The notes: generated by a model not told the origin, from the letters alone. 63,047 bases of DNA, filler included, from Reticulomyxa filosa (GCA_000512085.1; 17 parts of 17 records of this genome joined end to end with filler, not necessarily neighbours in it); one strand, 5' to 3'. Shown: positions 1-63,047, numbered from the whole stretch's first letter. Made by a program: numbers and translations.

Positions 1-19
1 AAAAAAAAAAAAAAAAAAG

Positions 20-646
20 CAGATCGTCCAAAGGGTGTGATGTCTTTTGAATTGAATAGGATGGTACATTAGCACTAATACCAATAATACTAATACTAAT
101 GCGAACGTGAGTGCGAATGCGAATGCAAGTACGAATGCAAATGTGAATGCCAACATCAACATCAATACAAGTATTGATACCAATAATACCAATGCCAATG
201 TCCGAACAGCAGCAAAAGCTATTCCGCAATTGAAATCCAGTTCGAGTAATCACAGCAACACATCGTGGAGATACAACTTGCATGAAAATAGTGAACTTGA
301 CTTGGAGCGACATACGATCGAAGTCTCCGACTCGAACGTTGATGAGATAATGGTGGATGTGGAGGCAGCCAATCGAGACTCGGAACTGGTGGCAAAAAAG
401 AAACGAGCTTCAGGATCGTTATCCATGCCCACTCCTTCGCAATCACATTTCGCATCACCTTCTCATTCACGGCTGCAATCGCAACGAAATAGTATCAGCG
501 AAAGCAAGGCCAAGAGTAACTTTATGAAACGAGCGTCGCGTAGCTACACCAGTGAAAATGATGAAATCGAATTGGAAGGAGATGAATTGATTGAAATGTC
601 CGCAACTGAAGACAACGACGAACATAAAAGTAATAAACATTTTTAA
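20..646 (+). CDS. 3' portion of a hypothetical protein (Asn/Ser/Glu-rich); 5' end off-window
   Basis: ORF 107-646 with protein-like composition, downstream of a poly-A...AG acceptor at the window start; exact exon structure unresolved; no domain recognised. Confidence 0.5.
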
Positions 647-1775
647 AACTTTGTAGTGGTTCATTTTTTTTTTTTTTTTTTTGGTCAGTTGTTCGATCCA
701 AAGGTTAGTTATTTTCTCAAGCTTTACAATGTTCAAAATAAAAATTTCAAAAAAAAAAAACCAAACGAACATTAAAGCAATCCATAATCAATAAAAAATA
801 AACGTGCTCAATGAACCAAGATGCTCGTCGTTTGTTGTTGTTTTTTAGCTTTTATTTTCTCGCATTGTTATCGGATTTTTTTTCCTCTCTCTCCTCCCTT
901 TTTTTCTCCTTTGCTCGTGATTGTTATTTTGCATTGGCTTTGTTTTTTCCTTGGTTTGGTCGTTTGAGGTTATTTTCCCTCTTTTTTTTCCCAAAAAAAA
1001 AATTATTTCAATGAAAATTTTGTCTTTATTCATTTATTCTCTTTGAGTCTTTTTTTTTCTTAATTTTTTTGTCTGCTTGTTTGGTTGTTTTTCGGCTGGT
1101 GATATGATTTTATTCCCTGTTTTTTTGTATAGATCCCATTGTTTCAATTTTGCGGTTACTTTCATAATAAACAAGAAGTTTACAAGTTTTTATACAATCA
1201 TAACTATTGAAACTGATACAATATTAAAATTACAAAAGTAACAACTGTTTGATTGTACTGTTCTTCATTTTTTTGAAAAATGACCTTTTTACTTGATGCT
1301 AACTTAAAAATTCTCCTAGTAAAAATTTTTCAAAGTTTGCAAAAAATCTTTCGTTGTTCAAAATAAGCTATTTCATTCAAAACTTTTCAAAATAGCTGGT
1401 ACGAACAGCACATTATATCCTACGAATTGTACAATTATCTAACAACAATTTTTCCTTATGATTTAAACACTAAATTCTCTTGCAACCTTCAGCACTTCCT
1501 GCACTTAGCACACAATCCAGGTGATTGAATTTGAAATAATGATCAACTCTTTATAATACTTTATTTTGTACCAGAGGAGTTAATAAAAGAATGAAACAAA
1601 CACCATCGTTCAGTGAATTGCAAAATAAAAATGTGTGAAGTACAAACAAAAAATGAATATAGATAAAAAAAGCAATGTACGAATTAAAAAACAATATTTT
1701 ATCCCTATCCCTTCTTGAGGCAGAGGAATGTCCCTTTTTTTTTTTTTTTGCGCATAGGATAATCGAAATAAAAAA

Positions 1776-2625
1776 ATGACAGATATTTGGAAGTCAAATC
1801 CCCGCTATTATTGCAAAACGTGTGGCTGTTGGTTGGATGCAAAAGCAAGTAGCATACGGCGCCATGAGCAAGGTTCAAGACACCAGTCGAACGTGACGCA
1901 CATGCTGCAGCAAATAAAGCGGGATAAATTGTTACAAAAAAAGGCAGAGAGCTCCCACAACCATGAAATATCGCAAATAGAGACAGCAGCAAAGAAAGCA
2001 TACGTAAAAGATTGCGCAAATGGTGTTGTAGACGCAGATGGACAAACATCTGCCGGTGCGTTATTGCAAAGTGCGAATAATAGTGGCAGCGGCAACAACA
2101 GTAACAGCAACAAATTTTACGAGACATTTCACGGATCGAATTCGACGGATAGTGTAAAATATTATTACCTGGATCGCAGTGGCGCAAGTCATGGTCCGTT
2201 TGTAGAAGAGCGAATGGCATTGTGGTACCACTTGCGCTTCTTTCCAGACGCAGTGCGAGTGCGAAGACACTTTGACGTTGAATTTTCAAAGATCCGAGAC
2301 ATTGAAGACCCGTTTGATTACAAAAAAAAATTCCTCGTCAAATGGGAAAGCAATTACGCATTTCGAGACCGAATGATGTCCTCTGTTGACATTAAGGACA
2401 GGTCTACGCTGCCCCCGAACATGGGCATTCCACAAGCCTTGCTTCAATCTTTCCAAAAGGAACAATCCAAAACCGATGATATCAATGACGCAAATAACGA
2501 TGATAAAGACAAGCAAGCAAATAGCAGTACTGATAATAAAAACAAAGACAATAACAATAAACATAATAACAGTGAGGATAATAACAATAAAAATGATAAT
2601 AAAAATACCAATAATAATAATAATA
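1776..2625 (+). CDS. U1/matrin-type zinc-finger (WBP4/FBP21-like N-terminus) + GYF domain protein, 3' truncated
   Basis: MTDIWKSNPRYYCKTCGCWL...RRHEQGSRH (C2H2, WBP4-like start); YYYLDRSGASHGPF...MALWYHLRFF matches the GYF consensus; Asn-rich tail runs into the gap. Confidence 0.8.
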
Positions 2626-2725
2626 NNNNNNNNNNNNNNNNNNNNNNNNNNNNNNNNNNNNNNNNNNNNTTAATTAATTAANNNNNNNNNNNNNNNNNNN
2701 NNNNNNNNNNNNNNNNNNNNNNNNN
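2626..2725. other. Artificial contig-joining spacer (44N-TTAATTAATTAA-44N), first of 16
   Basis: Identical spacers also at 4051-4150, 13987-14086, 15422-15521, 17639-17738, 18824-18923, 28788-28887, 29946-30045, 31231-31330, 38289-38388, 47524-47623, 49203-49302, 50388-50487, 56119-56218, 58237-58336 and 59496-59595. The core has stops in all six frames. Adjacency across spacers is not biological. Confidence 0.98.
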
Positions 2726-3227
2726 ATCCCACGGAATCGATGAAGATTATATCAACAAACACAAATATATTAATGACATTCAGAATAAAGAGTATGTTGG
2801 TAATTGTTTCGATGTATTTGTGAAAAAAGGTGAAGCAGTGAAAGTGGGACAAGTTAATATTTGAATATTTGTTGCGATCAATTGTTATGTTTCAATAATC
2901 ACATGTTAATGACCTTTTATTATTTCATAGATGTTTCAAAAGAGTTATACTAAACCTAATAAAAGTACTAAAAATTCAATTACTCAAATCTATCGTAGTG
3001 AGGAAACAGATCTAGCAGTAATAATAAAAGAATGCGAATATTTGGGAAAGATTGAAGTTCCATTTCCAAAAGATTTTGATGATATAGAGGATAGATCCTT
3101 TACTCGTTTTTATTTTGGTGAATCATTGATTCGAGTGACAGTGACAATAAAAGGAAAAGAGTATGTTGAACAAGAAGTGCAAATTAAGTATGATTTTGAT
3201 GACTTGAGTTTGGATGCTCTTGGCTGA
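2726..3227 (+). CDS. C-terminal fragment of an HSPA12-like atypical Hsp70 (2 exons, intron 2853-2930)
   Basis: NCFDVFVKKGEAVKVGQ|MFQKSY...YLGKIEVPFP...FYFGESLIRVTV; homologous to NCFSVFVKQGESVSIDK at the end of the 58379-59409 gene; GT..AG intron. Confidence 0.7.
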
Positions 3228-5098
3228 ATTTATGTATTGAATTATGAGTGATGTGTTGTGTTGAATAAAATGAAATATCTATCATACTAAAAGAGATCCT
3301 TTGTTGAAAAACTATGTGAATGTAAATGATTAATTTTGGTTTCTCTTAAAGTATTCAATGGTACTACGACATAAAATCATCAAACATAAGATAAAGATAT
3401 TTGAAATGGATAGTTTTGTATAAAGAGAAGAATTATAAGAAAACTTTCTGATGTAAGCATTTCATGGACAAAAGGTTCAAATATATATATATATATTTTT
3501 TTTGACTTTAATTAAAAGTGTTTTTTGGAACAGAAAAAAATATAATTTAAGCAAAGAGTTTTAACGTTTTGAACTCACCTTATTGAAATGTGTTTTTTTT
3601 CTTGTCAGATTGGAGAAAAAAACTGAACATGTAACAAAATTACTTTACAAAGACGACCAATTAATTTTCTTCATGAAAAACAAACATTTAAAAATAGCAA
3701 CAAAATTTTATGTAACGTTTTTGCTTATTTTTCAATTTTATAATCATTTGTTTCAAAAAACAAAACACTTACAATTGAATTTTTAGAAAACTGATCATTT
3801 TAATAAGGTGGGATTTTAGTTATTCAGTTTTTTCTGCAGTTTACTGCATATACATATATATTGATTTTGCGTATTTTATGTATTTTATGTATTGTGTGGA
3901 ACATCCTCTTGAGTGCATGAAATGTAGTAAATAAATTGAACGTGGAATAAAAATAACAGATAAGAAGCAATGAAAGGACAAAAATCACAATGCTGCCAAA
4001 CGTTTGTTTGGACTGGTATTGTATGTCTATTGCTTGTGTTGATCGTTGTANNNNNNNNNNNNNNNNNNNNNNNNNNNNNNNNNNNNNNNNNNNNTTAATT
4101 AATTAANNNNNNNNNNNNNNNNNNNNNNNNNNNNNNNNNNNNNNNNNNNNAAAAACTACAAGATTAGTAGATATTTTTTTAAAAAAATTAGTTTAAATCT
4201 TTATTTTCAATGAGAAAATCAATTCTCTTCATATATTGATATTTATGTATGTCAGTTTTTTTTGCAATATAATGTATATAATCTAATAAACAATAATATT
4301 CTATTTATTTGATTAATTACTAATGTTTGCAATAATATTTTTTGTTATTGCAAATTGTTTTAATAAATGTTGCATTACATTATTCACTGTATTATAAAAA
4401 TATATTTTATTAATTTTTTCAAAGTTATGTTATAACATGAAAAAAATTTTTATAATGGGACAAGCCTTATTTTGCATAAAAAATTTTTAAAATTTCTTGC
4501 AATAGTTGTAGTACCAACAGCAATCTTTTCCAACTAATTTTGGCCTTTTTTAATAAAATTTTCACTTTATAATGGAAATAATAATTTCAATAAATTCTCC
4601 AAATATATTTTCAGTAGTCAATGTATTTGATGGTAATATTCGATATCACAATAATAAATTTGCTTAAATCTGCAAATTGTAATATTGTTCACAAATTTGT
4701 GAAATTTTTCAAAGTTTTACTGTTGAAATTCAATCAATCTTTTCCAAAATAATCTTCAAATCTCGAAAGATAACTAAGATTTACACGGAGCTTAGTCAAA
4801 TTCCTTCAAAGAAAGCAACTTTTTACGAGCTGAAACAGGTATGAAGGTGGCTAGAGTTCTTTTTTTTGACTGACAACTAATTCTTGCTTTTAGTGTAGCA
4901 ACTCAGAGTTAATCGATTTACATTTGCCAAAATAAACTAAACGATAATTGTCAAATTTTCATCGAAGTTTTGCTCGTTTATGAAGTTTAATGAAAGTTAC
5001 AAAAAAGAGCGAAAATTTGAAAATTTCATAATAATTAATTAGAAAAATCGAGTGAAAAATGTGTATGTAATATAGAACAATACATAGTCTTTTCTTCT

Positions 5099-7556
5099 TC
5101 AGTTTCCATTCTCTTCGTGGAATAAAAACACCATTTCGTACAACTGAGAGAATTGTTCGGTGTTTTTCCATCTTCGAAAAGCGTTAATCAACAATCGAAA
5201 CATTTCGATTCCGCCCGAGTCAAACATACTAATGAATTGAAAAACAGAGGTTTGTGAGTTAATGTCTAGCTTTTTAGTTTGGACCCAATCCGTAATTTCA
5301 TTTCTCATATCAAAAGACACGTTAATTGTATAGGGTGAGTCAACTCGAACATACTTCTCCCACAACAGACGAGCTTTTTGTTCCAGCTGTTTCAGGATTT
5401 CTTCCGTTTGTTGTCGGCTTTGCATAGGTATAACAGAAGTTCGTTGATCATCTCCACTATTTGTATAGGCGGTCGTTCTTGTTTTACCATCATGTTCCGA
5501 AGAGACGTTTTTTGCAAGTGACAATGTGTCCCGAATTTTGGTTATCAAATTATGGTCCGATGAAGGACTAGTAGGACGCTCGTTTACAGATACTGCATCG
5601 CCACTATTGTCATCGTCCCCATACACGATATGTGACTTTGGGATATCTTCGGTCAAAGGCACAAGTTTATACAATTGAAAATACGCCACCCATTCATCAG
5701 CACGTAAAGTATCTCCTTTTTTTTTTTTTTTGAACAACGTGCACAACAAGTCTCACAAAAAGACAAAACAAATAAACGCAATAAAATCGCAGTGAAAATT
5801 GACTTGACTAAACAGAAGGGAGATAGACGCTATGTAGCAATTTCTTCACTGCATATCTTTCAAACTGCACAAATTCACAAAGTGACAATCCAACTTCCAT
5901 TGAAAACTCTTTTTTTATGTTGTACAAGGTGTTTTTTTTTTTATTTGCACATGTAAAACAGACATTTTGTGTACGTAGGAAGTCAAAAAATAAATAAAGG
6001 AATGACACCTCCTCACAAATGCATTGTACAGTTATTTTATTTTTTTTCTACAAGTTTATGGTAAATTGAAAAACGAACCCTTTGCCAGGTACGCCATGAA
6101 AGCTTCAAGTGCTTTGACATGTTTGAGAACCATTTTCAACGAAATATCTTTTTTAATCGGGAGTTGATCAAAGACCTGCTTGTGTTGTAGATTGGAAAGC
6201 AATGGTATTTTGGCAGAGTGGCCATGGCTGGCGCTGGTCTGATGTTCCAATCGTGGAGACAAAGGCATATCGCCAATATGCCCACTCCCATAGGCCAGTG
6301 TAAGTGCTGTGTTCGGAGGTAAGACCGAATTTTCATCATTCTGACCTGTCGCTTCCATCTCGATCTCCTCATTTTTTTGCATCGTTACCTTATGAAACTC
6401 CTTCACCTTGATCAAGCTTTCTACACTTTGAATGTTCATCAAAGGCTGTACACGAACCAACACCCAGTAGCTTGTCAGCATTGCAATTACAAAATTCCTT
6501 TTTTTTTTTTTTTTGCACACACATGCAATAGATATTGTCGATACATTCAAACCGTAAAATAAAAAAAAGAAGTATACGTATTGTGCCGAAAGACACACAA
6601 AAATAGTTATAACCGGAGGTGATGGAATCAAACAAAATGGTGTCTAAAATGAACTCGATATCACTTCGACCATTTCCTTGAACCTGGAAAGCAAAGTGCA
6701 AAATGGAAATGGCCAAATACACAAACACTACCACCAGCACCGTGACGGTGACACGCTTCATTTCTTCTCTCACCAAAAATGCATCGTGAAACACCGGCGT
6801 TTTCATGGTAATGACTACTAAGGCGAACTCGGGGATTCCGATCATAATCGTGTTGGTTATAGCCAACACTAAGACCCATTTGCCATTGGGGTCAGAGTCT
6901 TGAGCCTGCAAAATTCCGTGGCTGCCTGACAATTGGGTCTGTACAATGATTCTTGGCAAACTCACCACTAATGCCGTTATTGCAATCATCCATATCACCA
7001 CATTTCGAACATATCGACTATTCCCAAGTGTTTTCTTGTGACGAATAAAAAAATTTTGTGTCAATGTCTTTGGGTTTAATAATTTATGCCATTCGAGATT
7101 TATCATTGACACTGTCCTTTTTTTTGTTTTTTGAAATAAAACAAAATACAATCTTTTTTACCCCTTCTCCACTCTGCTTTATTCACCTTTCCCTCCTCTT
7201 TTTTTTGTTATTCAAACGCCATTACCAGTTAATGTCAAACGACAACAACGCAAAACGCCATGTGCACACATAAACTGAGCAATAATGCAGGAATATTGCT
7301 ACGTCGTAGGCCCAATGATAATTGAATGATGCATCGACTGTTACCGACATCAAAAAAAAAAATACATCCCCAATGTCAGTATTAAAATTACGTTGCAAAG
7401 CAATGATATATTCACTCGCCGTTTGTGCAAGATTATGTTTAAACGTGACTGGTACAACCGGTAGGTCCAATAACTTGCGACCACCATGTAAATTAAAAAT
7501 ATAATTGCCGAAGATATGCCAAATATATAACGAAAATAAATAAATGAATCGCCCAT
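5099..7556 (-). CDS. Multi-pass membrane (7TM-like) + RGS domain protein, multi-exon (copy 1)
   Basis: Hydrophobic helices in 7556-6450; RGS motifs ALEAFMAYLAK|EFSMEVGLSLCEFVQF, LWEKYVRVDSPYTINVS, MFRLLINAFRRW; 3' end approximate. Confidence 0.8.
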
Positions 7557-8041
7557 CTCTGGAATATCTGTGCAGGATGATTAAGATTTTCTTTAAATAG
7601 AAAAAAAACACCGACAACAAGTTCAAACGTGAACGTACTTTATCTTGACTTACGATCGCGAAAAATTTTATAAAAGCAAGTTTGTAATTTCTTTGGCAAG
7701 ATATTTAAACTTAGAATTAGCTAGTGACGTTCTTATCAAAAGATTATCCATATAAAGAGAAACAAGTAAAAGGTTTGATATTATTCTTTGAAAGAGTCTA
7801 ATAATATGTATTTTTGTTGATAAAAAACCAAATATTTTGCGTAGCAAAACATAGCAAGATTGCGTTTGATCCCTATTTTCACTCCAAAAGCTTCAACATA
7901 AAAATGAAAAGTCAGGATCTACAAACGATGTTCGATATTTCACAGAAATAACCAAACCAACAGCATTCGTAAAGTTCAAAAATATGCCAACGGAGAGTTG
8001 TCACTCGACAACAAACCTTTCATATCTATCTTGAAATGCAG

Positions 8042-10034
8042 CTAGGGTATTGAGGTTAATTGTTGGTATTCCTATACAAGCACAAACGTATGTGTGCCAC
8101 TATTAAATGTCCCTGTGATTACAACACTAAAATCAGATTTTAAAAATAAAGTAAAAAACGTTAACAACGAAACTTCAGATCTAGCAAAGCGAGAAAATGA
8201 ATCGTCTTGTTGTAAATGATAGACCTCTTTAGTGCACTTGTCGAACATGGTAAAGAGACGATGAACGGTGATGGGATAATCGTCGCTTAAAAAAGTTTTA
8301 CTATCTTGCATGAAAGCAATGAGCTCCCTTCGAATATCACTGCTGACATTAACACAAAACTGCCCCTCAATCCCACGTATTTGCAATACAGCAAATAGGC
8401 TTTTTGTTTGAAGTCTTTGATCTCAAGCGTTTCGGTCCCATCCCCTTTCCCATAGACTATTGACGACTTTGGAATATTTGTTAATTTCAACAAGTTGCCC
8501 CCATAGCGAATCGATTCTTGTCCCAATTCCTTTGGATATGTTTTTTGAAGAAGATCTTTAAATTGGGCCCACTCGATCAAACTAGCTTCCCCATATACAC
8601 ACAAATATTTATTCTCCCTACGTATACTTTCATGCACACTTTTATCCGTGTATATATGTATATAATTTTTTTTACACAAACAAACGAACACAACAACAAA
8701 AAACCTGAGACAACATTCCAAAGAAAATTCTTTTGTCAAATGGTTCATATAAGCTTCAAAAAGTTTTTCATTGGAAAATGTTGAATTCAAAGTGTGAGCA
8801 CCGGACTGACTTGAGGGCTCACGTTTGTCTTCCGATTCTATATTCGCTTGCATGTTATAAAGAAAAGACAGAGGATTGTTCCTGCAGCATTTGAAGGACC
8901 GCAAATACGGTGACAACAAGGATGCCATCACAGTTACATAAAGTACTATTTATGAATATGCGTTTTTTTTTTTCCCCCCCCCCCCTCTCCCCATGTCCAC
9001 ATCAAATACGATATGCATGTACACATAATGAACTTATACGCTTTTATTGTATTGAAATCATTCTATTGTATCACACAACTCAAGAAAACAAGCAATCCTA
9101 AAAATCGAATCCAAAATAATCCGATCGACAGCAGAATAAAAAGAAAATATAGCAGCAAACATAGCGACAGTTCAGTACTCAATACTCGAAGTTCGTCTGT
9201 GTTGGTACGTGTATAGTTTTTCGCGTGTACACACGCACGAAAAATAACTTTTTTTTTTCTTAGTCTTTTTTCTCTTGCGCCCTACCAAGGTATCATTTTT
9301 TTTTATAATAATAATAATAAAAAAACTTCGAATGGCAAGGAAGTCATTGAACAATGGCGTATTAAGATAAATGGCGAACACAATAAAGCATGGGAAGCAA
9401 TAAAACGAGGCATCAACGGAGGTTTGGACGATTTCGTAGAAAGGACCTATGGAAATTGCTAGTGGCAATATCCAACTCGAACAATCGATTACTATCAAGC
9501 AAATAAATAAGCATAGCACACGTTTTCCAACATAACCTAAAGACCCATATGTTTTGCGGTTGGCTAGGAACCAATTGTCCTCCAATGCTTTTTCATTAAT
9601 GTGTACAATCCACTTTTGCACTTGTGTTGCTTGCGTCCATTTTATATCGTAATACGACAACCAAAATCTGCATTTTTTTTTTTATAAATGCATGTTTGAC
9701 TTTTTGGAAATGCAAAGAAACGTAAAGATAGCGTATACTTTAATGCGAACAGCCAGGGCATGCTATGAGATGATGTCACGTATGTAACCCACTCCAGCCC
9801 AATTAGCCATTTTGGCATGTCTATCACATAAAATAAGAATGCAAGTGGACGGTCAATACCAACTTGGACTGTCATTGCAATTGAATATAGTTTTAATAAC
9901 AACGGTCTTCTTTTCAGTACTACTGTTTTTCGTTCTAGTTTCCATGCCAAATAAGCCGTGCACACGACAAAGGGCGACACAACAAAAAGTAGCAGTCCAA
10001 TCAAAATACAAGCTATTATGAAATATGACCCCAT
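8042..10034 (-). CDS. Multi-pass membrane (7TM-like) + RGS domain protein, multi-exon (copy 2, tandem paralogue)
   Basis: Starts MGSYFIIACIL; hydrophobic helices; LFEAYMNHLTKEFSLECCL, AYLLYCKY, QFCVNVSSDIR, VYHLQQDDSFSRF; last exon EYQQLTSIP*; apparent frameshift near 8375. Confidence 0.8.
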
Positions 10035-10641
10035 CTTCTTTCTCTCCCTCGCGTTTCTGCAGCCAAGGGAAAAATTTGGGACACACAAAAGAGACTCCTT
10101 TATATCCTGGGTCTGTTTCGGACGTGTTGCAAATATTTCAATCACATTTCTTACCAATCAATCACCAATACGTTAAAGACACATCACCTTGCTTGTTTAA
10201 TTTAGCTAAATTCTGTTTTAAAAAATGGAGGAAGTTATAGATTGTTTTAAAATCCCAATAAGTTGTGAAAAGGCATCTTTTCAAAAATGTATTTTGTTTG
10301 AATATATTCAGTGAATAATTTGGAAAAAAAAGTAGCAAAGATCTTGCCATAGGAAGAGAAAAAGACAAAAGAAAAGAACAGAATATTAAACAAGATTTGG
10401 GACTAGCACAAACACATCTTTTTGTTCCCATTGATCAAAAAAAAAAAGAAAGAAAAAAAAAAAATTGTTTGAGACAAAATTGTATCAAATGCGTAATATC
10501 GCATGAAATTCCTTGCCTCTTTATATACACACAAGAAAGAAAGGACTCCTTTGGGCAAATTGATACATACCTAACAGAACTCTATAGTAAGTCCCTCACA
10601 TTAAAAAAAAGGAAAATAATAACGCTAAATAAATGGAGTCT

Positions 10642-11158
10642 CTAACTTCCTTCTCCACCTTCAACTGGAAGATCTGGCGTATCACCGTCCATAGGAATAT
10701 TCATTTGCAACACTTCTGGAGAGTCAGCAGGCTTAGCGCTGTTGAGATTGCTTTTAGCGTTCGGAACAGGTGAGGAGTCGGATTGAGCAGAGGAGAGAGA
10801 TGCCGCAGATGGAAGAGAGGAGATAGCTGGAACAGGCGGGAGTGCCCCCACAGGCGTGCTCAAATCGTTTTGTGCATTCACGTTGTTCATCATCGACTGT
10901 TGCAAAGGGTTGGCCATCATTGGGTTCTGTCCGCTGTTTATCATCTGCTGTAGCATCATTCGTTGCATCATCTGCGTTTGATACATTTGCAGCAAATATA
11001 CTTGTTGCTGTTGTGGAGACATTGACATTAACATCATACGTTGCTGTGGCGAAAGCATCTGAAGCGCTGCCATCATCATTTGCTGCTGTTGCATTTGTTG
11101 CATCTGTTGCATCTGTTGCATTTGCTGCATTTGTTGTTGTAATTGCTGCTGTTGCAAT

Positions 11159-11190
<32 letters not shown>

Positions 11191-11433
11191 TTGTGGCTGT
11201 GGCTGTGGCGGCTGCTGTTGCGTCGCTGTTAAGCCAGGTTGTTTTTAAGACATTCACTTTTTCCCACAAACATACCGATTATTTACCCTCGTTGCAGGAA
11301 AAAAAAAGTCTGCGTAACTTGTAGTTTTTTGGTTGTCACTATTTTTGTTGGCTTTATCCACTGTTTCTGCGCCTGGTGTGGTATAACTTGCGTCATTGCT
11401 AAATTGGCGAGGGGTATCAATGCAAGCTCCCAT
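10642..11433 (-). CDS. Gln/Met-rich protein with N-terminal MGAC lipidation motif (2 exons)
   Basis: ATG at 11433 (MGACIDT...); a GTTACG..AACAG intron joins it in frame to the poly-Q/QQM ORF ending at 10642. Confidence 0.6.
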
Positions 11434-11749
11434 TTTGGTGATTGTTGATAGGTCTCTAAGTAAAATTTCTAAACCTATTTCAGTCCCTTTTCTTTTTAGT
11501 GGAATTTTCTTTTTTTTACTTTTTAGGAGCCAGTACGAGAATGTATGTAAAAATACAAAAAAAAGCTTATTTTTATCAATTGCCTTAATCGCACGGATGG
11601 TACTAAAAAATGAGTTCATCATCTTTAAGACAGCAAAAAATGAATGGAAAAACCATTACATCTTTGTTACATTGTTAACGGTACAATGCACCCTGATTAA
11701 AAAGATCGTTCTTGAAGGAAAAAAAAGCAAAATAAACAAAAACTATAAT

Positions 11750-12500
11750 TTATTGCGTTTGTTCAGATTTCGGTGGTTCTTGGGTTTTTTTGGCAGCTAA
11801 TCTCTTTTTCACTTCCACTATAACCTCTTCTAACAGTTTTTTGGTCTTGTCATGTCTTGCAATTCTTGCATTGATTTGTTTTCTAACATGTTTTTTGAAA
11901 GCTCGTCTTGGTGGATATCTCTTTCCAGTCTCTTTTTTCGCATGTAGTATCGCTTTTTGAATTAGTTGTGGCAATGCGTTGAAAACTCTACGATTGTTTC
12001 TACGTTTCAACGCACGTTTATAATAAGCCAAACGGCCTGTGCCAAGTCCTTTGCGTCGGATACTTTGTGTGCCCAGTTATCTATGTATATATCACATTAC
12101 CCCATTCACAAACAAAATGTTTGATCATTCAATGGTACAAGGTTGACCGAAATTGCGTGTCACTTAAAATAAAAAATTATTTTTTGATTTAATCATAAAA
12201 AAAAATATTTGCATTTTTTTCTTTTTTAAAAATCACAAATTTAAATGCAACAAAAAAAGTAAATGTTTTGTCAGTTGGTTCACATTTGCATACATTTTCT
12301 CGTTTTGGGATTTGGATATCCACACGCGCCACATTTCTTCTTCTGGATGTGAAAGGCGCGATGGCCACAACGAGCACATAAACAATGAGACTTTGTGTGT
12401 CTCTTACCCTTGCTTGATGTTCCTTTTGGCTGTCCACACGTGTGCCAACAAGTAAATGTTAGAAAGCGGAAGCACAAGTTTAAATACTGCAACTTACCAT
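11750..12500 (-). CDS. RPL37: 60S ribosomal protein eL37 (3 exons; ATG-only first exon; one missing A near 12064)
   Basis: ATG|intron 12497-12430|[22 protein letters not shown]...CGACGYP...RK|intron 12293-12081|YNWAHK[S][11 protein letters not shown]; C4 zinc ribbon; adding one A in an A-run restores the frame. Confidence 0.93.
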
Positions 12501-13750
12501 AACTCACTATGTTACGATAAATACTCCGAGATTGTTTTGATTGCACTGACTCGGATTAATAAAATTGAATCCTGCCACAAATGAAAGCGACAAATACTTT
12601 TTTCAAAAAAAAAAGTTCACACCGTCTCGTTATTTTTTTGGAGAACTTGTTTTCGTTGCACTTTGTAACTAAACCACAAAAGTATTATGTTCCAAATTTA
12701 CAAACAATTATAAAGAAATAACTTGGTGTCCTGTTTTGTTCAAAGATTTAGGATCAATTATCACCCAACGTTTTATAAAAGTTGGAAAAAAAAGCCTTTT
12801 CATCCAAGTTTTACTTGAGGAAAAACATTATATTTGTGAGTAAAATCAATTTCCTTAAAAAAATAGTAGTAATGTTGTGGAAAAACAAACAAGTACAAAA
12901 ATTTTTACACTATATGCTAACAAAAGACACCACGTTAAAAAAACATTTATCATAAAAAGACATTTCAATAAAATAACACAAATTTTGAAAATATTGTTTG
13001 AATCTTTTATTTGTGAAAAAGCTTAATAGTAAATAGAAAAATGATATTTTCTATTTAGAAATTTATTAATAATGTTTATAAATTCACATTTAAAAAATTT
13101 TTTTACTTTGTGGATGTCTTTTCCACAAAGTAAAAAACATATACTTTATAATATATTACGAACTATGCAGTTTCACCTTAAGTATGGCATTGTTACATGT
13201 AGCCTCAGCTGACATTAATACAATTTGTTGTGACTTAGCTTATATTCTGAATAAAACCTTTTTTTATATTTACTGATAATATAATAAATGACAATAATAC
13301 TTATTTTGTATTGTTCAATCAATTAAATCAACAAATCGTTAACATATTATTGTTACTTTCAATTTCAATTAAATTGAAATTTGAAACTTTGCAAATATAA
13401 AAAAAAAACAATATTTTTGTTTTTCTTCATTGAAAAATTTGCTTTTATTCGTTGTTTTAAGTTTCACATACAAATGAACTATAAATGAAGTTTGAGAAAT
13501 TGTGTCATCAACATATCATTACAATACATGTAGTACTAGCACTACTTTCGCATACAGAATTGAATAAACGAAGTTCTAACATTAATCAATGTACACAATA
13601 TACTAATCTTTTTCAAAATAAAGAATATATTTATTTTTTAATGTATCTAAAGTTACAGAAGAACATTAAAGTTATTTAATTAGCACTTTCGGAAGTTAAA
13701 AAAAAACCTTAGTTGTAAAGAAAGTGACTCAATTCCAAGAAACAAAAGTA

Positions 13751-13902
13751 ATGCTGGCTGAAGAAGAAGTTGGTTGCATAATTGATAATGGTGGTTTTTT
13801 CATGAAAGCAGGTCGTTGTGGAGATGATTGCCCCCGTAGTATATTCCCAAACACAGTGGGGCGACCACGAAACCTTTCAATAATAACGGGATTTAGTCAA
13901 AA
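13751..13902 (+). CDS. Divergent actin/actin-related protein, first exon (cut by contig end)
   Basis: IIDNGGFFMKAGRCGDDCPRSIFPNTVGRPR versus actin [30 protein letters not shown]. Confidence 0.8.
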
Positions 13903-15792
13903 GTTACACTAATTAAACTAAACGACTTATTGCAAGTATTTTCATCCAAATTTGTTCTTGTCAATAATTCCTTCATTGTGTAAAATNNNNNNNNNNNNNN
14001 NNNNNNNNNNNNNNNNNNNNNNNNNNNNNNTTAATTAATTAANNNNNNNNNNNNNNNNNNNNNNNNNNNNNNNNNNNNNNNNNNNNTCTGAAGGAGCTAA
14101 TTACAAATAAATATATCAATAATTTTTTTTAGTTTTTAAATGATTTTCAGCATTTGTGTTTTATGGACATCTTCAATCCAAATGCTCACGTACTTATAAC
14201 TTCAAACAGACTATACTTCTCTCCTGTTATATCTGCAATATCATAAACTGTTTAAACACACTTTAGCACATTCGAAAAGAAATTTTATGCTTACTATTTT
14301 CCTCTGATTCATGTAGAAAATAATCAATTCAATAAAAACAAATTCAGAGTATATAGTAATTGAATAAAATAGTATCATTTACATGTTAGCACACATTAAA
14401 AACAACTTTAATATTATCTGATTATTTACAGGTGTAAATTCCCTTTGTTTTCTTAAAATTTTTGCATTGTCAAAAGCAAATGTTACGTGCGATGAACAAT
14501 AAAAAATTATTATAACTGTTTTTTTATATCACTATTCTTGTATTTCAAAGTACTTAGATGCCTTTTTTAATATATCACACCAAATTATATAATTATATAA
14601 ATTGAATGTTTCAAATTCACAAGAGTTCAATATCTTGGTTTGTTTTCTAGCGAGTATTTTTCGTGATTTAATCTTTGTGTCCTTTCTTGAGCTGACTGCT
14701 ATGTTTCTACAAGCCTTTCTCATATACTATTACACGCACACATAACTCTTTGGTGTGATATATGTATTCGTTTGCTTATAAGACTTTTTTTCTCTCAATC
14801 ACGAATTGCCAATGTCAAACAAGTCAAGCTAATTCAAAAGAATAAGAACTAAAATTTTTTTTGTGGTAAGATTGTTTTTAATGAAAATTAGCATTTGGTT
14901 AAATTCCTTTTTGCACTGTATATTGCTTGTATTTTCTCGGCAATAAACTAAAAGCAATAAAGAAAAAGTAAACGAATTGCGCGATTATTAAAATTGTATG
15001 TTTGATCTAATAAAAACAAAAGTATAAAATAACAGACTGAATAAATAATAATTGATAAAATGAAAAAAATGAACAAATAAAGTTTTTTTGACAATGTGCG
15101 GATGCTTCCAAATAGAAAAAGGTGGAATAATTCAAAAAATAACATAATTTATTCAACAATAAATCTTTAAAAATATGATTCAAATAAACCAAAAATAAAA
15201 GTAAAAATTTGCATGATTTAGCAACACATTAAAAAAATTTATCATAACAAAAAGGGCATTAAAAAAAAAGCAAAGGAAGGGAAAAGCAAAAAAGAAAAGG
15301 TGAAATGAGACGGCGCCTCATGCGCTGCCAAATTTCACCGTTTCTTTTTGCGTTTGTCTTCTTTGCTTTTTTTTTAGCTTTTCGAGTTCTAGAAAAGTGT
15401 GTTTTTGGTGTATCTTTTGAANNNNNNNNNNNNNNNNNNNNNNNNNNNNNNNNNNNNNNNNNNNNTTAATTAATTAANNNNNNNNNNNNNNNNNNNNNNN
15501 NNNNNNNNNNNNNNNNNNNNNATATCAAACTAATCCTTTTTTTGTCGAATAACACTTTTTTTTTTTTTTTTTTTTTTTTTAATATGAAGGAAAACTTTTT
15601 CATGCATTGACTTGTATAACTATAGCAACGCTGCTGTTTATATTTATTTTGCAGCTAGCCTCCTCGACACCAGGTTTTATCAGTTAAGAAGGAAGCTTTT
15701 TTTGTTGCTACGTTGATGCCTCGCACCCCCCTTTTTTTTTTTTATTTGAAGATACCATGCACAAAAAAGATTTTTTCTTTAAAAAAAAAAAA

Positions 15793-16446
15793 AGGATTTG
15801 TTGGATTTGCTGTTGTGATCCATAATTTTGCTGAGCTGTATTTGATAAGAAATGCGTTGTTGGGAAAAAATCCAATTCGTCCTTCCTTTGAGGACGTAAT
15901 GGTATGTTATTTATACGTGTTTTTGAAAAAACTGCTGGGTTTGTACGTAGTTTTTTTGACGAATAAAGATTGGAAAATGTTTTTTTGTTCTCTGATATTG
16001 AAATTAATAGCAATACGTACGTATGGTCAACCATAACGTTACGAAATGTGAAAAAGATCCAGTTAGACATGCCACAAAATGAACAAGGTGATTCGAAGCA
16101 GCCAGACACTAACAAGCCGAAATCACTGGAAATAGAATTAGAACTTGCGGCTGGAAATGCAATATCTCACAGAGAAATGGTAAGTAATGCACTTAGTGCT
16201 TTTTTTTTTTTGAATGAAAAAACATCGAAATGTGTTTGATTTGAATTTTAGGCTGAAGCAGTTTTGCTTGATTCTGGTGATGCTGAGGAAGTGGCATCAG
16301 CAAATGACAAGATAAGGGCAAGAGAATTTACAGAACTAGGCGCAATTGCATATTTAAAAATGCATAGCTATCATTTTTATAAGCGCCTTTTTAATTGCTT
16401 TAGGAAACTTTGTTTCGCTAGCGACAGCGCTATTTGCAAGGGTTAA
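15793..16446 (+). CDS. 3' part of a multi-exon hypothetical protein
   Basis: Exons linked by GT..AG introns (about 15902-15968 and 16180-16251); contains SLEIELEL. Confidence 0.45.
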
Positions 16447-17738
16447 AAAGGTTGTGAATTACTTAAATTGTAACTTTATCTTTTGTGAATAAGGAAAGGG
16501 AATAAGTGAAAAAGCCGTTGTTATTTTTGGCTTTACCAACATTTTGTTCATTTAAAATTTTTTAATTTTTTTTAAATTTCACTTGGTTTTATTTTGATAA
16601 CAACAAAATAATTCATGCTAATCATTAACAAACTGGATCTTTGATAAACTTTCAAATGTTATAACAACAAACATGCAGCAGTTCACCAATCATGATGTGA
16701 AATAACATGATGCAGGCCCCATTAAACATAAAAAAATAAAAAAAATAATATTTCAAATTTTTTTTAAAAGATCCTGCTGATACTTAATGGTTCAGGAGAA
16801 TCCCTGAGTATAAATGAATAATATTGTGGAGGTATGAAAGTACCATCCTATTCTGGATAGGAAAACATACAAACTAAAAAGAAGAACTTGATTAACAATT
16901 CTTGTATATACTTTTTGTTTAACTTGAAAAATATTTTCAATAAAAAAAATTATTTTTGTTATTTGAAATTATAATTCAAAGTTCCAGTTCGCAAAAAAGC
17001 TTTGAGAAATTTTCAAACAATAATTAGCAATGAAATAAAACATGAAGTGCCAACAAGTCTGGAAGTAGATTATAACAAATTAGAATCGCAAACAAATTGT
17101 GATTGACTTGTATTTTTTGTTAAATTAAGTTGTAAGATTGCTCTTTTTTAATTTAAATGATCCAAAAAGAAGAAAAGTCCTCACAGTACGAAAATGTTGA
17201 TTGTTCTTGTGTGGTCTCGTACTATTTGTTTTAGCCTTGGGACAATACACTTTTTATTTGCTTGTCAATTTGGAAATGATTGTTCATTGTTTGACCTGGC
17301 GTCTCCAGTTTTGTCCAAGTCTCTCACCACAGCAGATGGATTCAACAAATCCAGTAAAAGAGCACAATGTTTGTGTCTTTGTTCTGACAATAACACGAGA
17401 CACTCCACAAGCAATGAAATCAGAACACTTTTCTCAAACAGGAGGGCACTTTCTAAACAAAACAATAGCAGCATTGGAGACACATGCAAAGAAAAGTCCA
17501 ATGTAATTGAAAAGGATGAATATAAGCAAGTAATTAATGGATATCTCCATCCAAATAAAAGCTGCGGATACCTAAACGCTTCCAGACTACGAAAACTTAA
17601 TAATTATTTTTTAATAAAGTAATATCAACCTTTTAATCNNNNNNNNNNNNNNNNNNNNNNNNNNNNNNNNNNNNNNNNNNNNTTAATTAATTAANNNNNN
17701 NNNNNNNNNNNNNNNNNNNNNNNNNNNNNNNNNNNNNN

Positions 17739-18823
17739 ATGACACAGTCGTTGTATGTTCGAAAAAGAAACATTCTGGACGATTTGACCTTGGAAGAGAA
17801 GCAATCCTTAGAAAAGGCTTCCAGCAATCCCGAGAAATAAACATATAAATATATGTATATATATATATCTTTTATTCTAACCAAAACCAATAACAAACAA
17901 ATGAAAATAGGAATGATACAACGAATAATGAAACCAAAGAAAATAATGGAAACAATGAAACAAACGGCACATTAGAGTTACAGAAAAACAGCTCACTGCT
18001 GCCCAAACAAGACAAGTTGTTTTTGGTGGATCGTGTGAAAGACCACCAATTGTGGAAGTCGGAGGCATTTTGGAAAGAGGCGTTCGGTGACAGTCTGCAA
18101 CAAGAGTTTAAGAAATATCCCATGCTGCAATCCTGGCACAGTGACACGGAGCATGCCGAGGCCCATCGAAGAAACCAGGAGATAATCTTTAGTCAACTGG
18201 CGGCGATCACGCACAACATGAAAGAGTTTGGCATGCAAAACAGCACGATCGTGTCTTTTTTAGACCGCCAAAGTCTCGACCCCGAAAAGAAGAAAATACT
18301 GAAAGCGACATTGGGAATCTTTGTAGAATCCACGGTAGTGTCTCAAGGCGACGCGTCGCTTCAATCTACACAACCGACCTCGTCGGCGCAAACACCAATG
18401 GGTGTGATGACGAGTGAGATGACCAACCCCGTCGATGCAAAGCCTGTCAAGCCACCGTCGAGATCTTCCATTTCTTTCATCAGTAACATCATCAATACTC
18501 CCTTCAACTCGCAGTCGCAAACGCAGCGTCAACCACAAATACAACGATCTGCACAATCACGACAGTCGCAGCCTCAGTTGCAATTGCAATCGCAGTTACC
18601 ACTTCAATCGCAATCGCAATCGCAATCACAATCACAATCACAATCACAACCACCGTCACAATCGCAAGCTCGTTTGTCGTTCAGTCATTCACAACCGCCT
18701 CCACCACCTCCACCACAACCACGATCGCAGTCACAATCCCAGGTGCAATTGCAAGCTCAATTGCAACAATTACAACCGCAACTGCAAGCGCAATCACTAT
18801 CTCTAACCCAAACCCAAACCCAA
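17739..18823 (+). CDS. SBF1/SBF2-domain-like protein fragment with Gln/Ser/Pro-rich tail
   Basis: MTQSLY..., FLVDRVKDHQLWKSEAFWKEAF, IIFSQLAAITHNMKEFGM resemble the SBF1/SBF2 helical domain; SQ repeats; truncated at both ends. Confidence 0.6.
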
Positions 18824-18990
18824 NNNNNNNNNNNNNNNNNNNNNNNNNNNNNNNNNNNNNNNNNNNNTTAATTAATTAANNNNNNNNNNNNNNNNNNNNN
18901 NNNNNNNNNNNNNNNNNNNNNNNTTTTTTTTTTTTGGACAATGGAAAATGCATGAATACATTTCAACGGAACAATGTAGACTGTGATTAA

Positions 18991-20595
18991 GGTATCTGAG
19001 ACCACAAGCCATGGGTCCACTCGGTCAAAGTCATCACCTGCGTTGCTGACCAAGGACACGGCAAAGAGCCATTTGAGTAGCATCTTGTCTCCACATCGAC
19101 TGTCTCATGTTAAGTGAATGGGACACTAGTGCATGAGGCGTACATCAAACACAATTTGTCTCTGTGTATATTAAACAAATAAACAAATAAATAAATAAAT
19201 AAATAAATGAATATACATATATACATATATATATATATGTATGTATGATATATACAAATAGTATGAAGTGGTGCGACAGTTGCTATCCGAGTCGAGAGAT
19301 GTGTTGGAGTGGATAAATAGCGCAAAGGGAGCGGAGGAGGAGGAGGAGGAGAGCGAGAAGGACAAGGGAGTGGACCAGTCCATGCTACGCGATCTGCAAT
19401 TGTATCGCTATTTCGCCAGTCATTGCAACCACTTTGAGGACATAAGCAACCCGTGTTGGACGGCAAAAGGTGTGAACAAGTCGAAGACGGACGACTTGTC
19501 GGCACAGTATTGGAATAGCAGCATGTCAGTGGAACAAAAGAGTAAAGGGTTGAGACGGCAGTCATGTGCGTCGGTAGACTCGCCGTCTCGCAAACGGGGT
19601 GTGTCTGTGTTCCGCGAGTACTACCTGCGTTCGTTGTTGTATCCATGGTGCAAATGCGACAGCAACACGTATCTGCGCGAGCTCATTCACTCTCAAAGAT
19701 ATGATGTATGTCAAGCCAGTCCAGGATCATTCTCGCTGAAGAGTTGCGCAGGCATACCGCTGCATCCTTGCGTGTTGAAGGTGCGTGTCACCATGGATCT
19801 CATGCTTGACTTCTTCTGTGCCGATGATACGCTGACCACTGCCAAGTCCAGGAAACTCAAGTTCATGCAGGTGTCCCAATCGAGTGATGGGATAAGGCGT
19901 TGGAGTCTTCACAACTCACTGTCCGCACAACCTCCAGTGCTTATGAGGAAACTATCCGAAAGTGGAGACTGCTTGAAGAAGGACTATGTTATCATTACCG
20001 TGCCCATTGAAAATTTCGGCACCATGTCGGTGCAAGCCTTTTTCCACACTTTGATTCGCTGCATTGCAAACACTGTCGCCGGAGGGACTTGCCAATCTCT
20101 ACTCCCGCCCGATGAAAAGGAACGCATTCATCAGGATTTGTTCTTGACCGATGAATTGCTTCAACTTCGATTTTTGAAAGAAGACCATTCTTATGTCATT
20201 CGTTCTTTTGGTCATTTCTTTTTCCTCTCTCTCTTTCATCTCTCCTCCTCCTTGAAAATACTCTCTTGCTTTTCATAATATAGAAAAAGACAATCCCTCA
20301 TCTCAGGAAACACCCGTCTTCAATGAACACAAGTTCGACAAAAAACTGTTCTTGAAACACGCGAAAAGCTTGAAACTGTTGGCACTCAAAATGACTGGAC
20401 AGTCGGAGTACATTTTCTACAACAACGTCGAGCAAGACAAAATCTATGACTACAAATGCGTTCGCTACGCATTGGCCCATCAATTCGATCCGGGGATGCA
20501 TTGTGCCCTCACTTTAGTCCATTTGACTAAGTACCCTACTGCTATTGCGCAACTGCATGTTTGTTTGTGGAGGAGGAGGGGGGGGGGGACGGAGA

Positions 20596-20631
<36 letters not shown>

Positions 20632-23600
20632 TCTTTTTTTCTATTTTGTTGCATTGGATCTGCTAATAAGATGACTATTGCGTATGTTGTTCATGTGCAT
20701 TCAATATATACATATGTATGTATATGTTCCATTGTCCAATCTCCAGTCCGACTGTGAAAACTATGGGAAAGAACTACTGCATTGGGAAAAACAGATCCAT
20801 CAACAGAGCAACAAGTGGCTCATGCTGATGTATCCGTGGATAGACATTCTTCCCAACTATTTTCAATGGTACGACATCAAAGGGATAACGATTGAAAGAA
20901 ACGTGAAAAAAGTGGACTCGCCTTCCATTACGCCCAATAAGCATGACACAGATCACCGAAGGGAATCGATCAGTGGCATGGAGTTGGATATGAAAGAGAT
21001 TGATGTTGACGATAACACAAACAGACATTTGGATGGTACGTATAAATCTTTTTTTTCTTTTTGTGTTGTTTGTATTGAATCCAATTACAACTTACATTTC
21101 CAAAAAAAAAAAAAAAAAAAAAAAACAACAACAACAAAGAAAAGGGAACAAGGAAAGATTATATATCGATCAATGACGAGTTTTATGAATGGCGCAATAC
21201 TGTCAATCCTTCTCGTGACAAGTTCCTGTTTTTACATGAAGTCACGCACATTCCATTTTCCTTTGAAATCCTAAGCATCATCAATTGTGAAAAGTTCCCA
21301 AAGTATGACACCAGCGTTTACGATCGCATCATGTTCTCGGTCGAACTCCAAATCGGAAAACTCGTCTACGAATCCGAACTCTTTATCACCTCCGCCATCA
21401 AACCTCAAACCCGAGTTAGCAATCGAATTGCATTCGGCGGGCAATATCAGAACGCGTTGCTGCACACTTCTTCTGATTTAATGCTCAGCGACTTGCCCGT
21501 GGAGGCTACTTTATGCATTGTTGCATTTGGTACACGATACATTTAACAATCTAAAAAAAAAAAAAAAAAGATATTATATATGTATATGTATTATATACGA
21601 ACAAATCAGGCATTTCAAAGAATTGGATGACGCAACAATTCGAAACATGATCGAAACGGAAAAAAGAAAACAGCCAATGCCACTTTTCACCCAATTCAAA
21701 TGTAGACCGTCCTTCCAACAATTTTGTGGACAAAGACACACTGGAGAACATCTTAACACGCGTGATGCATCAGACGAAGCGGTCGGCTCGACAGATCCCC
21801 ATTGTGAACGAAAATCAAGAGCTCGACAACAACGTCTTTGTCGATACCAACGAAGCCATTGAGCTAAGCCATGGGACGTCGAACGTAAGTCAAAGTGACA
21901 GTTCGCCAAATCACGTTGCGTCGCGGTCGTCCACCGTGCGGGCTTCGGATATGCGCATTGACAGAAACGATGGACACGACCATGATATGTTGCGACACGT
22001 GTTTGACAATTGCACGCCGTTGGGATACGTACGCATGCCTCTCGTCGACGAGTTTCGACGCTATCGTAATGGCAGACATCAATGGACATTATGGAATATT
22101 CCAATCTTCAAAAAGAAAAAAGTTTGGCCCTCCAAATACACACCAAGGGAAAAAAAGGACACACATTTCCAAAATGTAGCTGTTTTTGTTTTGTAGTTTG
22201 CACAAATTCCCTTCATCCCATTCACGAAAAGGGAGCACCGAGCGTAGATCCGTTTCGCGACTTGTCGTTTCGATTTTGGGCCCCGGTCGGTTGTCCCAGA
22301 GCCAACAGCGCCGGTACCAACACCAACACCAACGACAACACGTCGACGTATCAATGCGAAATCGAATTGGTCATCGGACCTTATCTGCCTCTGTCCTCTC
22401 CGTCGGATGCCTCGCCGTACAATGAAAAGACAAGACAGTCCATCGAAGTAGAGCCCATGCCGACGACACAGGACCAAAAACGACACCAAATTGTCATTTT
22501 AGCGCCGTTGTTCAATCATATGAACGAGAGTCGTACAAGTGATGAACGAGTTATACTGTTTGATCAATGAACTTTCTTTTTTTTTTATCAAAAATTCAAT
22601 TCAATTCAATCCAATAAAATAAATAAATAAAAAAAGCCAACGGTAACCTCGCAAGACATAAAAGATGCAAACAACATAATTAAAAAAGATCCTTTGACGA
22701 CGTTAACTGTCGCCGAAAAAAGACTTATTTGGAATGTCCGCTATCTACTGACAAGCAAATTCAATGCGCTTCCGGTGGTATTACGAAGTGTGGATTGGCG
22801 CGATCCTTCCATGCGTGCGGAGATGTATCGCTTGTTGTATCAATGGGACCGACCAAACACACCCGAAAACGCTCTAGAGTTATTACATTACGAATTTGCA
22901 GACGCCAGAGTAAGACATTTTGCAGTGACAATGTGCTTGGCTGACTTGTGCAACGTCAAACTGAAGACGTATCTATTGCAGATCGTTCAATGCTTAAAAA
23001 CCGAGTTGCATCATTATTCGTTTTTGTCTCATTTCATCCTAAAACGAGCCATCCAAGCACCCTATTTGATCGGCCATCACCTATTTTGGTTGTGTAAAGT
23101 TACGTATCCAACGAGTATCAAAGGATCAAACACTACACATACATACGTATACGTATATACGTATACAAAATATAAAATAAAATAAAAACAGGCGGATTTA
23201 TGGCAAAACCAATTGAAAAATCGCTTGACAGTGTTACTGGAAAATCTGCTGATGCATTGTTTTTGGTATCCCAGACAACTATTTCTTCAAAATGAGATGA
23301 CACACGAATTGACACGCATCCACAAAATAGTCAAGTATAGTCTCCGAGTGGAAAAGAAACCGATAGCAGACGTAAAACAAATGCTATATAAGTCGGTGTC
23401 CGATTTGAATCAATGGATAGAATTGGTACTGAGAGATTCATTTACGTTGCCAGTGAACCCAAATTTTCCATTATCACAACTCCTAGTCGAAAAGTGTTCT
23501 TTTTTTGGCTCTGCCCAATTGCCATTGCGAATTGTGTGCAAATCGATGGACCCTCATGGCGATGGCTTGTCTGTCATATTCAAGGCAGGCGATGATTTGC

Positions 23601-24729
23601 GACAAGACATTCTAACGCTACAGCTAATGTCGATCATGGATCAGTTGTGGATGTACAGTGGCAAAGATCTGCGTTTGCGGATTTACGAAGTCGTGGCCAC
23701 AGGCAAAGATACAGGCTTCATTGAAATAGTCACCAACAGCGAGACGGTCAACCATTTGTCGAGAGAAGTTGGCAATTGGTTTGACGGGCCACAAGATAGC
23801 ACGTCACATTTTCGGTATTTGTTGCGACATAATCATGAAAGCCTATACTCTTTGTTGAGTGCACAAGACCGGTTCATTCGTTCTTGTGCGGGTTCCGTCA
23901 TTGCCACGTGGATTTTAGGCATAGGCGACAGACATCCGGACAATTATATGATCCACCAGGCTGGTGATTTGTTTCGTTGAGTACAAAAAAAATCAAAGTG
24001 TATTTATTATACAAGACACACCTATTAATCATGCAATTTTTTTTTTTTTTTTTTTTTTTTAGCTTTTTAACGAATTTGTTAGAATAAACATGTACGCATA
24101 TGTATACATATGTACGTAATATACAACATAATCCATACATGTACAATCCCTATGTACGAAACCATACTGTGGATATAACAGATATCGATTTTGGACACTT
24201 TTTGGGCAACTTCAAGTCGAAAATGCTTGTGGATTTTCAAAAACTTGGGATCGATTATCAATGGAATGTAAAGCGCGAATGCTCACCCTTTGTGTTTTCT
24301 CCTGCAATGAAGTATGCGATTAAAATACGTCCCAGAAACGAATCGCAGGTACATTCATACCAAAGTAATCAAGAATACAGGTTCAAAGCTGTCGAGTATC
24401 CTGAGGATTTCACGGACCCCTTGAATGAAGCAAAGGATGATGACAACCAAAGCTATCAACAGTTTATCGATAACTGTCGTGTTGCCTATAATGTGGTGAG
24501 GAAGAGAGATCGCCTCTTTTTCACGTTAATGCGCTTGATGATACCTTCCCAAATGCCAGAGCTCATCCGTGAAACTGACATTGAATACATGAAGAAAATG
24601 TTACACTTAGAAATAGAAAGAGACGAAGAAATCGAAGCGTTGGTTATACAATCTTTGAATGAAAGTTGTGCTGATCGACGTCGAATACTTGACAATGTGG
24701 TGCATGCATGGAAGCATTCCAAAGGATAG
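18991..24729 (+). CDS. Phosphatidylinositol 3-kinase (class I/II-like: C2, helical, catalytic domains), multi-exon, 5' partial
   Basis: ALPVVLRSVDW, ALELLHYEFADARVRHFAV, FKAGDDLRQDILTLQ, GIGDRHPDNYMI, IDFGHFLGNFKSK, C-terminal LDNVVHAWK. Confidence 0.93.
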
Positions 24730-25372
24730 ACAAAATAAGAAATAGGTATACGGGTACATTTTTACGAAGGGGTGTATTACATTTGAAGCAGCCTTCATTT
24801 AAACTCGGTTGCTTCTTTCATTGTTTGACACTGCAGTTGTTGCGTTTCTCTTTTTTGTTTTGCTTTTGCTTTGTTTGTTATTTTTTATTATATTTTAATT
24901 CACTACTGATCCTTCTTTATATTGCGTTTTTATGACAATCTCAACATTATCTTGCACGTGCATTTTCTTGTAATGTGGAGTTTCTTGTCTGGATCTTATT
25001 ATTATTTTTGCCTCAAATATTAAATAAATAATCCAATTCAAAGTAGTCGCGCAAACAAAAACACATCAACGCGGCCACGTATCTCACCTTTATAAACTGT
25101 GGTGCTTTCACAATTTTTCGGCTCAACAGCAACGACTTTTTTGGATATATTTCGAATGCTCGTAAAGTTATCACGTCAAAAAACAATATTGTATATATTA
25201 CAATTGGAGAAATTTCCTTCTAGTGAAAAATTGATGAAATTCCTGAGAGCATATATTGTAAAAAAAAGGTGAAGTTTTGGCTACAAGACCTAAAAACGCG
25301 TGCAAGGTTTTCCCTCTTTTTTTGATTGTTTTTGAATTGACAATCTTGCTTCATCAAAAAAACACATCTGTT

Positions 25373-28787
<3,415 letters not shown>

Positions 28788-28887
28788 NNNNNNNNNNNNN
28801 NNNNNNNNNNNNNNNNNNNNNNNNNNNNNNNTTAATTAATTAANNNNNNNNNNNNNNNNNNNNNNNNNNNNNNNNNNNNNNNNNNNN

Positions 28888-29756
28888 TGTTTGATTGATG
28901 GTGCATGATGTGATGGAATAGAATTGAACAGTTGAAAAAAAATCAACAAAAACTGATTAGCCATTGGGATATGAATCTGTTTTTCCATAAATATCCATTT
29001 TATTATGCTTCCAACGCAAGTAGTGCATTAAACCAAAACTTTAGCAAACTAACGAGTGCAATTGAAAACATTCGGAATGTCAGATCTCCGTGGGACTCCA
29101 TTCCATACAATCGCACTTGTGAAGATGCTGTTGTTGCTACAAATATCACCATGTGGTTGTCTTTTTGTGTTTGCTACATTCCCAAGGAAGTTGATATTAC
29201 TCCTGCCATTGCAAAACAAGACTTTGCTATTGTTCAGCAAGCTGTTCAATTTGTTAATCAATGGACTGGAAATGGAGTCTTAATGGTATCTATATCTTTT
29301 ATAACACAAATCATACACTTGTCCTTTTCCCCGGTTCCATATTTGATTATTTCTTCAAAAATGTATACGTATTTGTGTGCACAGTGCAAACTCTGGAATG
29401 CAGAAGATTTTGAAGTGGCTTCTCATTTTCAGTCTCCTGATCAATTGAGCGCGGAATTAGTTATTATGAAAAAAGACAAATCCCAGAAAACAATTGAAAG
29501 TACTCAACAACAACCTGCGCCTTTAAGTCTGAAAGTTCATTTTAATAATCAGAATAAACAAATAAAATGGGTGAAACACAAGGAAAGGGCTGTGCCATCA
29601 ATCATTCGATTAGATATGTTTAGCAAAGAATCCTGTTTGGAAATGCGGGATATCAAGGGCTTTGAGGAAATGCCATTTCCAAAGCTGTTTTCAAAACAAA
29701 ATATTACACAAGAAATGCATCTTAAATATAATTTTCGTTGGTGTCGTTGTCAATAA
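28888..29756 (+). CDS. 3' fragment of a hypothetical protein
   Basis: 274-aa ORF, probably reading through an intron near 29286-29383; no domain recognised. Confidence 0.5.
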
Positions 29757-30472
29757 GGTGTCAGAAACGATTTCTGTTATTTTCATTTATCGCAATTTTT
29801 TTTAATTATTATTATTGTACTACTTTCTTGTCCAAAAAAAGGGTAGAAGCAGATTTATTTATTTTAAGTGTTAATTTTTATTATTTTCTATAGTAAAAAA
29901 GTTTTTATTAAGGGTAAACCCCCTTTAGCGATTATCATCGCAAAANNNNNNNNNNNNNNNNNNNNNNNNNNNNNNNNNNNNNNNNNNNNTTAATTAATTA
30001 ANNNNNNNNNNNNNNNNNNNNNNNNNNNNNNNNNNNNNNNNNNNNATCAAGTTTAAATATAAAAAAAGAGTAAAAACTAAAGTTCTGTTGAAAAAAAAAT
30101 TAGGTAATCGAAAAAGGCTAGTCACATTTTTTTTATTTCTATCTTTCATCTTCTTGTTGACTGTTCTGTTTTCAAAAAGAAGTGGCTGTAACACAAAACT
30201 CCTTACCTTAACCTTGTGACTTTCATGTTCATCCTGAAAATGGAACTCTATTTTCCATTTTGAACGAAAAATCAAAATAAATATGTATTTGCAAGTTTAA
30301 CAAGTTTTTCATTTGACTAATTCTACTTAATGAATTTGGGTAATTAATACCTGACTTCCAAAACTTTGATAATACCTTTTTGTTGAATTTTGTAGCTATT
30401 GAATGATGGAATGTAAATACACAAAAAATTTGATATAAAGCAATCATATTTTTTCTGATTCATAAGACACAT

Positions 30473-31010
30473 CTAAATCATCTGAAAAATGCGACTAATG
30501 CATGCCAGAAGTAAAGCAAGTAAGTTTTTGGTGAAAAAGAGATTTCTAAGTGCACTTATATGCTGTAATTGTATGTTCATTTTCCCCAAAAAAACTTTTA
30601 GACAAAAAATTTCTTTTCGGTTGGTTTCATACAACAAACTGGGACCCGACTTGTTGTTACGTTGTGTCTCTCCACTATTGCCATTACCATTATTATTATG
30701 CTTTGCATTGTGATCACGAGATGTCTGACCGACGGGAACAGGCGAGTCTCGATCTGCATGTCGACGACGATCTTCGTTGGCGGGAACAGGTAAATCGAAG
30801 GGCAGACGATGATGGGCTTGGGCGTGCCGATGGAAATCGCCGACCGTTTTTCTTCGCTTTTGTGGCTCTGGTCTTTCGCCCGGAGAAGAAGAAGAGCCCA
30901 CTCCTTCTCTTTTTTTACTCTCTCCCTTTTTGCAGCTACTGCAAGACGAGTCCTCCGACGTCGACAAGTGCTTCCGTGTCTTCTCGAGATGGCTCTGGAT
31001 CTTAGAAATG
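30473..31010 (-). CDS. Hypothetical protein fragment (basic/Ser-rich)
   Basis: GC-richer ORF within AT-rich flanks; no domain recognised. Confidence 0.35.
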
Positions 31011-31340
31011 TAATGTCACTACATGTTTCTTAATACACAATATACATACATACATATATGTACATATACGTATATGTATATGTATACGTGCTCCTTTATA
31101 TACAAAAGTTTGGAGTCAACAAAACTTTTTCAGAGTGATCTGAAATGGTTTGTTTTTGAGCAGCTGTTAAGAGAAGGTCAGCAAAGCTATCCTTTGGCGT
31201 CGTTCATGGTCATTTTCATTTTAATTTTCTNNNNNNNNNNNNNNNNNNNNNNNNNNNNNNNNNNNNNNNNNNNNTTAATTAATTAANNNNNNNNNNNNNN
31301 NNNNNNNNNNNNNNNNNNNNNNNNNNNNNNTTTTTTTTGT

Positions 31341-31378
<38 letters not shown>

Positions 31379-31477
31379 GATCACAGAAAGAGTTTTTTTT
31401 AAAAAAATCTTCATATCTAATCTTTTCATCTCTCTTCCCTAAGGGGGAAAAAAAAGGGGACGAAAAATGTTCCCATT

Positions 31478-31948
31478 ATGAACAACCGTGGTGTGTGTAT
31501 ACGTGTTTTCCTTTTCAGCGAGGTTTTCCTTTTGCAGCAAGGATATTTGAGCATAAGACGTCCCCGTCAGCCGCCCCAAGGCATTTTTGTCGATGGCTAT
31601 CGTGAAAATGGGCGCGGACAAGCGCGTGGAGGTGGAGCTCGTGGTGGTCGTGGACGTGGCTTTGGCCGCAATCGTGGAGGTGGATTTAATCGTGGAGGAG
31701 GTGGTCGAGGAATACGAGGGGCTCGTTTTGATCGTGGACAACCAATACAAGGAACCAATTTCAAACAGAACTTTGACCGTGAGCCGTTGCAGAATCAAAG
31801 TGGAGGTCCCATTCGTCAAAATAACAATGGGTACGAGAGAAGACCAAGAGGAGGCAGACCTTTCACTTTTCGATCAGGCCCAAATGAGCAATATCAACAA
31901 AGAAAAGGCCCAGGTAGTCAAATAGGACAAACAATGATGGGTATATGA
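31478..31948 (+). CDS. RGG-rich C-terminal exon of a putative RNA-binding protein
   Basis: GRGQARGGGARGGRGRGFGRNRGGGFNRGGGGRG. Confidence 0.6.
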   Translation: MNNRGVCIRVFLFSEVFLLQQGYLSIRRPRQPPQGIFVDGYRENGRGQARGGGARGGRGRGFGRNRGGGFNRGGGGRGIRGARFDRGQPIQGTNFKQNFDREPLQNQSGGPIRQNNNGYERRPRGGRPFTFRSGPNEQYQQRKGPGSQIGQTMMGI

Positions 31949-33120
31949 ACCAAAAAAACGCACACTCCGATTTTTTACAATAACATTTGTCTTGGCGAAC
32001 TATCTTTGGTGCAACATTTTTTAAACGCATACAGCATAATTATATGCTGAGTCTTTTTTTTTTTGCGACGGTAACCAAAGACTATTTGTATGCTTGTCTT
32101 TTATAGAACTTATGTGAAGATCAGATCATCAACATTTAATTGCCTTTTATTCCTTTGAAGAAAACGATACTTTGAATAAGTATATCATCAAAAAAAAAAA
32201 ATTTAAAAATTGAAGATTTCAAATAAGCAATGTGTTATGCTGCGCTTTTTTTCCTCTCAATGATCTCTTCATTTTCCCTTTCAATAAAAAATCTGTGTTT
32301 TTGGTCCTTTATTTTATTTTATTTTCGCCCCAAGGTAAGAGAAGTTTTCTTTGTTTTTTAATAAAAAATGTCAGTTCTTGCAACTCATTAAAAAGCTGCA
32401 AAGACAAAACTGCAAATAAAAAACTGACAACATCAATGTATGTGTTCTTGTGGAATGTGATAACGGGGTAAATTTTTTTCTTTCTTTTTTTTTTGTGAAT
32501 TTTGTAGTTTTGTTTTGACATTCCTTGCGTTGTAAAACTTTTCTTTTTTTATTCGTTTTGATTTTTTAATAAGAAAGGGTTTTGGATTGTTACAAAATCC
32601 TTGAGATGAAGTTGCGTTTGTCAAATGAATCTATTTTTTTACCACCAATCACAACAAAAATCTCTACCATCTTAAGCGTAATTCTATGTTTACTTTCGTA
32701 GTGATACTTTATATACTTTTTGGTGATCGATATTTTAAACCTTTTTTGTGAAGGTATACGCTAGGGTATTTTATGTGAGAAACAAAAATTTATCGGTTGC
32801 GAAAATGAAAAGCAATGAATACAAGTTCAGAAATATCCTTGCTGAGAGAATTGGAATACAACTCCAAAAAAGAGTACATAAAACAACAAAAAAGAAACAA
32901 TAGCCACCGTCAAACAGACACGACAGAAAAAAAATCCAAATTTGAAAGCTCCTTGGAAGAGCACGTAAATTTTCGAAAGGAAGTAGAAAACAAAACGGAC
33001 AAAAAAAACAAAGAAAAACAAAAAATTCACAAAACGCTTTACAAACTGAATGAGAATATGTGACAATAGAAACATTGGAGTAACATAATGCAATAAACAG
33101 GAGACGTATGAGTGGATCAG

Positions 33121-36100
33121 TTATAGTTGAGCCACATCAGCCCACTTGATAAATTGCTGTTGTACGTTGTGTTATACATTGTTATGTTCCAAAAATATAC
33201 ATACAAGATAAATATTAAAGAAACTTGTGTTTTTTGAAAACGGGAGAATGGATCAGCCAAATTCTCATAAACATCGCATAATGACTGTTCTAATGCATCA
33301 ACAATAGATAATACCAATGGCAATGGCAAATCTTCTTTTTCATATTTCTGGCTAATTAAATGATTACCCATCGCTTTTTGCGATGGTCTTACAGACATAT
33401 GTTTTCCCATCAAAAATACCGATATAGTCCGAGATTTTATGGAATTGCTTACTTGAAGCTTTTGATTTTCCAATGATAAATATTGTTTTTTCTTTTTGTC
33501 ACTGCCACTTGTACTTTTGGTTTTGCTTTTACTTTTGCTAACACTATTTTGCCTTCTTAAATGCCATTCACTTATGTTTCCATAATTATGTTGAGGTGTG
33601 CTTATGTCTATTACTTCGGGGGTGCCATTACCAACAAACACAAAATGTGCATCGTCATTATCATTGCTTACTTCTTTTTCTTTGTCTTTGTCGTTCTCTT
33701 TGTGTTTGCTTTTTTCCACGTTTATTTTCAAAATTTCTTTTGCTATTTTTTGATTTGTCAATTCTTCTTTCTTCTCACTCGTTTGAGATGCCACAGGCGG
33801 AGAGATCTCTATTGTCAAATGCTTGCTAACTGACGTCGACGATTTTTTATCTTCTGCGCCTAATCGGTTGATTTGTAAAGTATTGGGAACTCGCAAATAT
33901 TCAAGTTTTTTGGATTTGTGTGGGGATGGTACTGCATCATTCTCGTTTCGGATCTCTGGTGCGTTACTGAGAATGGAAGGGCTTCCACCGTTACTTGCAA
34001 CGTTCAGTTCTATTTGCAAATGAATTGCCCCGACAACGTTCTTGTCTCTATCCAAGCTTTCATCATTTTCATTCTCTTCCTCTTCTACATCTTCATCCAT
34101 TATTTCGTTTGTATTTTGGTCCAGGACATATTCGTCAATACTAAACTTGACAGTTTTTAGAGGCAAAGGTTTGAAAGAGGAAGTTGTCGGTTTAATCACC
34201 TGACTGTTTTCATTAGAAATGTGACCCGGCAAAGGAGTGATCGACCAATCCGTTGTGTTGGGCTTCATCTCGGGTGTGTCCGTGTGAACGTTATTATTGC
34301 TAATAGGTGAATGTAAGGGCGATTTCTCCATTTTTTGGGGTGGGCGATTGATCCCTGATGGTTCAGCAATGTCGTCCACGTCACCGTCATGCAGAACGAT
34401 ACCCATCTGCTTGCAAATCTGGGCATAGACATGTCGGCACAAATTGCGTCTGTGCCAACTCACATTAATCTGGGCAGGGGCGTCAGAATAGAACCCATCG
34501 TCGATGTATTTTTCATATAATGCCAGATAACGCAAGCCAACTGTTGGATACTGTTCGATTATGCGTGAAGGTGGCAAGTCTTCAGGCAGCTGATTTAATG
34601 TAATTTTGCTTCGCAAACTAGTGCTATTTTTTTTATTTTATTTTTGAACAATTTTTTGTTCCTTTTTTTTTTTCTCAACTTGCAAACGATACAAAAAGAA
34701 AGGGGGCTCATTGCAAGCAAAAAAAAAGGCATGACAAAATTAAAATGTTCCCACGTAACTAATTCAAATAAATATTCCATTTCAACTGTTTGTATAAATC
34801 AAAGGAAAATCATCGCACAACAAAAAAAAAAAACACAGTTTTTTGCTTGTTAGATTATCTTTTGCCAATTTTTACAAATGAAGCAAAAAAAAAAAGAACA
34901 AACCTGCCAACATTCAACAACATATAATAGGTTTTCTGCAGAACATTCTCTTTTTTTTTTTTTTTGCAATTTCAGGATTGTGATTACTTTGATGAGAGGG
35001 AAAAAAAATATAGTATAGATGTACACATATGTATATGTGTATACAGCCAATAACAATAAAAAAAAAATCAACCAAACTCCAGCAAATGTTCCATAAACGC
35101 TTTGAAGGCATGAGTGTCTTTGAGGACATCAAGCAAAACAATGTGGTTAGAGGAGATTTCATGTGGTCGGAAGGATAGCTTAAATAAGTGACTATTTGTG
35201 ATATTGGCAGTTCGGTTGTGTTTGGGTTTGGACGGAAAAGTTAAGTCAAAGGCATTGGCTTGGGGAGTGACATTAAAGTCGGAAGAGAGTGTACGATGGT
35301 GTAGCATCGAAGAAGGTCGATTAGTTTGTGAGGGACGAATCCGAACGTCTTGACTCATAACTATGCGATGGTGTAGTACCCATGACGTGTTAACAAAAGA
35401 TAAAGCGTAATACGAAAGTGACAGAATCCAGTGAGCGAAAGCAGAATACGTAGTGGAATTCAATATTTGAGCATCGTCGAACAACAGCAACAATATGCAA
35501 TACATGATCACTGCCACAATCAAACATATCATCCCTAAAAACAGTTCTTCACGAATGTAGATCAAGTCTCGTATTTGAGATATCTTCATCATTGACACTA
35601 ACAAACATATCCCACACATCACTCCGACAATCAACAGCACCAATTGGGCATACAATACGCTCACAAAGACGTCTAATGCACTTTACAACATATATAGGAG
35701 GGAAAGAGCACAGAGTGATGCATACAAAGTTTTATGTACGTAAAATACAAAATTATATGTTCACAAAAAAGTGCTTAAGATTTTGCTAAAAAAAAAAAGA
35801 AGGTACATGTCTGTTTACACATATCATACATGAATATATAAATATACAAATATATAAATACATATGTACATGCATATGTATACAAATACCCTGTGTGTAT
35901 GCACATATTTTTTATATGTTCGGAAGATTTGTGCTTACATGCAAACTGATGATACTAAAGCGATAGCAAGTAGAGTAATTCGAAATGTAACTTTAAGGTT
36001 TCCAAGCTGCTCGTAATGTTGAATCAAAAATGGGACATTATTTGCATCGCTCAGCTCGCTCAGCCACAGTCGATTTGCTTGATATTTCACATATTTGTGC

Positions 36101-36557
36101 TTGCTATAAATATGCCAACAGCGCAGTAGCTGCAAAAATTCTATAATCGTCACACATATCAGTTCCAATAACTCGCGAGCTGTTGTTGCCATACGTATAT
36201 CTGCAAATGCTTGCATTAACCAACCCCCGCTTGACACCACTTTCTCAATGTTTGCCAAATTAATATACGTACACACAAAAAGCAAGTTTGGACATTTTCA
36301 TTTTTTTTCTTTAAATTTTACAAACATTTGTTTCAACGAAATATTTTCTTTTGGGATGCAACAAACCAACGTTTAAAACAAACAATGGCGGATGTGGCAA
36401 TCACTAACTCTGGAAAGCGACCCTGAATAAACATGTCATTGCGGTGTTTCCAGTATCTCCTCATTTCCCATAGTGTTACCGGACACAATATCACCCAATT
36501 TAGTGCTGCCCAAGAAATACACAAGATATCAAGCAATGACCACACTTGATCCATCAA
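33121..36557 (-). CDS. Multi-pass membrane (7TM-like) + RGS domain protein with large insertion (copy 3)
   Basis: Hydrophobic helices 36557-35390; AFKAFMEHLL|EECSAENLLYVVECWQ, LYEKYI...PAQINVS, VYENLADPFSRF; last exon QFIKWADVAQL*. Confidence 0.8.
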
Positions 36558-37014
36558 TATCTCACTTAAAGAACTTGCGTTTGTACTTTTAAACGTTTAA
36601 AAAAAAAGGGTTCAAGTTTACTTTTGTTAACCAACCTTACACGGAGTAATAAAAAAAGTAACAGAAAAAAAATTAATATGGTTATCTTGGAGGGTGTTCA
36701 TATAACGGAACCACCATCACTTAAGAAATATCGTATAGCACGATAAAAACAAACGAAAAAAAAATGTGAGAATGGGCTACCTTGAAAAACAAAACGAAAC
36801 AAAAAAAAAAAAAATTATAACAATGGCAATGATATGCTATGTAGAAATCGGCACAAAAAAAAAAAAATACAAGTAAACGAAAAAAAAAAACCCTTCCCAA
36901 AGCAGAAACTTAGTAGATGAGTTGAACTCAATAAAAACATATCAAACATAACAGCAGAGAACAAAAAATTAAATTTAAGAAGATAAAAACAAAAACAAAA
37001 ATTTCCACAAAGCA

Positions 37015-38240
37015 TTACGAAATAATATTTTCTTCAGGAGATGAAGGCATGTTAGAAACTTCGGGACGCATGCTTTCAGGTAAGGCGCTAACATGTAATC
37101 TAACTTGAGATCCAAACTTTTCGTTCCATTCTACGTATTGAGCAATGGATTTTTCCGGGACGGAAGGCTTGACATTTTCCAGCGATTTCAAAAAATGTTT
37201 TTTGGAAATGGGGGGAATGTCTTGAAATGAAGTGGTAATGATATCTGCTCCCAATTCACGGACAGGTCCCATGGCGGCATCTTTGCACAGTCCAGTCAAG
37301 TCACTGAACGAATATCCATGAGTGCACTTCACCACCTCTTTGAAATCCCATGGCGTTAATTCGCACTTTTGTTTTTTCATTAAGTTTTGCAGCAAAGCAT
37401 ACCGTGTTTCTTCATCAGGCAAAGGGACCATAATGCGTTTGGAGAACCTTCGTAGGACAGCTTCATCGAGTTGATGAGGTAGATTGGTCGCTCCAATGAC
37501 AAGCATTCTGGCCTGAGCTTCGGACGCTTTGTGTACGCCATCGAATTGAACTAAAAATTCGGTCTTGATTCTTCTCGAAGATTCCGCCTCATTGGCCCCT
37601 CCACGAGCAGTCAACAAAGAATCGATTTCATCGATAAATATGATGGAAGGTGCTTTCTCTCGAGCCACAGCAAACAATGTGCGCATGATACGTTCCGCGT
37701 CTCCAACAAATTTCTTGTTATCGAGGACGCGCTAATGCTAAAGAAGGTCGCATTGCATTCCTTTGCCACACACTTTGCAATCATAGTCTTCCCATTCCCA
37801 GGAGGGCCAAATAGCAAGAGACCAGACGAAGGGCTTCGCAACCCAGTGAAGATCTCGGGACGCAATTGCGGTAAGATTATGCTCTCGTACAACACGAGCT
37901 TCACTCCCGTCAGACCTTGCACGTCTTTGAATGACACGTCTGGCACTTCGTCGATTATATCCGCCTCGATGCGTCCACGAAATTCGTCGTCTTGTTTGTT
38001 CACAAACTTTTTATCATTGCCGTTGTTTGTGTTTGTGTTCGCCTTTGCTTTCTCGGGCTCCTTCTCGTCGTCGAATTTGCTTTCTTCGTTCACCGCATCT
38101 TCCCGCTTGTTCGCTGGTCGCACATTCCGTTGCGGCAGCAGTAACGACGACGATGAAGAATGCATGCCGCGTCGAGCTGCATTCTTTGACAATGCCGCGC
38201 TCTCATTTCTTTTCGCATTTGCTATTTCAGTAAAAATCAT
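37015..38240 (-). CDS. Spastin-like microtubule-severing AAA ATPase, 5' partial; 1-nt frameshift near 37712
   Basis: [14 protein letters not shown] (Walker A), [11 protein letters not shown] (Walker B), [20 protein letters not shown]...LDEAVLRRF, Vps4-like C-terminus; one added base restores ITSKFVGDAE. Confidence 0.9.
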
Positions 38241-38251
38241 GCAATAAATAA

Positions 38252-38288
<37 letters not shown>

Positions 38289-38388
38289 NNNNNNNNNNNN
38301 NNNNNNNNNNNNNNNNNNNNNNNNNNNNNNNNTTAATTAATTAANNNNNNNNNNNNNNNNNNNNNNNNNNNNNNNNNNNNNNNNNNNN

Positions 38389-38431
<43 letters not shown>

Positions 38432-39423
38432 AAAGATACCCCTTTACACTTGGCAATAACTGCGTACAAAAAATCGAAAAATGCAGAAATTTTAAACTTT
38501 TTATTGGCAAATGGAGCAGACCCATCGGCACAAACCAAAAGAGGATACAATGCATTGATGTTAAGTATACTATTGAATCAAGTGGAACTGGTTCAAAAAT
38601 TGCTTGACTTTAACACCGAAAAAAAAGAAATGGAAGAAGTGCTGAAGATTGTTGGAGAAGAGAAGGAACCTAGTGCGCAACCCAATGCGAAACAGTTGGA
38701 GAATAGACAAACAACAGAAGCTGAAAAACCGCAAATGATTGACGACAAATTACAACAGCAACATCATCATCCCAATCCTTTCTTTTCGATGCCTCAGAAA
38801 GATGATTTCGTGTTGCAAAAACCCTCACTGTTCCCCAAAAAATCAAGTCGAAAAAAACATCAGCTTATGGAAACGGAGTCACGAAACACTGAATTGCATT
38901 TTGCTGTTTGGCATGGATCAATTGAAGTCATTCGATTGTTGGTCAAAAATGGACCACATGTTACGTCGTTTTTTTTTCCCTCCAAAAAAAAAAAACAAAA
39001 AACAAAAATGATAGTTATAATTCGAAATATACATTTAAAAAAAAATAGGACATTAATATCCGAGACCACCATGGATATACTCCTTTGCACAAAGCAGTAG
39101 ATCGTGGTAGCTTGCCTCTTGTCCAATTTTTGGTAGAAAATGGTGCTAGAGTGGATATGAGTGGATTGGATGGATTGGCCCCAATTCATATTGCCGCTTT
39201 AAAAAATGACTACAGTATTCTAGAATTCCTTTTGAATCATCAAGCTGATCCTAATGACATCACACAGGACAACAGAAAACCTGTCGATCTGACTACGGAC
39301 GAAAATTGCAAAGTACTTTTGCAACAATTTATGGAAAAAGCAAATCAAGCAGATTTGCTCACTTTAGAAATGTCCAGAGATGAAAGTGTGAGCCACTCTA
39401 TCACTCAGAGCGAAATGGAGTGA
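38389..39423 (+). CDS. Ankyrin-repeat protein, 5' partial (intron 38960-39048)
   Basis: FLLANGADP, GYNALML, NTELHFAVWHG, GYTPLHKAVDRG, LAPIHIAA. Confidence 0.9.
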
Positions 39424-40132
39424 TCAAATCAATTTTGAGTTGTTTAAAATTTTGTTTTCTTCATTTTACTTTTTTTTGTAACAGAAATAAAAGCAATCAA
39501 AAGTTAAAACAACTGATTCACATTTCTGTCAACATTATTTGTACAAAGTTTTCTTAATTTCTATTCATCAAGCAGCTTGCGTTGTTTTCTTTTTTTTTAA
39601 TAATTGTTGACATGGATAGCTACGAAGGGCCTCAGTATTAAAACAATACTCAATTCAACAATTCTGGTAAAATAGTTAATAAAAAATTTAAGCACAAGAA
39701 TTGACAAAAATAAAGATTAGTTCGTGCATTTAAAAAAGATTGTTCAAAAAAGAATTATTTTCAATTATTACACTTTGCAAAAAAAAGATAAAATTATGAA
39801 TTATTAATAACTTACATTGCAGATATTGAAAGAAAATATTGAATGACCTTGAAAAAAATATATTTTTTGTGTAATCAATTTCTGTATGTTCGGTCTTGTA
39901 AATTGATTCTATCTAATTGTCTTAAGGTAATAATCGATATTACAGTATTTTGCAAAAAAAATAGGACACATAAAATGCTATTTTATGAAGATGATTAATA
40001 AAAATGTTTTTTGTTTCGATTTTTGTGTTTGATTTATTTTTGCTATTCCATTTTTTTGGTTTTAATTAATTAAATAATTTTTTTTTTTAAAAAAAAACAA
40101 ACATTAATTCAATCATTCAATAATTTTAAAAA

Positions 40133-43100
40133 TTATCTTCCTTTTACTATAATTGCAATCTCTCTTCTTAATTGATTTATTTCTTGAATTAAAATAACAT
40201 TTTCTTGTAAAATTTTATCACTATTCTTTTTAAATTTAAATTGATCTTGTTCTAATCTTTTTTGTAATGATTGAATAGTTTTTTCAAGATAAATACGTTG
40301 TCTTTGAAATTCATCATGAAATTGAATATTAATATTACCATCATTATCATTTTGATTTTCAGTTGTAATTAAATTTTGAAATAATATATCTTTAAAATGA
40401 AAATAAAATAATTTAATTCCTTTTTTTAATTGATTATTATTAAAATGATTATCTTCTTCTTTTAATAAATATAAACATTCTAATTCTTGTCCTATATTTT
40501 TAATTAATGAATTAACATATATATTATTTTTACATAAATAATTATATTCATATTGTAATGATTTTATTTTTAATTTTAAATCTTTCATTTGTGATTGTAA
40601 TAAATGATTATTTGAATTATAATATTTAATTTCATTATTCATTTGTATAATTTGTTGTTGTATATTATTAATATATATATCTTTTGGTTTTATTTGATTA
40701 TTTAATTCATTTATTTTATGATCTAAAACAAATTTAAATTTTTCTAAATCTTGATTTTTATCAAAAATATCTTTTATTATTTGATTCTTTTCTATAACAG
40801 TAATATTTCTTTCTTTTATTTCATATTCATATCCTTCAATATCTTTTTCTAATTTATTTATATTTTCTATTAATATATTTTGTTCATTTAATAATTTTTG
40901 TAATTTATCATTTCCTTGTTTTATTTTTTGTTGTAATCCTGCAAATTCTCTTTTTAATATACCATTATTACTACGTAATTCTAATGTTTGTGTTTTTTCA
41001 TTTTTTAATATATTATCATAAATATTTTTTAATTTTATTAATTCTTTATTACATTCTTGTGTAATTATTGTTTTAGTTAATATATTTTGTTGTTTTATTT
41101 TATTTATATCATTATATAATTGTGAAATGGATAATTTTTCTAAATTTTGTTTTTCATTTAATTGTATTTTAATATTTTCCATTTTGTGTTGATGTATAGT
41201 AAATATTGTAATTATGATTTTTCCATCTATAAATTGAATTATATTATAAATAAATAAATATATATATGTATATATGTTATATAAATATATATTATATTAT
41301 ATTATATTATATAACTTTTCTCTTAAATTTTCTAATTTTTTTTTTAATTCTTCACATCTTTTTCTTTCAGCTTCAATTTTATCTTTTTGATATCTATTAA
41401 TAATAATAATTATATATTATTTTATTTAAAATAAATAAATAAATAAAATATATACATATACATATATATACTTTTCAATTTCATTAAAATTTTGAATATA
41501 TTTATTTTGTAATATATTAAGTTCTTGCTTATATCTTATTCTACTTTCTTCACTTTGTTTACTTAATATATTATATTTAGATTGAAATATTTTTATTTCA
41601 TTTTGAAATTTACAATTTAAATCTTCTAATTTCTTTTTATAATAATCATCTTTTATATTAATTTCTAATTGATTATTTAATCTTAAATCTTCTACTTTTT
41701 TTTTAAATATTTTGATTTGATTAAATCTTTCATCTAAATCTTTTTTAGTAATAATTATTTCTTCTGCCCAACCAAGTTGTTGTTGTAATTCTCTTTTTTT
41801 ATTTGTTAATAATGGTTTTGTTTTTAATTCAAATACACAAATACATCCATCTTCACTAGATGTTACAAATAAAGTATCATCATGTGAAATTTGTATATTA
41901 GTAATACATTGTGAATGTATTTGTAATTCAATTATATTATTATCAGTTAAATTATTAATAATATTTTTGTCATTTAAATTACTTATACCACTGATATCAC
42001 TTCTATTTGTTAAATGATAAGAATCTGTATTATTACTAATATTTATTCTTTCTTCAAATTTTGTTAATGGTATTGATAATATTATTCCTGATAATCCACC
42101 ATTTAATAACCAATATGGTGGTGATTTTGTAATTTCAATACAATTTATTTTAATTGGTAGATCAATTGTTTGTTTAATAATATTATCATTATCAATCATT
42201 TTTAAAGTTTGATCAGATGAAGAAGCAATTATCTAAGTTATAAATTATATGTATGTATATGTATATATTATATTATATATGTATATATATATATATTACC
42301 ATTTTTCCAGGTGCTATAATAGCACTATTATAATGAATTTCTTTATTTTGATGTTGTTGATATTGTGTATTATTAATAATATCCCATATAAAAATAGAAT
42401 TATCAGCACTTGTTGTAATAATTTGTCTGTCATCTAAACTCCACCAAATAGAATGTATTTTAGCAGTATGTCCTTTAAGAATTGTTACAATTTGTAAAGA
42501 ATAGGTTGTATAAATTTGTATTACACTTGCATTAACAGCAGCTAAAAGATGACCTCCATTTGAATATTTTACTTGAGTACAACCTTTAATTGAAAAATCT
42601 TGATAAATTTGTAAATCATCCATTAATACATTCATTAATCTATATGGTATATATGCATATATATGTATATATCATATTTTTATTTTTATTTTTATTTTTT
42701 AAAAAAACCTTAATTTATCATGAAATCCAACAGCAATATGCATTCCACTAGGATGTGCAGAAATACATAATGGTTCTTTTTCAAATCTTTTTGAAAATAA
42801 CATTGTTTTATCATGATAATTCCATATTTTAATACATTTATCTTCTCCACAAGTTATAATAAATGGTTTTCTAATAGTTAAATCTAATCCATTTATTTTA
42901 CCAAAATGAAAAGAAGAATTTAAAAAAGGTATAAATAATATATCATTATTATTATTATTATTATCTTTTAATATTTGTAATTGTGATAAATAACATTGAT
43001 ATAATTGATTATTTTCTAATACACAAATAATATATTCTTCATTTAAAGATATTATTAAATGAATAATAGAATTAATTTCTTCATTTGGTATATGTATTTC

Positions 43101-44237
43101 ATTAAGTTTTTTAAACATATCAATTTTTTGTAATAAATAATTATCATTTGAATTATTATAAATCATTTTTTCATATATTAATATAATACCATTATTACAA
43201 CCACAAATAAATCCTTTACTAAATGTAGTAATAGAATATATATTATATTTTGATTGTGTATTAAAAATACCTATAAATTCTATTCCATTAAATATTAATA
43301 TTTCACCATTTTCACTTGCTATAAATAAATGATTATCATTATCCCAAGTATGACAAGTATAATTTTGATTATCACGTTTTGGTAAATGAATTGGTAATAT
43401 TTTTAATTCAAGTTGATCAATATGATAAAATTTTAAAATTCCAAAACCAATACATACAATAATATTTGAATCAAATGGTGCAAAAGATCCAGAATAAAAT
43501 GGAGTAGTTGATGTTGCTTGATTCTATATAATATATATTATATATATTATAAAATAAATATTAATATATTAATATATTAATATATATATATACCTTTAAT
43601 ATTTGTATAGCTCTTCCTTTTTCTCTAGAATAATTTATTACTGCCCAATCAGGTCCTCCACTAATTACTAATATATATTTACCATCCATTGAAAAAGAAA
43701 TAGATATAATTTCATTTGATTGAATATCATGATTACAACAAATAGTCTAATATTTATTATTTATTATTTATTATTTATTATTTATTATTATAATGTAATA
43801 TTTTTATTTTTAATAACATAACTTTTTTTTACGCTTTAAATCAGTTGATAATTCATAAATATGAACAAATGGACCTTTTATTCCTTTTTCTGCTATTGCA
43901 ATTAATTTTTTATTTATATGAACATCAAGAGCTGTTATACCAAAATCTTGTAATTCTCCAATAATATTATTTTGTCCTGATATAAATTGTTGTATCTATT
44001 AGAAAAACAAACAAATAAATAAATTTTATTTTTTTAAAAAAAATATATAATTTAAATTAATTTTACTTTATTCTCTATCGAATGAATAACCAAATTATTT
44101 CCTGCTCCAAATAATACTGTTGTTTCATCAAAAAATAAAACAGGATTTTTAATATCAACACGAATACCAAATATATGTTTTAATGTTAAAATTTTTTCTT
44201 CTTGATTTTCATTATTTTCATTATTCATGTTTGACAT
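40133..44237 (-). CDS. CFAP57: Cilia- and flagella-associated protein 57 (WDR65)-like, multi-exon
   Basis: LKHIFGIR..., HFGKINGLDLTIRKPFIITCGEDKCIKIWNY, HPSGMHIAVGFHDKLR|LMNVLMDDL, YSNGGHLLAAVN, coiled-coil C-half with LEKFKFVLDHKI and EFQRQRIYLEKTI. Confidence 0.85.
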
Positions 44238-47200
44238 TTTTTAAAATTTTATTCACAGTAATAAAAAAATGTTATATATGTGTATATATTTTATTAATCT
44301 TAAAATATAATTAATTATACATTTTATCATGAGTTCAATTTATCTCTTTTTTTTTCCTTTCAATCTTACTCTTTACGTCATAATGAAAATAATTTATAAC
44401 ATATATAATAAATAAAAACATTTCAAATTTATTACATATTTTTTATTTCATTTTTTTTTGCATAGGAGTAACATATTTCAATATTCAAATGCATCGTAGC
44501 AGTATTTCTCTTTCTTAAAAAAAACTTTCTGCACTACCATTAATTCATTAGGAAGCAGTTTATAAAATATATGACACTTCATGTATTGCCTCAGCAGACA
44601 GAAAAAGAATTTTATTGAATATTATTATAAGAAGATTATAATATCTTTCTTTACAATTCGCGCAAAAAAATTAGGAAAAAATGAATTGGAATTATTTAAA
44701 AAATCTGCATTCACTTCAGTTTGAGATGCAATGGTAGAAGCTCAACAAGCACTACAGGCTAACACAAGCAGCAGTGAAGGAATTGCAAAGTGTGGTTGGA
44801 TAACTTTGAGTTGATATAAAAATTTGATTCAAGACTTTGAGAACACCCCTGAGGATCTCTCGGGTGTCGAAGAACTTTGGCGATGACAACATGTTAATGT
44901 TTTATTGCATATAATTCATTGACACTTTTTGTCCTTCAGAAAGTGCTTTGGGAGGACTGGATAAAGTGCATAACTTTATTTCTCAAATCATTCGAAAAGC
45001 AAAGTAATGTTGTTGTTACCTTACCTTTTTTTTTTCTCTTTAACGTGCAAGTTTTTTTGCGAGTGATATAAATATTCATCCCGTAAGAATAAGAAACTTG
45101 TTCATTGCAAATTGTATGTAAATATTATGCAAAGAAATGACATTGTTGGCATTTTTGAAACAATATAGCATTGGCACATCCAAACGAAATGGATAACTGC
45201 GACGTCCAAACTCATATACATAGATTTGTCCATCGGTCGCAAGAAAGCTAAATTTTTTCATAAGTCGAATAGAGTCCACACTGCATTCATTTGTCGTTTC
45301 CGGAATGACTTGGACAATGTATGAAAAGACTTGATTCAAATCCAAGCCATACTTAATCAAATGCAATAAGTCTTGGATTAAGGTGTGTTCATTTAAACGG
45401 TCTTATTCTATGTGAAGCATCATAAGCTTCATCTTTGTTTTTCTAAGTTTGTGTGAAAAAAACAATGTCAGGATAGCAACTGTGATACATGTACGCATAC
45501 AAAGATATCTACAAAAACGTAGTTGAATGTTATAAAAATACAAGAACAGACAAGAAAACAATCAGGAACAACGATGAAACAATCAGTTGTAGAAAGAGCC
45601 AATCACCAGAATGTAGCTACATGAAAAAGATTATCAGTAAGATCAACAGTAGAAAGAGCAGCAAGTTGTTGATATTTTCTCTTTAACACACTCATCAAGT
45701 GCTTGCTACAAAAGTTTCATTTTATGTCGAATAATTCGTGTACAAGTATTGATTTGTTTTAATATGAGACTTTCAATGAGAAAATTTCTCAAAAATAATT
45801 TGCACTTTATGAAATAGAAAATCTCTTATTAAAAAAGCGGATGAAAATACATTTACATAAATAAATGTTTTAAATAAATTGTCTGATTTACATTTTCAAA
45901 GCTTATAAAAATAATTTTTTAATTTCCAGATTGCTAAAGAAATAGTAGTTGAAAATTTTAGATAGATTGACAATGGTTATTCATGTAGAATGCAAAGTAA
46001 AGTTGACAAATAAAACGGCACATTATATAAATGATTGAAAAAAACAACATTCAGACATAATTTTTTTTTATTTTACAAATCGTGTAGTTTTTAAATATTA
46101 TTTTGAATTTAATTTTTATTATATCTTTCATAATTGTTTAAAAAATTGTAATATTTTATTGATTTTGACTTTGTCATAACCATGAAATTTGACAACTTTG
46201 TTTTAAGCATTTTCAGAAAGTAAAAAAGATTAGTCTTCTACGTTGAGTAATTTTTTCAAAGCTTGTGCATTATAAAGGCATGATAGTTTTGATTACTCTT
46301 TGTTTTGTATACACTCATTATTTATTTTTTTGTCCAATGACAAACAAGAACTGAAATTTTTTTTTTAATGAAAACTACATTTTGGTTAAATCACCTTTTA
46401 CATTTTATAATGTTCATATTCGCTCTGATATTGATTTTGTTGATTTTATAAATGTTTCTTTATCAAATTATTCAAATTCTAATTCAATTTGTTTCCAAAG
46501 TTCTTATTTTGATATGAATAGTCTATTTTTATATATTTTATTTTCACTATCTACAACATATTTTCGATTGTATTTATATCTGGAGAATTTATATTGAAAT
46601 ATAATACTTTGATAGTATTTTGTTCAAAACATTCTTTTATTGTAATTGCTTTGTGCTTGTAGCATTATCTTAATGAAATATACAATATTCATTATCTTCT
46701 AAACATCAATTAATACTTTTGAGCATTTTGTTACATATAATATCTTTATAAATATCTAAATTGACACATCCATCAATTTTACATAAATAACCAGGTCATA
46801 ACACTACATAATAAGACAACACGAAATTCGTTATTGTACTTTTAACAAATGATATTTTCTTAATTTCTTCTTAATAAATTTTTCAGTCTTTAACATTAAC
46901 TCACATTTACGTACATATTCATGGTTTCACGAAGTTTTTTGAAACTTTGTTAAAATTTCAGCACTGACTACTAAACAGATCAACATCACAACATCTGCTA
47001 AAATTCTAAACTCATTTAATCATTTTTTTTAAAAAATAAAAATGATTAAAAAACTAAATATCGAACTATATTTAAAAGAATAAAAAATAAAACTATATTT
47101 GATAAAATAATTAATTATTTTATCAGAAAAAAACCATTTGAAATGAATGATTGATTATACAGTATAATGTAAAGTAAAATTGACAACTTAAACTGCACAT

Positions 47201-47878
47201 TATATATATGTATATATGATTGATTTTCTTCATGAAAAAAACAATATTCATATATAATTTTTTTTATTTTATTTTTTGTTAAGTAATCACTTGGCATGAA
47301 GAATTTAAATTCTTATTTGTCAATATTGTCAGTAATTTTTTAAAAGAATCAAAAGATGGATTGTCTTTAAATTTTTACAATTAAGAAAGAAAAGTGGTAG
47401 TAGTCTATATATATACATATATATATGCTAATTAATAACATTATATAATTCCTCATTGTAAATTATATCAATGAAGAAGAAGAATTATTTGTAGTAAATT
47501 GAATCAATTAAAAATATTGATTANNNNNNNNNNNNNNNNNNNNNNNNNNNNNNNNNNNNNNNNNNNNTTAATTAATTAANNNNNNNNNNNNNNNNNNNNN
47601 NNNNNNNNNNNNNNNNNNNNNNNTACTTTCATTATTTCAAGACTGTCACAATCTCAGTCTTGGTTCATAGATAACAAATGATATTACTTTTTCACTGAAA
47701 GTTCTCGATACAATAATTCAACCTTTCATTCATTTCAATCTTCTTTGCTCAAATTATGTTTAACCAAATCAAAAATGCTAATGTAAAATATTTTTTGCTT
47801 TCTCAAAAAGGGTCAGATCACAGTCCCTTTTTCTAAAAAAAAAAAGAAACTAAAAAAAACTTCCTAAACCTTAACAAC

Positions 47879-49159
47879 ATGGCCAAGCAAACTACAACAC
47901 AAAACTCTCAAAAAAGAGAAACTGAACAAATTCAGCAGAGTAATACCCACTTTCAAACTTTGAAGGAGTTGCCTACTCCACTTTATCAATCTCAATGTGT
48001 ACTACACAAACACGAATTCCTCATTTGTGGAGGTTGGCATGAAAGAACTTGTTATTCTTATCATACACTCAAAAACGAATACAAGTTTATCTGCAGGTAT
48101 CCAAGTCATGTTATATTACGTGGACACTGTGTAGTGAAACTGGTAGATAGCAACAGTAACAACGACAAAGACAACAATCAAATCACTTTGTTGTCTTTTG
48201 GTGGATCTAAATATACAAAAAAACATACATTGGTGATGAAATATGTAAGTGTTTGGAGTGATGATGAAAATCAAAATGAAATGAATAGGTCAAAAAAATT
48301 AAATGAATTCAATCAATTCACCAAATCAAACAATGACAATAAATGGCTTCCTTTCACAGAAAATCGCAATTATCCAATTATCATTGGAAGAGAAAGAGAT
48401 CATGATTATAATGGAGCGCGTGCATTGATTGGTGGAATCAACAACCATTTGTTATTTATCACTTATCGTAAAAATAATATTAGTGTGTTTGATTTAAATA
48501 CATTTCAATTTATTAAACATGATAAATTACCAACTAATCAGAAAATGGACAAGTACAAGAAATGATGAAAACAAATAAACAAAATTATCAAATGTTGTTG
48601 TTTTGTTTCGATACAGGATTATCAATTGAATATGATGAAGATAATAACACGTTTCGATTTTATAAGCTGCCTGTTTGTGATGATATTGCACCATTCTATC
48701 AATATGCATATGTGTGTATCAATGATATGATTTTGTTCTTTGGTGGATGGGATTTTTGTAGTGTCGTTTCAAAATCAGTGCATAAGTATTCAATTCGAGA
48801 AAACAAATGGACGACATTTGAAAACACTTTACCCAGTCCAATATTGCAATATTGAGTGAAGAAGACAACCATATACATATCATTGCAGGATTAGATGATG
48901 AAAATAAAGCCGTATTAACTCACATGAAGACTAAAGTGCGTATATGGGATCCTTCACAATTAGTAATAATTTATTTATTTTGATGAAACATAAATAAATT
49001 TGATTGTGTGAAATATATTGATAAATAATAAATAATGGATAGTCAAAACAAGAAATAAGATTTATTATTTACCATTGGGTTCAAATTTTAAGGATAAAAT
49101 TAGGATGGATCGAAGATTTTGATAAAATTATTTTTAAATACAGTATGAATAAATTTTGA
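47879..49159 (+). pseudogene. Kelch-like beta-propeller gene of a lineage-expanded family, frameshifted
   Basis: LICGG, LLSFGG, ALIGG, ILFFGG blades; frame breaks near 48540 and 48840; terminal exon 49043-49159. Confidence 0.75.
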
Positions 49160-49302
49160 AAGAGCATAATTAAAATATTTGTTAAATATGATTTTGTTTT
49201 GGNNNNNNNNNNNNNNNNNNNNNNNNNNNNNNNNNNNNNNNNNNNNTTAATTAATTAANNNNNNNNNNNNNNNNNNNNNNNNNNNNNNNNNNNNNNNNNN
49301 NN

Positions 49303-49583
49303 TGCGGCGATGTTAAACGCAGATCGCGGCTAAAGCGTTTTTTCAGCAATTGCCAGCGTGCCGGATAGTTAGTGTCGCCCGGCGGCAGTTGCCAAATGGT
49401 ATGCATATGGTTAGGCAATACCACCCAAGCGATAATCGAAAACGGCATGGCCCGGTGCGCCAGACGAACCGCATGTTTTAGCAAATCAATATGGCTGATC
49501 AGCGCGTGGCTGTTGCGATCAGCAAGATTACAGGTAAAAAACCAGCAGGCACCGGTTTGATAACGGCGACGATAACGTGGCAT
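49303..49583 (-). mobile_element. REP-associated tyrosine transposase (RAYT, IS200/IS605 Y1 HUH family), bacterial, 3' truncated
   Basis: MPRYRR..GACWFFTCNL, AWVVLPNHMHTIWQLP (HUH motif), YPARWQLLKKRFS; no introns; GC-rich. Confidence 0.92.
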
Positions 49584-49621
49584 ATTGAAACCATAAAGTT
49601 AATTTAATTTTAAATATGTTA

Positions 49622-49642
49622 GTATGGCGGGCAGCGCCCGCC
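49622..49642 (+). repeat. REP-like hairpin GTAT-GGCGGGC-AGC-GCCCGCC
   Basis: Perfect 7-bp stem preceded by a GTAG-like tetranucleotide, just upstream of the RAYT start. Confidence 0.75.
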
Positions 49643-49669
49643 AGCCGTGAATCGAAAAATTTGTTGGGT

Positions 49670-49721
49670 GGATGTTAACGGCGGATGTTAACGGCGGATG
49701 TTAACGGCGGATGTTAACGGC
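49670..49721 (+). repeat. Four perfect tandem copies of 13-mer GGATGTTAACGGC
   Basis: Read directly. Confidence 0.95.
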
Positions 49722-49776
49722 TACACATGGTCTCGTTGGTGGGGGCGCTGGTGTTGGTGGATGTCGATATCATTGT

Positions 49777-49797
49777 GTAGGGCGGACAGCGTCCGCC
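49777..49797 (+). repeat. GTAG-family REP: GTAG-GGCGGAC-AGC-GTCCGCC
   Basis: GTAG + perfect 7-bp stem; compensatory pair change relative to the 49622 copy. Confidence 0.85.
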
Positions 49798-49972
49798 GTT
49801 AACTAAGCCCACGATTAACAAACCCCATCGCTAACAAAACCCACGGTGAACAAAGCCCGCCCAACTTAACGTCTGTCGGATGTAACGTTCATCCAATACC
49901 ATACCGCAAAGCCGTTGCTCTGCCTGCCGCCTTGGTTTATCTTACCGACCAGATAAACCGTTGAATTTATTC

Positions 49973-50387
49973 ATGTCAGCTGCAAAACCCCATGTGCTGT
50001 TATTAAGCAATATCCCGGCGCCTTACCGCGAGCCGCTGCATCAGCTGTTAGCGGCGCAGCCTGACTTCAGCTACCAAGTGGTTTATTGCGCACACAAAGA
50101 ACAAAACCGCTTATGGCAGCTGCCACCACCGGCCTACCCGGTCACTTACCTTAAAGCACGCCAGCTTAGCTGGTTTGGCCGCGAGATTTATGCCGGCTCA
50201 GATATCACAAGCGTATTAAATAGCGCCAAGCCTGACGTTTTAATTGTGTTTGGTTTTTCGTTGCCGATGCTGCAAGCCTATTGCTGGGCCTGGCGTCAGC
50301 GGGTAAAACTCATCGCGTTTTCCGACGGTACCCCGGAAAGTGAACAACCGCTGTCCTGGCTGCATCGTTTATTGCGCCGGCTGGTTT
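49973..50387 (+). CDS. Bacterial GT-B glycosyltransferase (family 4-like) N-terminus, truncated
   Basis: LLSNIPAPYREPL, KEQNRLW, KPDVLIVFGFS, FSDGTPESE; no introns; GC-rich. Confidence 0.75.
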
Positions 50388-50487
50388 NNNNNNNNNNNNN
50401 NNNNNNNNNNNNNNNNNNNNNNNNNNNNNNNTTAATTAATTAANNNNNNNNNNNNNNNNNNNNNNNNNNNNNNNNNNNNNNNNNNNN

Positions 50488-51735
50488 AAAAAAAAGAAAA
50501 AAAAGAAAAAAAAGACAAGCAAACACAAAAGAAAGCACGTTTGCAAAAAAAGGATAAGTTTGACAAGAGATTCCACACACTGGACAAAGAGGGATTGAAA
50601 ATCATCGACCACCTATTGCAAGACGGCACCTACTACTTCCTGGTCCAAGGCAACTTGTGGAATGACATTAAACTCGAATGTCACGACCATGAGCACCTTC
50701 CACACAAAAGCAACTTCACGACAACAATGACAACAATGACAACAACAACAACACCATCACCATCACCATCGCCACCACCACCACCATCATTATCAATGAG
50801 AACAACAACAACAACAACAATGGCCTCGAATCCGACTGAAATTTCCGTTTGGTGCAAACATCAACATATTCAAAAGTCCCGATTGCACGATCACTATTGT
50901 CGTTACTTGCAAGAGCACTCACTCGACTATGTTCCTTCTTTTTTTTTTTTTTTTTTTTTTTATCTCTTTATCTAATGCATTTGCATTCTTCAAACATAAT
51001 CAATCTTCCCTCAAATAAAATAAAATATATACATATATATATATGCTTTGCATTCAACATATCCTCTCAATTGGACCCAACAGAATCTTATGGACAGGTA
51101 CATACATATATGTATATATGTATATATACATATATACATATATATACATATATATACATATATATATGTATGTGTATATGCATATGTAATGGACTTGTTT
51201 GATTGTGTGCGTATGTATAAAGAGATGATATATACTATGTGGAGAAAGTGATTGGACACAAAGGCGACAAAGTCGGGTCTCGCGAGTTTTATGTGAAATG
51301 GGAAAATCACCGCTTTTCGAAAAGCGACGACGACTGCCTGCAGCCAGAGGAGAACATGATTGGATGCGAAGTGTACGAGCGCTATTGCGTGAGTCGCAAT
51401 ATTCCCTATCTGTACAAAGACGAAGGCACCTTCGAAGTGCGCATTGTCTTCCCGCCGCTCCACAACCCGTCTGGCGCTTCCATTGCCAGGAATTACTCGC
51501 CTCTCGATAATGATAATGATGACGATGATCCTTTGTCGTCGGACGTATCCGTCTCCGACGGAGTTTACAACGTGGATGATGATAGTGACGATAACGATGA
51601 ATATGATTACGACTACGATGGTAGCGATGGTAGTGATGGTAGCGATGGTAGCGATGATAATGCAAATGGGGATGATATGCTCATGGATCCCCGTCAAATT
51701 GATAATGCCACACATCTTCACAAAGTTTATATATA

Positions 51736-51773
<38 letters not shown>

Positions 51774-53858
51774 CATACATATACATACATATATATGTAT
51801 ATGTGTTTGAAAAGAAAAGGAAGAAGCGAGCCAACAAAGAGAACGAGAAAGAAAAAGAAAAAGCAAAAGCAAAAGCAAAAGCAAAACGGACAGAGAAAGT
51901 GGGTTCCAAAGCAAAATGACGAGTGAGGAGTTGAAGATGAAGATAGACGCGGAGCGCAAAAGAATCGAGCTGAAGCAGCAACACGAGTCGTGTTCCGTCC
52001 AATTGAAAGTCGACCCGGTGTCCACCAAATTCTTACGTCACATCCATCTCTCTTTCCAAGACTGGCTCACGCACTTTGCAACACGGTCCGCCCATTCCAA
52101 ATTCATTGACATTCAAATGCTTATGCATGCCGACATTATCCTCTGGTTTATATACATATATACATATATATATATATATATGATGGATATATGTATATGG
52201 GTACATTGCCTTGTTCTGTTCTCTATGTCGTTGATTGATTGGTAAAAAAAAGTGTCGGTGCGAGTGGAAGCGGCAAAACAACGCTGTTGAAGAACTCGAA
52301 AGCGTTTTGCAGGGACGTAAAGTTTTCGCCATCGTCGCCAGAGGGCATACGCTGGGGCCCCACCCAGTCGGTGATTTCGCACTTTGAAAATGCGAAGAGG
52401 GGACGAGAGTTATTGGGCAGCATCGGACTCAACAGCGTGCCTACGTGGCTGTCACCCTTTCCTGTTCTGTCCACCGGTGAAAAATATCGTGCTAATTTCG
52501 CTCGCTTATTGCAAGGTATTATTATACAAAATATATATATATATTTATATATATTGTATATGCACATATATACCAATATATATATATGTATATATTAGAA
52601 GCGTTGCAGTTCGCTGATACAAAGAACTACATAATAGCAATCGACGAGTTTACGTCGGTGTTGGATCGACAGACTGCTCGATGCATGTCGATGTCGATAT
52701 CAAAGTTTATCCGCAAAGCAAATAAGTTGAGACGCAAGGCGAGCATGACGAAGCTTTGTCCGTTTTTCTTGTTGAGCAGCAACACGGATATCATCGCGTA
52801 TCTGCAGCCGTCGTGTCTGATCATGTTGGACGCACAGGGCAATCCAAAGGTGTTTGACAAACAGGCCATTGCAAACATCGACGTGCAAGTCGTCGTCGAC
52901 TGGTCCGAGGCTGACCATATCATCGAGCCCTTTTCCGTTCTCTCATCATCATCATCATCGTCATCCTCTTCGTCATCCTCTTCTGTGTCCCATGATACCA
53001 ATAACAATGATAATGACGATGTAATATTTGTAGCCACCAAAACAAATACAAATGCAAATGTAAATGCAAATGCAAATGCAAATGCAAATGACGCAAGTGA
53101 AAAGCACGTATACAGACCTGTTCCTGCCGTCACACGTGTCCATGAACTTTCTTGTCGAGTGCAACTGGATCTCGTCACGTCCAAAGCCGCAAAGACCTTT
53201 GATTACATTTTTGATGGCAATACAATTCTTTTTCTATATGTACATTACACTTTTTTTTTTTTTTTTTTTTTTTTTTGGAATATATATATATTTTTATATA
53301 CATATATATACATATATATATATATGTATACGTACATATATATGTACATATATGTGTATATGTATTACGTGCACGTTAAATTGTGGAAACTTAGGCGTAA
53401 TTCGCACAACGGTGGCATATTTAAACGGAACAACGAAACTCATGGACATAGTGAGCACAAAGAGCTTTCGCGTAGGCGTGATAGTCGGGTGCAGTGGGTG
53501 CGGCAAGACAACGACGGCGAAGACGCTGTTTGGCGATGCCATGGACCTTTCGCATATGTGGCGGCCTGATGTGTCGATCTTGAGCTACTTTCGAGACTTG
53601 AGTACCGCCGAGGAGCTGTTCGACGCCGTCGGCATCCCTCCTCGTCTCTGGATGAAAACCTTCTTCCAACTCAGCGAAGGCGAAAAGTCGCGCGTCGAAG
53701 TGGCACTCGTCCTTTTGCAAATGCGCTTTCACGATTACAGTCTCAATCCCAATAAGTTCTTTGTCTTTGACGAGTTCACGTCCTACTTGGATAGACCCTC
53801 TGCGCTCGCCGTCGCTATCGGGGTTAACAATTATGTCATGCGACACAATCTCCAACGG

Positions 53859-53912
<54 letters not shown>

Positions 53913-55055
53913 TATACATACATATATATATATATAATTAAATAGATTGGTGTTGTTGTGTTGTTATTCGGACGTTGTCGACAAACAATGCTTTGAACAC
54001 TCATTGGCGTTTATTGTGGACATGGTTGCGAATCAAATCATCTACATCCCCGATGGCAAACCTGATGCGCTTTCCCGCGTCCCCCCTTTCGTCTCGCGTC
54101 TGGCGGATCTAGATGATGTGTCCATTCTGTCTCCGCAAGGACATGAGTCCGCACGCTACAATCGGCTCTTCCATGGTGATATACAAACTGTTTCCAAACA
54201 CTTTAATGTTCCTAAAATCTGGTATTTGAAAAAAAAAAAAAATAGATATATACATATATTTATATATATATATATATAATATATGTACATATATATTTAT
54301 ATATAGGTTGTATTTGGAACGATGTCATCGCTTTTGGTTCTCGCCACTGTTTTCAAAGTACCATTATTTGACGCAGACGATATTCGGTGGTGCCACGTGC
54401 TGGCTTATCAAAGCGGTGTTTGCCGACGCGAACGTGACGCCGGACCACGACAAAGTTCAGCGGGCACGCTTTACGGCAAGGGACAAGAAAGTGTTCAAGG
54501 ACTTGGAGTATCCCGTGGAACTGGTCGGGTTCATTTCCTCCATTCACCACTTTGGGCTGCGCTTTGATCAGAGAGAACACAGAACCGTCATTCTCCCCAA
54601 CTATCAAGGTCTGGGCTTTGCTAGTCGCGCTGCCGACGCTATCGCCGAAATATACGCAAGGCATGGACAGACATTCCTGAGCAAGACATCTCATCCGGTT
54701 TGAATGCTTTCTTCCCTCCTTTCTTTTTCATTTAAATAAATAAATATATGTATATATACATATATATATATATTTATTTATTTATTTGTTTTATTTGTTT
54801 TATTTGTTTGTACAGAGATATGGCAGATATCGTGACATGTCAATACTGTGGTCTGAGACCATATCGAACCACAAAAAACAGGTCCTCGCGGCATGGGACC
54901 GCTCTTCTCCGAAATTCGCTGAAGTCAAAACAAGAAAGAAATTTTATTCGCACTTTTTCAAATTGCCAAAAGAAAGAGATAAAAATGCGCAGCAATATCT
55001 TGAGTCGCGTGTTCTCTTTATCAATCAAGATACAAAAAAGATTAAACAAAAATGA
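50488..55055 (+). CDS. Chromo-like + chromodomain + 2x soluble ABC ATPase + GNAT acyltransferase fusion, 10 exons, 5' partial
   Basis: In-frame exon model 50488-50930, 51084-51097, 51223-51724, 51820-52145, 52253-52515, 52599-53216, 53395-53857, 53946-54221, 54307-54697, 54816-55055. Motifs: YVEKVIGH..FYVKW..QPEENM; GASGSGKT/LSTGE/IDEFTS; GCSGCGKT/LSEGE/FDEFTS; HYL, RTVILPNYQGLG, KTSHP. Confidence 0.8.
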
Positions 55056-55983
55056 TTTCAATGGTTCTTTTTTTTTTTTTTTTTTTGTGATGTGTGTCTT
55101 GCGAAACACTGAATTGGGTTATTTATTTTTTTTTTTTTTTTTTGTTTAGCTGTTTTGTTTGTTTGTTTGCTCAACAACGAAAAAGATTACTCCACACAAT
55201 ATGTTCCTTCACACAGTCTCTCAATAAAACAAACAATTACGTTTTTATTTAAATTTGTTTTTCATTTCAGCGGACAATGCTTGGATGACTTGTTCTTTGC
55301 TCAATTCATTAAATGAAGTGATTGTATAGTGTGTGGTACGGAAATCCTTTGAAAAGAGAGTTTACGCAAACAAAGAAAACAACGTATACTAAAACAGATA
55401 CACCGTTTTTTTTTTTGATCGAACAAGATTACGGCTGCAAAAACAGATTAGATGCGACACCTTTAGTGCTGATTGTTAGTTGCATTTTTAATAATAAAAT
55501 TGCTTGATAAGGAAAAAAAAATGTTTAAACAACCAAAAATTATCTTTATTTCCTGTTCCGGGCGGAAAAGCTTGAATGTAAGATATTGAACTAGTTGAAA
55601 GACTTTGCAGAAGAAGTTGAAAACAAATTGATTGTTTGAGACCTTTGTTGTTTTCACTTTTATATAACAAATAAAAAATCGATGCATTTTTGCATTTAAC
55701 AGACCACACAGTTTTTGTTTCTTATGAATAGTATTATTAGATCTTGTCTTTGTGAAGCAACAAGTACAATACTTAAAATATCTTGCAATTTATTTTACAA
55801 TTTTCATTAATTACGCTTTTAAATGCTTTAAAAAACATTGAACGCAAATTTTTCAATATTTTTAAACAGTAAAGTAAGATAAAACACATCTTTCAATGCT
55901 TGCTTTCAATTAAATCAAACAAGTTTAATATAACATTACTTTTCAAACAAAGCATTTTCATTTTTATTGAACAAAAAAGTAAG

Positions 55984-56118
55984 TTATCCCCAAATACGAA
56001 TGTGACCTTTGAATGAACCATAACATAAATTCAAATCATATTTAACATTATTAGTCTTTTCTTTCTTTTTCAATACGATAAATTTAAGACAATATATTCC
56101 ACCATCTTCTTTATCATC
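55984..56118 (-). CDS. 3' end of a WD40-family gene (expanded family)
   Basis: Reverse strand reads DDKEDGGIYCLKFIVLKKKEKTNNVKYDLNLCYGSFKGHIRIWG*. Confidence 0.8.
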   Translation of the reverse strand, partial: DDKEDGGIYCLKFIVLKKKEKTNNVKYDLNLCYGSFKGHIRIWG

Positions 56119-56218
56119 NNNNNNNNNNNNNNNNNNNNNNNNNNNNNNNNNNNNNNNNNNNNTTAATTAATTAANNNNNNNNNNNNNNNNNNNNNNNNNN
56201 NNNNNNNNNNNNNNNNNN

Positions 56219-57646
56219 GGGTTTGTGGCTATTATTGTACCAAGCCATTTGGACACAATGGCAAACATCATACAATTCATGGAAATATGTTGCATTCCAA
56301 ATTCGTAGTTGAAAACAATAATTCTATCGAATTCAAAGTGCAAACAAAGAAAACTGTCAAGGACTCCACCACATCAACTGAAAAAGAAGTAATCGAAGAT
56401 ACTGTTCGTGTGTATACCACTGGAGATACTGCAGAGGCTGAGCTTTGTGATTTCTTTTGCGAGAAAATGGGAAGAGGTCATTTCCATCTGATCAAATGTA
56501 ACCACCTTGGTGAAAGCTGCGATATTGTACATACACAAAACAATGAGTCTTTTTATTTGCGAAGACATGCAAGTCCAGAGGAATGTGGAGGAAGAAAGGA
56601 TTTGGACAAAGTCACGCACGAGTATTATTGGAAAAAATGGTTGAAATTTGAAGATCCTTGTCAACCTTTATTGCAGAAACAATTTGAAAGATGCAATCAT
56701 TATTGCCCTCATCCAGATCATGAAAAAACCAAAGATGAATATGGTGAGGTCAAGAGATCTTATTGCGCAGAAAGACTGTGACACGATCCTGTGACAGAAC
56801 AAAAAAGTAACGCCGCCAACACTACTGTTATGGATGGTCATGTCTTCACATGTTCTCATCGCTCTAGCGACTATCATGTGTTAAGAAATTTTTTTTCTGA
56901 CCTATTCTCTTTACAAAAAAAAAGTATTTTTATTCACAAATATCTATTAAAGGATTTTTGCCATTGATATCAGTGGTAGTATGCAAGATTCTGATGTTAG
57001 ACCCAAAAGAATAGAAACACAGATTTACAAATCTACTCTTAATGCATGTGGTCTTAACAATAGATTAGGTGCAGCGTATGATGCCAGTTGAATATTTAAA
57101 CAAAACAACTTTAGGTCTATATTGTTTGTGGGAAACAAATGTGTAAATACATAACACTCAAAAATAGTTCACTCGTTTATTCAACAACGATGGCAAACAG
57201 GATGTAGAGACAAAGGAACGATCATATTTTATGAGAGTACAGCCAAAATTATTAAAGAAAATATAGCACTCAGTCTAGAGACAGTTCGTGATGTTCTTCT
57301 TCCTGCTCATGTACCATGGGGAGATACATCGTTTGTTAACGCCATTCGCTGCGTCTACAATGTTGTGAAACGAAATGCATCAAAGCCTATTGTCCTTATT
57401 TTTTTGACTGATGGCGAATGTGGAGATAATGGAGCTTCTGAACTCTTGGCAGAAATCAAAGCATTTTGTCCCGATGGGTTTCATTTCTTCCCTTGTATTC
57501 TCAGCACAGGGAAGAGCTCTACTTTAGATAAGATGGCAAGAGCAGTTGATGCAACAGTAAAAAGTAATTTGGATGCAAATGGTTTGGAAACTCATTTTGT
57601 TAGAATTGCAAAGAAACTTACTAATATTTCATTTACTCAAGATTAG
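56219..57646 (+). CDS. Cys/His-rich region + C-terminal VWA domain protein, 5' partial, with an in-frame TGA (possible pseudogene)
   Basis: IFAIDISGSM (MIDAS DxSxS), GDTSF, LIFLTDGE; TGA at 56779-56781 followed by in-frame HDPV...DGHVFTC. Confidence 0.75.
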
Positions 57647-58378
57647 GATTTATATTTGTGTCCAATGATTAACTTTCTTTATTGTCTTCATTGGACAAAC
57701 TAGTTGTTTTTAAAACACTATTTTGGTCTTGAAATGAATCCTTTTGATGTTCAAATGAAAATTATTAATGTTTTTCTCTCACTCCAGCGCTTTTTAAAAA
57801 AGAAAAAGAAGACTTTAGAATATGTTAAAAAAGTGGTAATGAAAGTGATAATGTTGTTTTTTTTTAAGACGAAAAGAGTTTAATATTTTTATGAAGAAGC
57901 AACAAAATATCATGACAAGAAAGTAATCATCAGATTTTTTAGAAGACGTATATAAGATCGTACAGGATGCATTTGGGAAGATCAAAGCAAACATTTTTTG
58001 TATCTTTCACATCCAGTGTTATTCTTTGTCAACTTTTGATTGCACGTCATTCCTTATTTATTTTTTAATTATCTAGAGCAATACTGGATTTAACAAAATC
58101 GTGTCAGCTTCTTCTGATCACACAATTAAAGTATTGTGCGGAAAACTTGTATGTGCCTCAACTTTGTGAGTACATAATCTTTATTGTCTGTTTAATTTAA
58201 CAAATGGTGTTTTCCTCCTCTTTTTTTTGAAACGAANNNNNNNNNNNNNNNNNNNNNNNNNNNNNNNNNNNNNNNNNNNNTTAATTAATTAANNNNNNNN
58301 NNNNNNNNNNNNNNNNNNNNNNNNNNNNNNNNNNNNAATAATAATAATAATAATAATAATAAAAGATTAATTCCAGGA

Positions 58379-59409
58379 ATGGAAGATGTCAAAACAAATC
58401 ATACCGACTTATCAACAGGAGATCGCTTCATGGTGATTGACATGGGTGGAGGCACCGTCGATATCGCATGCCACGAAATTGTCGGCGACTACAAGGTGAA
58501 AGAGCTGCTGGCGCCATCGGGAGGCGCTTGGGGGAGTACGTACATCGACAAGAACCTGGTGCACTTTTTGTACCAAATCTTTGGTGAGACAGAGATGCGG
58601 AAGTTCCAATCCACCCATCCGGACAAATTTGCCATCTTCGAAAACAACATCGAATCCGCGAAAATCAATTTCTGTGCCACCCGAGTTTATCGTCCCCAAT
58701 TTTACGGCATCGATGTACCCCCTACCTTCACCGACTTTATGCTGGATACGTATACCACACAGGCCCCCTCCGGCGATGATAACTCTGTCTTTCAATTTTT
58801 GCAAGCCAAAGTAAAGAGCTACTCTTTCAATAACACTTCCGGGTATTATATATACATATATATACGTATATGTACATATATATATATGTATATGTTATTA
58901 GATTATTCGACTACGATGGACGCTATTTGAACATATCCACCAAAGTTTGGAACAATTTGTTTGATTCGAATCTCAAAGAAATTTTTGGACAGATTGAAAA
59001 ACTACTTATTTCTGAAGTATTCAAAAAACAGCCTCTAAAATATATGTTTTTGGCCGGAGGCTTTGCGTGCTCCAAGTACGTGCAAGAACAGTTCAAAATA
59101 CATTTTAAAGATTGCTCGTTTCGAATTATCATCCCGCAGTATCCTCTGCTATCCGTTGTCGATGGTGCCGCTCAACTAGGCAAACGCGCCATCTCCATCG
59201 AAAAACAGGCTGCATTTGTCACCAGCCACATCATGCCGAGGACGTATGGCATACGCACGTGCTGGGGGGTCGATAGGGCTCTTGCCCATCCCAAAGTCAA
59301 ATCCTTTGTCAAACAGAACACATTCTTTTCCGACGTCAGCAATGAAATGCTTGTCAAAAATTGCTTTTCGGTGTTTGTCAAGCAAGGCGAATCGGTCTCG
59401 ATTGACAAG
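58379..59409 (+). CDS. HSPA12-like atypical Hsp70, internal fragment (intron about 58843-58900)
   Basis: FMVIDMGGGTVDI, SGGAWGSTYID, MFLAGGFACSKY, LSVVDGA, RTYGI. Confidence 0.85.
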
Positions 59410-59454
59410 GTTAAGTTTATGGTAGGGGAGGGAAAAAAAAAAAAAATTGGAAGG

Positions 59455-59495
<41 letters not shown>

Positions 59496-59595
59496 NNNNN
59501 NNNNNNNNNNNNNNNNNNNNNNNNNNNNNNNNNNNNNNNTTAATTAATTAANNNNNNNNNNNNNNNNNNNNNNNNNNNNNNNNNNNNNNNNNNNN

Positions 59596-60034
59596 TGATA
59601 AACTCGTTGTCAATTATGTTAGTTCATTTGTATTTTCTTTTCTTTAAATACTAACCAAAATATTCAAATGTTTATTTTACATAGGTAAATGACGTATTCA
59701 TGTTTGACACATTTCGCTCATCATCCAAATTAATCAATACATTCACTGGACACACATATATTGTATGGTCTGTTGAATATCACTATTTGTGATAAAGAAT
59801 AGTATTGGTAATTCAAATATGATATGTTCTGGATCAGGTGATAATACAATTCGTTTTTGGGATATTCGATCAAATAAGAATCAATTGTATATGATCAAAG
59901 GAGATAAAGAAGATTGTGGAATAACTTGTCTTAAATTTATTGAATTGAAGAAGAAAGAGAATACTAAGAATGTTACATATGGTTTGAATTTGTGTTATGG
60001 TTCAAGTAAAGGTCCCATTCGTATTTGGGGATAA
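59596..60034 (+). pseudogene. WD40-family copy, apparently collapsed to about one repeat, with frameshift
   Basis: DKLVVNY|intron|VNDVFMFDTFRSSSKLINTFTGHTYIVWSVEY, then a frameshift into the terminal repeat ICSGSGDNTIRFWD...IRIWG*. Confidence 0.65.
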
Positions 60035-61796
60035 TTTACTTTTTGCTCAATAAGAAATTAGAGTGCTTTTGCTTGAAAAGTTTGATTTAAAAAAGTGTGT
60101 TAAACATGTTTGATTTGATTGAATGCAAGCGTTAAAAGATATGTTTTATCTTATTTTGTTGTTTAAAAAAATGCACAAACCCAAGCCAATGACTATATAT
60201 TTTGAAAAGCCAAAAAAATCTCACAAATTTCAAAAACTTGTCTTGCCCTTTCCTTGTTTGTACAAAAGTTTTATAAAACAAAAGAAAAATTTTCTTACAT
60301 CTTATTTTTTTCTCAGAAAGAAAATTGAATAAAAAGTGTTTGTATAATTTAACAACAAAGATGATGATTATTGATTTTTGCTGGGCTCTTACTCTTTTTA
60401 AATTATTAACCTCTGCAAAGGAATTATTAACTTATACTCTCATGTATTTTGCTTCCATCGTAATGAGTAAACCTTTGACAAGACTTCACTGTAATAACAG
60501 AATATGCAATAAATAAATCATTTGAGACGATGTTCAAAGCACTACATGAGTCAATTAAATGTAAAAAAATTAAAAATTACATCTTTCATTAATGAAGAAG
60601 ATATGACTTTCCTTTTTAATTATTGCTATTTCTTTGTTTTTTGTATAAATAATGCACATATGTAATACATATACGTACCTGTTATATTTTCAATGGCATA
60701 AAATACTAACATCTTCAAAAACTTACATTGAAAAAAAGGTATTTTATTTGTGTCATCTTTTGATATTTTCTCTTTTATTGTTATTTCTTCAAGAGATAGA
60801 ACATTTCTTGATTTGTGTATGTTCTAAAAATGAAATTCAAATTATTTTATTTGTTTTACATTTGTTTGAGTATTATTGATCCAGTATTTCTTTACATATT
60901 GGTGCTACAAAAATACATAGGATCAAATAATTAGAATGACAGATTAAATGCCAACAATACAAAACAGAAATATTTATAATTGCATCTATATTTCATTGTA
61001 TTCAAATATAATTTAGCAGTGTGCTGTTTTTTTTTATTATTAAAAAGCCAATATTTTAAGCTACTTTAAAATGAGGAAGTCAAAATGATTTAATCAATAA
61101 ATATAAACATGAAAGTGTTTAAATATTATAAAAATGAATAATATTGTTTGTAAAGAGTTTTAAAATGATTACACTCAAAGAAGGATGAGAAAAAGCTTCA
61201 CGAAAAGGATAGTAAAAAAGTTGAAGCAGCATTATCATAATCTGAAAATTTTACTTTTTTGTTTTATAATTGATTAAACAAAATAAAATAAAACAGAAAG
61301 GAATTAGATTATAGTACTACAGCAAATCGCCTTTTTTTTGAAATCCAAATCAATGAGATATTTTGAGTTTTACCTTTTTTATAACGTATACAAAGTGATA
61401 CGTCCAATCGAAACATTGACTATTTTGCTGTACATATATTATTGAAATTATTGCTATTCTTTTTTCTAAGTCAAAAATTCATATCTTTATTGCTAGTGAA
61501 TTTTCAAAGGATATATTATATTTTTTCACAGCTGTATTTTAATACATTTATTCAACAATGCCTGATCAACTACATTTCCTTTTGTAGTTGATCAAACTGT
61601 CAAAAATCTATTATTACGTTATTGAAATAAAAATTACTAATTGTGGGTAATTCGAACGCTGAAAAATATCAATTATAAATATCTTAGGTACATATATATA
61701 AATGATTCAATATTATAGAATTTTGAATATATACATCAATTAGTATACAATATATATCATTATCATTTTTTTACACACAAATAACGACAATCAATA

Positions 61797-62302
61797 TACA
61801 GTATAGTAAAGTTGATACATTAAATGGTACCTTACATAAATGATTGATTTTCTTCATAAAAAACAACACAGACCTAATTTCTTTTATTTTAAATATATAC
61901 GAATTTTGTAGTTTTTAAATATCATTTTGAATTTAGTTTTTTATTAAATATTTCCTAATTGTTTAAAAAATGGATATTTTATTAATTTTTGAAAATTTTG
62001 AGAAAAAGTTGACAATCGGTACCTGTATCGTAACCATGAAATTTGCCAACTTTTTTAAGCATTTTCAGAAAGTATTCAATGCGTAATCCTTTTCAAAAAA
62101 AATAAAAAGAATTAAAAAACACAAATATCAAATTATACTAAACTAAAAAAAAAAAGGCGAAGTGTTGAAATAATAATAAAAACCAAAATGATATTTAAAA
62201 ACTACACGCTTTGTAGATATTTTTATTGTTTTTTCATGAAGAAAATCAATCATCTATATAAGATGCAGTTTTAGGTATCAACTTTATTTTTCATTCTACT
62301 GT
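61797..62302. repeat. Non-coding element bounded by imperfect ~70-bp inverted repeats; related copies at 45983-46230 and 47158-47246
   Basis: TAAAGTTGATAC...ATGATTGATTTTCTTCAT(G/A)AAAAAACAA forward at 61807-61866 and reverse-complemented at 62226-62286. Confidence 0.65.
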
Positions 62303-62751
62303 AGTGAGTGTATAATGCATTTTTTGATAGCTACAGTTGATCCAACATTATATCTTCTCTTCTTATTGTGTTTTAATTGATAAAAATTACCAATATTCTT
62401 ACTTTCTTGATGCATTATCTGTAATGATTCAGGGATATCCAACGTTTTTCGCAATAGAAAAGATATATATCATGAACTACTACAAAGACAATTATGTTCG
62501 ATTCTATACAAAAAACATACACTTGAAATATCTTGCAATTTATTTTGATATTTGATACAATTTTCACTTATTATGCAAGATTCTTTAAAAAACATTGAAC
62601 GCAGCTTTTTGAAGATTTTAAAAAACAAGGTAAGATAGAGCACGTCTGTCAATTCTTGCATTCAATCAATCAAATTTAATATCACTTTACTTTTTTTAAA
62701 TCAAACTTTTCAAGCAAAAGCACTCTAATTTCTTATCGAGCAAAATGTAAA

Positions 62752-63047
62752 TTATCCACAAATATGAATGGGACCTTTGCGTGAAGCATAACACAAATTC
62801 AAACCATATGTATTGTCTTTCTTCTTCAATGATACAAATTTAAGACAAATTATTCCACAATCTTCTTCATCTCCTTTGATCATATACAATTCATTCTTAT
62901 TTGATCGAGTATCCCAAAAACGAATTGTATTATCCCATGATCCAGAACATATCACATTCGAATTACCAATACTATTTTTTATTACAAATGGTGAATATTC
63001 AACAGACCATACATAACTTGTATGTCCATTGAATACTTGAATTTGTT
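62752..63047 (-). CDS. 3' end of a WD40-family gene
   Basis: QVFNGHTSYVWSVEYSPF...ICSGSWDNTIRFWD...LCYASRKGPIHICG*. Confidence 0.85.
   Translation of the reverse strand, partial: QIQVFNGHTSYVWSVEYSPFVIKNSIGNSNVICSGSWDNTIRFWDTRSNKNELYMIKGDEEDCGIICLKFVSLKKKDNTYGLNLCYASRKGPIHICG

Follow-up and report, generated by a model that had tools for sequence, protein, structure and literature searches.

A candidate chromodomain-bearing tandem ABC ATPase-GNAT gene in Reticulomyxa filosa and its phage-type relatives

A locus in the genome of Reticulomyxa filosa (GCA_000512085.1) raises the question of whether a chromodomain, two soluble ABC ATPases and an acetyltransferase of phage type are joined in one eukaryotic protein, and what such a protein might act upon. 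The window, that is, the whole stretch of DNA analysed, has a length of 63,047 nucleotides and consists of 17 parts of 17 records of this genome joined end to end with filler. Within it, positions 50490-55055 of the + strand read, exon by exon, as a single intron-rich eukaryotic gene of about ten exons. Since its reading frame runs on to the 5' edge of the piece, the N-terminus may be missing.

Gene structure and splice junctions

Nine TA-rich microsatellite intervals with a GC fraction of 0.08-0.25, against 0.38-0.53 in the exons, separate the open segments of the gene. These intervals begin with GT and end with AG throughout, with the single exception of a GC donor at 53217. The predicted joined frame comprises 3534 nt, is uninterrupted and compatible in its phases, and ends at the TGA in 55053-55055, giving a soluble predicted protein of at least about 1177 residues. 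None of the junction codons read by hand (AGA, TGT, GAA, GGC, CGA and TGG) is a stop codon.

Six of the nine junctions (E4/5, E5/6, E6/7, E7/8, E8/9 and E9/10) agree with continuous transcript-derived proteins of Elphidium and Nonionella. Marking the junction with a slash, E4/5 reads ...IILC/VGASGSGKT, the same as in the homologues P0001 and P0008, while E6/7 (...FDG/VIRTTVAYL) agrees with ...FEGKITTDIPYL of P0008. The junctions of exon 8 agree with the continuous ...YRHGLRNIVFLACKYD... and ...NVPKIRLVL... of P0001, and E9/10 (KTSHP/RYGRYRD) agrees with KTGHPRYGGYRD in Elphidium and KTAHPRYGMYRD in Nonionella.

Exon 1 (50490-50930) has an open frame to the 5' edge and is followed by a GT at 50931. 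It ends in phase 0 and, thus, either a mini-exon of 14 nt or another donor is required to reach the frame of exon 3. The link through a guessed mini-exon (51084-51097, with AG at 51082-51083 and GT at 51098-51099) is putative and uncertain, and the splice-site listing also permits other direct junctions between exons 1 and 3. Therefore, the first-pass annotation, which read ten exons as encoding one protein, stands as regards the compatible phases and the six junctions matched by homologues, whereas its exon 1-exon 3 link is a guess and its chromodomain-ABC junction (51724/51820) is putative. Downstream of the gene, the AT-rich 3' flank (55056-56118) contains short low-complexity ORFs only, and ORF, Rfam and tRNA scans detected no gene, Rfam family or tRNA in it.

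Domains of the predicted protein

Exon 1 encodes a Lys-rich stretch and a T/P-rich low-complexity insert. A degenerate chromo-like unit had been proposed for this region, a claim that finds no support here: exon 1 gives no Chromo signal in Pfam, either whole or in halves, and no match in the PDB or the protein atlas; its single-sequence AlphaFold model is unusable (pLDDT 44.6), and its local match to the Elphidium chromodomain helix is at chance level (E 1.1). The clearer chromodomain proposed upstream of the ABC cassettes is located in exon 3 (51223-51724), where the domain proper (YYVEKV...FYVKWENH...QPEENM) occupies 51233-51376 and is followed by an Asp-rich acidic linker. Residues 1-60 of this exon match Chromo (PF00385) with 25.4 bits, just over the Pfam gathering cut-off of 25.1, and the whole exon reaches 22.8 bits only. 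In the PDB, exon 3 matches the CDYL chromodomain 7n27 (E 1.1e-5). Among the chromodomains of CDYL, CDY and HP1, the best alignment is with CDYL, in which the first cage Tyr and the Trp are kept, whereas His stands at the third cage position and Leu replaces the Trp of TWEP. On these alignments, the chromodomain is genuine, with a marginal score.

Exon 4 (51820-52145), in a frame 0 that is open from 51811, contributes a linker rich in Lys, Arg and Ser together with the N-terminal beta part of ABC cassette 1, so that the acidic and basic linkers described earlier are both found. Cassette 1 continues in exon 5 (52253-52515), with the Walker A motif GASGSGKT at 52257-52280 and the signature LSTGE at 52467-52481, and in exon 6 (52599-53216), with the Walker B and D-loop DEFTSVLDR at 52643-52669. 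Exon 6 then runs through a Ser-rich linker with NANA low complexity into the start of the N-terminal beta part of cassette 2. Exon 7 (53395-53857) carries GCSGCGKT (53487-53510), LSEGE (53670-53684) and DEFTSYLDR (53769-53795), and matches Pfam ABC_tran with 31.6 bits. Exon 8 (53946-54221) completes cassette 2 and adds the linker that leads to the acetyltransferase domain. In both cassettes the Walker A, signature, Walker B Asp-Glu and D-loop are intact, and the two are 33% identical, in line with the duplicated ATPase proposed in the first-pass annotation. By comparison with the family consensus TCHxD, the H-loop residue of cassette 1 is Asn (LSSNTD, 52781-52783) and that of cassette 2 is Tyr (LLCCYSD, 53965-53967).

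An ABC transporter was considered and rejected, since the ABC fold is present but the gene's exons contain no hydrophobic stretch of transmembrane strength (highest 19-residue Kyte-Doolittle mean, 1.22), as the earlier reading of two cassettes without transmembrane segments had stated. That reading had also proposed an intramolecular ATPase dimer, to which modelling of a foraminiferal homologue lends support: cassettes 1 and 2 of Nonionella were modelled as a canonical head-to-tail ABC dimer with an ipSAE of 0.84, the best control being 0.09; this mark is attained by 51 of 78 solved complexes, against 2 of 108 mismatched pairs. Three runs share at least 70% of the contacts, with a partner pLDDT of at least 87, and signature 1 contacts Walker A 2 in the model as Walker A 1 contacts signature 2. 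This score may reflect no more than likeness to solved ABC dimers.

The C-terminal GNAT domain has its core in exon 9 (54307-54697), with FSKYHYL at 54350-54370 and the acetyl-CoA loop REHRTVILPNYQGLGFA at 54572-54622. The GNAT motifs quoted in the first-pass annotation (FSKYHYL, REHRTVILPNYQGLG and KTSHP) are all in place, as are the ABC motifs. Exon 9 reaches 20.3 bits for Acetyltransf_1, slightly under the cut-off of 20.7, and matches the phage and prokaryote family phrog_11143 with 39.1 bits (E 8.7e-10, profile positions 242-301); it keeps the family-invariant R, P, Q, G and G residues, and its Q/RxxGxG/A loop is intact. The end of the domain lies in exon 10 (54816-55055), followed by a tail (RYGRYRD...LW...KKFYSHFFKL) common to seven homologues.

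Relatives in phages, prokaryotes and protists

Both cassettes and the GNAT domain belong to the ABC-GNAT family phrog_11143, which is annotated in PHROGs as of unknown function. The shared motifs are a Walker A of the form GxSGxGK[ST], LSxGE followed by Arg, and DEFTSxxDR. Exon 7 matches the family profile with 59.2 bits (positions 38-161), exons 5 and 6 are 43% (E 3e-15) and 35% identical, respectively, to the ABC-GNAT protein of phage SL25, and exons 7 and 9 match the same phage genes in the same order by tblastn. Moreover, relatives were found at no fewer than 594 loci of bacteria or archaea and at 265 or more loci of IMG/VR, which bears out the assignment of the module to a phage and prokaryote ABC-GNAT family. 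A literature search found no paper on COG2401, the type to which this motif set had been assigned.

Examples of the family include an unannotated ORF of Pseudoalteromonas phage SL25, gp75 of Arthrobacter phage EastWest, orf24/25 of Lactococcus phage P335 and a protein of Tenacibaculum phage pT24. The ABC motifs GxSGxGKT, LSxGE and DEFTSxxDR and the GNAT motifs HHYL and RxHRxVVLPxYQGxGxG occur in phage proteins and in the gene in the same order, at 31-43% identity per exon. However, the phage form has one cassette in about 360 residues and is presumably a homodimer, whereas the gene has two cassettes in one chain together with long N-terminal regions. In the AlphaFold model of a single-cassette member (pLDDT 85), the ATPase part adopts the nucleotide-binding fold of ABC proteins (Z ~13) and the acetyltransferase part that of GNATs (Z 13.7). 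The H-loop His (TCHxD), conserved in at least 90% of single-cassette members, is lost in both cassettes of the gene.

The surroundings of the phage form are also distinctive. Of 68 bacterial or archaeal loci, 53 have a ParB_N gene directly upstream of the ABC-GNAT gene, as do all four of the GenBank phages that were inspected. In the viral subclade closest to the eukaryotic proteins, this is the case for only about 17 of 74 IMG/VR loci. The ParB_N of the phage family is of the type fused to DNA methyltransferases, and large terminase, DnaB or NinG genes are found near phage or prophage ABC-GNAT genes. Whereas a ParB_N gene usually precedes the phage gene, the present gene has introns and a chromodomain in the same chain, and Pfam detected no ParB_N in any of its exons.

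In a search of 1.84 billion representatives, 574 were recovered at E<1e-3, none of them a relative above 45% identity, and about 45 of the top matches are long and contain two ABC stretches. These come from transcriptomes (MMETSP/EukProt) of Foraminifera, dinoflagellates and other protists, and the best match of exon 7 is an Elphidium transcript (E 1.7e-31). Compared exon by exon, the order of the gene (E5/E6, E7/E8, E9 and E10, i.e., ABC1, ABC2, GNAT and tail) is that of nearly all long homologues. The same core order is found in Elphidium margaritaceum CAMPEP_0202728208, Nonionella stella EP01083_P097642, Durusdinium trenchii CAK9023097.1 and Polykrikos/Gymnodinium transcripts, and identity to the gene over exon 7 is at most 38-44%. 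In a tree from a quick search, unrooted and, thus, giving no direction of transfer, exons 7 and 9, each placed on its own, join Elphidium and Nonionella in a clade of 11 rows (SH-aLRT 98), and all tandem proteins group together (SH-aLRT 89), adjoining an IMG/VR viral clade. At the level of sequence, these comparisons place the ABC-ABC-GNAT core within an uncharacterised family of protist proteins, and they show that the nearest relatives of this family are the ABC-GNAT proteins with one cassette that phages and prophages encode. Of the earlier statement that no description of the architecture was known, the uncharacterised status of the family holds, but the tandem form is not confined to this genome and occurs in Foraminifera, dinoflagellates and other protists.

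The N-terminal regions differ within this family. The search of transcriptomes for the same fusion, proposed in the first-pass annotation, found the chromodomain at the start of Elphidium P0001 (1594 aa; Chromo 45.6 bits, with two ABC cassettes and a match to GNAT in the same ORF) and of P0185 (a Logan contig ORF of 977 aa; Chromo 24.6 bits, two ABC cassettes and GNAT), as in the present gene. Chromo is absent from most tandem members scanned, and Pfam found none in the dinoflagellate members scanned. Cys-rich modules, read by eye, occur in the N-terminal regions of Elphidium and Nonionella, and none was seen in the gene's exons.

Proposed activity and alternative readings

The reading that we favour, still tentatively, is that of one intron-rich nuclear gene encoding a chromodomain-recruited, ATP-gated GNAT that would acylate a chromatin-held substrate, with a DNA base as the favoured one. 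The protein would consist, in this order, of the Lys-rich N-terminal region, the chromodomain, the acidic and basic linkers, ABC1, ABC2, the GNAT acyltransferase and the tail. The two cassettes would pair head to tail within one chain and close around two ATP molecules, and this nucleotide-dependent clamp may position or gate the single GNAT domain, which would move an acyl group from acyl-CoA onto the substrate. The chromodomain would take the enzyme to chromatin, as the Cys-rich N-terminal modules may do in its relatives. Since both H-loop His residues are replaced, ATP would probably serve as a slowly hydrolysed switch more than as the fuel of a motor.

The choice of a DNA base is the least secure step, proposed on the basis of the phage gene neighbourhoods and of a published prediction. 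A comparative genomics study of 2021 (PMC7824862) reports that an earlier analysis predicted that the phage family acylates a DNA base, with which the idea of an acyl mark on DNA would agree, and describes Mom of phage Mu as a GNAT-superfamily protein of late phage expression that acylates a DNA base. Unlike the gene with its two ABC cassettes, Mom lacks an ATPase domain, and it was absent from the matches of all searches run on the gene.

Firstly, the acceptor could instead be a protein amine of a histone tail, a chromatin protein or a phage DNA-bound or packaging protein, in which case the same gene would encode a protein acetyltransferase that ATP controls and that the chromodomain recruits; we regard this as unlikely, yet as the most serious rival. 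Among the matches listed, the solved folds closest to the GNAT domain are generic small GNATs and protein N-acetyltransferases (RimI, Naa50 and Naa10), including RimI 5isv (Z 13.1), Naa50 6yzz (Z 12.8) and entries of NatA, NatE and Naa80, and none of the listed matches has a nucleic-acid-modifying annotation. The ABC fold matches include the protein-complex clamps PhnK/L (7z15) and the MCR A2 component (9h1l), and the MYST family provides chromodomain-bearing acetyltransferases that act on histones. However, these GNAT matches are generic, as the small-molecule GNAT 1y9k scores Z 13.7, the phage neighbourhoods (methyltransferase-linked ParB_N, terminase, DnaB and NinG) are DNA-centred, and the prediction published for the family names a DNA base.

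Secondly, and with lower probability, the locus could hold two genes, a small chromodomain protein of exons 1-3 ending near 51919 and an ABC-ABC-GNAT protein starting at the in-frame ATG at 51916, within exon 4. Frame 1 does remain open past exon 3 to a TGA (51917-51919) that overlaps this ATG, a start that would leave the N-terminal beta part of cassette 1 complete, and in most tandem family members no chromodomain is seen. Nevertheless, the putative intron between exons 3 and 4 (51725-51819) has a GC fraction of 0.137, and its GTTTATATA donor (AAA/GTTTAT at the exon boundary) and AG acceptor resemble those of the gene's other introns; its read-through would give a Tyr/Ile microsatellite peptide, no intergenic room is left for a promoter, and P0001 and P0185 join Chromo to ABC-ABC-GNAT in single ORFs.

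A target in RNA or the ribosome rather than chromatin, as for ABCE1, ABC-F, TmcA and NAT10, is quite improbable. TmcA, NAT10 and Kre33 are RNA cytidine N4-acetyltransferases in which an NTPase is coupled to an acetyl-CoA-using GNAT with a nucleic-acid base as target; the ATPase-GNAT pairing of the gene may be seen as analogous, but the ATPase of these enzymes resembles a helicase rather than an ABC protein. In its fold, the ABC part belongs with transporters and ABCE1 (3ozx, Z 11.6) and not with SMC/Rad50, and its matches to ABC-F and RLI in NCBIfam are weak. ABCE1, ABC-F, PhnK/PhnL and MCR A2 are likewise soluble transporter-type ABC clamps, some of them tandem in one chain (Z 11.6-12.4), with ribosomes or enzyme complexes as targets; to our knowledge, none is annotated with a GNAT domain or a chromodomain. 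Against such a target stand the upstream chromodomain, the Lys-rich linkers of nuclear type and the DNA-metabolism genes neighbouring the phage form, and neither TmcA nor NAT10 appears by sequence or fold among the matches listed. Finally, a decaying or catalytically dead copy, whether a pseudogene or a non-enzymatic scaffold, is hardly credible: the lost H-loop His residues, the marginal chromodomain, the long low-complexity inserts and the lack of any relative above 45% identity among the 1.84 billion representatives would suit it, but a frame of about 3.5 kb runs without a break over ten exons, the Walker A and B, signature, D-loop and acetyl-CoA loop are intact, and expressed foraminiferal homologues have lost the same His residues (Asn and Lys in Elphidium).

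Returning to the favoured reading of a chromodomain-recruited acyltransferase, the gene would join a chromatin-reading domain to two soluble ABC ATPases and an acetyltransferase of phage type. Thus, it is a candidate writer of an acyl mark on DNA or chromatin in Reticulomyxa filosa.

Gene structure and domain content

The piece 50488-56118 holds, according to its three-frame translation, one gene on the + strand, in which coding segments with a GC content of 0.38-0.53 are separated by TA-microsatellite and poly-T stretches (GC 0.08-0.25) that start with GT and end with AG, the sole exception being a GC donor at 53217. Nine such TA-rich intervals with splice-site ends interrupt the coding segments, which rules out prokaryotic contamination. 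The exon model comprises E1 (50490-50930), a possible mini-exon E2 (51084-51097), E3 (51223-51724), E4 (51820-52145), E5 (52253-52515), E6 (52599-53216), E7 (53395-53857), E8 (53946-54221), E9 (54307-54697) and E10 (54816-55055, including the stop). The summed exon length of 3534 nt is divisible by three, and the split codons AGA, TGT, GAA, GGC, CGA and TGG, read by hand, include no stop. The frame runs open into the 5' edge of the piece, so that the gene may truly start outside it. The AT-rich 3' flank (55056-56118) contains no notable ORF, and scans of it for Rfam families and tRNAs were negative. Several low-complexity runs are in frame and exon-like in GC, namely a Thr/Pro-rich run at 50720-50830 (E1), GSD repeats at 51616-51656 (E3), and poly-Ser and Asn-Ala repeats at 52949-53090 (E6).

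The first-pass annotation had joined ten exons in one frame. This model is sustained by the 3534 nt free of stops and by the six junctions from E4 to E10, all spanned by unbroken transcript-derived protein sequence of the foraminifers Elphidium margaritaceum or Nonionella stella, while the E1/E2/E3 and E3/E4 junctions, in regions where homologues offer no alignable sequence, are modelled only. The window sequence IILC-VGASGSGKT at E4/E5 corresponds to LIVGESGCGKST in a homologue, ARLLQ-E-ALQ...IDEFTS at E5/E6 to ARLLKESQ...IDEFSS, FDG-VIRTTVAYL at E6/E7, the junction with the GC donor, to FEGKITTDIPYL, RHNLQ-R-LVLLCCYSD at E7/E8 to RHGLRNIVFLACKYD, NVPKI-W-LYL at E8/E9 to NVPKIRLVL, and KTSHP-RYGRYRD at E9/E10 to KTGHPRYGGYRD and KTAHPRYGMYRD. 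All searches of the window gene were run with single exons rather than with the joined coding sequence or protein, and E7 and E9 are separate rows in the tree.

Most domains proposed from the sequence were recovered. The clearer chromodomain corresponds to residues 1-60 of E3, which score 25.4 bits against Pfam Chromo (cut-off 25.1) and match the CDYL chromodomain best in the PDB (E 1.1e-5); the aromatic cage aligns at its first Tyr and at its Trp, with His in the third position. Two ABC cassettes follow, the first (E5-E6) with Walker A GASGSGKT, signature LSTGE and Walker B/D-loop DEFTSVLDR, and the second (E7-E8) with GCSGCGKT, LSEGE and DEFTSYLDR, E7 reaching 31.6 bits against Pfam ABC_tran. 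As had been claimed, they lack transmembrane segments, since no 19-residue window of the protein was hydrophobic enough for a membrane span in a hydrophobicity scan, and a transporter is thus ruled out. The C-terminal GNAT domain is likewise present: although E9 falls just below the Acetyltransf_1 cut-off (20.3 against 20.7 bits), it matches the phage and prokaryote ABC-GNAT family phrog_11143 and carries the motifs FSKYHYL and REHRTVILPNYQGLGFA, the acetyl-CoA loop retaining the family-invariant Arg, Pro, Gln and two Gly residues. Conversely, the degenerate chromo-like unit assigned to E1 found no support. Neither the whole exon nor its two halves gave any Pfam signal, and no match was found among PDB sequences or in the protein atlas; a single-sequence AlphaFold model was unusable (pLDDT 44.6), and a single local match, to the C-terminal helix of the Elphidium chromodomain, was at chance level (E 1.1).

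Tandem relatives in other protists

An exhaustive HMMER search with E7 returned 574 matches among 1.84 billion representatives, and about 45 of the best of these, 650-1764 residues long, contain two ABC stretches. These long tandem proteins come from transcriptomes of the Foraminifera Elphidium margaritaceum and Nonionella stella, of the dinoflagellates Durusdinium, Symbiodinium, Polykrikos and Gymnodinium, and from several MMETSP/EukProt transcripts, and none of them carries a name. Local searches with each window exon recovered the order ABC1, ABC2, GNAT in nearly all long homologues, with the tail matched in seven. In the library of 50%-identity representatives, no protein is more than about 45% identical to E7 and, therefore, the window's own protein and its close relatives are unrepresented there.

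The Elphidium protein P0001 contains a clear chromodomain (45.6-50.3 bits) upstream of both cassettes and the GNAT domain in a single ORF, so that the fusion proposed for the window gene recurs in the transcriptome of this foraminifer. P0185, a Logan contig protein, likewise carries a Chromo match (24.6 bits) upstream in the ORF that holds its tandem core. Pfam scans detected no chromodomain in any dinoflagellate member scanned. The view that the window genome alone has this architecture is accordingly corrected, as P0001 and P0185 share it, whereas the statement that it had not been described agrees with a literature search that found no paper on it.

These fused ORFs also bear on whether the window holds one gene or two, that is, a chromodomain gene followed by a separate ABC-ABC-GNAT gene. 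The latter is possible because frame 1 runs past E3 through the following interval to a TGA (51917-51919) that overlaps an in-frame ATG (51916-51918) of the ABC frame. However, the interval after E3 looks just like the remaining introns of the gene, no room is left for intergenic space, and the fused ORF is present in two other organisms, all of which makes two genes improbable; the ATGA overlap at 51916-51919 is probably a coincidence in a eukaryote.

Other members of the family present features of their own. Cys-rich, Zn-finger-like modules are found 5' of ABC1 in P0001 (about 540-600) and in the Nonionella protein P0008 (about 280-330 and 565-590), with weak C1_1 and Zn_ribbon matches only in Pfam, one stretch of P0008 resembling a RanBP2-type finger by eye; none were seen in the window exons. 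In the gene model of P0170 (Durusdinium trenchii CAK9076621.1, 2595 aa), a PP2C phosphatase region is joined to the ABC-ABC-GNAT core, which may reflect a genuine fusion or the merging of two genes in annotation. Moreover, two intron-less ABC-ABC-GNAT genes, P0004 (BOEU19-1 scaffold_649, locus L006 7815-10736) and P0007 (TARA scaffold_2181, locus L005 1712-4828), fall inside a 98%-supported clade with the window and the foraminiferal transcripts. Their contigs are gene-dense and consist mostly of ORFans, Ras and SPRY being the only recognised domains, and could belong to a giant virus or to an intron-poor protist; if viral, they would bear on the spread of the tandem family.

Phage and prokaryote kinship and the possible origin of the tandem form

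The proposed kinship with phage and prokaryote ABC-GNAT proteins is borne out by collinear matches of E7 and E9. In a tblastn search of 50,697 phage records, both exons match one common set of phage genes, in the same order, with 31-35% identity and E values down to 3e-13. The 356-residue ABC-GNAT ORF of Pseudoalteromonas phage SL25 is matched by both window cassettes (E5 43%, E6 35% and E7 36% identity) and by the GNAT exon. In PHROGs, phrog_11143 ('unknown function') matches SL25 at 334 bits, E7 at 59 bits and E9 at 39 bits, at collinear profile positions. Relatives number at least 265 loci in IMG/VR and at least 594 in bacteria and archaea, the latter with Planctomycetota prominent and also including Nonomuraea, Endozoicomonas, methanogens and Woesearchaeota. 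PADLOC returned no defence-system match for the enzyme except a weak ABC hit.

In each of the four GenBank phages inspected, the neighbour immediately upstream is a ParB_N gene, and the large terminase follows within a few genes downstream. Among bacterial and archaeal genomes, 53 of 68 loci have a ParB-like ORF immediately upstream, and the most frequent ORF cluster downstream (16 loci) contains a large terminase in the member scanned. This ParB_N partner is of the type fused to DNA methyltransferases (phrog_498, 185 bits; PADLOC MTase_II, 139 bits). The ParB link is far weaker in IMG/VR, at about 17 of 74 among the 80 loci most like P0055, a single-cassette viral relative, where neighbours include DnaB, a RecA-like ATPase, NinG and DUF1376. 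The viral subclade nearest to the eukaryotic proteins (L010-L089) mostly lacks the ParB_N partner; several members adjoin replication or recombination genes (DnaB, NinG, DUF1376), and some contigs reach 128-368 kb. The contigs of the single-cassette proteins P0055 and P0025 themselves are too short for gene context to be read. In Streptococcus phage 315.4 (L001 5866-7373), ABC and GNAT are annotated as two ORFs followed by an ASCH-domain gene. ASCH proteins include an N4-acylcytosine amidohydrolase. A recurrent ASCH neighbour was rejected, as a search with this one ASCH query found it in none of 160 other loci.

A quick, unrooted IQ-TREE analysis of the ABC2-to-GNAT region (100 rows, 372 columns) placed E7 and E9 independently in the same 11-row clade (SH-aLRT 98), which also holds the Elphidium and Nonionella proteins and environmental tandem sequences, and recovered a dinoflagellate clade (support 99). 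The tandem proteins form one group (support 89), with P0088 just outside and with three short environmental sequences, probably fragments, inside. An IMG/VR viral clade with P0055 (support 97) adjoins this group at a joint node of 89, while the ParB-linked phage and prophage sequences occupy the other half of the tree. This topology would fit a tandem form that arose once, from a single-cassette gene of virus-like type. As to the horizontal acquisition suggested earlier, the unrooted tree shows neither donor nor direction, and an ABC-only FastTree (135 columns) was too poorly resolved to date the cassette duplication.

Proposed ATP-gated acylation and its candidate acceptor

Fold searches with an AlphaFold model of P0055 (pLDDT 85, pTM 0.81) confirm, at the level of a predicted structure, the ABC and GNAT folds of the family, with matches to transporter-type ABC nucleotide-binding domains (Z about 13) and to the small GNAT proteins 1y9k (Z 13.7), RimI (Z 13.1) and Naa50 (Z 12.8). 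These searches singled out no nucleic-acid-modifying GNAT and indicated no substrate. When the two Nonionella P0008 cassettes (603-845 and 865-1062) were folded with two ATP, the pair reached an ipSAE of 0.84 against 0.09 for the best control, the mark used being attained by 51 of 78 solved complexes and 2 of 108 mismatched pairs; contacts agreed by at least 70% across three runs, with partner pLDDT of at least 87. Signature 1 (718-722) contacts Walker A 2 (918-925), Walker A 1 (649-656) contacts signature 2 (977-981), and the D-loops face one another. The modelled cassettes thus adopt the canonical head-to-tail ABC arrangement, a likeness rather than a proof because many ABC dimers have already been solved.

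Near-invariant family positions in a 40-sequence alignment include the H-loop TCHxD and a PDW motif. Both window cassettes retain the Walker A Lys, the signature and the Arg after it, the Walker B Asp-Glu and the D-loop, and at the position of the H-loop His, cassette 1 has Asn and cassette 2 has Tyr. The corresponding residues are Asn and Lys in Elphidium and Lys and His in Nonionella; among the other tandem proteins, the first cassette retains the His in 15 of 29 cases and the second in 23 of 29. This loss of H-loop histidines suggests that, in the foraminiferal proteins, ATP is hydrolysed slowly and serves as a switch.

Beyond the established domain content, family membership, phage kinship and shared architecture in other protist transcripts, it is proposed that the two cassettes would form an intramolecular ATP sandwich gating the single GNAT domain, that the chromodomain and Lys-rich stretches would position the protein on chromatin, and that the acceptor of the acyl group might be a DNA base. 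This last step is the weakest, as it is drawn from phage gene neighbourhoods and a published prediction, and a protein acceptor is a serious rival. In a passage of a 2021 comparative-genomics paper (PMC7824862), Tenacibaculum phage pT24 is named for a family that an earlier analysis had predicted to acylate a DNA base, and the single-cassette phage family is to this extent already known as a predicted DNA-modifying enzyme (PMC7824862). The pT24 record matches the ABC-GNAT family strongly (224 bits), under a protein accession that differs from the one in that paper. The original prediction is reportedly due to a 2013 NAR paper by Iyer et al. A literature search found no paper on COG2401-type ATPases fused to a predicted acetyltransferase, nor on the protist tandem family or its chromodomain-fused foraminiferal branch, which the 2013 paper might mention.

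It is a doubtful, though not negligible, prospect that protists with this family, among them Foraminifera and dinoflagellates, employ a tandem ABC-GNAT enzyme of phage origin to place a hitherto undetected acyl mark on nuclear DNA bases, with N4-acyl-cytosine or N6-acyl-adenine as candidates, and that the foraminiferal chromodomain aims the enzyme at methylated chromatin. If so, a mark on histones would be coupled in Foraminifera to one on DNA bases. Should the enzyme acylate either DNA or chromatin, it would be an ATP-gated, GNAT-based epigenetic writer of a new class, and eukaryotes would once more have recruited a DNA-modifying phage enzyme as a chromatin factor. Dinoflagellates, whose chromatin is famously atypical, have the family as well. 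Regardless of function, a concrete and widespread enzyme family can now be named that spans phages, prophages of many phyla, archaea and protists.
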